Source: Saccharolobus solfataricus (GTDB lineage Archaea > Thermoproteota > Thermoprotei_A > Sulfolobales > Sulfolobaceae). From it: DNA of 32,000 nucleotides. How positions within the stretch are numbered: position 1 is the first letter of the stretch; the number at the start of each line of letters is the position of its first letter. The notes under the pieces are model-generated. The model was not told where the DNA came from and did no database searches. It saw only the letters and a list, made by a program, of their open reading frames with translations. Shown one piece after another: positions 1 to 32,000 of this stretch. The stretch spans positions 2,070,001 to 2,102,000 of the forward strand of contig NZ_LT549890.1 in assembly GCF_900079115.1 (NCBI RefSeq). The letters run 5' to 3'. The position numbers and the translations under genes were made by a program.

Positions 1-129
1 CATTTAGAAATTTTAGAGAAATTCGGATTAGTAAATATTAATAGAGATAAAAATAAATGTTTCTATACTGTGACAAAGAATTATAAAATAGTTGAAAAGT
101 ATTTAGAGGAGGAAATAAGAAAAAGATAA
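1..129 (+). CDS. C-terminal fragment of a winged-helix (ArsR/MarR-like) transcription regulator; the 5' end lies outside the window
   Basis: Frame 1 is open from base 1 to TAA at 127-129. The translation HLEILEKFGLVNINRDKNKCFYTVTKNYKIVEKYLEEEIRKR looks like a recognition helix plus wing of a wHTH protein. Confidence 0.4.
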   Translation, partial: HLEILEKFGLVNINRDKNKCFYTVTKNYKIVEKYLEEEIRKR

Positions 130-140
130 CTGAGAAAAGT

Positions 141-1040
141 TTGAACGGCAGTTCAATATTTTTCATAGTATTATATCTAATATTTTTAATTATAGGCAAG
201 ATAAAATATGTAAAAGAAGCCGAGAGAATCGTAGACATCGTAGTTATACTTCTAATATTGACAATCTCATATTGGGCAGGAGAAGAGATCACGAGCAATC
301 AAGTCTTTAGCCTAGTTATAAGTTCACTAATACTGAGCATATTTTCAATAATTATCACATATTTTTCTGGAGTCGCAATAAGATCTTTTAATAATAGCAC
401 AAAACTCCTAGTAAAAACTAATAAAGAAAAAGTACCTAATAGAAGCAATAGACAGACGATAATAAAGTATATGTTACCTTTCATATCAGGATGGATCTTT
501 GGATTATTGTTTCATATAAATGATAATATTGTCATAAACTTAGTAGATTACGAATTGTATGCTTTGGCCTCAGTGCTAGGCTATACGATGGGAAAGGACG
601 TTAATCGTAAGGTAATTCTAAATAGTAGTAAGGATTCTTTAATCTCATTATTCATAACAATTCTTGGAGATATCATACTAGCACTAGTTATTTACATGTT
701 ACACATAGCTAACCTTACCATTTCATTTGCTATTGCGTTGGCCAGTGGATGGTATAGTTACGTTGGACCGTTAGTAGCAGTAAGCTCTAATCCCTATTTG
801 GGTACTCTAGCCTTTCTAATAAATTTCCTTAGAGAACAACTAACTTATGTTTTAGTACCTTTTCTTCTTAGAGTGAAATTTGAACCTAGATCTGCAGTAG
901 CTGTAGGAGGTGCGACAGCAATGGATACTACACTTCCACTCTATGTAGAAGTTTTGGGAAAAGAGTATGCTCTATCCGCAATGATTACAGGTGTAATATT
1001 AACGCTTATAATACCAATTATTTTACCTCTAATAATCTAA
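141..1040 (+). CDS. Polytopic membrane protein, possibly DUF340/LysO-like (lysine exporter family)
   Basis: 299-aa ORF with a TTG start. It has multiple hydrophobic helices in two halves and a C-terminal GGATAMDTTLPLY segment that resembles LysO/DUF340 proteins. The family call is from memory only. Confidence 0.5.
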   Translation: MNGSSIFFIVLYLIFLIIGKIKYVKEAERIVDIVVILLILTISYWAGEEITSNQVFSLVISSLILSIFSIIITYFSGVAIRSFNNSTKLLVKTNKEKVPNRSNRQTIIKYMLPFISGWIFGLLFHINDNIVINLVDYELYALASVLGYTMGKDVNRKVILNSSKDSLISLFITILGDIILALVIYMLHIANLTISFAIALASGWYSYVGPLVAVSSNPYLGTLAFLINFLREQLTYVLVPFLLRVKFEPRSAVAVGGATAMDTTLPLYVEVLGKEYALSAMITGVILTLIIPIILPLII

Positions 1041-1591
1041 ATCTTACCTATTTTTATCAGCAAAATTACTGCAACAATTATTACAATAAGGAGAACAATC
1101 AACGGTAAATAACTATATATTGTTGGGGATGGTGATTCATTTTCAGAATTTATCTGGAATATATATATATGTACGTTTTTACTAGTACCGTTTGCTTGAT
1201 AAAGTATATTGTTGTGATAAATTAGGTTTAATACTATTTCACTCCTATTTAATTTTAAAAATCCCTTATATACAGATATATTTGTGTTATTTTCCATTTT
1301 ACTTAGGATAAGAGTATAATTTCCAATAAGGCTCGCATTTATAAGTAATGCTGGTGGAAATAGGGAATAGTTAGAGATTGTGAAGACCTTATTATAAATT
1401 ATACTTCCATTAGAATTATAGATTGTAAAATTATAGGTTAAAGGAGATATTGATAATATAGTATAATTATATACATATAGATATAAAGTATTATTATAAA
1501 TTATCTGAACGTTATAGGAAAAAGATTGGTGAGGAGAAAGAGGTATTGAAATTAATAATATAAGAAATATAAATGCTAATTGATAAACCAT
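1037..1591 (-). CDS. Secreted or membrane-anchored glycoprotein, function unknown
   Basis: 184 aa with an N-terminal hydrophobic signal (MVYQLAFIFLILLISIPL), many N-x-S/T sequons and a C-terminal TM helix followed by basic residues. It converges on the previous gene with a 4-nt overlap. Confidence 0.5.
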   Translation of the reverse strand: MVYQLAFIFLILLISIPLSPHQSFSYNVQIIYNNTLYLYVYNYTILSISPLTYNFTIYNSNGSIIYNKVFTISNYSLFPPALLINASLIGNYTLILSKMENNTNISVYKGFLKLNRSEIVLNLIYHNNILYQANGTSKNVHIYIFQINSENESPSPTIYSYLPLIVLLIVIIVAVILLIKIGKI

Positions 1592-1625
1592 ACATTAATA
1601 ACTCTCTTTTAACTTTATAAAATCT

Positions 1626-2357
1626 ATGAGCGACGAGTGGATTAAAATCTTTGAATCTGATTTTTACGTTCGTGAGATGATAAAAGTATGGGATGAGGGA
1701 GAAAAGTGGGCTAATTGGATAGATGAAGTTGTGAGTAAATACAAGTTAGAAAAGAAGGTTCTAGATATACCTTGTGGAATTGGTAGAGTTTCGTATTTTC
1801 TTGCAAATAGGGGTTATAAGGTTACTGGAATAGATATTTCTGAAAGAATGATATCAATGGCAAGATCCAATATTCAAAACGGAAAATTTATAGTAGGCGA
1901 TATGAGAAAAATAAAGGAAATAATTGGTAATGAAAAGTACGACCTTGTGATAAATATTTACAACAGTTTAGGGTACTATTCCGAAGAAGATGATCTAAAG
2001 ATCTTAGAATCCTTACGAGATAGTACAAGGAAAATAGTGGTTATTAATTTAGATAATAGAGACTATATAATATATAATAGACCTAATGAATATTATACTT
2101 ATATACCGCCGTATTTAGTATACTCTAAAGTCGAATTTGAACAAGAAACTTCAAGGTTGAAAATTTATAGAAAATATTACCTAAATGATAAAGAAGTAGG
2201 AGAGATGATTTACGAGCAAAGACTATATAGCATCCACGAAATCTTAGCTCTACTCAAAAAGGCGGGACTACAACCAATAGAAGTCCTATCAGGATATTCT
2301 TGGAAGAAATTCAGCATAATGGATCCAGAAATGACGATAATAGCTACACCAGCTTAA
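1626..2357 (+). CDS. Class I SAM-dependent methyltransferase
   Basis: 243 aa with motif I VLDIPCGIGRVS, then an acidic residue after beta-2 (GIDISERM) and DLVINIYNSLGY. Confidence 0.8.
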   Translation: MSDEWIKIFESDFYVREMIKVWDEGEKWANWIDEVVSKYKLEKKVLDIPCGIGRVSYFLANRGYKVTGIDISERMISMARSNIQNGKFIVGDMRKIKEIIGNEKYDLVINIYNSLGYYSEEDDLKILESLRDSTRKIVVINLDNRDYIIYNRPNEYYTYIPPYLVYSKVEFEQETSRLKIYRKYYLNDKEVGEMIYEQRLYSIHEILALLKKAGLQPIEVLSGYSWKKFSIMDPEMTIIATPA

Positions 2358-2787
2358 CCGCTTAGCTTCCTCGGCAAAATAACAGCACTATATTTTTAAA
2401 AACGGTTCTCATGTAATTTAACTTCCCTATGACAATTCGTAGTATATTCTGTCCTAGAATATATAATCCTATTATGATAGATTTTTAGTTATGCCTAGTT
2501 AATCTATTGAATATTTTTCCACGAAACTACTATTATCTTTATTTCGATAATTCCAAAGTGTACAATTTAGGTTTGTGATGCCGTTTTCTTTGTGGTTGAG
2601 ATTAGACTCTCCTATATGCTCACTTAGTCAGCGTATCCAAATGACTTTACGTTTTCGTTTAAATTCAGTACGGAAGTTATTAATTGTTTTATATTCTCAC
2701 TCATTTTTTTATATAATAGACTCTAAAATACTATAACTTATACTTTTAAAATAAGCTTATATCCCAGTAACTCTATATATTATGTGA

Positions 2788-3864
<1,077 letters not shown>

Positions 3865-3896
3865 CTCTTTTTTACTATCCTTTCTTATTCTACACT

Positions 3897-4694
3897 ATGA
3901 ATTTTATTACATTTGCTGAGAAGTTAGGAATTGATCGGGAAGCTGCGATAAAAGTTTATAGATTGTTTAATGGTGGTTACTTTGAAAGTTTATACTATTC
4001 TAAACCTCCTATTCTCCATAAACTTAGGGAATGGCCTAGGAAATATTTGACAAAAAAACTGATATTAATAAAAAATTTTCAATTAAATCAAGCATTTGAA
4101 GCCCTAATATGGGCAGATATCATAGCAATCTATGGAATGTCTTCAAAATTAATCGATAGGCCTCTTAAATATGGCATTTTGGAGAAAAATATAGAGTACA
4201 TATATGAGGAAATCAAAAAGTATTCTCTTTCCAATAATTTTACTGACTATCCTACAACCTTAAGTCTGGATTTTATTAAGGTGGATTTTTCACCATTCAT
4301 AAAGGACTTAACTAATAAAAGAATGGAGGAGATGAAAGCTAACGATTCAGAAATAATAAATGATATTGCATATGATAGCAAATTGATGGAAGAAATAAAA
4401 ATTAAATATCCTTGGGCAAAGAACGTCAAAAGGGAGAACGCTGTAAGGGCTTTTCAATTATCTGAAAGAGTAAACGAATTCGTAGAGTATATTATACCAT
4501 TCATTTACTATTTGGCAGCATCGAAGACCCTTCATTTTGATTACACTCTTCTAAGTAATACTATTTCAGATACAATAAAACTTGTCGAAGAAGAAGGAAG
4601 TAGAGCAATAAAAGAGCAAGAAATGAGTAGTGAATACCAAAGAAAAGTTAGAGAACTTTACCAACTTATTATTACTACTCTTAACTACTTTTAG
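3897..4694 (+). CDS. Hypothetical protein (helical, no recognised motif)
   Basis: 265-aa ORF with an ATG start 33 nt after the mcr stop. Only a short shadow ORF competes with it. Confidence 0.55.
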   Translation: MNFITFAEKLGIDREAAIKVYRLFNGGYFESLYYSKPPILHKLREWPRKYLTKKLILIKNFQLNQAFEALIWADIIAIYGMSSKLIDRPLKYGILEKNIEYIYEEIKKYSLSNNFTDYPTTLSLDFIKVDFSPFIKDLTNKRMEEMKANDSEIINDIAYDSKLMEEIKIKYPWAKNVKRENAVRAFQLSERVNEFVEYIIPFIYYLAASKTLHFDYTLLSNTISDTIKLVEEEGSRAIKEQEMSSEYQRKVRELYQLIITTLNYF

Positions 4695-4726
4695 GTTTAT
4701 ATACTATTTCGGCATAAAGATAACAC

Positions 4727-5074
4727 GTGACAACAAGAGGAAAAGAACAGCAGAAAAAAAAGAAAAGATATACTGAAAGTATTGCTGCATTTAAAAAAGA
4801 ATTAAAAGCACTAAGCTTTGAACCAATTTATGGGGAGTCCATAAAGGATATAATAGCGAGATTAACGGTGAAAATAGAAGATATTGCAAACCAGTACAAG
4901 TATACAGTGGAATTTCCTGAGAAAGCTGAAATTGAGGCTGAAGGAGACATTTACTATTTCATATATCCTATAACTCTGAAGACAAAGACTGGAAGAAAAA
5001 AAATCTATCTTCATGTCCAATACCTTATGTATGATCAGAACCAATGGGCCGGAATGATAACTGGAGTTAAATAA
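4727..5074 (+). CDS. Hypothetical small basic protein
   Basis: 115-aa ORF with a GTG start and a lysine-rich N-terminus (EQQKKKKRY). Its 3' end overlaps the convergent protease gene by 8 nt. Confidence 0.45.
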   Translation: MTTRGKEQQKKKKRYTESIAAFKKELKALSFEPIYGESIKDIIARLTVKIEDIANQYKYTVEFPEKAEIEAEGDIYYFIYPITLKTKTGRKKIYLHVQYLMYDQNQWAGMITGVK

Positions 5075-8000
5075 ACTTCTTTCTTCTCTTTATCAAGATC
5101 AATGCAATAATAGTTATAATATCTAGTACGATTCCTATAGTCAAAATTGAACCACTGTCTAAACTCGGGTAACTAGACTTAGCATGATTATTACCAATCG
5201 TTGTGATGTAGTTTACATTATTGCCTACAGTACTATTTATTTTTATTATTTCTGAATTGACTAGACTTACATTTTGCACCTTAGAATTGATTAAGGTAAC
5301 TGTACCGTTTTCAACAATCAAGTTACGTATTATACTATTAATAAAAGTAGCATTATGCCCAACTACTATAGCTTTATCTATGAACTCATTAAAGGCTATA
5401 GTGCCATTGAATACGCTCACATATACATAAGGTAAGACAACAAATTGACTAGAAGGTGATATAGGATTTATGGATAAAGTATTAACGTCAAGAGTGGCAG
5501 GGAAATTCGTAGGAATTCCATCCGCAGATATACCCTCCACATAAACATCCCAATAGCCAGATATACCATAGGTAGAATAGCCTAAGGAATTAGTAGAAGA
5601 TCCGCTTGGAATTTCCAATTGACCAATCCAACTTCCGTTGATGTACGTTAAGGGAACACTGTATTGCAACTGTAAGTTATCGAACTGGCTGGAGAGATAG
5701 GAGGGAACAATAATAGCGGAAAATGAACCGTATTTAACCTCAGTGCCATTAGGATAAGTAATATTTGCTATAACGTATATTTGTTGATTTTGATACACAA
5801 TACTATTATTAGGTATTATTCTAACCTTAACGTTAAGTGAGTATGGAGACACGTAAATTTGAGTTAAACCTACGCCCTCTGCAGTAAAGTTAGAAGCGTT
5901 GTAAATTGCCTTAGTAACAACATAGTAGTATCCTGGCTTCAATTTTGGCAAGGTAATTTGAGTTATATATAATAAAGTATTCTGATAAGTAATTGCATTA
6001 ACGGGTATAGAGTAAACCTTATTTCCCGAGATATTATAGAAAGTTACAGTAACGTTAGGAGATCCTATTGCTAAGGCTTCAGCGAGTATTGTAACGTTTT
6101 GACCAGGGGATAGTACCACTGGGTTTGTAAAGACTGGAGGATAGACCGCATCAAGAATATATATGCCACTAACGAATTCGTCAAAGCCAAACACGTTCGG
6201 TATTTTAATAAAATAGACTCCACTTATGATATTGCTTGGCAACTGATAGACCCCGGTGAGGTAGCTAGATTCAATTTGGATACCTAAAATGGAAAGGTTT
6301 ATTAATGAGGTTCTTTGCAATTGAACGCTAGAAATAATTGACATTTTATTATTCATCTGATCATATTTATATATCAAAGCTGTAAGATTTGAAGGATTCC
6401 TCACTAGAGAACCATTGGGATAAATAAGTTGAACAACTATAGGAACGGGTTCAGGCTCTGGGAATAATGCAATAGGCGGAAAAATGAATTGAGCTTGATA
6501 ACCAATAGTAACGTAAGTAGAACCTTCTAAATTACCCGCTTTTACTATTACTTCCTCTATACCGCTTCCTTCTGCAACAAATTCACCAACCCAATAAGTT
6601 CCATTAAACGACAATGAGAACTGCTGAACAACAGAGCTACCATTATACACGATTCCAATTACACTTGAAGGTCTTATTCCGGTAATATTAGCGACTACTT
6701 TTACGACTTGCCCATCTAAATATGTAATATTATTAACCCCCACAGAAATACTTGAAGAGTGTATTACTTTAGGTAATAGTTGATATAAATATCCGGCATT
6801 TATTGATCCTAAACCAGTTACAGGATTCAATTCTGACGAATTAACGTAATAAGGTGTATTATATCCGAAACCTATGGGAGATAATGCACTTGTGTTTCTT
6901 AGCTCATAAAGAAAAGGATTTACAAATCCTAGCTTACCGTAGCTTTGAGTCATTAGGTCAATAATCCCACTAACTATTGGTGTAGCTAATGATGTGCCGC
7001 CCACTAAGTAAGTTTGATTGTAGTAATACAAGATAAAAGCACCAGTATATGGATTAGCGTCAGCTACAACATCTGGGACCACTCTAAAACCATTACTATC
7101 TTGATACCAAGGAGCGGGAAATAATGTACTATATCCACCGGTAGACGCTCCTAGCACGCTTTCACCGCTCCACGCTGTTTCCATAGTCTTATTCCCACCT
7201 ATGTAGACAGATGAACCGCCTACTGCTAAGACGTAAGGTATAGAAGCTGGAAATATTACGGAACCTTGAGGAGCTAAGAAGTAATTGTATCCATTTCCGC
7301 CTGCGTCACCAGAAGCAGCAGCGAAACTAATCCCCTCAACCTCACCTAGCCAATATTCATACATTAGCGAATTGACATATGAAAGAGGAATTAGACCTAA
7401 ATCTACATATAGTTCGGGGATACCAAAACTTTGCGATACTACGTTTACTTCATCTTGTTGAACTATATATGCTATAATTGCAGGAAGAGGGATATTTGGA
7501 TTGGCTACGTATAAAACAATTCCAGCATCAGGAGCTATAACATGAGCATACTCAACATCTAAAGAGATTTCCATTGCCCAACCTGTTGAAATACCATTAT
7601 TAGGATTGTAAGCTCCTATGGGGACAATTTTAAAGAATGGAGGATTTGGAATATTATACTGTTTGTCAAATTCTTGTAATTGTTGCTGTATGTAGGGATT
7701 ACCGTAGAAATCCAATATGCCTATAGCGGTGCCTTTTCCAGTTATGTTATGGGCGTGTAACCAGCTAATATTATAAGCATAGAGTAATTGACTAGGCTTT
7801 AATGCATTATATGCGACAGCTTGTGTAACGTTATAGAGTGTTGTGGGCTTATTTAGAATTAGTGAAGTAATATTAGTACCTATTACGATGGCGTTAGGAA
7901 TTACTGGAGAACCAAAAAATTCAAAGAACCTCTTTCCGTTGAGTTCATAAACGTAGAACTTCCCATTTAATGCTTTCTCTAGCTGTGAAACAGTTCCACT

Positions 8001-8300
8001 AGCCAATATTACATTCATATAACTGGTTGCGGATATATTTGATTGCCTTAACTGAGATAACGTTTTTGATATTTCCTCTGTTGGAATGAAAAGCTTTTCC
8101 ACTTGAGTCTGATTTAATATTACATGTTCTTGAACATATTGTTGTAAAAGAGTTAGATTACTCGGTGGAAAAACTATAGCCACCGTTAAGTAATAGTTTG
8201 GAGATAATGTTGTGATTGACTGGTTGTTTATATTCGTAATAGTCAATGGTAATACAATGTCACTTAAAGCTAAAATCAGCAAGAATATACTCCATGTCAT
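5067..8300 (-). CDS. Extracellular S53 (sedolisin/kumamolisin-like) serine-carboxyl peptidase with a long glycosylated C-terminal extension and a C-terminal membrane anchor
   Basis: 1077 aa with an N-terminal signal peptide and a pro-kumamolisin-like propeptide region. Sedolisin motifs are present: EISLDVEYAHVIAP, AAASGDAGGNG and the nucleophile motif GGTSLATPIVSGI. There are dozens of N-x-S/T sequons and a terminal TM helix followed by KRRKKFI. Confidence 0.8.
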   Translation of the reverse strand: MTWSIFLLILALSDIVLPLTITNINNQSITTLSPNYYLTVAIVFPPSNLTLLQQYVQEHVILNQTQVEKLFIPTEEISKTLSQLRQSNISATSYMNVILASGTVSQLEKALNGKFYVYELNGKRFFEFFGSPVIPNAIVIGTNITSLILNKPTTLYNVTQAVAYNALKPSQLLYAYNISWLHAHNITGKGTAIGILDFYGNPYIQQQLQEFDKQYNIPNPPFFKIVPIGAYNPNNGISTGWAMEISLDVEYAHVIAPDAGIVLYVANPNIPLPAIIAYIVQQDEVNVVSQSFGIPELYVDLGLIPLSYVNSLMYEYWLGEVEGISFAAASGDAGGNGYNYFLAPQGSVIFPASIPYVLAVGGSSVYIGGNKTMETAWSGESVLGASTGGYSTLFPAPWYQDSNGFRVVPDVVADANPYTGAFILYYYNQTYLVGGTSLATPIVSGIIDLMTQSYGKLGFVNPFLYELRNTSALSPIGFGYNTPYYVNSSELNPVTGLGSINAGYLYQLLPKVIHSSSISVGVNNITYLDGQVVKVVANITGIRPSSVIGIVYNGSSVVQQFSLSFNGTYWVGEFVAEGSGIEEVIVKAGNLEGSTYVTIGYQAQFIFPPIALFPEPEPVPIVVQLIYPNGSLVRNPSNLTALIYKYDQMNNKMSIISSVQLQRTSLINLSILGIQIESSYLTGVYQLPSNIISGVYFIKIPNVFGFDEFVSGIYILDAVYPPVFTNPVVLSPGQNVTILAEALAIGSPNVTVTFYNISGNKVYSIPVNAITYQNTLLYITQITLPKLKPGYYYVVTKAIYNASNFTAEGVGLTQIYVSPYSLNVKVRIIPNNSIVYQNQQIYVIANITYPNGTEVKYGSFSAIIVPSYLSSQFDNLQLQYSVPLTYINGSWIGQLEIPSGSSTNSLGYSTYGISGYWDVYVEGISADGIPTNFPATLDVNTLSINPISPSSQFVVLPYVYVSVFNGTIAFNEFIDKAIVVGHNATFINSIIRNLIVENGTVTLINSKVQNVSLVNSEIIKINSTVGNNVNYITTIGNNHAKSSYPSLDSGSILTIGIVLDIITIIALILIKRRKKFI

Positions 8301-8484
8301 TAAACCAAAAATAGTTTCTGAGAGTATATAGTTTTTCCCAATATCTGAGCTTCCAATGCTATTTAACTCCCCAGTTAAATAAGGAGAGCGATCACGCGAA
8401 AATGGTTTTTAAGGAAGCTTGAAAACTTTTAATTAGAGAACATAATAATCACTAGACTTTAGTGCTAAAAAGGTTAGCAATGAT

Positions 8485-8500
8485 TTTAAATTTATACATA
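8485..8500 (+). promoter_or_regulatory. Candidate TATA box/BRE for icd (leaderless transcript)
   Basis: TTTTAAATTTATACAT is centred about 23-25 nt upstream of the ATG at 8517. This is the usual Sulfolobus spacing between TATA box and transcription start for leaderless mRNAs. Confidence 0.35.
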
Positions 8501-8516
8501 GTAGAGTTAGAGTTTG

Positions 8517-9755
8517 ATGCAAAAGATACCAGAAGATGGAGAAGTAATTAAATTTGAAAATGGGAAATGGATTGTACCAAAAAAGCCAATAATTCTGTAT
8601 GTTGAAGGGGATGGAATAGGGCATGAAATAACACATGCTGCTATGAAGGTTATAAACAAAGCAGTGGAAAAAGCTTATGGATCTGATAGAGAAATTAAGT
8701 GGGTAGAAGTTCTAGCAGGAGATAAGGCAGAAAAGCTAACCGGAAATAGATTTCCTAAAGAGTCAGAGGAATTGATAGAGAAGTATAGAGTCTTATTAAA
8801 AGGTCCCCTAGAAACACCAATAGGCAAAGGCTGGAAATCCATCAATGTAGCAATTAGATTAATGTTGGATCTTTATGCAAATATAAGACCAGTAAAATAC
8901 ATTCCAGGTATAGAAAGTCCAATTAAGAACGCAGATAAGATTGACCTTATAATATTTAGGGAAAATACTGATGATTTGTACAGAGGAATAGAGTATCCTT
9001 ATGACAGTGAACAAGCAAAGAAAATTAGAGATTTTCTAAGAAAGGAGCTAGGAGTGGAAGTGGAAGATGATACTGGAATTGGTATAAAACTTATCAGTAG
9101 ATTTAAGACGCAAAGGATTGCGAGAATGGCTATAAAATACGCTATAGACCATAAACGAAAGAAAGTTACAATAATGCATAAAGGTAATGTGATGAAATAT
9201 ACCGAAGGAGCATTTAGAGAATGGTCATATGAAGTTGCAACAAAAGAATTTAGAGATTATATAGTTACTGAGGAAGAGGTAACAAAGAATTATAATGGAG
9301 TACCTCCTTCTGGGAAGGTCATAATAAATGATAGGATAGCTGATAACATGTTCCAACAGATAATTATCAGACCAGACGAGTACGATATAATATTAGCACC
9401 TAACGTAAATGGGGATTACATATCGGATGCTGCGGGCGCACTGGTAGGAAATATTGGTATGTTAGGCGGTGCAAATATAGGAGATACTGGAGGTATGTTC
9501 GAGGCAATACATGGTACCGCACCTAAGTATGCTGGTAAGAATGTTGCAAACCCCACTGGAATAATAAAAGGTGGTGAGTTAATGTTAAGATTTATGGGAT
9601 GGGATAAGGCTGCTGAGTTAATAGATTCTGCAATCATGGAATCTATAAGACAGAAGAAGGTTACTCAGGATTTAGCTAGATTTATGGGTGTAAGAGCCTT
9701 ATCAACTACTGAATATACTGACGAGCTAATTGCGATAATCGATACACTATCATAA
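8517..9755 (+). CDS. icd: NADP-dependent isocitrate dehydrogenase
   Basis: Full-length match to the isocitrate/isopropylmalate dehydrogenase fold, with motifs SINVAIRLMLDLYANIRP, IFRENTDDLY and NVNGDYISDAAGALVGNIGMLGGANIG. I prefer the ATG at 8517 over the in-frame TTG at 8514. Confidence 0.93.
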   Translation: MQKIPEDGEVIKFENGKWIVPKKPIILYVEGDGIGHEITHAAMKVINKAVEKAYGSDREIKWVEVLAGDKAEKLTGNRFPKESEELIEKYRVLLKGPLETPIGKGWKSINVAIRLMLDLYANIRPVKYIPGIESPIKNADKIDLIIFRENTDDLYRGIEYPYDSEQAKKIRDFLRKELGVEVEDDTGIGIKLISRFKTQRIARMAIKYAIDHKRKKVTIMHKGNVMKYTEGAFREWSYEVATKEFRDYIVTEEEVTKNYNGVPPSGKVIINDRIADNMFQQIIIRPDEYDIILAPNVNGDYISDAAGALVGNIGMLGGANIGDTGGMFEAIHGTAPKYAGKNVANPTGIIKGGELMLRFMGWDKAAELIDSAIMESIRQKKVTQDLARFMGVRALSTTEYTDELIAIIDTLS

Positions 9756-9763
9756 ATTTTACA

Positions 9764-9781
9764 GTAAATTTCCTACGTTTC
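9764..9781 (+). repeat. ORB-like repeat copy 1 (GTAAATTTCCTACGTTTC)
   Basis: Identical 18-mer to 9826-9843. Its reverse complement GAAACGTAGGAAATTTAC contains the GGAAA core typical of archaeal origin recognition boxes. Confidence 0.6.
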
Positions 9782-9825
9782 TATAACACTTTCGTACCCT
9801 AATCTCTCAATACAATTGTCTCTGT

Positions 9826-9843
9826 GTAAATTTCCTACGTTTC
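9826..9843 (+). repeat. ORB-like repeat copy 2 (GTAAATTTCCTACGTTTC)
   Basis: Perfect 18-bp direct repeat of 9764-9781, 62 bp downstream. Confidence 0.6.
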
Positions 9844-10008
9844 ATCTGAAAATCTAGCTATTAGAGCTTGGTTTAATTATACAAACTCAATATTTTTCTT
9901 TTTTCCTTCCTTTAATGTTTCAGATGAAATTAAGAGAGTGTCTCTTTAAAAACGATAATACTTTATACAAACGTACTACTTTTGGCGGTATATAGGGTAT
10001 TTTTAAGG

Positions 10009-10031
10009 ATGAAATCACAGGAAATTTACTG
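10009..10031 (-). repeat. ORB-like repeat copy 3, inverted orientation, imperfect
   Basis: The plus strand reads ATGAAATCACAGGAAATTTACTG. Its reverse complement CAGTAAATTTCCTGTGATTTCAT shares CAGTAAATTTCCT with copy 1 and then diverges. CACAGGAAA resembles the ORB core I recall from crenarchaeal origins. A degenerate partner, TTAAATTTTTCC, lies at 10045-10056. Confidence 0.5.
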
Positions 10032-10215
10032 CATAACTGGGGAGTTAAATTTTTCCGATAATTATAATATTTCAGAAAAAAGAATTTAAAGTCCAATATT
10101 TGCTTCACTATGGTTACATTACCTTGTAATAAGGAAAAACTATTTTTAGATTCTAGACTTTTAAGTTTCTAACAATTATGAAAAGATTAATAAGTTAATT
10201 CTTGAAGGTAGGTTT

Positions 10216-10518
10216 GTGGCAATGGTTATTAGACGTACGTTTATAAAGTCTACCTTAGCAGTGTCCTTTTCAATATCGTATTTACTATACCTTATTGCTA
10301 GGGCATCTTTTGGATCGGGTAAACTAGCCTTTGTTATAGCATTGTTACAATTGTATCCTTACTTTCTAATTGAGTACTTGCCTACAGGGCAAGTTATTTC
10401 ATTGTTCTTCCAATCTCTTTTATTGCTTCTTTTTGCGATTTTCGTTTTATTGATTACATATATCTTATTTTCATTCTATAAATTATACAAAATGATTAAA
10501 ACCTCAGTTTTGAAGTAA
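10216..10518 (+). CDS. Possible small membrane protein (3 TM helices); coding status uncertain
   Basis: 100-aa ORF with a GTG start and a strongly hydrophobic translation. It lies between the ORB-like cluster and the Orc1/Cdc6 gene and may be a chance ORF in AT-rich DNA. Confidence 0.3.
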   Translation: MAMVIRRTFIKSTLAVSFSISYLLYLIARASFGSGKLAFVIALLQLYPYFLIEYLPTGQVISLFFQSLLLLLFAIFVLLITYILFSFYKLYKMIKTSVLK

Positions 10519-10592
10519 TATTGATTTAACCTGTGGTCTAGATATTACCAACAAAGTCATAGGAAACAGGTTTAACAGCAGAAACATTAGAA

Positions 10593-11777
10593 GTGCATGT
10601 GATAAGGGAAACATTGAAAGGTGGTAAGGGTGAAGTTATAAAAAACCCTAAGGTCTTTATCGATCCGTTATCTGTATTTAAGGAGATTCCGTTTAGAGAG
10701 GATATATTAAGGGATGCCGCAATTGCTATTAGGTATTTCGTTAAGAATGAGGTCAAGTTTTCGAACTTATTCCTTGGATTAACCGGTACCGGAAAAACTT
10801 TCGTGAGCAAATATATCTTTAATGAAATTGAGGAGGTGAAGAAAGAGGACGAGGAATATAAGGATGTAAAACAAGCTTATGTTAATTGCAGAGAGGTTGG
10901 TGGAACACCACAAGCTGTATTATCCTCTTTAGCTGGGAAACTAACTGGTTTTTCAGTACCAAAGCATGGTATTAATTTAGGTGAGTATATTGATAAGATA
11001 AAGAATGGCACAAGGAATATAAGAGCAATTATATATCTTGACGAGGTTGACACGTTAGTGAAGAGAAGAGGGGGAGATATAGTTCTTTATCAGCTGCTTA
11101 GATCAGATGCAAATATATCTGTTATAATGATTAGTAATGACATTAATGTTCGTGATTATATGGAGCCCAGAGTTTTATCATCTTTAGGGCCTTCGGTAAT
11201 CTTTAAACCTTACGATGCAGAGCAACTGAAATTTATTCTTTCGAAGTATGCTGAATATGGCCTAATAAAAGGTACCTATGATGACGAAATATTGAGCTAT
11301 ATTGCAGCTATTTCTGCTAAAGAGCACGGTGATGCAAGGAAAGCAGTAAATTTGCTTTTCAGGGCAGCTCAGCTAGCTTCAGGTGGGGGTATTATTAGGA
11401 AGGAGCACGTAGATAAGGCCATTGTGGATTATGAACAAGAGAGGCTTATAGAGGCCGTCAAAGCTCTTCCTTTTCACTATAAATTGGCTTTAAGAAGTCT
11501 GATAGAGTCAGAAGATGTAATGTCTGCTCATAAAATGTATACAGATCTTTGTAATAAATTCAAGCAAAAACCCTTATCGTATAGGAGGTTTTCAGATATC
11601 ATATCAGAATTGGACATGTTTGGGATAGTCAAGATAAGGATAATTAATAGGGGTAGAGCCGGTGGAGTTAAGAAATATGCATTGGTGGAAGATAAGGAGA
11701 AGGTATTAAGAGCGCTTAATGAGACTTTTGAAGATAGTATTAGTATTGGTGATTTTGATGATGTGGGAGAAAATTAA
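10593..11777 (+). CDS. cdc6-3: Orc1/Cdc6 replication initiator, probably the Cdc6-3 (Orc1-3) paralog
   Basis: 394 aa, AAA+ with Walker A GLTGTGKT, Walker B IIYLDEVD, sensor region ISNDINV, the DARKAVNLL lid and a C-terminal winged helix ([12 protein letters not shown]). The sequence matches my memory of S. solfataricus Cdc6-3. Confidence 0.93.
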
Positions 11778-12078
11778 GAGGTTAGAAGAGAGATTGTATG
11801 AACTAAGAAAGGAAATTGAGGAAGTCGAAAAAGAGTTAGAAGGATATCCAAGTGGACATCTAGAAGTTAAGACAATTAATGGAAATGTCTACTACTACTT
11901 AAGGTATTGGGAAGATGGTAAATTAAGAAGCAAATATGTTGGCAAGTTTGCTAATGAGATCAAGGAAAAACTTTCTAAGGGTGAGCAGTTAAGGAGGAGA
12001 CTAACTCAGTTAAAAGAGGAAGAAAAAAAGTTATCCATTATTATAAACAAAATAGAAAAAATTATTACCGATTACTAA
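11758..12078 (+). CDS. Small coiled-coil protein translationally coupled to the Orc1/Cdc6 gene
   Basis: The ORF-track entry starts at 11719. ATG codons at 11758 and 11761 are more plausible and overlap the cdc6-3 stop by about 20 nt. The translation has a heptad-like charged N-terminus ([24 protein letters not shown]) and C-terminus ([26 protein letters not shown]). Confidence 0.5.
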
Positions 12079-12135
12079 ACTTATCTTCATATTTACGTTT
12101 GATCATAAGATAGTCTTAAATAAACACTATTCTCT

Positions 12136-12981
12136 ATGAATATACAGAGGATATCCGTGATAATAGTATCAGCTCAAACATCGATTTCGCAAGCCTTATC
12201 TGGGATAGCTACTAGTATTATTGATGCAATACCTTCTATAATACTATTTGTAATAATACTATTAGTAGGTTATATAATAGGTAATATCGTAGCGTATTCC
12301 ATAAGGACATTTTTAGGTAGGATTTTTAGAGAGGAACACGTTAGAGCAAGTGTTGATATAATAGCAGGTACAGTGAAGGCGTTAATCATCCTAATCGCAT
12401 TGTCAATTGCTCTTTCTTTTTTACAGCTAGGAGCAGCTTCTGGATATATTCAACAGATAGCTAATTATTTGCCCAAATTAGCTGGAGCAATAGTTCTTCT
12501 TACCATTGGCTTAACTCTAGTTAATATTTTAGTTGATTACATGCAGAGGCAAATAGGAGCTAGATCGCAAGATGACTTAATAACTGCGATATTCAATGTC
12601 TTAAGGTTCGGTTTATATGCAGCCATCATAACTGTTGCTGCGGCCTTAGCGATTTTTAGTGTTATACCATATGTGGATCCTTATGTATTTTATGCTGTAA
12701 TATTAGGTGCGGTAATACTATATGCTGCCTATGCTTTAATTGATAAGGTGTTAGTTCCCTTTGCTAACTCTAATCCAGATCTAGCCTACGTAGCAAATTA
12801 TGGTAGATTTATACTATATATAATTGTACTATTGATCGCAATTGCCATAATAGTTGAACCCTTTGGAAACGTTACATCAATAATATATGCTTTATCATGG
12901 GGTCTAGCGATAGCTTTTGCCATAGCGTTAATTCCTCTTGTTATAGCTTTAGTAAAGAAATTCTTAGCAGAAATTAAGTGA
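12136..12981 (+). CDS. Polytopic membrane protein with repeated conserved-TM-helix units (as in the N-terminal regions of mechanosensitive channels)
   Basis: 281 aa, with repeated segments of the form xxPxIIxxxxILLVGYIIGNIV. There is no soluble domain. Confidence 0.6.
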   Translation: MNIQRISVIIVSAQTSISQALSGIATSIIDAIPSIILFVIILLVGYIIGNIVAYSIRTFLGRIFREEHVRASVDIIAGTVKALIILIALSIALSFLQLGAASGYIQQIANYLPKLAGAIVLLTIGLTLVNILVDYMQRQIGARSQDDLITAIFNVLRFGLYAAIITVAAALAIFSVIPYVDPYVFYAVILGAVILYAAYALIDKVLVPFANSNPDLAYVANYGRFILYIIVLLIAIAIIVEPFGNVTSIIYALSWGLAIAFAIALIPLVIALVKKFLAEIK

Positions 12982-13028
12982 TTCTTTTTAAGAAGCTATT
13001 TTTAAACTCTAGTTTCTTTTTATTTCTT

Positions 13029-13322
13029 ATGAGTGGGATTTCCTCGAAGGAATTAGAGGAACTTAAAATTAACGGATGGATAGTATTAGAGAATGGAAAG
13101 AAGATTAAGAAGGAATTTAGATTCAAGGATTTTAAGCAATCGGTAGATTTCTTGAAAGATATACAACCTTCAGCTGACGCTTTAGATCACCACCCTGATG
13201 TGTGTGTTTATTATAATAGAGTCGTAGTAGAGTTAACAACTCATGATGTAGGAGGGTTAACAGATCTCGACTATAAATTAGCTATAAAACTTGACGAGCT
13301 TTACAAAATGAAAACTAGTTAA
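13029..13322 (+). CDS. Pterin-4a-carbinolamine dehydratase (PCD/DCoH family)
   Basis: The signature LDHHPDVCVYYNRVVVELTTHD is present and the length is about 97 aa from the ATG at 13029. The GTG at 12978 would add an implausible hydrophobic extension. Confidence 0.8.
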   Translation: MSGISSKELEELKINGWIVLENGKKIKKEFRFKDFKQSVDFLKDIQPSADALDHHPDVCVYYNRVVVELTTHDVGGLTDLDYKLAIKLDELYKMKTS

Positions 13323-13388
13323 TATATAGTGGACTTGTGTCTTAGATAATAATTTTGTTTTTGTAAATTAGCTATACTTCTCAAAGTT

Positions 13389-13898
13389 TCAAGAAGTTAG
13401 AAAGAACTCAATACGTTCTCTTCCACCAACCTTAATTCCTTTGTTTACTTTGATTTTCAAGAAGTTTTCTAATATACTGACTTGTCCTTTCATTTTAACG
13501 TTTAATATTTTCCCTGGGAATCTCCATATTGCCTCATAAGGATATTCCGTGATCTCCTCTTCATAGAAGTTTTCATAGACATTTAATCCTTCCTTTAATG
13601 TTCCCTTGAATGTTATTATAAACTCAATAACGGGGTGGGTTGTATCTAAAAGGAAAATATCTGTACTAACTACTTTAGCTCTTGTTACCCTATCGTTTAT
13701 TATTATTTTTTCCTCATCTAAAAAACTTTGCATGTTCTCCTTAACTAATTCCATTTCTTTATCCAACATTTCCCTTGGTAAACTTACGTAGTAGTTTTCT
13801 GGATCATAATAATAGAAAAAAGTGTATTGAGTTACGTTGCCTAACTTATCCATCACGAAATTTCCCAAGCCAAAAATTGGAGTTACGTTTTCACTCAT
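13389..13898 (-). CDS. Hypothetical protein
   Basis: 169-aa ORF whose start overlaps the stop of the upstream gene by 8 nt (operonic). No recognised motif. Confidence 0.55.
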   Translation of the reverse strand: MSENVTPIFGLGNFVMDKLGNVTQYTFFYYYDPENYYVSLPREMLDKEMELVKENMQSFLDEEKIIINDRVTRAKVVSTDIFLLDTTHPVIEFIITFKGTLKEGLNVYENFYEEEITEYPYEAIWRFPGKILNVKMKGQVSILENFLKIKVNKGIKVGGRERIEFFLTS

Positions 13899-14607
13899 TT
13901 TTCTTCCTTTTCCTCCCTGTCTTCACTTGCAAATAGGGTTGTAATACATCTCTAAGAGTGGGACATTCATTTAACTTTCTCTTTAGCTCTGTTAGGAAAC
14001 AGCACAGAGCTCCTAGCCTCTCCATACTAGTAAACTTTATCGAGTTTTGTGGTCTTTCAGTGGATATTGTTAAAAATTTGGCTTGGCCAGATAACGCTTT
14101 TAAGTATAGCCTGCTCGTTGAAGCCAATTCTGTAGTTGTCCATTTTCCCTCGGTTGATTCTGGTAATTTTATTTCGTTCCAAGATACGTTATCACATTCA
14201 ATTTGGCATTCAAATTCCTCATCTGTACTAATTAGGTCTACAACTTCTGCCTCTGCAATCTGTGCTGTAGGTGACAAGAAGTTTGATGTGGTATTTTTTA
14301 ATTCCTCTTTCTGATATGCACAGCATGCTAAGGTTTGCAATTCATCTAGCATTTCAAAATCTCTCAGATTTATGTTATTCGTCCCTCTTACAGTAGATAT
14401 TGTGAGTAATGTAAGTGAGTTAGGAAGCATAAGAACTTCAAATTTAAAGTAGTTTGAGTCAGCTATTCTTATTATATAAGTCTTATTTTCTTCATTTGAT
14501 AATTTTCTAAAGCTTTCAAATTTTTCTCGAAGAAGAGTTGAATCACAATTAGGTACGAGAAATGAGAAACCTCTTATTTCCCTTATTGACTTTGTGGAAC
14601 ATTTCAT
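13891..14607 (-). CDS. Hypothetical protein with Cys pairs (ACCAY, GALCCF) and a basic C-terminus
   Basis: 238-aa ORF, 33 nt downstream of the TPR gene and overlapping the next gene. No recognised motif. Confidence 0.55.
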   Translation of the reverse strand: MKCSTKSIREIRGFSFLVPNCDSTLLREKFESFRKLSNEENKTYIIRIADSNYFKFEVLMLPNSLTLLTISTVRGTNNINLRDFEMLDELQTLACCAYQKEELKNTTSNFLSPTAQIAEAEVVDLISTDEEFECQIECDNVSWNEIKLPESTEGKWTTTELASTSRLYLKALSGQAKFLTISTERPQNSIKFTSMERLGALCCFLTELKRKLNECPTLRDVLQPYLQVKTGRKRKKNE

Positions 14608-14640
14608 CGAATATATTATGCATTATCTAGGTATTTAACT

Positions 14641-15444
14641 TTAAGAGCTATTTAGTTCGTTAGCTTTTCGAATATCCGCATAAGCCTCCTCTTCTCTCCC
14701 CAATTTCATCAACGATTTCGCTCTTCTTACGTAAGCATTTCTATACAATGGATTGATATTGATACTTTTCGAATACATATCTACAGCTTCTTCTAACAAT
14801 CCCCTACTTTCCTTTAATTCTCCTAAACTGAAGTAAACTTCTGCATAGTATGGGTTTAGATTAATTGCGATTTCTAAATCATTTTCAGCCTCCTTATAGT
14901 TTCCTAATTCTCTTTGAGCTAAAGCTCTATAGAAGTACAATTCTGCATCAGTAGGATATTTTTCAATAGCTAAACTCAAGTCAATTATAGCATCATTGTA
15001 TTTACCTAATTTAAGTTCGGAAATTCCCCGTATCTTATACACTAAAGGATCTTCGTCTTCTACTACCTTGATCTCATCTAGGGCTTTCTCATAGTTTTCT
15101 AATTTTAAATAGATAAGTCCCCTTAGTTTTCTAGAATCTTTTGAATTGTCATTTAGATATATTAGCGCGTCTCTATAAAGTCCTTGAGCTATAAGTACTT
15201 TTGCCATTCCAATTTTATCTTCAGCCTTCTGAAAATTCTCATAAGCCTCTTGTAGTTTTCCTAGTTCAAAGAGTATCTTTCCTTTTAAGGAGTAGGCCTC
15301 CTTTAGATCTGGGTTCTGGGTAATTAACTCGTCTAATAATTTCAATGCATAATTTAAGTTCTTATTCTTATATTGGGTATAGGCTTCTTTTAGGCTCAAA
15401 CTCTCACTTAATATATCAATTAATCTTTTTGATAAAATAAGCAT
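14641..15444 (-). CDS. Tetratricopeptide repeat (TPR) protein
   Basis: 267 aa made of about seven 34-residue repeats with the A-x-x-x-Y/F-x-x-A-L/I-x-x-x-P pattern (for example EAYENFQKAEDK, DAELYFYRALAQRELGNYKEAENDLEIAINLNPYY). Confidence 0.85.
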   Translation of the reverse strand: MLILSKRLIDILSESLSLKEAYTQYKNKNLNYALKLLDELITQNPDLKEAYSLKGKILFELGKLQEAYENFQKAEDKIGMAKVLIAQGLYRDALIYLNDNSKDSRKLRGLIYLKLENYEKALDEIKVVEDEDPLVYKIRGISELKLGKYNDAIIDLSLAIEKYPTDAELYFYRALAQRELGNYKEAENDLEIAINLNPYYAEVYFSLGELKESRGLLEEAVDMYSKSININPLYRNAYVRRAKSLMKLGREEEAYADIRKANELNSS

Positions 15445-15660
15445 TTTATATGACCTTGTACACTTTCTCGTAATTAGTCAGCTACAAAAATGCTGGTAGA
15501 AAGCCTTAGGCAAGGTTTAATACACCTTAACTTAAAACTGAATTAACTCTGGGTTACATCATAAAGAGAATAAAAAGTATTAAGAATATTTACTCTTTAG
15601 CCTTATATTATACTTAGGTAAGCGAATAATATAACAATAATAAGTATGGTTTAACTTATG

Positions 15661-16006
15661 GCGGTAGATCCAAAATCGTATTATTAAAAATAACAGTTAT
15701 TTGTTAATAATGAATCATTGCGAACTAGGTGGCTATTTTGTTTAACTCTATGGGAAATTCTTAGAAAAATCTCTATACTATAGTATATTTTTTACAATAT
15801 TTTAGTATAAAAAGTGCTAATTGAGTACGAGAATTAATAGAAATAGAATTAAATTCGAAGAAATTCCATTTTATTTATATTGTAAGATACACATAATTAT
15901 ATTTAAGATTATCAATAACAAGTATAATGAAAAATTTTCTTGTTATAGAGAAAAAATGATAATCTCAGTTAAATCTATATTTGTAAAAGGATTTTGGATC
16001 TACCGC
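15661..16006. repeat. 17-bp perfect terminal inverted repeat enclosing about 312 bp of very AT-rich non-coding DNA (MITE-like or long-range hairpin)
   Basis: GCGGTAGATCCAAAATC at 15661-15677 is the exact reverse complement of GATTTTGGATCTACCGC at 15990-16006. The interior has no credible ORF. Confidence 0.35.
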
Positions 16007-16016
16007 TGTGGGAGAT

Positions 16017-16079
16017 TGAGTTTGCTCAGAGAAGCAGGGAATCCTCATCCTGAAGTGAGGATGCCCCGTCGTGAGGACG
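16017..16079 (+). ncRNA. Possible small structured RNA: three consecutive hairpins in a local G+C-rich island (strand and reality uncertain)
   Basis: Three stem-loops read by eye: TGAG-TTTG-CTCA (16017-16028); GGGA-ATCCTCA-[TCCTGAAG]-TGAGGAT-GCCC (16037-16066); CGTC-[GTGAG]-GACG (16067-16079). The G+C content is much higher than in the surrounding intergenic DNA. Confidence 0.2.
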
Positions 16080-16364
16080 TGGTAGTTTACATATCTAAAT
16101 ACTTCGAATAGTAGTTTTAGGAAATTCCCTTATCATAAAAAGTCAAAATATTTATCCATGTATTTATAAATATCTTTCATTGTACTTCTTAATATTATAG
16201 CTTATCAATAAACATTTTTCATCTAACTAGGAAAGATTCATTATATATTTTTAACGTAACGTAAAAGTGTAACGATTTTCCTATAAATGCTATTCGAACT
16301 ATTGTTCACGGTGGAGAAGTGGTCAGAGTTAGTAGTAGTCAGAACCGAGTTCGTTCTTCATCAA

Positions 16365-17195
16365 TCAAGATATGCCAGGTTCATCATATAAGCCAGTGCT
16401 TACGCATTCATTTCCCCATCCTCTCATTAGCCCTTCTCTAATTATTTTTACGTATTCTTCACTTGGTTTCTTCCTATTCTCTTTATAGCTCGAGACGTAG
16501 GCATATGCAAAATACTCCTTCCCATTTCTATCGTAAACTTTTACAACTTCTCTAATATACTTTATTAGATGTTGTTCAGCCTTATCTAGAGAGTTTAAAG
16601 TATGAAGGAACACCTTTTGCAAATATCCACATATTATACCACTTTCGTCCTCTATCAAGTTTGCGCAATAACCGTATTTGCAAGGTATGTTGAATATCAG
16701 TCTATAACCTTTTGTATAGGCCGGAGTTTCACTTAATATCATGTCAACCCCACGCTGATGTAAAATTCTCTCATTAGTATTTTCAGCATATGCAAAATAG
16801 TTTACAATTATGGGCATTCCGCTCCACGCTGAGTAATCACCATCTTCTATTTTCTCCATATTTTTTACTATTTCTTTGTTATATCTGTAAAAATAGACAT
16901 TATCTAAGTAATATTTTCTTTTCTGATCAAAATATACCCTAGTTTTTTCCCTTACATAAAGGTCATCTGGCGATCCCTTATAATCCTCCACCTCATCAAG
17001 TAATTTAATTAGATTTTCATCTATTTCATAAACTTCTCCCCAAACTATACCATCACCTTTAATTACACCTGGATAATTGCCTAAATCGTACATCTCATAA
17101 CCCTCTATATAGCCTAAGCCTACGAACCTTGACTTAGCTACTAAGTGATTTAGCTCGAAGCCATATCTTAGACTCCCATATACTAAAAGATACAT
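16365..17195 (-). CDS. Tandem gamma-glutamylcyclotransferase-like (AIG2/GGACT family) two-domain protein
   Basis: 276 aa. The N-terminal half starts with the family hallmark LLVYGSLRYGFELNH and contains YPGVI and GEVYEI. The second half repeats a GGCT-like start (IVNYFAYAENTNERILHQRGV). Confidence 0.7.
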   Translation of the reverse strand: MYLLVYGSLRYGFELNHLVAKSRFVGLGYIEGYEMYDLGNYPGVIKGDGIVWGEVYEIDENLIKLLDEVEDYKGSPDDLYVREKTRVYFDQKRKYYLDNVYFYRYNKEIVKNMEKIEDGDYSAWSGMPIIVNYFAYAENTNERILHQRGVDMILSETPAYTKGYRLIFNIPCKYGYCANLIEDESGIICGYLQKVFLHTLNSLDKAEQHLIKYIREVVKVYDRNGKEYFAYAYVSSYKENRKKPSEEYVKIIREGLMRGWGNECVSTGLYDEPGIS

Positions 17196-17197
17196 AA

Positions 17198-17488
17198 CTA
17201 TTCACCTAATAATGACTCTAACCAAGGTTGAACTTCTTCCATTTTTAAAATTTTTATGGGCTTATCGTTTTCCATGAGTGTTGTAGAATCGTAATACGCT
17301 AATCCATTTATTATCTTAAACTTTATAACATAGTATCTTTGGTTTAGCATCTCTCCTTCTCCCCCTGCTTCTTCTATTGTTGGAGGGTAAAATATTGCTA
17401 ACAATTCCTCTCCGTTTTCTCTAACGTCAAATCCTCTTTTAGTAAGCATATCTACCAGTTTTTCATACTCTACTGGTTTCAATATCAC
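17198..17488 (-). CDS. Hypothetical small acidic protein
   Basis: 96-aa ORF lying between the NfeD-like and GGCT-like genes on the same strand. It overlaps the NfeD-like gene by 26 nt and ends 2 nt before the next start. Confidence 0.5.
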   Translation of the reverse strand: MILKPVEYEKLVDMLTKRGFDVRENGEELLAIFYPPTIEEAGGEGEMLNQRYYVIKFKIINGLAYYDSTTLMENDKPIKILKMEEVQPWLESLLGE

Positions 17489-17837
17489 TCACCTTCTTTC
17501 TTACCATTAGTTTCATTCCCTCTCTTTTCACTACTACTATATCTTCGTTTTTCTTTATATCCTCTAGAGCTAAGGCTCGCCAATATTCACCCTCTACTAT
17601 TACATAGCCTTCTTGTCCAGACTTTATATCATCAACTGCTTTTCCAATTTTTCCCTCATAGGAGTATAAGTTTCTTCCTCTTGTTTTTATAACAACATTA
17701 ATAACCCGATATGTCAGGAAACCTAGTAGGGCCAGTGTTGGAATATCTATTATAGGGTCAGATATGTAACCAGTAATGACTAAAATTGCGATTAAAATTG
17801 CGATAATTATCAAGGTGATTGCTACTGGGTGTGCCAC
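17463..17837 (-). CDS. Short NfeD-family membrane protein (stomatin-operon partner type)
   Basis: 124 aa with a GTG start, two N-terminal TM helices, then an OB-fold-like C-terminus (GKIGKAVDDIKSGQEGYVIVEGEYWRALALEDIKKNEDIVVVKREGMKLMV) typical of NfeD/YuaF proteins. Confidence 0.7.
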   Translation of the reverse strand: MAHPVAITLIIIAILIAILVITGYISDPIIDIPTLALLGFLTYRVINVVIKTRGRNLYSYEGKIGKAVDDIKSGQEGYVIVEGEYWRALALEDIKKNEDIVVVKREGMKLMVRKKVSDIETSRV

Positions 17838-17872
17838 AGATTTTTTATTAGCTTGATTGGTATATATTTGTG

Positions 17873-19201
17873 ATGTATAAGGTTCTGCTCATAATAATTC
17901 TATTATTGCCATTATCAATGCCCTTGAGTATACCCACTACTTCACAACCTTCAGCTTTAGCTTTTCCCTCAGGAGTGACTAGTTATCCTTTGAATACAAT
18001 AATCTATACAGATTTCGTTATGGGTAGGATCAATATTTCATATTTAAATATAGGTAGCTCGTACTTACCAGGAGGAGAATATTTCACTACTGGAAACGCA
18101 TCGCTTCAGTTAAACGCTATGGTATTAGGAGAGTATTGGGCACAAAATGTGATTCTATTTCATCAAATATCAAATAATACCTTTTATGCTACACTGATAG
18201 TAAATCTTTGGAATCTTTCTGGCCCCTTTAGTAATACAACAAGTAATTCGTTAGTATATCAAGGTCTAGGTGTAATTTGCTATCAAGGTCCAACGTTCAA
18301 GGTAACCTTACCCCTTTCCATTAGCCTATTTATGGAAATAGTTAATTCTACATTAAACTTTGGATATAATATAAATGGGCAGAAGGGAATCTATTTCAGA
18401 TACCCTATAATAGGTTTATTCCAGTTAGGTGGTCTTTCACTATTAGGGTTGCCAAATGATCTAGAGTTAGTTTGGGGAGGACCAGGTGGTGGAAGTGTGG
18501 TATTTATGAATGTGAGTAGTATAGCCAATTTGTACTATTTCAATGGGAATACTTTAACTATTGTACCCAACGCTTACTCTATAGGATTTGATACTGCAGA
18601 ATCGGCTTACGGGGTAAAGGTATACTCCACTTTTCCTAGTGTATTTTCACCTATAGTGATTGAGACAAGTGGGGTTAACGTACCTTCAGTATTATGGCCA
18701 ATTCCTCCCCACGTTTTAGTTAATCAGACTAGTAATAAAATAACTGTGAAGTTGTCCATAAGTAATAAGTCCTTATCAGGGCAAGCGGTCTATTTGGAAA
18801 CCGGATTTCCTCCTTCGGTCATATCTTCTGCAGTGACAAATTCCTCTGGAATTGCGGTATTTCCTAATAACAATTATTCGTTTTATGTAGTTTATTTTCC
18901 AGGCAATTTCACTCTATCTTCGACCTACTACTTCTCCTCACCAATCCTTAATTCACTTTCTAGTAAGTTTCGATCTTATTACCAAGATTTATTGAATTTT
19001 CTAAACTCGGCCCAGAATTCCTTTAAGAAAGGTATAAAGTCTGTACTATCTAAGCAAGAAACTTCCATAACTACTACCACGTTAACTTCTACTACTTCAA
19101 GTTCTTCCCAATTTGGGGTTAACTTGTATATCGTACTTTATATCTTAGCTTTTGTAATAGGTATGGTAATTTCAGCAATATTAATAAGGTTCAAATTATA
19201 G
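17873..19201 (+). CDS. Thermopsin-like (peptidase A5 family) secreted glycoprotein with a Ser/Thr-rich stalk and C-terminal TM anchor
   Basis: Signal peptide MYKVLLIIILLLPLSMPL. The segments ASLQLNAMV, YWAQNVILF and LIVNLWNLSG resemble conserved thermopsin-family blocks as I remember them. It also has many N-x-S/T sequons, a TTTTLTSTTSSSS linker and a terminal TM helix. Confidence 0.55.
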   Translation: MYKVLLIIILLLPLSMPLSIPTTSQPSALAFPSGVTSYPLNTIIYTDFVMGRINISYLNIGSSYLPGGEYFTTGNASLQLNAMVLGEYWAQNVILFHQISNNTFYATLIVNLWNLSGPFSNTTSNSLVYQGLGVICYQGPTFKVTLPLSISLFMEIVNSTLNFGYNINGQKGIYFRYPIIGLFQLGGLSLLGLPNDLELVWGGPGGGSVVFMNVSSIANLYYFNGNTLTIVPNAYSIGFDTAESAYGVKVYSTFPSVFSPIVIETSGVNVPSVLWPIPPHVLVNQTSNKITVKLSISNKSLSGQAVYLETGFPPSVISSAVTNSSGIAVFPNNNYSFYVVYFPGNFTLSSTYYFSSPILNSLSSKFRSYYQDLLNFLNSAQNSFKKGIKSVLSKQETSITTTTLTSTTSSSSQFGVNLYIVLYILAFVIGMVISAILIRFKL

Positions 19202-19225
19202 TTATATATTTGGAGGTAGTAAGAT

Positions 19226-20029
19226 TTGGCTATAAGCATAGGAGATATAGTAGGTATAGTATTTCTTATCATTATAATAATCATCTTTATCGCCATGTCA
19301 TTTAGGGTAGTTAGAGAATGGGAGAGAGCCGTTGTATTAAGATTGGGGAGATTTTTGAGAGTTAAAGGCCCTGGAATCATATTCCTTATACCCTTTGTTG
19401 ATAGGCCATTAGTAGTGGATCTAAGAGTGAATACTGTTGAGGTTCCACCTCAAACTATCTTAACTAAAGATAACGTTACTGTAAGTGTAGACGCGGTTGT
19501 ATACTATAAGGTTGTTGATCCACAGAAAGCAGTATTAAGTGTTTTCAATTATAATGTGGCAGTACTAAATTTAGCTCAGACCTCATTAAGGGATATTGTT
19601 GGACAAATGGAATTGGATGAGTTACTAAGTAAAAGGGAAGAAATCAATAAGAGGATACAAGAAATATTAGACGTCACAACTGAAGGATGGGGAATCAAAG
19701 TTACTGCTGTAACTATAAGAGATATTAGATTATCTCAAGATCTGTTATCTGCTATGGCAAAGCAAGCTGAGGCAGAGAGATTGAGAAGAGCAAAGGTAAT
19801 ACTAAGTGAAGGTGAAAGGCAAGCTGCAAGTATTTTAGCTGATGCATCAGCTTACTACAAGAATAATCCATCAGCATTACAGTTGAGATTTTTAGAAACA
19901 TTATCAGACATCTCACAAAGAGGAGGTTTAATAATAGTAGTTCCTGCAGGGAATGAAATATACCCTACTCTAGGTACAAGCGCCGCATTATCAACTCTCT
20001 CAAAAAAGTTTCAAACTGAAACCAAGTAA
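19226..20029 (+). CDS. Stomatin/prohibitin homolog (SPFH/band-7 domain membrane protein)
   Basis: 267 aa with a TTG start and an N-terminal TM helix. Classic SPFH blocks are present (VREWERAVVLRLGR, TKDNVTVSVDAVVYYKV, LRDIVGQMELDELLSKREEIN, WGIKVTAVTIRDI), followed by a coiled coil (AKQAEAERLRRAKV). Confidence 0.9.
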   Translation: MAISIGDIVGIVFLIIIIIIFIAMSFRVVREWERAVVLRLGRFLRVKGPGIIFLIPFVDRPLVVDLRVNTVEVPPQTILTKDNVTVSVDAVVYYKVVDPQKAVLSVFNYNVAVLNLAQTSLRDIVGQMELDELLSKREEINKRIQEILDVTTEGWGIKVTAVTIRDIRLSQDLLSAMAKQAEAERLRRAKVILSEGERQAASILADASAYYKNNPSALQLRFLETLSDISQRGGLIIVVPAGNEIYPTLGTSAALSTLSKKFQTETK

Positions 20030-20059
20030 TCAGCTGGACTAGGAGTATTCATCCATCAT

Positions 20060-21151
20060 TTACGTCTTCCTCATCATTAGCTCTGCTAGCTTATCGTTTA
20101 TATCTAAATAGTTTTCTCTAGCTAAGTTAAATAATAATGCGTATTTCTTTGCATCTTGTGAATTTATCTCCGAAAGTTCATCAGCTAGTTTGTTCAATAA
20201 CGTAACTTCTCTAATACTTTGCATAGCCCAAATATTCAAATATTTAATTGGTGTGAAGTCAGGTTCCCTTTCAGCCAGCACATCTATTCTAACTATTGGT
20301 GACGTTGTATTATATTGGTAATACAGAGAGTATATTGAGAGTGAGTCATTAAACACCTTTTTATATCGATTATAAGCCTTCGAGATTCCCTTAAGATCAT
20401 CCAATATTATCTGATTATTTATTAACGAATCCCAACTTATCCACCCTAGATATACTGGTTTATTAAACTCAGATTTTTCGAGCCTATATTTATACATAAT
20501 ACTAAATATAATATAGTTCTCTCTTGCCTTCATCAGTGCGGGATAATTATTTAAAAACTCCTTGATCAATATTCTATGAGAGAAGTTCTTTACTATTCCC
20601 ACGATTAATTTATTCTTACCCTTTAATCTTCTAAGTACTGTAGAACGATATAGTGCTAACTTATCCAGAGATAAGATATTTTCTATCTCAACATCCTCTT
20701 CATAATATGTTGGTGGATCCACAATAGGTCCATCGATAAATATCACGTCACACTCCTCACACTTCTCTATTAGACTCGTTTCTAAAGTAAGCATAAATAA
20801 AATGGATTTGTTGGATATCACGTTCTTATCGTAGTAATTCTCTATTATCTTGAAATCCTCAGCTATCTCAGATGGGACACTCTTTTTGTCCTTCTTTTTG
20901 CCTAAAATCTTCACAGCTCTAGCTAGGATAAGGGTTACATCACTTAACTCTATTTCATATTTGCTTCCGTCTACTGCACATGCAATGTGCTCAGAATCTA
21001 TAATCTCATCAAGTATTCCTATTTTTAAATCAATGCTATTTGATATTATATCGTCAAAAATTAAGTTAACTGCCATATTTATCTTTCCTCTCTCATTAAC
21101 ATCTTTGCTAGCTAACTCATTTACCTTTTTAATAATCTCATTTGTATTCAA
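20060..21151 (-). CDS. NurA-like nuclease (paralog, not the mre11-rad50 operon copy)
   Basis: 363 aa with a TTG start preceded by GGTGA 4 nt upstream. NurA-type motifs are present: ACAVDGS (Asp about aa 61), LTLETSL (Glu about aa 124), VIFIDGPIVDP (Asp about aa 140) and LIVGIVKNFSH (aa 182-192). Confidence 0.7.
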   Translation of the reverse strand: MNTNEIIKKVNELASKDVNERGKINMAVNLIFDDIISNSIDLKIGILDEIIDSEHIACAVDGSKYEIELSDVTLILARAVKILGKKKDKKSVPSEIAEDFKIIENYYDKNVISNKSILFMLTLETSLIEKCEECDVIFIDGPIVDPPTYYEEDVEIENILSLDKLALYRSTVLRRLKGKNKLIVGIVKNFSHRILIKEFLNNYPALMKARENYIIFSIMYKYRLEKSEFNKPVYLGWISWDSLINNQIILDDLKGISKAYNRYKKVFNDSLSIYSLYYQYNTTSPIVRIDVLAEREPDFTPIKYLNIWAMQSIREVTLLNKLADELSEINSQDAKKYALLFNLARENYLDINDKLAELMMRKT

Positions 21152-21837
21152 ACTTTCACCTTTATAGAAATATTTTTCTCAACAAGCATTTTTATAACCT
21201 TTATAGACTCTTCTAGGTTGTCTCTACTAATCTTGATTTCACCTTTGTCTATTAGTAATATCAATATGCTAATTTCTTTCTCATTTAGATTTATTTTTCT
21301 CAATTCATCCACGATAATCCCATACAACTCATTAAGGTGTTGTTTAGCTTGTATTTCAACTTCATTTAGCTTAGAGAGTGATCTTTCCTTGGGTATACTA
21401 AAAGTTTTTGCGTCTTTCTGAATTTTAAGGAAGTGATACAGTATTTTAGCATATAATATTAGTCTATTATTTATTTCCTCAATGCTCTTGATTTTCTCTT
21501 CTATTATCTTATTTAGGTCTTGTTCTATATCTTTCTCCAGGCTATCTACTTTACTTTTTATTTTATCTATATATCTGATTATCTCTTCAGCCGAGTTGAG
21601 CTTGGTTAGTTTCTCTATATCCGCTTTAACTTCCTCCAGCTTGTCTTCATATTTATTTAATTCGTTTATCTTTTTCTCTAAGGTCCTTAATTTCTTTAGA
21701 GACTCCTTTAGACTTTGTTTAGATTTTTCTAATTCCTCTATTGTCTCGGTAATTTTTCTATCCTCTTCTCTTAGTCTTTCTACATCCAGATTCTGTTTAT
21801 ATTGGGTTAGTCTTTCCATAAATTCAGCTAAATCCAT
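21148..21837 (-). CDS. Coiled-coil protein, function unknown
   Basis: 229 aa, almost entirely heptad-like K/E/L-rich sequence. The start overlaps the upstream gene by 14 nt and the stop overlaps the NurA-like start (TTGA). Confidence 0.6.
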   Translation of the reverse strand: MDLAEFMERLTQYKQNLDVERLREEDRKITETIEELEKSKQSLKESLKKLRTLEKKINELNKYEDKLEEVKADIEKLTKLNSAEEIIRYIDKIKSKVDSLEKDIEQDLNKIIEEKIKSIEEINNRLILYAKILYHFLKIQKDAKTFSIPKERSLSKLNEVEIQAKQHLNELYGIIVDELRKINLNEKEISILILLIDKGEIKISRDNLEESIKVIKMLVEKNISIKVKV

Positions 21838-24800
21838 ACTCTTCTAGAACCTCCTTTATTTCTTGAATTAATTGTGTTATTTTTTGTGTATTTCTCTCAA
21901 CGTTTTCTCTCAACTTAGGTAATTCTGGACTTATCTTTTCTAGATCATTTACAATCATCTCAATATTATTTAATTGGATACCGACTTTACCTAATGATGC
22001 GATTTCCTCAATTATCGTATCTTTTAACTCATCTCCAGATATTGATACGCCATTTAGTATCTCTTTCAGCAATTTGAATAATATGAAATAAAGGTTTGAG
22101 TTATCTTCAACGTGTATAGTAGCAAGTAAGTAATCGAGATATCGTTTAAACGACTCTGTTTGTCCCCTCTCATTTATCTCTTGAATTTTCCTCACTAACT
22201 TGTCCATTTGCATTTTGAAGTTGTCTTTAAGTTCATGAATTATCTCATATACCTTCTCTATTTCCTCAATTTTCTCGTTTATCTTTACATGCCTCTTGGC
22301 TTTCTCTACAACCTCCAATTTTTTGTAGATTTCCTCAACGATCTTGTCTGTCTCAATCACTGATTCTTCGGTCTTTCTTAATAATTCCAAATATATATTC
22401 GATAAATATAGATAATCATAACATAGCCTTATGTCTTTATTTTCAGTGCAAGATTTCTCATAAGCTTCTATGACCTCTCTCATTTCCTCAAGGCTTCTTA
22501 TTGCAGCTCCCCTCTTTTTAGCTGTTATGAAGTACCCATAGGTCGAGTATGGATTATCTAGTTTTTCCTTTATTTTTCTTATTTGCTCGTCTATTTTCAG
22601 ATAAATTACATCTTTATTTAAATATTTAGCAATTTCGCCACTAACTATTGACGAGTAAACTAAGAAGTCTAAGGTGGGATTTTGTCCAATTTTTTTATCG
22701 GGGCTAAAAATTTGATACGCAAAGACTAAGGGATTATTTTTATTATCTTTTCTTTTGTTATCTTGTGGACTTACATAATACATTATATAATTAAATACAA
22801 CCTCCTCTGCTTCTTGCTTGTATTTTTGCCTAATAAGACCCGCAAACAGCTTAGCGAATGAGGATAACGATTCTCCCGCTAGGTCTTCGAAATCTATGTA
22901 ATTGGATCTAATCTTTATTATACGATTACCATAGAAGTAAGTAATAATGTCATCAACAAACGTGTTGGATGTTTCTATATCTTCTAAATGGAACTGCTTA
23001 CTTCCATACATTCTAAATTTCTCATTAATTATCTCATTTACTTTCTCGAATAACTCATTAGCATTTACCATTTTTATTGATGGGTAAAATATTATCCAAT
23101 TGAATGATTGTATTAATCTCTTATTTCTAGGTATGGGAAGTTGGTTCAAGTTAAGATTATCTCTTATTTTTAGCAGTAGGGAGGATATCGAATTTTTCAG
23201 ATCTCCTAGTCTTAGTTCTATGGAATCAAGCCTAATTCTACTTTGTCCGTAGATTTTAGAGAATAGTAGATATAGCAACTGTCTTTTCTTTGGTGTGGTC
23301 ATTTTTAGTTCGATCAACGGTATTGATAGTCCGTCTAGAGTTTTGGATAGTTCTTCCTTCCTTATTTGAGGCTCTATTAGAATAAGACCGTGAATTAGCT
23401 CGTCACTTTCGTTGATCTCTTTTATTAAGTTCTTAATTTCATCCTCGTTAGCTGGATTTGCCAAAATAATAGTAATTTTCTTATTATCCATTATAAGTTT
23501 TAAAAACCTTATGTAGTCTTTGCTTCTATTTACACTATCTACCTTTATTCCTAGTACTTCCATTAAATATTCTAATGATTCAAGTTCCTTCTCTCTATCT
23601 GTAATATACGTATTCACGAACTGTAAGGCTTTATCTCTAATTTCTCTTGACTTAAACTCTACTATTAATCCTCCTATATTAGTATTCGCTATGCTCTCAA
23701 AAAAGCTCCAGGATATTGCATATGCATCAGTTTTACCGAATAGTGATAGTTTTTTTACATTCTCCTTTATTTTACTTATATCTATGCTTTCATGGAGTAT
23801 AGTTTCTATATTGTCGGATATAAATACATGAAAATCGTCTTGATAATATGTTAAAAGAAAGTCCTCAACGTATTCTTGACCTTTAGGGAACATCTCAATC
23901 CATTTTAGATATGGTATCAGTACCCCTTTTATTACATGACCTTCTAATTTCTTTATGACTAGTTTTTCGTCAGTAAATATTCTGCTCATTAAGACTTTGT
24001 ATAATTTACTTAACTCTTGGGAGTCCATTTCGTTCTCTAATTTTGTTAACATATCTAGTCTAACGGTCTCTCCTTCTGAGTTTAGATTAATTCCCTTATC
24101 CGATCTAGCCAGTTCGTTGAAAATTCTATCTACGTTAGGAAGATTATCGCATACTATATCGTTGAAGAACTTTACGTATTTTCTTCTTTCTTGATCTATT
24201 ACCCAGTAAGGCAAATCCATGTACTGTAGTATCTTTAAGTCATTTATGTTAGCCATATTTAGCATACACTTTAACATTAATAGAAACTCTAATTTAGATG
24301 GATTTTCTATACTAACTTTTCTTATTCTTTCTAGAAGTGAAGGGTAAGTTTCTGAAAATAAGTTATAAATTATGCCTCCAGTTCCAAATATTTTAGAATA
24401 TGCGCTTGGGGTCATGGAAAGGTATATTATTGAATTTCCAGTTGAATTAGCTAATTCCTTTACCTTGCTCCAAAAGTCCTTTATCTCGTTTTGATACTCT
24501 GCGAAGTAATCTACAGAACTTTCCACTTCATCAATAAGGTACACATTATTTTTGAACGTTAACAAATCTTCGGTTCGGCTTAAAAGTTCTACAAAGGGTA
24601 TCTTTATTACATTAATATTTCTATTTTTTGCATATTCCTCAATGATGTCAAGGAACGTACTTTTTCCTTGTCCCCAATCGCCGACAAGCGATATTATTTC
24701 TGGGGATTGTTTAATCTTAGATATCCTGTCTATCTCATCCTTAACTTGCTTGAAAAATCTTAATCTATTTATGTATAATGAGTTCTCTGTAATGCAAGAG

Positions 24801-24862
24801 AAAATTTGATAGATATAAGAGGAGTCAGATGCTGTTTCGCTTATTCTCTTAGAACAACTCAC
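21824..24862 (-). CDS. Large KAP-like P-loop NTPase with a long helical/coiled-coil C-terminal region
   Basis: 1012 aa with a GTG start preceded by GGTGA 4 nt upstream. Walker A is LVGDWGQGKSTFLDII (aa 59-74; the G-x-W-G-x-GKS form is typical of KAP NTPases) and Walker B is NVYLIDEVES (aa 105-114). The last 200 or so aa are predicted coiled coil. No TM insertion is seen. Confidence 0.65.
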   Translation of the reverse strand: MSCSKRISETASDSSYIYQIFSCITENSLYINRLRFFKQVKDEIDRISKIKQSPEIISLVGDWGQGKSTFLDIIEEYAKNRNINVIKIPFVELLSRTEDLLTFKNNVYLIDEVESSVDYFAEYQNEIKDFWSKVKELANSTGNSIIYLSMTPSAYSKIFGTGGIIYNLFSETYPSLLERIRKVSIENPSKLEFLLMLKCMLNMANINDLKILQYMDLPYWVIDQERRKYVKFFNDIVCDNLPNVDRIFNELARSDKGINLNSEGETVRLDMLTKLENEMDSQELSKLYKVLMSRIFTDEKLVIKKLEGHVIKGVLIPYLKWIEMFPKGQEYVEDFLLTYYQDDFHVFISDNIETILHESIDISKIKENVKKLSLFGKTDAYAISWSFFESIANTNIGGLIVEFKSREIRDKALQFVNTYITDREKELESLEYLMEVLGIKVDSVNRSKDYIRFLKLIMDNKKITIILANPANEDEIKNLIKEINESDELIHGLILIEPQIRKEELSKTLDGLSIPLIELKMTTPKKRQLLYLLFSKIYGQSRIRLDSIELRLGDLKNSISSLLLKIRDNLNLNQLPIPRNKRLIQSFNWIIFYPSIKMVNANELFEKVNEIINEKFRMYGSKQFHLEDIETSNTFVDDIITYFYGNRIIKIRSNYIDFEDLAGESLSSFAKLFAGLIRQKYKQEAEEVVFNYIMYYVSPQDNKRKDNKNNPLVFAYQIFSPDKKIGQNPTLDFLVYSSIVSGEIAKYLNKDVIYLKIDEQIRKIKEKLDNPYSTYGYFITAKKRGAAIRSLEEMREVIEAYEKSCTENKDIRLCYDYLYLSNIYLELLRKTEESVIETDKIVEEIYKKLEVVEKAKRHVKINEKIEEIEKVYEIIHELKDNFKMQMDKLVRKIQEINERGQTESFKRYLDYLLATIHVEDNSNLYFILFKLLKEILNGVSISGDELKDTIIEEIASLGKVGIQLNNIEMIVNDLEKISPELPKLRENVERNTQKITQLIQEIKEVLEEYGFS

Positions 24863-24866
24863 ATTT

Positions 24867-26480
24867 TCACCCTTCGCTTAAAATTAAATCAATTCTTTCC
24901 ACGTTTCCAGCGTATGATCCTAACCTAGGATCCCATGGGATTCTTACCAATGCCGGACTTTTCATTATTGACATAAGTCCACTTACTATTACGTATCCAG
25001 TATCTAATGATGTCAAATTCTTAGTTAATGATTCGGGTAAACCACCTGAAGCGGACATAACATATCTTACGTCTTCATGATATATTCTATGAAAGAAAAA
25101 GGTGTTAATCATGGATAATACGTATTTATCTATAAATGCTGGTCTTTGACTTACCAGAATTAGAGATGCCCCAAATTTTCTTCCTTGAGTAGCTAGTGTT
25201 ACCAATACGTCTTTTGTCAAGTTAGCGTTTACTGGATAATCAATAGAAGGTATGTAGTTCTGTGCCTCTTCTATCACAAATCCCAAAAACCTTTGATTAC
25301 CGTTGTATTTGGATCTCGTAAGATAATTAAATATTAATCTAGTTATGTAGCTTACGATGAGTTGTTTCGTAAGGACATCTACTCCTGGTGAACCATCAGC
25401 CGAGAAGTCTATTATTGCTAAACCTCTATTCCTCCAAATCACTTCTAATGTGTTCTCAGTCAAAGATGCAGAAGAGTTGACAAGTTGTAGTCTGCTAATT
25501 ACTTTGTTTTTGAATATTTCTAATGCGCTAGCAATTCCCCTAGCAGTACCCGTTGTGATTCCTATATCCTTATTTTGAGCCATCGTAAGAATCTCATTCC
25601 TTAGGGTCTCAATTCCTATTGCACTACCTAAAAGGGTATTATATTCCTTGCTCTCATGGTTTGCTAAAACTTGCTCTAGGAAATTTAGTTGCAGTGTGTT
25701 ATATGAAGCCTCACCGTATTTTAGAGACATAATAAATTCTGATAATTCTCTAGGCGTGAATATGGACAAATCTATTGTAAGCTTAATGTCGTTTTGCTCC
25801 TTAGGATCCTTCAATATATACCTCTTTATCCAGCCTCTTCCTTTAGATACTATGTCTAGATTTGTCGAAGCTAAATCTATGTAATCCCCATTCGCATCAA
25901 TTACAATCATCGGTAAGGCCGTGATCTTGTCTCCTATTTTTATGTTAGATAAAAGCTTAATTAAGTATCTCATGTTGTAGCTTTTTCCACTTCCAGTCTC
26001 TCCAAAAACTCCCATGTGCATTGTTATTGCATTAAGGTCTAACAATAATGGTATTTCAGAACCTGCTAAGGCTCCGTACTCAATTAATCCTTTTTTGTTT
26101 TTTATTCCATAAAAGGAAAGTAGCTCTTTTTCACTCTTTATTTCTGGTAATCTTCTTACGAAAGAGCCAGGTTTAGGGGTTGTATTATGGTCATATTTTT
26201 TTATTAAGTGCAAAGTTGCTTTTATTATTGTATTCATATCGAGAATTTCATATATCGAAGGTTCTTTTAATATTGACTTAGCTATCTCCCCCTTTTCGTC
26301 AAAGAACTCATTCAGAAATTCGTAATTTTCAACCCTGACTAGTGAAAGCTTCTCGGAATCATCAACTAATAACAATTGTCCTACGCTTATTTCCTCATCA
26401 GCTCTAATTAGTCCTTGCATTTCATTTGCTTCGCTCTTCTGCAGTACTATTCCTATAATCTCTCCCCTTTCCATCACCAT
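24867..26480 (-). CDS. HerA-like (FtsK/HerA superfamily) hexameric ATPase/translocase
   Basis: 537 aa. The N-terminus looks like a HAS barrel (GEIIGIVLQ...VGQLLLVDD...LVRVENYE). Walker A is GVFGETGSGKS (aa 157-167), Walker B is FLGFVIEEAQNYIP (aa 398-411), and the arginine-finger block is GRKFGASLILVSQRP (aa 433-447). Confidence 0.85.
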   Translation of the reverse strand: MVMERGEIIGIVLQKSEANEMQGLIRADEEISVGQLLLVDDSEKLSLVRVENYEFLNEFFDEKGEIAKSILKEPSIYEILDMNTIIKATLHLIKKYDHNTTPKPGSFVRRLPEIKSEKELLSFYGIKNKKGLIEYGALAGSEIPLLLDLNAITMHMGVFGETGSGKSYNMRYLIKLLSNIKIGDKITALPMIVIDANGDYIDLASTNLDIVSKGRGWIKRYILKDPKEQNDIKLTIDLSIFTPRELSEFIMSLKYGEASYNTLQLNFLEQVLANHESKEYNTLLGSAIGIETLRNEILTMAQNKDIGITTGTARGIASALEIFKNKVISRLQLVNSSASLTENTLEVIWRNRGLAIIDFSADGSPGVDVLTKQLIVSYITRLIFNYLTRSKYNGNQRFLGFVIEEAQNYIPSIDYPVNANLTKDVLVTLATQGRKFGASLILVSQRPAFIDKYVLSMINTFFFHRIYHEDVRYVMSASGGLPESLTKNLTSLDTGYVIVSGLMSIMKSPALVRIPWDPRLGSYAGNVERIDLILSEG

Positions 26481-26502
26481 TTAACATTACCTAAGAACGT
26501 TT

Positions 26503-27093
26503 TTAAACGATTAAGCTTCTGGGATTAGATAATGAAAGGTTTCTTATTACATTGGCTATAGTTTTGAAGGCCAATCTACCATATGGGTAAATTGTTATTT
26601 TTAAATGTGAGATTTCAGCTGCACCTTTCACTATTTCATAGTGATGCCTAGGGAGTATACCTATTAATCTCTCGTGTAATTTACTAATTTTTATAAGGGG
26701 CTTCGTTAATAACTCAACGAACTCTTCTTTTTCCTCTTTGCTCATAAGCGCTGGGGGGTAATCGTAATTGTTAAAAGGATAGCATTCCTCTAACTCTCTA
26801 GGCACTAATAGCATTGGTTCGGATACTGAATATACTTGTACTTTCTCCTCTAAATTATATTTCTGTAATATGGCGTAGGCTATTTTGTGTGTTGGTGATG
26901 ACGAGTAAGGTTTAACTACAGTACAAGGTAACAACAACGCAATCTCCTTATTTGAACTCCAGTTCTCTAGAAAGTAGCGATGCCATCTCATCACCACTGG
27001 GTGTCTGAACAGATCGTCAGTATTATCTCTTTTCGATATTCTAGTAAAGTCAGGCTTAAGGTATTCATATAGTTGTTCACATGCAGAGCTCAT
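26503..27093 (-). CDS. Stand-alone ArcS-type (DUF5591-like) domain protein carrying the archaeosine-synthase signature motif
   Basis: 196 aa. LLLPCTVVKPYSSSPTHK (aa 53-70, nt 26887-26928 for the core) fits the ArcS signature P-C-x3-K-P-Y-x2-S-x2-H as I recall it. The start overlaps the TGT-like gene by 17 nt and is preceded by GGAGGAGGT. Confidence 0.7.
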   Translation of the reverse strand: MSSACEQLYEYLKPDFTRISKRDNTDDLFRHPVVMRWHRYFLENWSSNKEIALLLPCTVVKPYSSSPTHKIAYAILQKYNLEEKVQVYSVSEPMLLVPRELEECYPFNNYDYPPALMSKEEKEEFVELLTKPLIKISKLHERLIGILPRHHYEIVKGAAEISHLKITIYPYGRLAFKTIANVIRNLSLSNPRSLIV

Positions 27094-27949
27094 TTACCTC
27101 CTCCTCTATCTCATCTTCCGCGAAAGTATCTAGTTTTTTAGAATATCTTATCAAAGGATTGTTGCTTTCATATTCTGAATTCAAGAGCACCCAAGCGTTG
27201 ATTAGACTTCTGTCTATCCAATTGTCGAATCTAATTTGAAATGGGTAGTGAGTTTTATCTAAAAATGATAATAAAATCTCTAGTTCCTCTTCGCTCGCTC
27301 TTTTAGTGCCCCACACTATTTTCCTATTTCCTACGTATCTTTCTCCTTTACCGGGTATAATAACCATACCATGTATGCCCTTAACTCTGTAGGTCGAAGT
27401 ATCCACGCTGTCGGCGTTGAAGTAGACTTTTCTCATGAAAGGTGATCCTGCACCTAAGACGTGTATTTTCCCCTTCCATAATTTCCTAACTAAATAATAT
27501 ATTGCAACCGCAAGTTTTTTGTTACCGCTCTTGTTTAGGGTAGGAGGGACGATCCCACCAAAAGCTACTAGGTCCGTATATTGGGAGTAGAAGTCTATGG
27601 ATTTCTTTATTGACTCAGGATCATAAGCGTGTATGACTGGTACTATTTTCTTATCGAAAACTGTGTATAAGTACTCGAAGTATTTGTAATTCAATTCTGA
27701 TGGCTTATGGCAAGGAATTGATGGTATATCAAGGCTCATATATTGTGTGGCATCTAGTATTTTATACTTCTCAACTACTTTTTCTATTTCAACTTTTATT
27801 CCTCTAACCATTATTTGGTATCCTCCAGAGTCTACCCATGTCTCATTTTCCCAAGATGGTCTATCCCAGTTTAATTGGTTAATCATTAATGGTTGTTTAA
27901 ACGTCCAAACTGGGATTTTCAGATCAGGTATGCCTAGTATTATCTTCAT
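27077..27949 (-). CDS. Minimal TGT-family (tRNA-guanine transglycosylase / DpdA-like) TIM-barrel protein
   Basis: 290 aa. TGT blocks are present: WVDSGGYQIM (catalytic Asp about aa 40), YMSLDIP, LVAFGGIVPP, IHVLGAGSP and NADSVDTSTYR (second Asp region, aa 180-185). There is no C-x-C-x2-C...H zinc cluster (only 2 Cys in the protein) and no C-terminal PUA-type extension. Confidence 0.7.
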   Translation of the reverse strand: MKIILGIPDLKIPVWTFKQPLMINQLNWDRPSWENETWVDSGGYQIMVRGIKVEIEKVVEKYKILDATQYMSLDIPSIPCHKPSELNYKYFEYLYTVFDKKIVPVIHAYDPESIKKSIDFYSQYTDLVAFGGIVPPTLNKSGNKKLAVAIYYLVRKLWKGKIHVLGAGSPFMRKVYFNADSVDTSTYRVKGIHGMVIIPGKGERYVGNRKIVWGTKRASEEELEILLSFLDKTHYPFQIRFDNWIDRSLINAWVLLNSEYESNNPLIRYSKKLDTFAEDEIEEEVNELCM

Positions 27950-27987
27950 TTTTCCTGATATTGGTATTACTATTGGGTTAAATCTTG

Positions 27988-27997
27988 ATTATATAAT
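27988..27997 (-). promoter_or_regulatory. Candidate TATA box for the six-gene operon (palindromic ATTATATAAT; could also serve the divergent gene)
   Basis: An AT palindrome centred about 44 nt upstream of the ATG at 27949. This implies a short leader containing AGGA. Confidence 0.3.
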
Positions 27998-28179
27998 AAT
28001 ACTACTTGTTTTCTTACGTTCTCGCTAATGGAAAATGCAATTTCGTATATTACATCAGTGAAACAACCCTTCATCACGCTTCAGTTAAGGTTGGTTTCCT
28101 CATATATTGTAATCATTGTTTTCAGTTGCTATTATCACTTACGCTCCCCTGCCTGTTAGATATTAAGCATCTAGTTATT

Positions 28180-28860
28180 GTGTCCAAAGGAGCAGTAATC
28201 CTTATATTGATTACATTATTTGTATATACTCTGAATATTATTAGTAATGCGTACTTAGTTAATGTAAAGATTTTAAGTCCTTTTCCGATCACGTTAATGT
28301 TTTCTGACTCACAAGGTGTTAAACTGGTTTCTTCCAATCAAACGTTAAATGTCAGCAGCTCAAATTTAAGGATTCAAGTGTTTGTTCTATCCCCCTACTC
28401 CTACTGTATATTTATCAACGGAAATAAGACCGACGAATTTAACGTTACTTTGTCTAATTACTCTCAATTTAACCTTACGGTAACAGTTATTCCTAAGTAT
28501 GCTTTTTTGAAAGTTAACGTTGTTGGTAAGGGTACAGCTTATATTGAATTAGATAATGGTAGCATAATTGCAGTAAGGAACTCTTCTGTAATTAGAGTGT
28601 ATAATGGTTCCAGTGTTCTTCTTGAGGCTAACGGTGATCTTATTAATTGGTCAAATGGGGCTAATACTATGACGCTTTGGTATACAGTTGGTGGCAACTC
28701 GACAATTACGGCATTTTTTGGTAATTCTAGTATTCTTCCAAAGTCTGGTACTGTTAAACCTACAGTAAACTACACTGAAGTTGGGCTTAGTTTATTTGCG
28801 GTAGGATTTTTCATATTATATAAAATATATTCTAGAAAAGACCAAGATACTAATGTTTGA
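28180..28860 (+). CDS. Secreted or membrane glycoprotein, function unknown; start uncertain
   Basis: The ORF-track entry starts at a TTG at 28006, which gives an implausible N-terminus. The GTG at 28180 gives a signal-anchor-like VSKGAVILILITLFV. The protein has many N-x-S/T sequons and a C-terminal TM helix (LSLFAVGFFILYKIY). Confidence 0.4.
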   Translation: MSKGAVILILITLFVYTLNIISNAYLVNVKILSPFPITLMFSDSQGVKLVSSNQTLNVSSSNLRIQVFVLSPYSYCIFINGNKTDEFNVTLSNYSQFNLTVTVIPKYAFLKVNVVGKGTAYIELDNGSIIAVRNSSVIRVYNGSSVLLEANGDLINWSNGANTMTLWYTVGGNSTITAFFGNSSILPKSGTVKPTVNYTEVGLSLFAVGFFILYKIYSRKDQDTNV

Positions 28861-28901
28861 TAACAACTTTTAAATGTGTACTCGTTACTAAAAATATTAG
28901 A

Positions 28902-30833
28902 ATGAATGAGAGATTAATGAATTCTCAAAGTGGATATTTAAGGAAGGCAGTAAATCATCCAATAAATTGGTACACTTGGTCTAATGATGTATTTGAAATT
29001 GCGAAGAAGGAGAATAAGCCAATACTTATTGATGTAGGCGCTGCTTGGTGCCATTGGTGCAATGTTATGGATGAGGATACCTATTCAAATCCAGAAATAG
29101 CTAAGATAGTTAACGAGAATTTTATTCCCGTAAAGGTTGATCGTGATGAAATGCCCGATTTGGACAGGTTACTTCAAAACGCAGCTATGGCAATAACAGG
29201 TGAATCTGGATGGCCTTTAACTATATTTATGACACCAGAGGGAAAGGTCTTCTTTGGTGGCACTTACTTTCCTCCAGAGGATAGATATGGACGAATAGGC
29301 TTCAAGAGATTACTATTGGAGATTTTGAGAATATGGAGAGAAGATAGAAACCAAATACTATTATCTTCAATAGACCCCAATATGTTGATTCCTAAAAATA
29401 CTGGTGGAGTTCTAAATTCAAGCGTTTTAGATGATGCGTTTTCCTTTATAACATCCTATTTTGATATCGAGTATGGTGGATTAGGGTTTGGTGCCAAATT
29501 TCCCCATCCTTTTGTCGACTTGTTATTCCTTAACTACAGTGCTACTAGAGGAGATGATTTAGGTAAGAAACTAGGTCTATTCACTTTAAGGAAAATGTAC
29601 TATGGTGGTATTTTTGATCAAGTTGGTGGAGGATTTCATAGATATACCGTTGATAGAGAGTGGAAGTTACCTCATTTTGAGAAACTACTTATAGATAATG
29701 CTGAATTAATCTACGATTACTTTACTTATTATATAGCGACTAATGATATAGAAATTCTTGACGCCTTACGAAATTCAGTAGATTTCGTTTTAAGAGAATT
29801 ATACATAGATGGGAAAGGCTTTGCTAATAGTTTAGATGCAGATAGTGAAGGTATGGAAGGTAAGTATTACACGTGGACTGAGGATGAGCTAAAAGATTCG
29901 TTAGGAAATGATTACGGTATCGCTATAAGGGTATTTGACTTGAAGAATACAGTGGAGGTTGAAGGTAGGAAAGTTCTATTGAGAACTATTGAACTTAGGG
30001 AGCTGTGTAAAGCAACTGGTTTACAAGTGAATGATATGATAAAGAAGATAAGTGAGATAAGAACTAAACTATTGGCATATAGAAAGCAAAATAGAAAAAT
30101 GCCATATAGAGATGATAATACGTACACTTATTCTAACGCAAAGCTGGCAGAATCCATGTTGTATTCCTCATTAATTTTAAACAAGAGCATTGAGGAGGCT
30201 AAGCTTGTTCTGAGTAAGTTAGGAAAAACTGTTAGTAGAAGATTAGATGGCGGAAAGGCGGGATTACCAGAAGACTATGCTGCAGCACTTTTAGCAACTA
30301 TTTCCGCATACGAGGTATTAGGCGAAGAAAGGTATTATGATTTGGCAATTGAACTCGGTAGAAATATTGGAGTCATTAAGCCTAATAATTTCACTGACAT
30401 GCCTAATGAGTCTGCAAATTCAATGTACATTAGGGCGTTATTCAAGTTGTCGCTATTATCTGATGAGTTTAAAGTTGATGAGGAGAAAATAAAACCTTTA
30501 ATTCCCTCTTTAACTGCAGAAAACTCTCAATTTATTGCTGGCATAGTAAATTCTATCTCTAGTTACATTAGTGGAATGGCTCATGTTGTGGTGGTTGATG
30601 AAAAGGATGGATTAGCTGAGAGGTTACATAAAGTTGCGTTACTTACCTATTATCCCTTTAAACTAGTTGAAAAGGTGGATGATAGCAGAACTGACTATGT
30701 TAGCTCAGTAATAAGGGCTATGATTAAATATAATGTGGGAAGGAGTAGAGCATATGTGTGTATAGGCAATACGTGCAGTATGCCAGTAAGTGAAGAGGAA
30801 AAGATTAAACAATTACTTAAAACTAAGCTTTGA
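28902..30833 (+). CDS. DUF255/YyaL-type thioredoxin-domain protein with an (alpha/alpha)6-barrel C-terminal region
   Basis: An N-terminal thioredoxin-like block HPINWYTWSNDVFEIAKKENKPILIDVGAAWCHWCNVMDEDTY is followed by GGFHRYTVDREWKLPHFEKLLIDNA, typical of this family. The ATG at 28902 is preferred over the TTG at 28857. Confidence 0.85.
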   Translation: MNERLMNSQSGYLRKAVNHPINWYTWSNDVFEIAKKENKPILIDVGAAWCHWCNVMDEDTYSNPEIAKIVNENFIPVKVDRDEMPDLDRLLQNAAMAITGESGWPLTIFMTPEGKVFFGGTYFPPEDRYGRIGFKRLLLEILRIWREDRNQILLSSIDPNMLIPKNTGGVLNSSVLDDAFSFITSYFDIEYGGLGFGAKFPHPFVDLLFLNYSATRGDDLGKKLGLFTLRKMYYGGIFDQVGGGFHRYTVDREWKLPHFEKLLIDNAELIYDYFTYYIATNDIEILDALRNSVDFVLRELYIDGKGFANSLDADSEGMEGKYYTWTEDELKDSLGNDYGIAIRVFDLKNTVEVEGRKVLLRTIELRELCKATGLQVNDMIKKISEIRTKLLAYRKQNRKMPYRDDNTYTYSNAKLAESMLYSSLILNKSIEEAKLVLSKLGKTVSRRLDGGKAGLPEDYAAALLATISAYEVLGEERYYDLAIELGRNIGVIKPNNFTDMPNESANSMYIRALFKLSLLSDEFKVDEEKIKPLIPSLTAENSQFIAGIVNSISSYISGMAHVVVVDEKDGLAERLHKVALLTYYPFKLVEKVDDSRTDYVSSVIRAMIKYNVGRSRAYVCIGNTCSMPVSEEEKIKQLLKTKL

Positions 30834-30845
30834 CATTTTTTATTT

Positions 30846-31565
30846 ATGGGAAGGTTAGATAATAAGAAAGTAGCTATTATAGGTGTAAGCGAAGGTTTAG
30901 GTTATGCTGTAGCTTATTTTGCATTAAAAGAGGGTGCGCAAGTTTGTATAAATGCGAGGAATGAGAACAAGCTAAAGAAAATGAAGGAGACTCTAAGTAA
31001 GTATGGTAATATCCAGTATGTAGTTGGTGATGTCTCTAATATTGAAGGTGCTAGGAATGTATTAGATAAGTGTGCATCTTTTCTTAACGGAATAGATCAT
31101 TTAGTTGTTACTGTTGGAGGATATATTGAGGACACAATAGATCATTTTAGTGGATTAGAAGAGATGTTGACTAATCACATAAAGATTCCTCTTTATGTAA
31201 TCAATTCATCTCTAAGGTTTCTTAGGGAAGGTTCCAGTGTAGTTTTAGTATCATCAATGAGTGGTATTGGTAAAGCATCCCCTGACCAATTATCTTATGC
31301 AGTAGCTAAAGCGGGTCTAGCTAAGGAGGTCGAAATTATAGCCTCTGAATTATTAGGTAAGGGTATCAGAGTTAACGGTATTGCTCCAACTACTATAGGT
31401 GGAGAATTTGAACCTGAAAGAAATTGGAAGAAGCTTAGAAAATTAGGTGATGATATGGCTCCTCCAGAGGATTTCGCTAAGGTTATTATTTGGCTTTTAA
31501 CTGACGAATCGGAATGGGTAGATGGAGTTGTAATACCAGTTCATGGTGGCGCAAGGCTAAAATAG
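30846..31565 (+). CDS. Short-chain dehydrogenase/reductase (SDR)
   Basis: 239 aa with an N-terminal dinucleotide-binding loop KKVAIIGVSEGLGYAV, a catalytic SSMSG...YAVAKAG (Y-x3-K), and IRVNGIAP. Confidence 0.85.
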   Translation: MGRLDNKKVAIIGVSEGLGYAVAYFALKEGAQVCINARNENKLKKMKETLSKYGNIQYVVGDVSNIEGARNVLDKCASFLNGIDHLVVTVGGYIEDTIDHFSGLEEMLTNHIKIPLYVINSSLRFLREGSSVVLVSSMSGIGKASPDQLSYAVAKAGLAKEVEIIASELLGKGIRVNGIAPTTIGGEFEPERNWKKLRKLGDDMAPPEDFAKVIIWLLTDESEWVDGVVIPVHGGARLK

Positions 31566-31574
31566 GTGTCCATA

Positions 31575-32000
31575 GTGGGTAATGTTGAAAACTTGATCAA
31601 TGGTGTAGGAGAATTATGGAATAAATACGTTAAACACGAATTCATACTTAAGATGAGGGATGGATCTCTTCCATTAGATATTTTTAGATATTACCTTATA
31701 CAAGATGGAAAATATGTAGAGGATATGTTAAGAGCATTGCTAATCGCATCCAGCAAAGGTCCTATTGATAAAGTTACTAAGATACTTAATTTAGTTTTTT
31801 CTAGTCGGGATAAAGGGTTAGAGACTCATGGTAAACTTTATTCTAAATTGGATATTTCTAGAGATGTAATAGTTAAAACTGGATATAATCTAATAAATTA
31901 TGCTTATACGAGACATCTATACTACTATGCTAATCTAGATTGGAATAAATTTTTAGTTGCATGGACTCCGTGTATGTTTGGATATAGTATAGTTGGGGAT
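31575..32000 (+). CDS. TenA/thiaminase-II family protein, N-terminal part (continues beyond the window)
   Basis: The frame is open from the GTG at 31575 to the window end. The translation LWNKYVKHEFILKMRDGSLPLDIFRYYLIQDGKYVEDMLRAL ... AWTPCMFGYSIVGD matches TenA hallmarks (F-x-x-Y-L-x-QD and the active-site P-C-x-x-x-Y). Confidence 0.7.
   Translation, partial: MGNVENLINGVGELWNKYVKHEFILKMRDGSLPLDIFRYYLIQDGKYVEDMLRALLIASSKGPIDKVTKILNLVFSSRDKGLETHGKLYSKLDISRDVIVKTGYNLINYAYTRHLYYYANLDWNKFLVAWTPCMFGYSIVGD

Follow-up and report, generated by a model that had tools for sequence, protein, structure and literature searches.

The window, a 32,000-nt stretch of Saccharolobus solfataricus DNA, carries six tightly packed minus-strand genes (Table 1). 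A check of the open reading frames found all six genes described in an earlier note on this DNA, and recomputing their junctions gave identical values: a 17-nt overlap between the TGT and DUF5591 genes, followed by a 22-nt gap, a 4-nt gap, a 14-nt overlap and a 4-nt overlap. The note had also placed GGTGA or GGAGG motifs before the internal starts. GGAGG precedes the DUF5591 and coiled-coil genes and GGTGA the ATPase and NurA genes, but at the HerA start the motif is weak. The region upstream of the TGT gene is presumed to hold the operon promoter. From a reading of the sequence, a TATA-like, A/T-rich element (TTATTATATAAT) lies there some 39-50 nt before the TGT start codon, at roughly 27988-27999; the sigma-70 promoter scan of this region uses a model that does not apply to archaea.

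Table 1. Features of the locus, with positions in the window
Feature	Position	Strand	Product and start	Corresponding genes and remarks
Six-gene operon	20060-27949	-		SSO2197-SSO2202; M164_0014-0019
Presumed operon promoter region	27950-28005	-		Upstream of TGT gene; common to divergent gene 28006-28860
TGT-superfamily guanine transglycosylase	27077-27949	-	290 aa	SSO2202; M164_0019; arCOG00996
DUF5591/ArcS core (C1 domain), 'ArcS2' type	26503-27093	-	196 aa	SSO2201; M164_0018; arCOG00995
HerA-family hexameric DNA translocase	24867-26480	-	537 aa	SSO2200; M164_0017
P-loop ATPase	21824-24862	-	1012 aa, GTG	SSO2199; M164_0016; arCOG07313
Coiled-coil protein	21148-21837	-	229 aa	M164_0015; arCOG08073
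NurA-family nuclease	20060-21151	-	363 aa, TTG	SSO2197; M164_0014; arCOG07312

The same six genes occur in identical order in Saccharolobus, Acidianus and UBA167. Since the proteins of these genomes are only 27-65% identical, the arrangement is not due to chance. The idea that all six genes form one unit holds for Saccharolobus and Acidianus, where they adjoin, but not for Sulfurisphaera (S. javensis and S. tokodaii), where the TGT and DUF5591 genes and the nuclease genes lie at separate loci of the same genome. The operon is made up of two separable modules, TGT with DUF5591 and HerA-ATPase-coiled-coil-NurA, and the latter block is always intact. Co-occurrence of the modules was confirmed across Thermoproteota in several gene orders. 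In Desulfurococcales the order is TGT-DUF5591-NurA-HerA followed by a 1478 aa AAA/KAP protein, and L072 and Conexivisphaera show other arrangements of the modules. The TGT gene adjoins NurA in Stygiolobus and HerA in Thermoproteales, Caldivirga and Njordarchaeota; in Thermoproteus it also adjoins NurA.

The TGT blocks read from the first protein, DSGGYQ (residue 40) and DSVDTS (residue 180), were both found. Assignment to the TGT superfamily received no support from Pfam and only a weak NCBIfam match (TgtA, E=5e-4), but was upheld by a family profile searched against the PDB (ArcTGT 1iq8, E=4e-6) and by the AF2 model (pLDDT 92), whose best PDB matches in Foldseek are ArcTGT (1j2b/1iq8) and bacterial TGTs (E=5e-10). 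A rudivirus ortholog matches the model at TM 0.87, and phage DpdAs are no nearer in fold than tRNA TGTs. D40/D74/D183 and G132-I133-V134 align with D95/D130/D249 and G196-V197-V198 of ArcTGT, in which V197/V198 have been tied to preQ0 specificity (PMC5699537). Across 75 homologs D40, S41, G42, G43, Q45, D74, H163, G166 and D183 are invariant; 45 of these 75 match the NCBIfam model TgtA, 12 match DpdA and none matches ArcS. The protein is a single TIM-barrel domain without the tRNA-binding PUA, C2 and C3 domains. It also lacks the Zn site, with only two Cys in 290 aa. We predict that it is a DNA 7-deazaguanine-inserting enzyme of an archaeal/viral 'DpdA' type.

The ArcS assignment of the second protein is solid (Pfam DUF5591, E=2e-19). 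Its ArcS signature, PCTVVKPYSSSPTH at residue 56, was found as claimed, and the motif PC-x3-KPY-x2-S-x2-H (residues 56-69) is kept in 15 host and viral homologs. NCBIfam ArcS alpha matches with E=1e-21, over model positions 261-409 only. The protein is predicted to tailor the inserted 7-deazaguanine; ArcS is reported to work on the bare preQ0 nucleotide (PMC11298593). The two proteins probably assemble and so rebuild the ArcTGT/ArcS barrel and C1 core without the tRNA-binding C2/PUA domains.

Within the other module, the HerA and NurA assignments are equally solid (Pfam DUF87/HerA, E=3e-37; Pfam NurA, E=3e-17 over residues 57-296), and the P-loops GETGSGKS (HerA, residue 160) and GDWGQGKS (ATPase, residue 61) and the NurA blocks DGS/IDG/GIVK (residues 61/139/185) are present as first read. 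The best PDB match of the operon HerA is S. solfataricus HerA 4d2i over its full length (E=7e-22). With NCBIfam HerA_Thermprot it reaches 99 bits, where the cutoff is 800, and is therefore not the canonical ortholog; it is a paralog of the repair HerA. Walker A residues G163/G165/K166, E405 and R434/R465 are kept in 16 HerA homologs. In NurA, the DGS Asp (residue 61) is kept in six Sulfolobales orthologs and E124, D140-G-P, G185..K188 and R288 are invariant in 8/8 aligned sequences, while a single-sequence search against the PDB gave no match. NurA is predicted to be the effector nuclease acting with HerA.

The KAP-like character of the 1012-aa ATPase proved marginal: KAP_NTPase matches only 50 residues round the P-loop with E=2.7e-4, at 20.7 bits against a cutoff of 20. 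The BrxC_BrxD profile gave E=8e-3. In a Foldseek search of its AF2 model (pLDDT 85), only the N-terminal ~230-300 residues match AAA+ proteins (NSF, ORC/Cdc6, Hda/DnaA, RFC; TMq 0.13-0.16). The protein has an AAA+-like fold, and about 700 of its residues are novel in sequence: an N-terminal AAA+/KAP-like NTPase (residues ~50-260) is followed by a novel middle part and, at the C-terminus, a region of long helices (coiled coil). The homologs all keep Walker A W63/G64/G66/K67 and Walker B D111/E112. The family has only 17 representatives among 1.84 billion proteins, and all homologs examined lie between HerA and NurA. This ATPase is a candidate sensor/regulator of the nuclease module. Profile searches with the 229-aa protein gave only weak coiled-coil-type matches. 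Its orthologs are 25-52% identical and share a conserved C-terminal domain of ~45 residues with an LIDKGEIKIS...EKGI motif. The L072 ATPase (1460 aa) carries a similar motif, LVERGSVKIS, at its C-terminal end, and its locus has no separate coiled-coil gene. This hints, at the level of a motif whose HMM match is not significant, at an ATPase/coiled-coil fusion. The coiled-coil protein probably serves this ATPase as a structural partner.

The TGT gene also occurs in viruses, from three families. The host TGT-like and DUF5591 proteins are 70% and 60% identical, respectively, to those of STSV1/2/4, and the STSV pair nests inside the Saccharolobus host clade, which fits viral capture of a host mark. 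The STSV2 pair has been named DpdA and ArcS2, and STSV2 DNA contains dCDG at 149 per 10^6 nt (PMC10516641). Likewise, DpdA2 and ArcS of phage nt-1 give dG+ in DNA.

Essentiality data for S. islandicus M.16.4 are available from a published Tn-seq study (PMC6249222, supplements). The TGT-like gene has 1 insertion (log2FC -8.5) and the DUF5591 gene 0 insertions (log2FC -5.7), and both are essential. The genes for HerA (24 insertions), ATPase (17), coiled-coil protein (9) and NurA (19) are all non-essential, as is the flanking gene (22). Essential marking genes beside dispensable nuclease genes are the classic signature of restriction-modification-type immunity, and this pattern favours marking that protects against the cell's own nuclease over modified-DNA surveillance. 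The ortholog table of the same study lists an S. acidocaldarius ortholog for 0/6 operon genes and, for M. sedula, only a HerA match. As S. acidocaldarius has no listed orthologs, the essentiality of the pair depends on genome context. Furthermore, S. acidocaldarius tRNA carries G+15 (PMC7668247), which shows that tRNA archaeosine can be made without the pair.

It seems somewhat more probable than its negation (about 0.55) that the operon works as a Dpd-like modification-restriction ('addiction') system of Thermoproteota with two modules. The TGT-like transglycosylase and DUF5591/ArcS2 (module M) would replace a small share of the guanines in the genome by a 7-deazaguanine, perhaps preQ0 or CDG-type, and then tailor it, so that self DNA is marked; we infer that host DNA, not RNA or protein, is the substrate. 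HerA, NurA, the AAA+/KAP-like ATPase specific to the lineage and the coiled-coil partner of this ATPase (module R) would load on DNA and degrade it processively unless it carries the mark. Loss of M with R active would be lethal, and loss of R harmless. Host viruses with copies of M (TGT and DUF5591 in STSV1/2/4, TGT alone in rudiviruses) would mark their own DNA and escape. A marking and degradation system had been suggested from the sequence; the TGT active site, the viral relatives, the co-occurrence and the Tn-seq pattern all lend support to it. The modification pair is already named in viruses (DpdA/ArcS2), but the searchable literature holds no description of the host six-gene system, in line with the earlier note. 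If true, this reading would describe restriction-modification-type immunity of an undescribed archaeal kind.

Several observations count against the Dpd-like reading. The Zn site common to bacterial DpdA and all tRNA TGTs is missing, the TGT-like fold sides no more with phage DpdAs than with tRNA TGTs, PADLOC recognises HerA alone among the six proteins, the TGT-like gene stands alone in Ignisphaera and rudiviruses, and the literature reports no 7-deazaguanine from chromosomal DNA of Saccharolobus. According to PMC10516641, S. tengchongensis has neither Q/G+ pathway proteins nor 7-deazaguanine in its tRNA, a finding that does not account for the source of the base. The essentiality of TGT/DUF5591 could also reflect some housekeeping role, or misexpression of downstream genes caused by the transposon.

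The setting of the locus bears on an unlikely alternative, genome maintenance. TGT/DUF5591 would then be intrinsically essential, for instance through a replication/repair DNA mark or base exchange to repair guanines damaged under high temperature and low pH, and HerA-ATPase-NurA would be a dispensable paralogous end-resection machine working on the same intermediates, with no self/non-self logic. The defence-island setting considered earlier was contradicted: the operon sits among housekeeping genes, ~8 kb from an Orc1/Cdc6 gene, at a chromosomal site that is fixed and passed on vertically, and it is found in every S. islandicus, S. solfataricus and S. shibatae genome listed. The divergence of TGT, DUF5591 and HerA keeps pace with that of the flanking housekeeping genes. 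Such a site and such rates are unusual for a defence system and favour maintenance, as do the essential pair and the closeness of the operon HerA to 4d2i. However, the lack of listed orthologs in S. acidocaldarius and, apart from a HerA match, in M. sedula leaves no universal essential role in Sulfolobales, TGT genes in three virus families fit anti-restriction better than repair, and the ATPase, coiled-coil protein and NurA evolve fast (27-44% identity where HerA has 61-65%).

It is quite improbable that the two modules are unrelated neighbours, of which one makes tRNA archaeosine as a split arcTGT/ArcS-like enzyme and the other is a paralogous HerA-NurA repair operon. arcTGT and ArcS are known in split forms, tRNA enzymes are the best sequence and structure matches, and arCOG and RefSeq names read queuine/archaeosine tRNA-ribosyltransferase (-related). 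Yet PUA/C2/C3 domains are missing, S. acidocaldarius makes G+15 without a listed ortholog of either gene, and H. volcanii and T. kodakarensis can do without G+, whereas the pair is essential. TGT adjoins HerA/NurA in at least five lineages with differing gene orders, and viral homologs exist, with dCDG in STSV2 DNA. Very improbable, too, is the type IV-like surveillance that the first sequence reading offered as an alternative, in which HerA-NurA attacks 7-deazaguanine viral DNA and the host TGT/DUF5591 is a sensor or decoy instead of a self-marker. Host viruses (rudiviruses, STSV) do encode TGT-family enzymes, and TGT folds can become binders, as in Cap10 of type IV CBASS, but the catalytic Asp residues are invariant, a virus with host-derived copies would mark itself for destruction, and lethal TGT/DUF5591 disruption beside dispensable nuclease genes is left unexplained. 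Least credible, by analogy with Cap9/Cap10, is that the pair links a 7-deazaguanine to a module protein (e.g. the ATPase), or recognises one there, and so restrains a toxic nuclease complex: type IV CBASS defence offers a precedent in a TGT-family enzyme that acts on a protein conjugate (10.1101/2025.04.06.647259), the 'antitoxin-like' essentiality would be accounted for and the missing Zn site and nucleic-acid-binding extensions are compatible, but there is no QueC-like (Cap9) partner, rudiviruses keep TGT without module proteins, and viral DNA modification is the closest characterised context.

Among known systems, the DpdA and ArcS2 pair of STSV1/STSV2/STSV4 (Hutinet 2019; Cui 2023, PMC10516641) shares with the host pair both genes, their order, the catalytic and ArcS motifs and the lack of tRNA-binding domains. 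Unlike the chromosomal, essential host pair in its operon with the nuclease module, the viral copies come without HerA/ATPase/NurA. The STSV papers do not describe cellular homologs or their neighbourhood, and the host is said to be without the pathway. Bacterial Dpd (dpdA/B/C and dpdD-K; Thiaville 2016; Gedara 2023, PMC10164549) likewise combines a 7-deazaguanine self mark, set by a TGT-family transglycosylase on few genomic G, with a multi-protein ATP-dependent restriction module, and DpdA has the catalytic Asp residues in common with the host protein. However, the operon lacks DpdB (ParB-like ATPase) and DpdC, the latter replaced as tailoring enzyme by the DUF5591/ArcS core, the DpdA-specific insertions and CxCx2Cx22H Zn site are missing, HerA-NurA and AAA+ stand in place of the DpdD-K helicases and nucleases, and the PADLOC Dpd models did not match the operon proteins.

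The archaeal HerA-Mre11-Rad50-NurA operon for double-strand-break resection also encodes HerA first and NurA last with two coiled-coil proteins between. In contrast, the host genes are paralogs far under equivalog cutoffs, Mre11 and Rad50 give way to a small coiled-coil protein and an unrelated AAA+/KAP-like ATPase with a single P-loop, and the four genes are non-essential, whereas the Tn-seq paper names nurA among essential archaea-specific repair genes (PMC6249222). BREX-related capture (BRC) and HerA/FtsK 'capture' systems (PMC12839542, PMC10853773) combine a HerA/FtsK translocase, an ORC/Cdc6-type AAA+ ATPase and an effector nuclease, and a subset of BRC loci holds a TGT proposed to mark self DNA. 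The host operon differs by its DUF5591 partner, by the absence of PglZ, DUF6079/BrxC, STAND NTPase, DUF4007 and GNAT, and by its NurA nuclease; neither paper mentions NurA, Sulfolobales or Thermoproteota. The phosphorothioate system Dnd/DndFGH, too, has modification and HerA-domain restriction modules that are genetically separable and often uncoupled. Dnd introduces backbone sulfur instead of a base exchange, and the operon has no homologs of DndA-E, DndF or DndG; its HerA weakly matches the C-terminus of DndH (PADLOC, E=4e-4).

The six-gene cassette is best read as a Dpd-like modification-restriction ('addiction') system, a reading to which we assign a probability of about 0.55. That its two modules, a modification pair (TGT-like and DUF5591) and a nuclease module (HerA, ATPase, coiled-coil protein and NurA), are functionally linked and act on DNA is held with considerable confidence. 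The cassette corresponds to SSO2197-SSO2202 in strain P2 and to M164_0014-0019 / SiRe_0014-0019 in S. islandicus. All six minus-strand ORFs described in the earlier note were found at their positions, and recomputing the junctions gave identical values (17-nt overlap, 22-nt gap, 4-nt gap, 14-nt overlap and 4-nt overlap). The non-ATG starts (GTG for the 1012-aa gene, TTG for the last gene) and all quoted peptide motifs were also recovered. GGAGG or GGTGA motifs were said to precede the internal starts; this was observed for four of the five, 5-15 nt upstream, but the HerA start has a weak motif only. A scan for sigma-70 promoters and terminators showed no enrichment, the sigma-70 model not being applicable to archaea.

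The upstream flank consists of the divergent gene listed in the table below, a DUF255 thioredoxin-domain protein and an SDR, and Acidianus, UBA167, Aramenus and others have it next to their TGT gene as well. The window's gene content is housekeeping, and integrase and transposase genes are absent from it. Since the flank is also conserved across genera, a mobile defence island was rejected, and the cassette locus is an old, fixed chromosomal site. PADLOC recognises HerA alone. The divergent gene adjoins the TGT-like gene across Sulfolobales genera; its product is fast-evolving (25-52% identity) and carries hydrophobic stretches and many N-x-S/T sequons. Elsewhere in the window, an exact 18-nt direct repeat with an inverted copy and further inverted repeats lies in an intergenic region upstream of an Orc1/Cdc6 gene, which follows isocitrate dehydrogenase. 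Judged by its repeats, this region, ~8 kb away from the cassette, resembles a replication origin carrying ORB-type elements.

Coordinates of the cassette, of neighbouring features in the window and of genes in related loci of other genomes or contigs
Feature	Sequence	Position	Strand	Description
Cassette	window	20060-27949	-	TGT-like (290 aa), DUF5591 (196 aa), HerA (537 aa), ATPase (1012 aa), coiled-coil (229 aa), NurA (363 aa)
Divergent flanking gene	window	28006-28860	+	284 aa, SSO2203 / M164_0020, no family match
Candidate origin	window	9757-10036		intergenic
Direct repeat GTAAATTTCCTACGTTTC	window	9764 and 9826		18 nt, exact
Inverted copy of repeat	window	10019-10036
Orc1/Cdc6 gene	window	10593-11777
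ATPase gene	L072	5651-10033		1460 aa
Inserted gene	L069 (S. caldissimus)	11010-11441		143 aa, weak TM_HPP match
TGT-like gene	L067/L068 (Ignisphaera)	8001-8963		~38% identical

The TGT assignment of the 290-aa protein was not apparent from Pfam (no match) and only weakly from NCBIfam TgtA (5e-4), but it was borne out by a family profile, by residue invariance and by an AF2 model. A profile of 75 family sequences found P. horikoshii ArcTGT as its sole match in the PDB (E=4e-6), placing D40, D74 and D183 on ArcTGT D95, D130 and D249, and GG-I133-V134 on G196-V197-V198. These three Asp residues are invariant in the 75 homologs. D95 and D249 are reported to be the catalytic Asp pair of ArcTGT and D130 its guanine-binding Asp (Ishitani et al. 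2002). The V197/V198 pair confers preQ0 specificity (PMC5699537). The AF2 model (pLDDT 92) is a TGT-type (beta/alpha)8 barrel, for which Foldseek returned ArcTGT as best matches (1j2b/1iq8, E=5e-10, TMq 0.6), with more than 40 bacterial TGT entries ranking behind them. TgtA, DpdA and ArcS models match 45, 12 and 0 of the 75 members, respectively, and the catalytic Asp residues are retained; an ArcS N-terminal domain was thus rejected, and on profile evidence the protein is a catalytic-type TGT.

Its features differ from those of established subfamilies. The protein consists of the barrel only, without C1, C2 and C3/PUA domains, and scores 18.6 bits against a cutoff of 350 with TIGR00432, which places it outside the archaeal tRNA ArcTGTs. 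TGTs of bacteria, archaea and eukaryotes, like bacterial DpdA, share a structural Zn site (CxCx2C...H), which is absent here: only C80 and C289 are present, and no Cys is invariant in the family. Bacterial DpdA model NF041059 did not match the window protein at E<=0.1 and matched 12 of 75 relatives weakly, and the window holds no ParB-like (DpdB-type) gene. Lacking the Zn site and DpdA-specific features, the protein is not a bacterial DpdA sensu stricto. Comparing folds of DNA- and tRNA-acting TGTs was uninformative, as phage DpdA2/DpdA3 and tRNA TGTs match equally (TMq ~0.5-0.6). A radical-SAM partner (RaSEA/QueE) near the TGT-like gene was also considered and rejected, the Ignisphaera neighbour being the tetraether lipid synthase Tes and the window-side one a TIGR04084 SPASM enzyme of maturase type.

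The DUF5591 (E=2e-19), HerA/DUF87 (3e-37) and NurA (3e-17) assignments proved solid in Pfam. In the DUF5591 (C1-domain) protein, the ArcS motif PC-x3-KPY-x2-S-x2-H occupies residues 56-69 and is conserved in 15 homologs. The protein covers only positions 261-409 of the 575 in the ArcS-alpha model (77 bits, cutoff 440) and does not have the full Nt-C1-C2-PUA architecture of ArcS. The cassette HerA matches its paralog, S. solfataricus HerA (4d2i, E=7e-22), over the whole length and has conserved Walker A/B and Arg-finger residues (G163/G165/K166, E405, R434/R465); it reaches 98.7 bits against the HerA_Thermprot cutoff of 800, and its operon contains no Mre11/Rad50, which sets it apart from canonical repair HerA. 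In NurA, all eight aligned sequences have E124 and D140, and the six from Sulfolobales also retain the DGS Asp. By comparison with published NurA structures, the DGS Asp, the Glu and the IDG Asp would be the catalytic acidic residues. The KAP-like label of the 1012-aa ATPase turned out to be marginal, at 20.7 bits against a cutoff of 20 and over profile positions 18-67 of 293, which is the P-loop region only. Its AF2 model (pLDDT 85) gives AAA+ matches (NSF, ORC/Cdc6, Hda/DnaA, RFC) over the first ~250-300 residues only, and its secondary structure shows no apparent TM insert of the kind common in KAP NTPases. A weak BrxC_BrxD P-loop match (E=8e-3) was also seen. In a set of 1.84 billion proteins, the ATPase family has just 17 representatives. 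Conservation of the 229-aa coiled-coil protein is poor except for a C-terminal domain of ~45 residues.

Relatives were collected from 60 related loci with tblastn and iterated HMM searches, and by targeted look-ups; a contig scan with a single peptide pattern missed known carriers such as S. solfataricus and is unfit for prevalence statistics. All six genes, ordered as in the window, were found in a Sulfolobaceae MAG, Acidianus hospitalis, a third MAG, Sulfolobus sp. UBA167 and S. caldissimus, with identities to the window of 55-60% (TGT), 54-60% (DUF5591), 61-65% (HerA), 36-41% (ATPase), 38-44% (NurA) and 27-34% (coiled-coil). The view of the six genes as a single unit thus holds for several genomes, but the modules lie apart in Sulfurisphaera javensis, where HerA-ATPase-coiled-coil-NurA and DUF5591/TGT are on different contigs of one assembly, and in S. 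tokodaii (ST0762-0765 and ST1683-1684 in the Tn-seq ortholog table). In S. caldissimus an additional small gene sits between DUF5591 and HerA in an otherwise syntenic cassette, so the junction between the modules tolerates insertion.

Co-occurrence, which the earlier note had proposed as a check, was seen repeatedly, with other gene orders outside Sulfolobales. Desulfurococcales carry TGT-DUF5591-NurA-HerA followed by a 1478-aa AAA/KAP-type ATPase, a metagenomic lineage (L013/L072) carries DUF5591-TGT-HerA-1460-aa ATPase-NurA, and Conexivisphaera has DUF5591-TGT, then HerA, a 1201-aa protein and NurA. The TGT gene adjoins NurA in Stygiolobus and HerA in Thermoproteaceae, Caldivirga and Njordarchaeota, and the Thermoproteus TGT gene has a HerA-NurA pair at a distance of 2.5 kb. 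Every large-ATPase homolog examined is located between HerA and NurA genes. The 1460-aa protein of L072 is clearly homologous to the 1012-aa ATPase; hhalign probabilities for the large proteins of distant cassettes were 1.7% (L034) and 14.6% (Conexivisphaera), the latter having some motifs in common with it (TPKKRQLLYLLF, LEDIE). Since L072 has no separate coiled-coil gene and its ATPase ends in a motif like the C-terminal domain of the coiled-coil protein, its sequence hints at a fusion and at a physical complex, the HMM comparison not being significant. One contig of this lineage is binned as Thermogutta, probably by misbinning. The Ignisphaera TGT-like gene stands between Tes and ribonucleotide reductase, with no DUF5591, HerA or NurA in the 8-10 kb flanks examined; standing alone among housekeeping genes, it may have a different role.

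The modification pair also has viral relatives. Adjacent genes in STSV1, STSV2 and STSV4, viruses of S. tengchongensis, encode relatives of the TGT-like protein (70% identity) and of the DUF5591 protein (60%), and the STSV2 relative of the former is the sole TGT-like protein of that virus. The STSV2 pair was named DpdA and ArcS2, and STSV2 DNA carries dCDG at 149 per 10^6 nt (PMC10516641). In the same study, phage nt-1 DpdA2+ArcS yielded dG+ in plasmid DNA, and ArcS is also active on the bare preQ0 nucleotide (PMC11298593). The TGT-like gene alone was found in ~30 rudivirus records (28-40% identity). The Ligamenvirales and Bicaudaviridae among these STSV and rudivirus relatives were counted as DpdA-encoding (Hutinet 2019). 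In a neighbour-joining tree, the STSV genes are nested in the Saccharolobus host clade and the rudiviral genes form a separate deep branch. S. tengchongensis was described as encoding no Q/G+ pathway proteins (Cui et al. 2023, PMC10516641), but we found that it encodes a TGT-like protein (V6M85_05415, P0002; 80% identical to that of the window) and the large ATPase (V6M85_05430, P0123), and the spacing of the two locus tags agrees with that in the cassette. The lack of a Pfam TGT match may have caused the host copy to be overlooked. TGT-like proteins at ~40-44% identity to the window protein, the level of SIRV rudivirus proteins, were also found in assemblies labelled Streptomyces gamaensis, Planomonospora alba, Paenochrobactrum glaciei and Nocardioides koreensis (L027, L028, L049, L050), and protein cluster P0066 is named 'MULTISPECIES ... 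[Bacteria]'. These contigs are most likely Sulfolobus rudivirus contamination of culture-collection sequencing runs.

Transposon essentiality values are those published for S. islandicus M.16.4 in the supplements to an essential-genome study (PMC6249222).

Published transposon essentiality of the cassette and its flanking gene in S. islandicus M.16.4
Gene	Product	Insertions	log2FC	p	Class
M164_0019	TGT-like	1	-8.5	4.8e-6	essential
M164_0018	DUF5591	0	-5.7		essential
M164_0017	HerA	24			non-essential
M164_0016	ATPase	17			non-essential
M164_0015	coiled-coil	9			non-essential
M164_0014	NurA	19			non-essential
M164_0020	flanking gene	22			non-essential

These data provide the first half of an addiction pattern, an essential modification pair beside four dispensable nuclease-module genes. 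The authors did not discuss the six genes, but they described a class 'toxic when disrupted', for example antitoxins. As all downstream genes are dispensable, polar effects are ruled out as the cause of essentiality; transposon-driven misexpression could in principle produce the pattern. An intrinsically essential role in genome maintenance would fit a fixed, housekeeping-like locus, but the genes are absent from relatives and the TGT gene is present in viruses, which makes this explanation unlikely. For S. acidocaldarius, the ortholog table of the study lists none of the six genes, so the essentiality of the pair depends on genomic context. The tRNAs of S. acidocaldarius nevertheless carry G+15 (PMC7668247), thus the pair is unneeded for tRNA archaeosine; in H. 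volcanii and T. kodakarensis, too, G+ is dispensable. That the cassette combines tRNA enzymes with a repair paralog as coincidental neighbours is quite improbable. Surveillance of modified viral DNA in a type IV-like manner leaves the lethality pattern unexplained and is given very little weight, and protein conjugation of the Cap9/Cap10 kind is the remotest of the alternatives.

In the modification-restriction reading, the TGT/DUF5591 pair would write and tailor a 7-deazaguanine mark in chromosomal DNA, and a HerA-NurA machine would destroy DNA without the mark, under the control of the AAA+ ATPase, a lineage-specific protein, and of the coiled-coil protein as its partner. Viruses would copy the marking genes to evade this machine. 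Bacterial Dpd, Dnd-DndFGH and BRC, a recent proposal, already follow this logic, and the modification pair is known from viruses. The earlier note had regarded the system as undescribed; this does not hold for the pair, but the six-gene cellular system was found in no searchable paper. Neither the combination of HerA/NurA with TGT/DUF5591/KAP nor a HerA-NurA/AAA+ restriction module and its link to the Tn-seq phenotype was found in the searchable literature, which excludes subscription-only work such as arCOG 'dark matter' surveys. Instead of the DpdB/DpdC accessory chemistry of bacterial Dpd the cassette has an ArcS core, and its executioner is different, a HerA-NurA paralog with a novel AAA+ protein. 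BRC combines HerA with PglZ, DUF6079/BrxC-like, STAND NTPase and DUF4007 components, none of which was detected in the six proteins or the window.

To date, bacterial Dpd islands are the only established case of chromosomal 7-deazaguanine DNA modification, which in archaea is known from viruses alone. The cassette makes a strong candidate for the first cellular system of this type in archaea. It could explain the essentiality of two 'tRNA-ribosyltransferase-like' genes in S. islandicus, the presence of TGT genes in rudiviruses and STSV viruses, and the origin of the STSV2 DpdA/ArcS2 pair. Because its carriers include the best genetic models of the Crenarchaeota (S. islandicus REY15A and M.16.4, S. 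solfataricus), the predictions are directly testable and of high practical interest. In these strains the cassette may also account for part of the transformation barrier and virus host range.

No 7-deazaguanine has been reported in host DNA, and the reported lack of a Q/G+ pathway in S. tengchongensis leaves neither the identity of the base nor its source accounted for. The dCDG of STSV2 hints that CDG rather than preQ0 may be the substrate. It is doubtful, if conceivable, that the cassette represents a new restriction class, in which a processive HerA-NurA translocase-exonuclease gated by a lineage-specific AAA+ sensor, rather than an endonuclease, would both discriminate and kill, and the self mark would not be preQ0-derived, for example CDG inserted directly. 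Such a mark would account for the dCDG of STSV2, whose host reportedly lacks QueC and the preQ0 pathway. Saccharolobus would then be the first cellular organisms known with dCDG-type marks and the first archaea known to have a 7-deazaguanine epigenome in the chromosome. The preQ0-pathway candidate among the Tn-seq supplement entries listed is a QueD-like 6-pyruvoyl-tetrahydropterin synthase (M164_0224, SSO2412 ortholog). It is essential, as is the adjacent uncharacterised gene M164_0225 (1 and 0 insertions, respectively; PMC6249222), which could reflect 7-deazaguanine precursor supply or simply pterin synthesis.

What the first reader, a model, noticed from the sequence alone, without database searches (positions are those of the whole stretch)
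21148..24862. A KAP-like P-loop NTPase and a coiled-coil protein occupy the position held by mre11-rad50 in the canonical herA-mre11-rad50-nurA operon
In Sulfolobales the DNA-end-resection operon is herA-mre11-rad50-nurA. This operon has the same outer genes (HerA-like first, NurA-like last). Between them, however, sit a 1012-aa P-loop NTPase whose C-terminus is long coiled coil and a 229-aa pure coiled-coil protein. I saw no Mre11 phosphoesterase motifs and no Rad50 ABC signature or zinc hook (CxxC). The arrangement suggests a non-homologous replacement: an ATPase with coiled-coil arms that could sense or tether DNA for the HerA/NurA motor-nuclease.
Basis: inference. Interest (0 to 1): 0.62.

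Follow-up and report, generated by a model that had tools for sequence, protein, structure and literature searches.

The report
Orphan ATPase pair in HerA-NurA operon
Two uncharacterised genes (a 1012-residue AAA+-type ATPase and a 229-residue helical-hairpin protein) sit between a second-copy HerA motor and NurA nuclease in Sulfolobus-type archaea, and together with a DNA guanine-swapping enzyme pair they most likely form an undescribed restriction-modification-like immune system rather than a variant DNA-repair operon.

Summary
The two ORFs are real, conserved genes under purifying selection. The large protein has an AAA+-fold ATPase head with a KAP-type Walker A and a helical-bundle tail, not long Rad50-like arms. 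The small one is a predicted helical hairpin with a small conserved C-terminal domain.

"Replacement of mre11-rad50" is only a positional analogy, because the canonical herA-mre11-rad50-nurA operon is intact about 40 kb away.

HerA-ATPase-hairpin-NurA is syntenic in 18/18 Sulfolobaceae loci. The ATPase occurs in exactly the same 30 of 47 genomes as the upstream TGT/DpdA-like gene, which is paired with a DUF5591/ArcS2-like gene.

Published Tn-seq of S. islandicus M.16.4 tolerates insertions in the four downstream genes but calls the two modification genes essential. That is an R-M-like addiction pattern. Sulfolobales viruses carry copies of the modification genes.

Best reading (0.55): the ATPase and hairpin protein are the sensor/loader of a 7-deazaguanine-linked HerA-NurA restriction module.

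The scan had already noted similar TGT-HerA-NurA-giant-ATPase clusters in other archaeal genomes.

The parts
21824..24862 (-). 1012-aa AAA+-fold P-loop ATPase. Orthologues are arCOG07313, SSO2199, SiRe_0016 and M164_0016. Layout: N-terminal ATPase core plus lid (about residues 50-260), two alpha/beta middle domains (about 270-545), a helical domain (about 553-790) and a C-terminal helical bundle (791-1008).
   Evidence: ORF and translation. Walker A and B key residues invariant in 19 homologues. AlphaFold2 pLDDT 84.9. Foldseek best matches are AAA+ proteins such as Hda, RFC, DnaA, Cdc48 and ClpC, at E of about 2e-4 and TM-target up to 0.56. Only 16 relatives among 1.84 billion representatives. 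dN/dS 0.079.
21148..21837 (-). 229-aa helical-hairpin protein (arCOG08073, SiRe_0015, M164_0015). The best-conserved part is a small C-terminal domain with the motif DKGEIKIxKxN...L.EKG. Its start overlaps the ATPase stop by 14 nt, and its stop overlaps the NurA start by 4 nt.
   Evidence: Alignment A2. AlphaFold2 pLDDT 88.8. No structural match in the PDB, best E 0.79. A 208-268-aa ORF occupies this position in all 18 Sulfolobaceae loci. dN/dS 0.086.
24867..26480 (-). HerA paralogue, 537 aa (SSO2200, SiRe_0017, M164_0017). It is predicted to be an active hexameric DNA translocase.
   Evidence: PF01935 E 2.9e-37. NCBIfam HerA_Thermprot scores 98.7 bits against a cut-off of 800, so it is not the repair equivalog. 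Walker A (G160-S167) and Walker B (I403 E404 E405) are conserved in 24 orthologues. It is 27% identical to the canonical HerA of the same genome.
20060..21151 (-). NurA-like nuclease paralogue, 363 aa (arCOG07312, SSO2197, SiRe_0014, M164_0014).
   Evidence: PF09376 E 3.3e-17. D61, E124, D140 and D290 are invariant in 24 orthologues, including two distant lineages.
27077..27949 (-). TGT/DpdA-like transglycosylase, 290 aa (arCOG00996, SSO2202, SiRe_0019, M164_0019). Proposed modification gene of the system.
   Evidence: Weak TgtA hit. 70% identical to the STSV1/STSV2 protein that PMC10516641 names DpdA. Found in exactly the same 30 of 47 Sulfolobaceae genomes as the ATPase. Called essential in Tn-seq.
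26503..27093 (-). DUF5591 / ArcS-core (ArcS2-like) protein, 196 aa (arCOG00995, SSO2201, SiRe_0018, M164_0018).
   Evidence: PF17884 E 2.2e-19. 60% identical to the STSV1/2/4 protein. Called essential in Tn-seq.
26500..26507 (-). TATA-like TTTAAAAA, 20-27 nt upstream of the herA ATG and inside the 3' end of the DUF5591 gene. Candidate internal promoter for a leaderless herA-ATPase-hairpin-nurA transcript.
   Evidence: Read directly from the sequence.
27963..27971 (-). AGTAATACC, which fits the published aCcr1-box consensus. It lies between a TATA-like element (about 27990-28000) and the TGT-like start codon.
   Evidence: It occurs once in the window, but 47 of 100 shuffles give at least one match, so it is not significant by itself. 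The REY15A orthologues sire_0018/0019 are repressed by aCcr1 overexpression (PMC9976878), and the sire_0018 promoter is bound by aCcr1-3 (PMC13199686).

Best explanation
The 1012-aa ATPase and the 229-aa hairpin protein are two subunits of the dispensable 'restriction' half of a six-gene system that resembles restriction-modification.

Shown:
- HerA, ATPase, hairpin protein and NurA form one conserved, tightly packed gene block.
- The ATPase occurs only in genomes that also carry a DNA-type TGT/DpdA-like gene (the ArcS2-like partner was not tallied separately).
- In S. islandicus the modification pair is essential and the four-gene block is not.

Inferred mechanism:
- The TGT/ArcS2 pair writes a 7-deazaguanine mark into host DNA. 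dCDG is the modification found in STSV2 DNA.
- The AAA+ ATPase oligomerises, using a trans-acting arginine.
- The hairpin protein is in effect the ATPase's detached C-terminal extension.
- The resulting complex inspects DNA and, on unmarked DNA, loads or licenses the HerA hexamer and the NurA nuclease, which then degrade that DNA processively.

In that sense the ATPase and hairpin protein stand where Mre11-Rad50 stand in the repair operon, as the substrate-recognition partner of HerA-NurA, but without homology and for a different task.
For: 1. Synteny. HerA-ATPase-small ORF-NurA is present in 18/18 Sulfolobaceae loci across 8 genera, with overlapping stop and start codons.

2. Distant clusters.
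- L071: DUF5591, TGT-like, HerA, a 1460-aa relative of the ATPase, NurA. No separate small gene is present, and the C-terminus of the 1460-aa protein aligns with the hairpin protein's C-terminal domain at matching distance from the end (hhalign E 0.011, weak).
- L132: NurA, HerA, a 1407-aa protein with Walker A 'GEWGEGKT', DUF5591, TGT-like.

3. Co-occurrence. The ATPase and the TGT-like gene are found in exactly the same 30 of 47 Sulfolobaceae genomes with no discordant case, even where they are unlinked (for example G129 and G056). One genome inside an otherwise positive genus (G127) lacks both, and also lacks the HerA paralogue.

4. Tn-seq of S. islandicus M.16.4 (PMC6249222, Supplementary Data 2 and 8).
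- M164_0014 to M164_0017 take 19, 9, 17 and 24 unique insertions and are called non-essential.
- M164_0018 and M164_0019 take 0 and 1 insertions (log2FC -5.7 and -8.5, adjusted P 0.016 and 1e-4) and are called essential.
- These two genes have no best hit in S. acidocaldarius or M. sedula in that table, so their essentiality is conditional.
- A gene needed for protective modification should itself be essential. The ATPase, hairpin protein, HerA and NurA are not, which places them on the restriction side.

5. Viruses. 35 Sulfolobales virus records encode the TGT-like protein (STSV1/2 at 70% identity, rudiviruses at 37-40%). STSV1/2/4 also encode the DUF5591 partner. None encodes the ATPase. S. 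tengchongensis, the species recorded as STSV host, has the full six-gene cluster.

6. Active sites. The catalytic motifs of the ATPase, HerA and NurA are conserved.

7. Evolutionary rate. The ATPase, hairpin protein and NurA are less conserved across Sulfolobaceae (median 39, 30 and 39% identity to the window proteins) than HerA and the modification pair (63, 56 and 60%).

8. Expression. Csa3a overexpression raises SiRe_0014 and SiRe_0016 (PMC5587795).
Against: - No experiment shows a 7-deazaguanine in Sulfolobaceae chromosomal DNA, nor any restriction phenotype.
- The locus is vertically inherited in a syntenic core region and is present in every sampled species of several genera. That is unusual for a defence system, which is normally patchy and island-borne.
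- The essentiality of the TGT pair could have another cause.
- The specific role of the ATPase and hairpin protein (sensor/loader) is pure inference. No DNA-binding or modification-reading domain was identified. The middle and C-terminal domains have no recognised fold match, because Foldseek on the whole model returned only AAA+ hits.
- The fusion evidence is statistically weak.
- Homology of the ATPase to the 1407-aa protein of L132 is not significant.
Confidence: 0.55

Rival explanations
1. The four genes are accessory factors of the modification reaction itself. For example, they might open, translocate or nick DNA so that the transglycosylase can exchange guanine, as the ATPase DpdB assists DpdA in bacteria. 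On this reading they are not a restriction module.
For: Bacterial DpdA needs the ATPase DpdB to insert preQ0 (as summarised in PMC12839542). No DpdB or DpdC homologue was detected among the six proteins of this operon. Co-occurrence and synteny fit this reading equally well.
Against: If these genes were required for modification, they should share the essentiality of the TGT pair. All four tolerate 9-24 insertions. A conserved active nuclease (NurA D61/E124/D140) is not needed for base exchange. Viruses carry only the TGT gene, with or without ArcS2.
Confidence: 0.15
2. A specialised DNA-repair or replication-fork-processing paralogue of the HerA-NurA resection machine. The ATPase and hairpin protein would recognise a particular lesion or structure. 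The TGT pair would be a tRNA enzyme pair that merely neighbours the block.
For: This HerA is closest to the repair-type HerA: best NCBIfam model HerA_Thermprot, and 27% identity to the canonical copy. The locus is chromosomal, syntenic and about 8 kb from an Orc1/Cdc6 gene. Published work lists SiRe_0014 and SiRe_0016 among 'DNA repair' genes (PMC5587795).
Against: Mere neighbourhood does not explain perfect co-occurrence with the TGT-like gene when the genes are unlinked. The TGT pair is PUA-less and orthologous to viral DNA-modifying DpdA/ArcS2. A canonical tRNA aTGT exists elsewhere in the genome. The same gene set recurs in distant lineages.
Confidence: 0.12
3. A chromosome-maintenance function tied to the cell cycle, such as origin-proximal DNA marking combined with FtsK/HerA-type translocation, with the AAA+ protein acting as an Orc/Hda-like regulator.
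For: The ATPase head resembles Hda, DnaA and RFC at fold level. The locus is near an Orc1/Cdc6 gene. The sire_0018/0019 orthologues are among the genes most strongly repressed by aCcr1 overexpression, together with cdvA, and aCcr1-3 bind the promoter.
Against: There is no sequence-profile similarity to Orc1/Cdc6. The four genes are dispensable in culture. The system is absent from S. acidocaldarius and Metallosphaera, which by established knowledge share the same cell cycle. The viral copies of the modification genes remain unexplained.
Confidence: 0.1
4. A purely selfish addiction module, toxin-antitoxin-like, with a nuclease complex as toxin and DNA marking as antidote. It would be fixed in part of the Sulfolobaceae without giving any benefit against viruses.
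For: The Tn-seq pattern of an essential antidote and a dispensable toxin. Stable vertical inheritance.
Against: Strong purifying selection acts on all components, including the 'toxin' genes, over genus-level divergence. Viruses repeatedly carry the antidote genes, which implies that the nuclease side acts on viral DNA.
Confidence: 0.08

Closest known systems
Canonical archaeal herA-mre11-rad50-nurA end-resection operon (Sulfolobales)
   Same: The outer genes belong to the same Pfam families (HerA PF01935, NurA PF09376). The gene order is the same, with two genes between them. One middle gene is a large ATPase with a helical tail, so an analogous division of labour (recognition complex plus motor-nuclease) is plausible.
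   Different: The middle genes are not homologous to Mre11 or Rad50. The ATPase has an AAA+ fold rather than an ABC fold, with no zinc hook, no long arms and no phosphoesterase. The canonical operon coexists in the same genome and is essential, whereas this operon is dispensable. This one is linked to a TGT/ArcS2 pair.
Bacterial Dpd system (dpdA-K; 7-deazaguanine restriction-modification)
   Same: A DpdA-type transglycosylase is coupled to a multi-gene ATPase/nuclease module. The proposed logic is self-marking with a 7-deazaguanine.
   Different: No DpdB, DpdC or DpdD-K homologues were detected, and PADLOC gave no Dpd hits. The partner enzyme is an ArcS-core (DUF5591) protein. The proposed effector is HerA-NurA plus an orphan AAA+ ATPase and a hairpin protein.
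HerA/FtsK 'capture' systems, described computationally: DndFGH relatives (PMC10853773) and BREX-related capture / BRC systems (PMC12839542)
   Same: A HerA/FtsK translocase is combined with a large AAA+ (Orc/Cdc6- or BrxC-like) ATPase, a small fast-evolving helical or wHTH protein and a nuclease. BRC systems sometimes include a TGT.
   Different: Here the nuclease is NurA, which neither paper mentions. There is no PglZ, REase, STAND NTPase, DUF4007 or GNAT. The ATPase has no significant sequence match to BrxC or DUF6079 (BrxC_BrxD scores 15.5 bits against a cut-off of 22.2).
KAP family P-loop NTPases (PF07693)
   Same: The Walker A flavour xWGxGK[ST] and an acidic Walker B hhhDE. The Pfam hit is just over threshold. 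hhalign to bacterial KAP proteins gives probability 97%.
   Different: The match covers only the Walker A strand and helix. The long KAP insert between Walker A and B is absent (about 40 residues here). There is no 'DELDRC' Walker B and there are no transmembrane helices.
DpdA + ArcS2 of Sulfolobus viruses STSV1/STSV2 (PMC10516641)
   Same: They are 70% and 60% identical to the two genes heading this operon, in the same order. STSV2 DNA carries dCDG.
   Different: The viral copies stand alone, with no HerA, ATPase or NurA. They bear on the neighbours of this finding, not on the two proteins themselves.

Membership tests
Rad50/SMC-type ABC ATPase | Split ABC head: Walker A at the N-terminus, with the signature motif, Walker B and D-loop at the C-terminus. 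| tested here: not met
   Walker A (61-69) and Walker B (107-115) are contiguous. There is no [LFY]SGG motif. NCBIfam Rad50 models give no hit for the 1012-aa protein.
Rad50/SMC-type ABC ATPase | Long antiparallel coiled coil (hundreds of residues) with a CxxC zinc hook or a hinge. | tested here: not met
   The longest predicted helix is 49 residues and there is no CxxC. Foldseek top hits are AAA+ proteins, not ABC proteins.
Mre11 (calcineurin-like phosphoesterase) | Metallophosphoesterase domain and motifs. | tested here: not met
   No Pfam or NCBIfam phosphoesterase hit for either protein at E <= 0.1. The 229-aa protein is predicted to be all-helical.
KAP P-loop NTPase (PF07693) | Profile match over the NTPase domain. 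| tested here: inconclusive
   20.7 bits against a cut-off of 20, but only profile positions 18-67 of 293 are matched. hhalign to KAP proteins aligns the Walker A region and then goes out of register.
KAP P-loop NTPase (PF07693) | Large insert between Walker A and Walker B (often with transmembrane helices), and a DELDR-type Walker B. | tested here: not met
   About 40 residues separate K67 and D111. The Walker B is LIDEVES. The bacterial KAP proteins compared have IIDELDRCRP about 150 residues after Walker A.
AAA+ ATPase (initiator / clamp-loader-like) | Alpha-beta-alpha core followed by a helical lid, matching solved AAA+ structures. | tested here: met
   Foldseek against the PDB: Hda 5x06_E (TM-target 0.56), RFC 2chg_A (0.54), DnaA, RuvB, Cdc48 and ClpC, at E 2e-4 to 2e-3 and probability about 1.0. 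BFVD gives the same classes.
AAA+ ATPase (initiator / clamp-loader-like) | Sequence-profile relationship to Orc1/Cdc6. | tested here: not met
   hhalign of A1 against the window's own Orc1/Cdc6 gives E 0.42.
Bacterial Dpd system | DpdA together with DpdB, DpdC and the DpdD-K restriction proteins. | tested here: not met
   PADLOC gave no Dpd family for any of the six proteins. Only the DpdA-type relationship holds, through the STSV2 homologue.
BREX-related capture (BRC) system | PglZ, BrxC-like DUF6079, STAND NTPase, DUF4007 and HerA, with or without GNAT and TGT. | tested here: not met
   HerA and the TGT-like gene are present. No PglZ, STAND, DUF4007 or GNAT hits were found in the operon. The BrxC_BrxD hit of the ATPase is below threshold.
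Restriction-modification-like system (functional class) | Modification genes essential only in the presence of the restriction genes, and restriction genes dispensable. | tested here: inconclusive
   Published Tn-seq shows essential M164_0018/0019 and dispensable M164_0014-0017. Both gene sets are absent together from 17 of 47 genomes. The double-mutant test has not been done.

The most novel reading that the evidence does not exclude
Sulfolobaceae carry a chromosomally fixed immune system of a type not yet described.
- A cell-cycle-regulated DpdA/ArcS2 pair marks host DNA with a 7-deazaguanine.
- An orphan AAA+ ATPase with a detached helical-hairpin subunit reads that mark and licenses a HerA-NurA shredder against unmarked DNA.
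- STSV and rudiviruses escape by carrying the marking genes.

If true, this would explain two open points: why STSV2 DNA carries dCDG, and why so many Sulfolobales viruses encode a 'tRNA' transglycosylase.
Probability: 0.5. Interest if true: 0.85.

Novelty: new variant of a known kind. Interest (0 to 1): 0.7.

Why it matters
If the reading holds, it does several things.
- It assigns a function to two orphan archaeal families (arCOG07313 and arCOG08073).
- It shows the HerA-NurA resection machine re-used with a non-homologous recognition partner for immunity.
- It provides an R-M-like system based on 7-deazaguanine in a genetically tractable archaeon. The strains, the Tn-seq data and the viruses (SIRV2, STSV2) already exist, so it is directly testable.
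- It would explain two published puzzles: two 'translation' genes scored essential in S. islandicus although related genera lack them (PMC6249222), and the unexplained dCDG and DpdA/ArcS2 of STSV2 (PMC10516641).

Tried and rejected
1. Rad50/SMC or Mre11 identity. Rejected on motifs, HMMs and predicted fold.

2. True KAP membership. Only the Walker A region matches.

3. Sequence relatives outside Sulfolobaceae.
- A profile search of 1.84 billion representatives gave 16 hits, all in the family, plus one 1460-aa metagenomic relative.
- A word-based search from that relative found nothing more.
- The PDB sequence search returned only coiled-coil noise.

4. Fold of the middle and C-terminal domains of the ATPase. 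Foldseek on the whole model returned only AAA+ hits. The idea of an inactive REase or wHTH insert remains untested.

5. Fold of the 229-aa protein. No PDB match. The Pfam HTH_5 and PADLOC JetC/LmuB hits are low-complexity helical noise.

6. Fusion of the ATPase and hairpin protein in the 1460-aa relative. BLAST was not significant, and hhalign gave E 0.011 over 36 columns. I keep this as weak support only.

7. Homology to the 1407-aa protein of L132. Not significant. There is a shared Walker A flavour and a YxxTxKERG-like motif only.

8. Orc1/Cdc6 profile similarity. None.

10. Literature searches for SSO2197-2202, for the arCOG numbers, and for NurA together with deazaguanine found no paper describing the system.

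11. The first dN/dS run was off by one codon and was discarded. The corrected run is.


Full report
**1. The observation**

The window's minus strand carries six co-oriented, tightly packed ORFs:

| Coordinates | Product | Length |
|---|---|---|
| 27077-27949 | TGT-like | 290 aa |
| 26503-27093 | DUF5591 | 196 aa |
| 24867-26480 | HerA-like | 537 aa |
| 21824-24862 | the finding's P-loop protein | 1012 aa |
| 21148-21837 | the finding's small protein | 229 aa |
| 20060-21151 | NurA-like | 363 aa |

- Pfam confirms HerA (PF01935, E 2.9e-37), NurA (PF09376, E 3.3e-17) and DUF5591 (PF17884, E 2.2e-19).
- Neither the 1012-aa nor the 229-aa protein hits Mre11 or Rad50 models above noise.
- The 1012-aa protein has no CxxC and no ABC signature motif.
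- Against a congeneric orthologue, dN/dS is 0.079 for the ATPase and 0.086 for the small protein, so both are real genes under purifying selection.

**2. This is not a replacement of Mre11-Rad50**

The window is G000:C1:2070001-2102000 of a 3.03-Mb single-contig genome. That genome has a canonical operon about 40 kb away: herA near 2138861-2139493, rad50 at 2134618-2137206 (777 bits to the Sulfolobales Rad50 model) and nurA at 2133683-2134459. In all it has five NurA matches, each next to a HerA match. The finding's operon is therefore a paralogous HerA-NurA module, not a variant of the repair operon. Its HerA is 27% identical to the canonical HerA. Its NurA is barely alignable to the other copies.

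**3. The 1012-aa protein**

- *Sequence motifs.* An alignment of 19 homologues (A1, 37-88% identity) shows an invariant Walker A (W63, G64, G66, K67) and Walker B (D111, E112). It also shows conserved candidates for sensor 1 (S149, T151), an arginine finger (R179) and a lid arginine (R226). The roles of those last residues are inferred.
- *Predicted structure.* AlphaFold2 gives pLDDT 84.9 and pTM 0.57. The model has:
  - a P-loop alpha/beta core with a helical lid (about residues 50-260);
  - two alpha/beta domains (about 270-545);
  - a helical domain (553-790);
  - a C-terminal helical bundle (791-1008) whose longest helix is 49 residues.
- *Structural matches.* Foldseek matches the head to AAA+ proteins. 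Examples are Hda 5x06_E (TM-target 0.56), RFC 2chg_A (0.54), DnaA, RuvB, Cdc48 and ClpC. BFVD gives the same classes.
- *'KAP-like'.* This holds only for the Walker A strand and helix. Pfam scores 20.7 bits against a cut-off of 20 over 50 residues. hhalign to bacterial KAP proteins gives probability 97% but loses register after Walker A, and the KAP insert is missing.
- *Other relatives.* There is no profile similarity to Orc1/Cdc6 and no PDB sequence relative.
- *Family size.* The family is tiny. It has 19 clusters among 5.8 billion proteins and 16 hits among 1.84 billion representatives. All are from Sulfolobaceae except one 1460-aa metagenomic protein.

**4. The 229-aa protein**

AlphaFold2 (pLDDT 88.8, pTM 0.69) predicts two helices of about 55 residues (3-60 and 83-136) joined by a short helix. 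A loop, helix 154-181 and a small C-terminal domain follow. The C-terminal domain is the best-conserved part (DKGEIKIxKxN...L.EKG). Nothing in the PDB resembles the model (best E 0.79). A 208-268-aa ORF with the same C-terminal motif sits between the ATPase and NurA in all 18 Sulfolobaceae loci examined, always with overlapping stop and start codons.

**5. The unit is six genes**

- *Synteny.* HerA-ATPase-small ORF-NurA is conserved in 18/18 loci from 8 genera. The TGT-like/DUF5591 pair is adjacent in 11 of them.
- *Co-occurrence.* Genome-wide, the ATPase and the TGT-like gene occur in exactly the same 30 of 47 Sulfolobaceae genomes, with no discordant genome. This includes genomes where the genes lie far apart or on different contigs.
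- *Joint loss.* G127, inside an otherwise positive genus, lacks the ATPase, the TGT-like gene and the HerA paralogue. Related genomes are not independent samples, but the joint loss and the unlinked cases are informative.
- *Distant clusters.* Two distant lineages repeat the set:
  - L071: DUF5591, TGT-like, HerA, the 1460-aa relative, NurA.
  - L132: NurA, HerA, a 1407-aa 'GEWGEGKT' protein, DUF5591, TGT-like.
- *Possible split gene.* In both distant clusters the small gene is missing and the ATPase is about 400 residues longer. The C-terminus of the 1460-aa protein aligns weakly with the small protein's C-terminal domain at the same distance from the end (hhalign E 0.011; BLAST not significant). 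I read the Sulfolobaceae pair as a probably split version of one giant ATPase, with low confidence.

**6. Published data that bear on function**

The flanking gene order and the gene lengths of 1092, 690, 3039 and 1614 bp identify the orthologues in the table below. The two modification genes differ slightly in length: 567 and 885 bp in M.16.4 against 591 and 873 bp here.

| Genome | Orthologues |
|---|---|
| S. islandicus M.16.4 | M164_0014 to M164_0019 |
| S. islandicus REY15A | SiRe_0014 to SiRe_0019 |
| S. solfataricus | SSO2197 to SSO2202 |

In S. tokodaii the orthologues are ST0765, ST0763 and ST0762, with ST1683 and ST1684 unlinked. Source: PMC6249222, Supplementary Data 2.

*Tn-seq:*
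- NurA-like, small protein, ATPase and HerA carry 19, 9, 17 and 24 unique insertions and are called non-essential.
- The DUF5591 and TGT-like genes carry 0 and 1 insertions (log2FC -5.7 and -8.5; adjusted P 0.016 and 1e-4) and are called essential.
- The same table lists no S. acidocaldarius or M. sedula orthologue for these two genes. A canonical tRNA aTGT exists elsewhere in this genome. The essentiality is therefore conditional, which is the signature of a modification enzyme that protects against a co-resident nuclease.
- It also argues that the ATPase and small protein are not needed for modification. If they were, they would be essential too.

*Expression:*
- aCcr1 overexpression represses sire_0018/0019 about 7-fold, alongside cdvA and csa3a (PMC9976878).
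- The sire_0018 promoter is bound by aCcr1, aCcr2 and aCcr3 (PMC13199686).
- Csa3a overexpression raises SiRe_0014 and SiRe_0016, the latter annotated there as 'SMC-like' (PMC5587795).
- In the window, a TATA-like TTTAAAAA lies 20-27 nt upstream of the herA ATG. This suggests a separate promoter for the four-gene block.

**7. Viruses**

- The TGT-like protein has homologues in 35 Sulfolobales virus records and in no other virus record. STSV1/2 are 70% identical and the rudiviruses 37-40%.
- STSV1/2/4 also carry the DUF5591 partner, adjacent to the TGT-like gene as in the host.
- No virus record encodes the ATPase.
- PMC10516641 names the STSV2 pair DpdA/ArcS2, found dCDG in STSV2 DNA (0.04% of G) and left its origin unexplained.
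- S. tengchongensis, the species recorded as STSV host, carries the full six-gene cluster.
- Viruses carrying the host's marking genes is what one expects if the host block restricts unmarked DNA.

**8. Mechanism proposed**

*Shown:* a conserved unit, conserved catalytic motifs in the ATPase, HerA and NurA, and the essentiality asymmetry.

*Inferred:*
- The AAA+ ATPase oligomer together with the hairpin protein discriminates marked from unmarked DNA.
- It then loads or licenses HerA-NurA, which degrades the unmarked DNA.
- The ATPase, small protein and NurA are less conserved across Sulfolobaceae (39, 30 and 39% median identity) than HerA and the modification pair (63, 56 and 60%). That fits components exposed to conflict, although dN/dS is low everywhere.

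*Against a classic defence island:* the locus is vertically inherited in a syntenic core region about 8 kb from an Orc1/Cdc6 gene, and it is present in every sampled species of several genera.

**9. Comparison with known systems**

The nearest described kinds are the following:
- the bacterial Dpd system, which shares only the DpdA-type enzyme and the logic;
- the computationally described HerA/FtsK 'capture' systems, namely the DndFGH relatives (PMC10853773) and the BRC systems (PMC12839542). These combine HerA with a large AAA+ ATPase, a small fast-evolving DNA-binding protein, a nuclease and sometimes a TGT.

Neither paper mentions NurA. None of their hallmark proteins (PglZ, REase, STAND NTPase, DUF4007, DpdB-K) is present here.

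I found no paper on SSO2197-2202, on the arCOG numbers, or linking NurA with deazaguanine. The library does not cover all journals.

Earlier notes of this scan report similar TGT-HerA-NurA-giant-ATPase clusters in other archaea. I could confirm only L071 and L132 myself. I could not show significant sequence homology between the Sulfolobaceae ATPase and the L132 giant protein.

**10. Verdict**

- The 'Mre11-Rad50 replacement' reading holds only as a positional and functional analogy.
- The best-supported picture is a new variant of an R-M-like, HerA-based defence system, in which the two proteins form an orphan AAA+/hairpin recognition module. Confidence is 0.55.

Noticed in passing
window 10593-11777 (+): An Orc1/Cdc6 gene (Cdc6_C, Cdc6_lid and AAA domains), orthologous by position to M164_0002/SSO2184, lies about 8 kb from the NurA end of the operon. 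The system is therefore close to an Orc1/Cdc6 gene and presumably to a replication origin.
   Followed up: partly
G000:C1 at about 405312-406962, 1244061-1246353, 2133683-2139493 and 2164826-2167137, plus this window: The genome holds five NurA matches, each beside a HerA match. Only one pair has mre11-rad50 between them. The other three pairs were not examined further.
   Followed up: no
L124 9264-11982, L125 7439-10075, L133 7699-10242 (Thermoproteota family f36); L120-L123 and L126-L131 (families f7, f28, f6, f4): More distant homologues of the TGT-like protein (30-42% identity) are present in every sampled genome of several other Thermoproteota families (f28 23/23, f36 12/12, f4 5/5, f6 3/3, f7 3/3). 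In f36 the gene sits directly next to a HerA-like gene, with no NurA, DUF5591 or giant ATPase detected nearby. This may be a different, housekeeping-like HerA-TGT pair.
   Followed up: partly
L132 1825-10667 (G639:C19): A distant Thermoproteota genome has NurA (374 aa), HerA (570 aa), a 1407-aa protein with Walker A 'GEWGEGKT', a DUF5591-like gene (249 aa) and a TGT-like gene (343 aa). This is the same gene set in a different order and without a separate small gene.
   Followed up: partly
L069 5294-6386 (G226, same genus): In this congeneric genome about 1.1 kb separates the DUF5591 gene from herA, against 22 nt in the window. Something is inserted there or the spacer has expanded. I did not inspect it.
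   Followed up: no
G133:C1:1956061-1956252: A congeneric genome carries a second, fragmentary copy of the ATPase (residues 115-176 only, 59% identity, inside a 117-aa frame). It is probably a pseudogene remnant.
   Followed up: no
G000:C1:14924-15550 and 235522-236502: This genome encodes a QueC match inside a 468-aa open frame, whose length would fit a fused GAT-QueC (not checked), and a canonical 510-aa aTGT. A preQ0 supply and a separate tRNA transglycosylase therefore exist. PMC10516641 states that the STSV2 host lacks Q/G+ pathway genes, yet S. tengchongensis CP146016.1 carries the TGT-like/DUF5591 pair (L134 3654-5097).
   Followed up: partly
window 27963-27971 (-): AGTAATACC fits the published aCcr1-box consensus and lies between a TATA-like element and the TGT-like start codon. 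A single 9-mer match is expected by chance in about half of shuffles.
   Followed up: partly

Follow-up and report, generated by a model that had tools for sequence, protein, structure and literature searches.

A zinc-less TGT-fold enzyme and an ArcS2 partner at the head of a HerA/NurA operon in Saccharolobus solfataricus: a candidate DNA-modification locus

What is the substrate of a TGT-fold enzyme that carries none of the tRNA-binding domains of its archaeal relatives? The question is raised by two overlapping genes of Saccharolobus solfataricus, one encoding a barrel and the other an ArcS-signature domain, in the 32,000-nt stretch of DNA analyzed here (contig NZ_LT549890.1, positions 2,070,001 to 2,102,000 of the forward strand; hereafter the window, from whose first letter all coordinates are counted). 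The original prediction was that the substrate is not tRNA and might be DNA. That prediction is supported indirectly by viral orthologs, by an operon of DNA-handling proteins, by a score far below the arcTGT cut-off, and by the absence of long arcTGTs among the 150 best relatives of the barrel. The pair most likely marks DNA, not tRNA, within an archaeal defense system that has so far gone undescribed.

The barrel and its ArcS2 partner

The list of open reading frames bears out the sizes, the frames, and the overlap initially given for the pair, in which a 290-aa barrel gene and a 196-aa DUF5591 gene lie in different frames and share 17 nt (27077-27093). The features of this part of the window are as follows.

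27077..27949, minus strand: single-domain, zinc-less TGT-fold transglycosylase, 290 aa, ortholog of the viral “DpdA” proteins STSV2_15 and SIRV2 ORF310
27830-27832, minus strand: catalytic D40 of the barrel
27728-27730, minus strand: catalytic D74 of the barrel
27629-27631, minus strand: catalytic H107 of the barrel
27401-27403, minus strand: catalytic D183 of the barrel
26503..27093, minus strand: ArcS2-type protein, 196 aa, DUF5591/ArcS C1 core only
26887-26928, minus strand: PC-x3-KPY-x2-S-x2-H motif of the ArcS2 ORF (residues 56-69)
27077..27108, minus strand: barrel/ArcS2 overlap region, comprising the overlap 27077-27093 and a purine-rich run
27096-27106: purine-rich GAGGAGGAGGT run just upstream of the ArcS2 ATG, read from the sequence
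27989..28000, minus strand: TATA-like A/T-rich box ATTATTATATAA, 40-51 nt upstream of the TGT start codon

The 17-nt overlap, taken together with the GAGGAGGAGGT run 5' of the ArcS2 ATG, suggests that translation of the two genes is coupled, and the ATTATTATATAA box is, with low confidence, a putative promoter of the operon. The pair had been introduced as a “split” TGT and ArcS-domain pair; the separate, overlapping ORFs are real, but the word is a misnomer if a disrupted gene is meant. Throughout the Sulfolobales and other Thermoproteota the two are kept as two genes, sometimes divergent, reordered, or interrupted by another gene, so that they do not represent the remains of one, and their ORFs are intact in all genomes compared. 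An explanation of the overlap as a frameshift or pseudogene was rejected because the two are separate genes in every genome and virus.

Sequence searches alone place the barrel poorly. No TGT or other domain is recognized by Pfam, even at E=10, a single-sequence search of the PDB returns only noise, and the DpdA model NF041059 gives no match at E<=1. The score against the arcTGT equivalog TIGR00432 is 18.6 bits, for a cut-off of 350. Structure prediction followed by Foldseek comparison with arcTGT and DpdA, as had been proposed, puts the barrel in the TGT superfamily. Its AF2 model (pLDDT 91, pTM 0.89) has arcTGT 1iq8 as the nearest solved structure (3e-9), with bacterial TGT at about 1e-6, DpdA 7ui4 at 3e-6, and Cap10 (9ntn), about level with DpdA, at 6e-6 to 1e-5. 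A profile of the barrel matches DpdA 7ui4 at only 2e-3, in a partial alignment that spans the His and the second Asp.

The blocks expected to hold the catalytic aspartates are retained, DSGGYQ at residues 40-45 (nt 27815-27832) and D-S-V-D at residues 180-183 (nt 27401-27412), and D40, D74, H107, and D183 are invariant in a family alignment of 35 members. D40 and D183 align with Asp95 and Asp249 of the P. horikoshii arcTGT, and the full set corresponds to Asp95, Asp130, His181, and Asp256 of DpdA, the roles of which in the active site have been described (PMC10164549).

Conservation of these residues is accompanied by the confirmed loss of the structural zinc and of all tRNA-binding domains from the barrel. 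Neither of its two cysteines (C80 and C289) is conserved, no CxCxxC...H cluster is found, and all four ligand positions are replaced; in a profile-profile alignment with a zinc-bearing sister family, CxCPxC becomes “KTHYPF” and the His ligand becomes the Ile of “LINAWV.” A domain search finds no PUA domain in either ORF, and the C terminus of the barrel is all helical in the AF2 model, so that the absence of both zinc and PUA, as first claimed, is upheld. This is the only branch of the TGT superfamily seen here to have discarded the zinc, and it may be useful for learning what the metal does in TGTs. In the DpdA family, a CXCX2CX22H zinc site and an insertion, Ins8, are stated to be conserved (PMC10164549), and TGTs too are reported to conserve the structural zinc. 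Cluster look-ups return almost only metagenome proteins for the zinc-bearing sister group and for remote zinc-less clusters.

The second ORF matches PF17884 (DUF5591) at 2e-19, with 70.2 bits for a gathering cut-off of 26. Its motif, P56-C57-x3-K61-P62-Y63-x2-S66-x-T68-H69, follows the published ArcS2 definition PC-X3-KPY-X2-S-X2-H (PMC10516641) and is invariant in 17 homologs. The four-domain layout of canonical ArcS, Nt(TGT-like)-C1-C2-PUA, is not that of this 196-aa protein, which scores 77 bits against NF040592 (cut-off 440) and 61 bits against NF053620 (cut-off 600) and covers only positions 261-409 of the canonical model. What is found instead is the pattern of a stand-alone ArcS2, that is, a core domain only, adjoining a DpdA-type gene, with 61% identity to STSV2_16. 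Proteins of the window match phrog_887 and phrog_34505, the latter apparently being the STSV ArcS2 family. The view that most Crenarchaeota lack ArcS, which had made an ArcS motif here seem the more unexpected, agrees with the literature (PMC5485725). A RaSEA-like radical SAM partner for ArcS2 was considered and rejected: a single radical SAM gene lies in the vicinity, ~8 kb upstream and beyond the window, and its product is an AF0577-type SPASM enzyme.

A six-gene operon and its distribution

The TGT and ArcS2 genes head an operon of six genes on one strand, separated by gaps or overlaps of -17, +22, +4, -14, and -4 nt. The four genes that follow the pair are listed below.

24867..26480, minus strand: paralog of the HerA-family hexameric translocases, 537 aa, DUF87, Walker A GETGSGKS
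21824..24862, minus strand: 1012-aa AAA+ protein with an N-terminal ORC/Cdc6/Hda-like ATPase
21148..21837, minus strand: 229-aa coiled-coil protein with a weak N-terminal ArsR-type HTH signal
20060..21151, minus strand: paralog of the NurA-domain nucleases, 363 aa, last gene of the operon

DUF87 is detected in the HerA protein at 3e-37 and the NurA domain in the nuclease at 3e-17; against the repair-type model HerA_Thermprot, however, the HerA protein scores 98.7 bits for a cut-off of 800, and Mre11/Rad50 genes are not among the neighbors of the operon HerA and NurA. The 1012-aa protein carries Walker A (GQGKST) and Walker B (LIDEVE) motifs together with about 750 aa of helical and coiled-coil domains that have no recognizable match. 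Its homologs are limited to the Sulfolobales and Conexivisphaera-like contigs, its BrxC/KAP signals are weak (E 8e-3 and 3e-4), and hhalign comparison with the giant P-loop/coiled-coil neighbors of the barrel on two Desulfurococcales contigs gives probabilities of 27% (over the Walker A only) and 3%, too low for a claim of homology. The 229-aa gene overlaps both of its neighbors, by 14 nt and 4 nt. Domains typical of DpdB (ParB-like), DpdC (DUF328), and DpdD-K are not found in the six genes or elsewhere in the window, which also holds no gene for preQ0 synthesis or transport, and PADLOC gives no model match for the barrel, ArcS2, or NurA and makes no Dpd calls.

An identical six-gene cluster is present in S. 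tengchongensis (the host of STSV2), in Sulfuracidifex and Acidianus, and in Sulfolobaceae MAGs, and in three Sulfolobales genera it occupies the same syntenic chromosomal position; an Orc1/Cdc6 gene lies about 9 kb away. The species lists of the barrel, ArcS2, and the 1012-aa protein nearly coincide. More broadly, a gene for a HerA-family ATPase lies within 7 kb at 19 of the 51 distinct cellular loci. The orders vary: ArcS2-TGT-...-HerA-P1012-NurA in Conexivisphaera, TGT-ArcS2-NurA-HerA in a Desulfurococcales MAG, HerA-TGT in Thermoproteaceae, TGT/HerA in Caldivirga, TGT...HerA-like-NurA in Thermoproteus, and ArcS2-x-TGT-NurA in Stygiolobus, with TGT-HerA/NurA linkage present in Njordarchaeota too. 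Linkage to HerA has re-formed in more than one gene order and with HerA/NurA proteins of more than one subfamily, while the catalytic residues and the ArcS motif stay invariant down to 31-36% identity.

The association is not universal. Sulfurisphaera keeps both modules unlinked, as would be expected if modification and effector functions are separable, and the two are unlinked in Aramenus as well; in about 20 Ignisphaera-type loci and in Pyrobaculum the barrel is solitary, without ArcS2, HerA, or NurA. No protein of S. acidocaldarius or Metallosphaera is among the named barrel matches, and the 120 matches listed down to 1e-45 name >12 Sulfolobales species, S. acidocaldarius not being one of them. 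The scan of genome contigs for the family used one peptide pattern, which missed even S. solfataricus, and is not a census. Some family members bear the name tRNA ribosyltransferase in JGI/UniRef.

Viral orthologs and the case for a DNA mark

The barrel is 70% identical over its full length to the STSV1/2 protein (STSV2_15), and STSV2_15/16 match the chromosomal pair in size, gene order, and overlap. STSV1/2 carry the whole pair, whereas in all SIRV rudiviruses the barrel (35-40% identity to the SIRV1-11 homologs) occurs without ArcS2, and beside the viral copies the HerA, AAA+, coiled-coil, and NurA genes are absent. In a neighbor-joining tree that is indicative only, having no support values, STSV2 is nested within the Saccharolobus/Sulfolobus cellular clade, implying capture from host to virus, and the barrels roughly follow taxonomy. 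The barrel does not group with bacterial DpdA; its lineage branches from the arcTGT side and is nearer to arcTGT, and no long arcTGT occurs among its best 150 relatives in 1.8 billion cluster representatives.

Archaeal-virus orthologs of the barrel have been named DpdA (PMC6884629 and PMC10516641), and the viruses encoding them have been listed as twelve Ligamenvirales and two Bicaudaviridae (PMC6884629). Hutinet et al. designated STSV2_15 and STSV2_16 DpdA and ArcS2 and found dCDG in virion DNA, at only 0.04% of G and in place of the expected dG+, while the DpdA2+ArcS2 pair of phage nt-1 makes dG+ in plasmid DNA (PMC10516641). The STSV2 host was reported to lack 7-deazaguanine in its tRNA, and the reason for the viral DpdA/ArcS2, the source of the base, and the target of protection were left open in that 2023 study (PMC10516641). 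The idea of DNA modification is not new for the viral homologs. To our knowledge, 7-deazaguanine modification of DNA is found in bacteria (Dpd), phages, and archaeal viruses, with no chromosomal archaeal system reported, and none of the papers searched connects DpdA/TGT with NurA or with Saccharolobus chromosomes.

We consider the chances about even that the pair modifies DNA with a 7-deazaguanine and works together with a HerA/NurA effector, the whole being a Dpd-like archaeal defense that viruses mimic; within it we infer the DNA substrate in the host, the identity of the base, formation of a complex, and the downstream role in restriction. The barrel would act as a DNA-guanine transglycosylase, one that derives from the catalytic domain of arcTGT and is a functional analog of DpdA. 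D183 would be the nucleophile and D40 the general acid/base in a reaction that replaces selected guanines of double-stranded DNA by a 7-deazaguanine (preQ0, CDG, or the G+ base) supplied by the archaeosine pathway of the cell or by salvage. The co-translated ArcS2 probably binds the barrel, which would rebuild a “catalytic domain + C1” core without the tRNA-binding C2/PUA, and may finish the modification by converting the newly placed nitrile base to dG+ or a related derivative. The HerA translocase, the giant AAA+ protein, the coiled-coil/HTH protein, and NurA would then act as an ATP-driven sensor and effector that loads on, translocates along, and degrades DNA without the mark, and one of the effector ATPases might supply DpdB-like energy for base insertion. 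Viruses would have acquired these modification genes from their hosts as a disguise for viral DNA, STSV1/2 taking the pair and the rudiviruses the barrel. Since the host of STSV2 carries the same pair beside the HerA/NurA module, the virus would be copying the mark of its host.

In favor of defense, a combination of TGT, HerA, and a BrxC-like AAA+ protein has already been proposed as the BRC defense system (PMC12839542). Counted on the other side are the PADLOC null result, the low level of STSV2 modification and its form as dCDG, and the solitary barrels of Ignisphaera-type loci and Pyrobaculum. The missing DpdB/DpdC and preQ0-synthesis genes in the window and the nearness of the barrel lineage to arcTGT rather than to bacterial DpdA weigh in the same direction, as do the shared synteny in three genera and the taxonomy-like tree, which suit vertical housekeeping better than a mobile island.

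These last observations fit an explanation that we regard as unlikely, namely that the pair marks DNA with 7-deazaguanine for genome maintenance and not as a self/non-self label for restriction. The modification could protect guanine at high temperature and low pH, mark HerA/NurA end resection or replication restart, or serve exchange of the Ced/Ted type, with the viral copies simply giving general resistance to host nucleases. Proximity to Orc1/Cdc6, the classical role of HerA/NurA as end-resection enzymes, the HerA-like genes that accompany DNA-import loci of Thermoproteales (PMC9905601), and the failure of known defense models to match are all consistent with it. Here, however, HerA and NurA are divergent paralogs (99 bits versus 800 for HerA) without Mre11/Rad50 neighbors, the combination of a giant AAA+ protein, HerA, and a nuclease resembles architectures proposed for anti-invader “capture” systems (PMC12839542), distribution within the Sulfolobales is patchy, and capture of the genes by two unrelated virus families best fits an arms race. 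Quite improbable is a minimal tRNA set, in which a PUA-less arcTGT would insert preQ0 at G15, the DUF5591 protein would be a minimal ArcS that makes archaeosine, and the HerA/NurA linkage would be incidental. Split and PUA-deleted arcTGTs do stay active on tRNA (PMC4770233), T. kodakarensis ArcS accepts substrates down to the preQ0 nucleotide (PMC11298593), arcTGT supplies both the closest solved structure and the closest curated sequence model, the ArcS motif is intact, and databases name some members as tRNA enzymes. Against this stand the loss from the barrel of C1-C3/PUA and of the zinc, and the shortfall from the arcTGT equivalog cut-off. Most or all S. acidocaldarius tRNAs contain G+15 (PMC7668247), yet that species is not among the 120 matches listed, and the STSV2 host, reported to lack 7-deazaguanine in tRNA (PMC10516641), has the six-gene cluster intact. 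It is difficult to see why a tRNA enzyme should show conserved linkage to HerA/NurA across orders, and the pair or the barrel is present in viruses that encode no tRNAs themselves.

The remaining explanations separate the barrel from DNA or from its neighbors. Independence of the two modules, or a pair that is an inactive relic of captured viral or ancestral genes, might account for the unlinked modules of Sulfurisphaera and Aramenus and for the solitary barrels, but is very improbable given catalytic residues and an ArcS motif that are invariant over deep divergence, ORFs intact in all genomes, and the re-creation of the HerA linkage. Slimmer still is the chance that the barrel attaches its base, 7-deazaguanine or some other, to a protein or a small molecule, thereby priming or regulating the HerA/AAA+/NurA effector, in the manner of Cap10 of type IV CBASS. 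The TGT fold has been recruited for protein deazaguanylation in defense systems, Cap10 resembles the barrel about as well as DpdA does, and the barrel shares its operon with putative effector proteins; yet the operon has no QueC-like protein of the Cap9/QatC type, the D/D/H/D active-site set typical of nucleic acid substrates is fully kept, and none of the putative target proteins accompanies the barrel in rudiviruses. The viral ortholog is, moreover, associated with modified DNA (PMC10516641).

It is a plausible if tentative further step, for which we hold somewhat less than even confidence, that the modification-effector operon is the first archaeal chromosomal 7-deazaguanine system for telling self from non-self, with an arcTGT-derived writer and ArcS2, a HerA/AAA+/NurA destroyer, and writer genes stolen by viruses. 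If true, two unrelated virus families, the Bicaudaviridae and Rudiviridae, would have taken these genes so that their DNA is read as self, and it would become clear why STSV2 DNA contains deazaguanine, so far a puzzle, and where the base comes from. Genetic tools exist for S. islandicus and S. solfataricus, and both SIRV2 and STSV2 can be grown in culture, which opens every proposed step to direct testing. Should the defense reading fail, a conserved TGT-HerA-NurA partnership in the Thermoproteota would still have been defined.

Comparison with known systems

Each of several known systems shares part of this architecture. The mre11-rad50-herA-nurA operon of repair draws on the same two protein families, but the present paralogs fall well below the equivalog thresholds and have other partners in place of Mre11/Rad50. 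The arcTGT and ArcS enzymes (TIGR00432 and 1iq8; NF040592) provide the nearest structure and curated models, and their “catalytic domain + C1” core is what the present pair amounts to when taken together. They differ in that the present barrel is about half as long, has no C2, PUA, or zinc, and lies among DNA-processing genes; of the C-terminal C1/C2/PUA region of arcTGT, a C1-like DUF5591 is all that the partner ORF contributes.

The bacterial Dpd restriction-modification system (DpdA/DpdB/DpdC + DpdD-K), as in Salmonella Montevideo (PDB 7ui4), likewise has a TGT-fold enzyme with the same Asp/Asp/His/Asp site, encoded alongside a second enzyme that would tailor preQ0, ATPases, helicase-type proteins, and a nuclease. 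Here, in contrast, ArcS2 stands in place of DpdC and HerA/NurA/AAA+ in place of DpdD-K, and the barrel has 290 aa and no zinc, whereas bacterial DpdA has about 410 aa with zinc and Ins8. The BRC (BREX-related capture) system, in which HerA is universal, comprises a PglZ effector, BrxC-like DUF6079, a STAND NTPase, DUF4007, HerA/FtsK, GNAT, and a TGT, for which a 7-deazaguanine self-mark and HerA-driven capture of invader DNA have been proposed (NAR 2026, PMC12839542). It shares with the present operon a TGT-family enzyme, a HerA translocase, and a large ORC/Cdc6-type AAA+ protein, but PglZ, STAND, DUF4007, and GNAT are not detected in the six genes, which instead include the NurA nuclease, ArcS2, and the zinc-less barrel and are restricted to the Thermoproteota.

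Direct orthologs are the viral DpdA/ArcS2 proteins of STSV1/2 and the DpdA-type barrel of the rudiviruses (Hutinet 2019, 2023), with the same zinc-less active-site pattern. They were published as a viral trait, in a host said to be without the pathway, whereas the present pair is chromosomal, is followed by genes for HerA, AAA+, coiled-coil, and NurA proteins, and is carried by the genome of that same host.

The barrel and its ArcS2 partner

A six-gene operon on the minus strand, with gene spacings of -17, +22, +4, -14 and -4 nt, lies in a window of about 33% G+C. The barrel protein is identical, and the gene order unchanged, on S. solfataricus chromosome CP033235.1 (~8.6-29.5 kb).

Genes of the operon
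27077-27949, minus strand: barrel (TGT), 290 aa
26503-27093, minus strand: ArcS2-type protein with DUF5591 domain, 196 aa
Third gene, minus strand: HerA-family ATPase, 537 aa (DUF87, 3e-37)
Fourth gene, minus strand: P-loop protein, 1012 aa (P1012)
Fifth gene, minus strand: coiled-coil (CC) protein, 229 aa, with a weak ArsR-type HTH signal
Sixth gene, minus strand: NurA-domain nuclease, 363 aa (3e-17)

The original prediction described the first two ORFs, overlapping by 17 nt, as a split TGT and ArcS-domain pair lacking zinc cluster and PUA domain but keeping the catalytic aspartates, and this description is borne out in full. In the barrel, DSGGYQ occupies residues 40-45 and the D-x-x-D block (D-S-V-D) residues 180-183, with D40 and D183 aligning with catalytic Asp95 and Asp249 of P. 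horikoshii arcTGT. D40, D74, H107 and D183 do not vary across the alignment of the family and correspond to the Asp95/Asp130/His181/Asp256 set of DpdA (PMC10164549). The barrel has only two cysteines, C80 and C289, and neither protein contains a PUA domain. The 196-aa protein bears out its assignment as an ArcS-signature domain, scoring 70 bits for DUF5591 against a cut-off of 26, matching C1 of ArcS and, in AF0587 (PDB 2q07), the DUF5591 half, and sharing with its homologues an invariant PC-x3-KPY-x2-S-x2-H motif. Because it is coupled to the barrel, and because C1 follows the barrel in both arcTGT and ArcS, ArcS2 probably docks on the barrel.

A Pfam scan did not recognize the barrel at all, and its sole NCBIfam signal is a weak one to arcTGT (E 5e-4; 18.6 bits against a cut-off of 350). 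Structure prediction with Foldseek comparison, proposed alongside the original prediction, returned a TGT fold: the AlphaFold2 model has high confidence (pLDDT 91, pTM 0.89, from 35 homologues) and matches arcTGT 1iq8 (3e-9), bacterial TGTs (~1e-6), DpdA 7ui4 (3e-6) and Cap10 (6e-6). By its predicted fold, the barrel belongs to the TGT superfamily with no clear subfamily preference. Among viral models, a rudiviral orthologue ranks first (TM 0.88), followed by numerous phage "queuine tRNA-ribosyltransferases", those of nt-1 and phiST among them.

The origin of the barrel is illuminated by a profile search with its family against 1.84 billion cluster representatives, which returned 1642 relatives. 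The ~30 best clusters (260-390 aa) all carry DSGG[FY]Q and none carries CxCxxC, whereas a second tier of 300-430 aa has the zinc motif CxCPxC...H. Profile-profile alignment joins the two tiers (probability 100%), with "KTHYPF" replacing the Cys block and Ile the His ligand in the zinc-less tier. Compared with the zinc-bearing tier, arcTGT 1iq8 gives 2e-50 but DpdA 7ui4 and bacterial/eukaryotic TGTs just ~1e-18. No long arcTGT occurs among the top 150 relatives, and the barrel does not fall within the genuine tRNA arcTGTs, the placement that would have counted against the original prediction. The barrel is thus a derived zinc-less branch off short proteins resembling the arcTGT catalytic domain, outside both the bacterial DpdA clade and genuine arcTGT. 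As the zinc site has been described as conserved in TGTs and the DpdA family (PMC10164549), losing it altogether is a genuine departure.

Distribution and genomic context

Barrel homologues, located in part by a genome scan with a single peptide pattern rather than a census, occur in Sulfolobales (Saccharolobus, Sulfolobus tengchongensis, S. caldissimus, Ca. Aramenus, Sulfurisphaera, Acidianus, Sulfuracidifex, Stygiolobus) and in Conexivisphaera, Ignisphaera and other Desulfurococcales, Pyrobaculum, Thermoproteus, Caldivirga and Njordarchaeota. Named homologues of the short DUF5591 protein span nearly the same taxa. Where present, its gene is close to that of the barrel: it may overlap it on the downstream side, lie upstream of it, diverge from it or be set one gene apart. 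The two form a two-gene module and not, as "split" might imply, a broken gene; a frameshift reading is ruled out by the varying arrangements across genomes.

S. tengchongensis (the STSV2 host), Sulfuracidifex, several MAGs and Acidianus hospitalis have an identical cluster of six genes in this chromosomal neighbourhood. Rearranged versions occur elsewhere, with the link also present in Njordarchaeota.

Rearranged clusters
Conexivisphaera: ArcS2-TGT-...-HerA-P1012-NurA
Desulfurococcales MAG: TGT-ArcS2-NurA-HerA
Thermoproteaceae: HerA-TGT
Caldivirga: TGT/HerA
Thermoproteus: TGT-...-HerA-like-NurA
Stygiolobus: ArcS2-x-TGT-NurA

Among 51 distinct cellular loci, a HerA-family gene lies within 7 kb at 19, ArcS2 is present at 18 and NurA at 11. 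In Sulfurisphaera javensis, HerA-P1012-CC-NurA forms its own operon with the TGT/ArcS2 pair elsewhere; there are therefore two separable modules, both retained. The exception is a clade of some 20 Ignisphaera-type loci and Pyrobaculum, in which housekeeping genes surround a solitary barrel. The Ignisphaera-type loci (L009, L010, L024-L034, L038-L039 and L049 in our collection around barrel homologues) hold a zinc-less barrel clade without ArcS2, HerA or NurA, in a conserved neighbourhood of a 594-aa radical SAM/Zn-ribbon protein and an AAA ATPase, with ribonucleotide reductase on the opposite side; the role of the barrel there may differ from that in Sulfolobales.

The operon HerA scores 98.7 bits against the repair HerA model's 800, and no Mre11 or Rad50 gene lies beside the operon HerA and NurA, both of which are paralogues of the repair enzymes. 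P1012, confined to Sulfolobales and Conexivisphaera-like contigs, yields a good model (pLDDT 84.5) in which the N-terminal ~250 aa resemble ORC/Cdc6/Hda/RFC-type AAA+ modules and the remainder is without match; homology to the analogous giant proteins at Desulfurococcales loci is no more than a possibility (hhalign probability 27%, over the Walker A only, for one and 3% for the other).

Divergent from the operon are genes for a 284-aa protein without family match (28006-28860, plus strand) and a 658-aa DUF255/thioredoxin-like (DsbH-type) protein (28857-30833, plus strand), syntenic with it in Saccharolobus, S. tengchongensis, Sulfuracidifex, Acidianus and Aramenus; nothing evident ties this gene pair to the operon in function. 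Farther away lies an Orc1/Cdc6 gene (10593-11777, 394 aa). The intergenic region before it (9757-10036) bears the 18-nt element GTAAATTTCCTACGTTTC twice directly and once inverted; some 9 kb from the operon, this is likely to be an origin of replication with boxes of ORB type.

Viral copies

The barrel is encoded in 35 archaeal-virus records, with 70% identity to the STSV1, STSV2 and STSV4 homologues and 28-40% to those of all SIRV rudiviruses and the Beppu and Stygiolobus rod-shaped viruses. In STSV2, the barrel gene STSV2_15 overlaps the 185-aa ORF that comes next, STSV2_16, whose product is 61% identical to the DUF5591 protein of the window. In a crude neighbor-joining tree without support values, STSV2 falls within the Saccharolobus/Sulfolobus/Aramenus cellular clade and the rudiviral copies are sister to the Sulfolobales proteins, a placement that suggests host-to-virus capture.

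The DNA substrate considered in the original prediction has a published precedent in viral orthologues. Hutinet et al. (2019) included 12 Ligamenvirales and 2 Bicaudaviridae among DpdA-encoding viruses (PMC6884629), and STSV2_15/STSV2_16 were published as DpdA and ArcS2 by Hutinet et al. (2023), who found 2'-deoxy-7-carboxy-7-deazaguanosine (dCDG) in STSV2 DNA at 0.04% of G, obtained dG+ in plasmid DNA with phage nt-1 DpdA2 and its ArcS2, and left unexplained the source of the base and why it is dCDG rather than dG+ (PMC10516641). That paper reports no Q/G+ pathway proteins encoded by the STSV2 host (PMC10516641); the S. tengchongensis genome may not yet have been available to it. The complete six-gene cluster of this host species (locus L007, CP146016.1, 1133917-1152801) includes a barrel 68% identical to STSV2_15 and 80% to the window protein.

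In rudiviruses the barrel gene lies directly 3' of a 399-aa permease gene, as in SIRV2 (ORF399, L006:2793-3992, phrog_8289; ORF310, L006:4001-4933), and at Thermoproteus/Thermoproteaceae loci (L045, L048, L050) it is followed by an ABC ATPase and a second conserved gene, possibly for the permease of that ATPase. Such transporters may import or salvage the base for insertion, which may suit hosts or viruses without a preQ0 pathway.

Rudivirus DNA also occurs on contigs of the bacterial type-strain assemblies of Planomonospora alba, Streptomyces gamaensis, Paenochrobactrum glaciei and Nocardioides koreensis (together L035, L036, L057 and L058), almost certainly as contamination; that of P. alba JCM 9373 (L036, NZ_BAAAUT010000071.1, 31,951 bp) matches SIRV3 at 99.8% identity across 93% of 14 kb. 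This contamination accounts for the NCBI label "MULTISPECIES ... [Bacteria]" on a rudiviral TGT. An archaeal ArcS2-TGT-HerA-P1012 cluster on a planctomycete-binned contig (L021, MAG "Thermogutta sp.", NZ_JBAMME010000175.1), whose barrel groups with Conexivisphaera, is probably mis-binned.

Predicted function and relation to known systems

All functional statements on the operon are based on homology and gene neighbourhood. These are read most economically as a modification module (barrel and ArcS2) to which a module for ATP-dependent DNA processing (HerA, AAA+, coiled-coil/HTH, NurA) is coupled. Through the double-displacement mechanism that TGTs share with DpdA (PMC10164549), the barrel would replace guanine in DNA with a 7-deazaguanine. 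ArcS2 would then tailor the inserted base, the HerA/AAA+/CC/NurA machine would act on DNA without the mark, and the viral copies would represent mimicry. S. solfataricus presumably possesses GAT-QueC, which would supply it with preQ0 or G+ base. That the barrel acts on DNA, not tRNA, seems reasonably probable; the full defence model has about an even chance.

The evidence against tRNA as the substrate is suggestive, not conclusive. All tRNA-binding domains are absent from the pair, yet PUA-less and split arcTGTs are active on tRNA (PMC4770233) and ArcS accepts minimal substrates (PMC11298593). S. acidocaldarius has G+15 in most or all of its tRNAs (PMC7668247), yet neither it nor Metallosphaera nor S. 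tokodaii is named among the 120 best barrel matches (to 1e-45), which include more than 12 other Sulfolobales species; moreover, 7-deazaguanine is reported absent from tRNA of the STSV2 host (PMC10516641), in which all six genes are intact. A DNA mark with a role other than defence would fit the stable synteny and taxonomy-like tree. Conjugation to a protein, carried out by the barrel in the manner of Cap10, draws on the Foldseek match, but a QueC-like partner is absent. Alternatively, barrel/ArcS2 and the downstream genes may be independent neighbours.

The protein pair itself is of a known kind, viral DpdA/ArcS2, and what is new is its genomic context. Three aspects appear to be undescribed in the literature covered: the wide occurrence of the pair on chromosomes of Sulfolobales and other Thermoproteota, the STSV2 host included; its systematic linkage to a HerA/giant-AAA+/NurA module; and loss of the TGT zinc site across the whole barrel clade. 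In logic, joining modification to DNA processing, the proposed system resembles the bacterial Dpd system, and in composition the "HerA-anchored capture" systems, of which one, BRC, was recently reported with a TGT and a BrxC-like AAA+ ATPase (PMC12839542). As it belongs with none of arcTGT, canonical ArcS, bacterial Dpd, BRC or repair HerA-NurA, it is filed as a variant of the Dpd-like/HerA-anchored modification-restriction theme.
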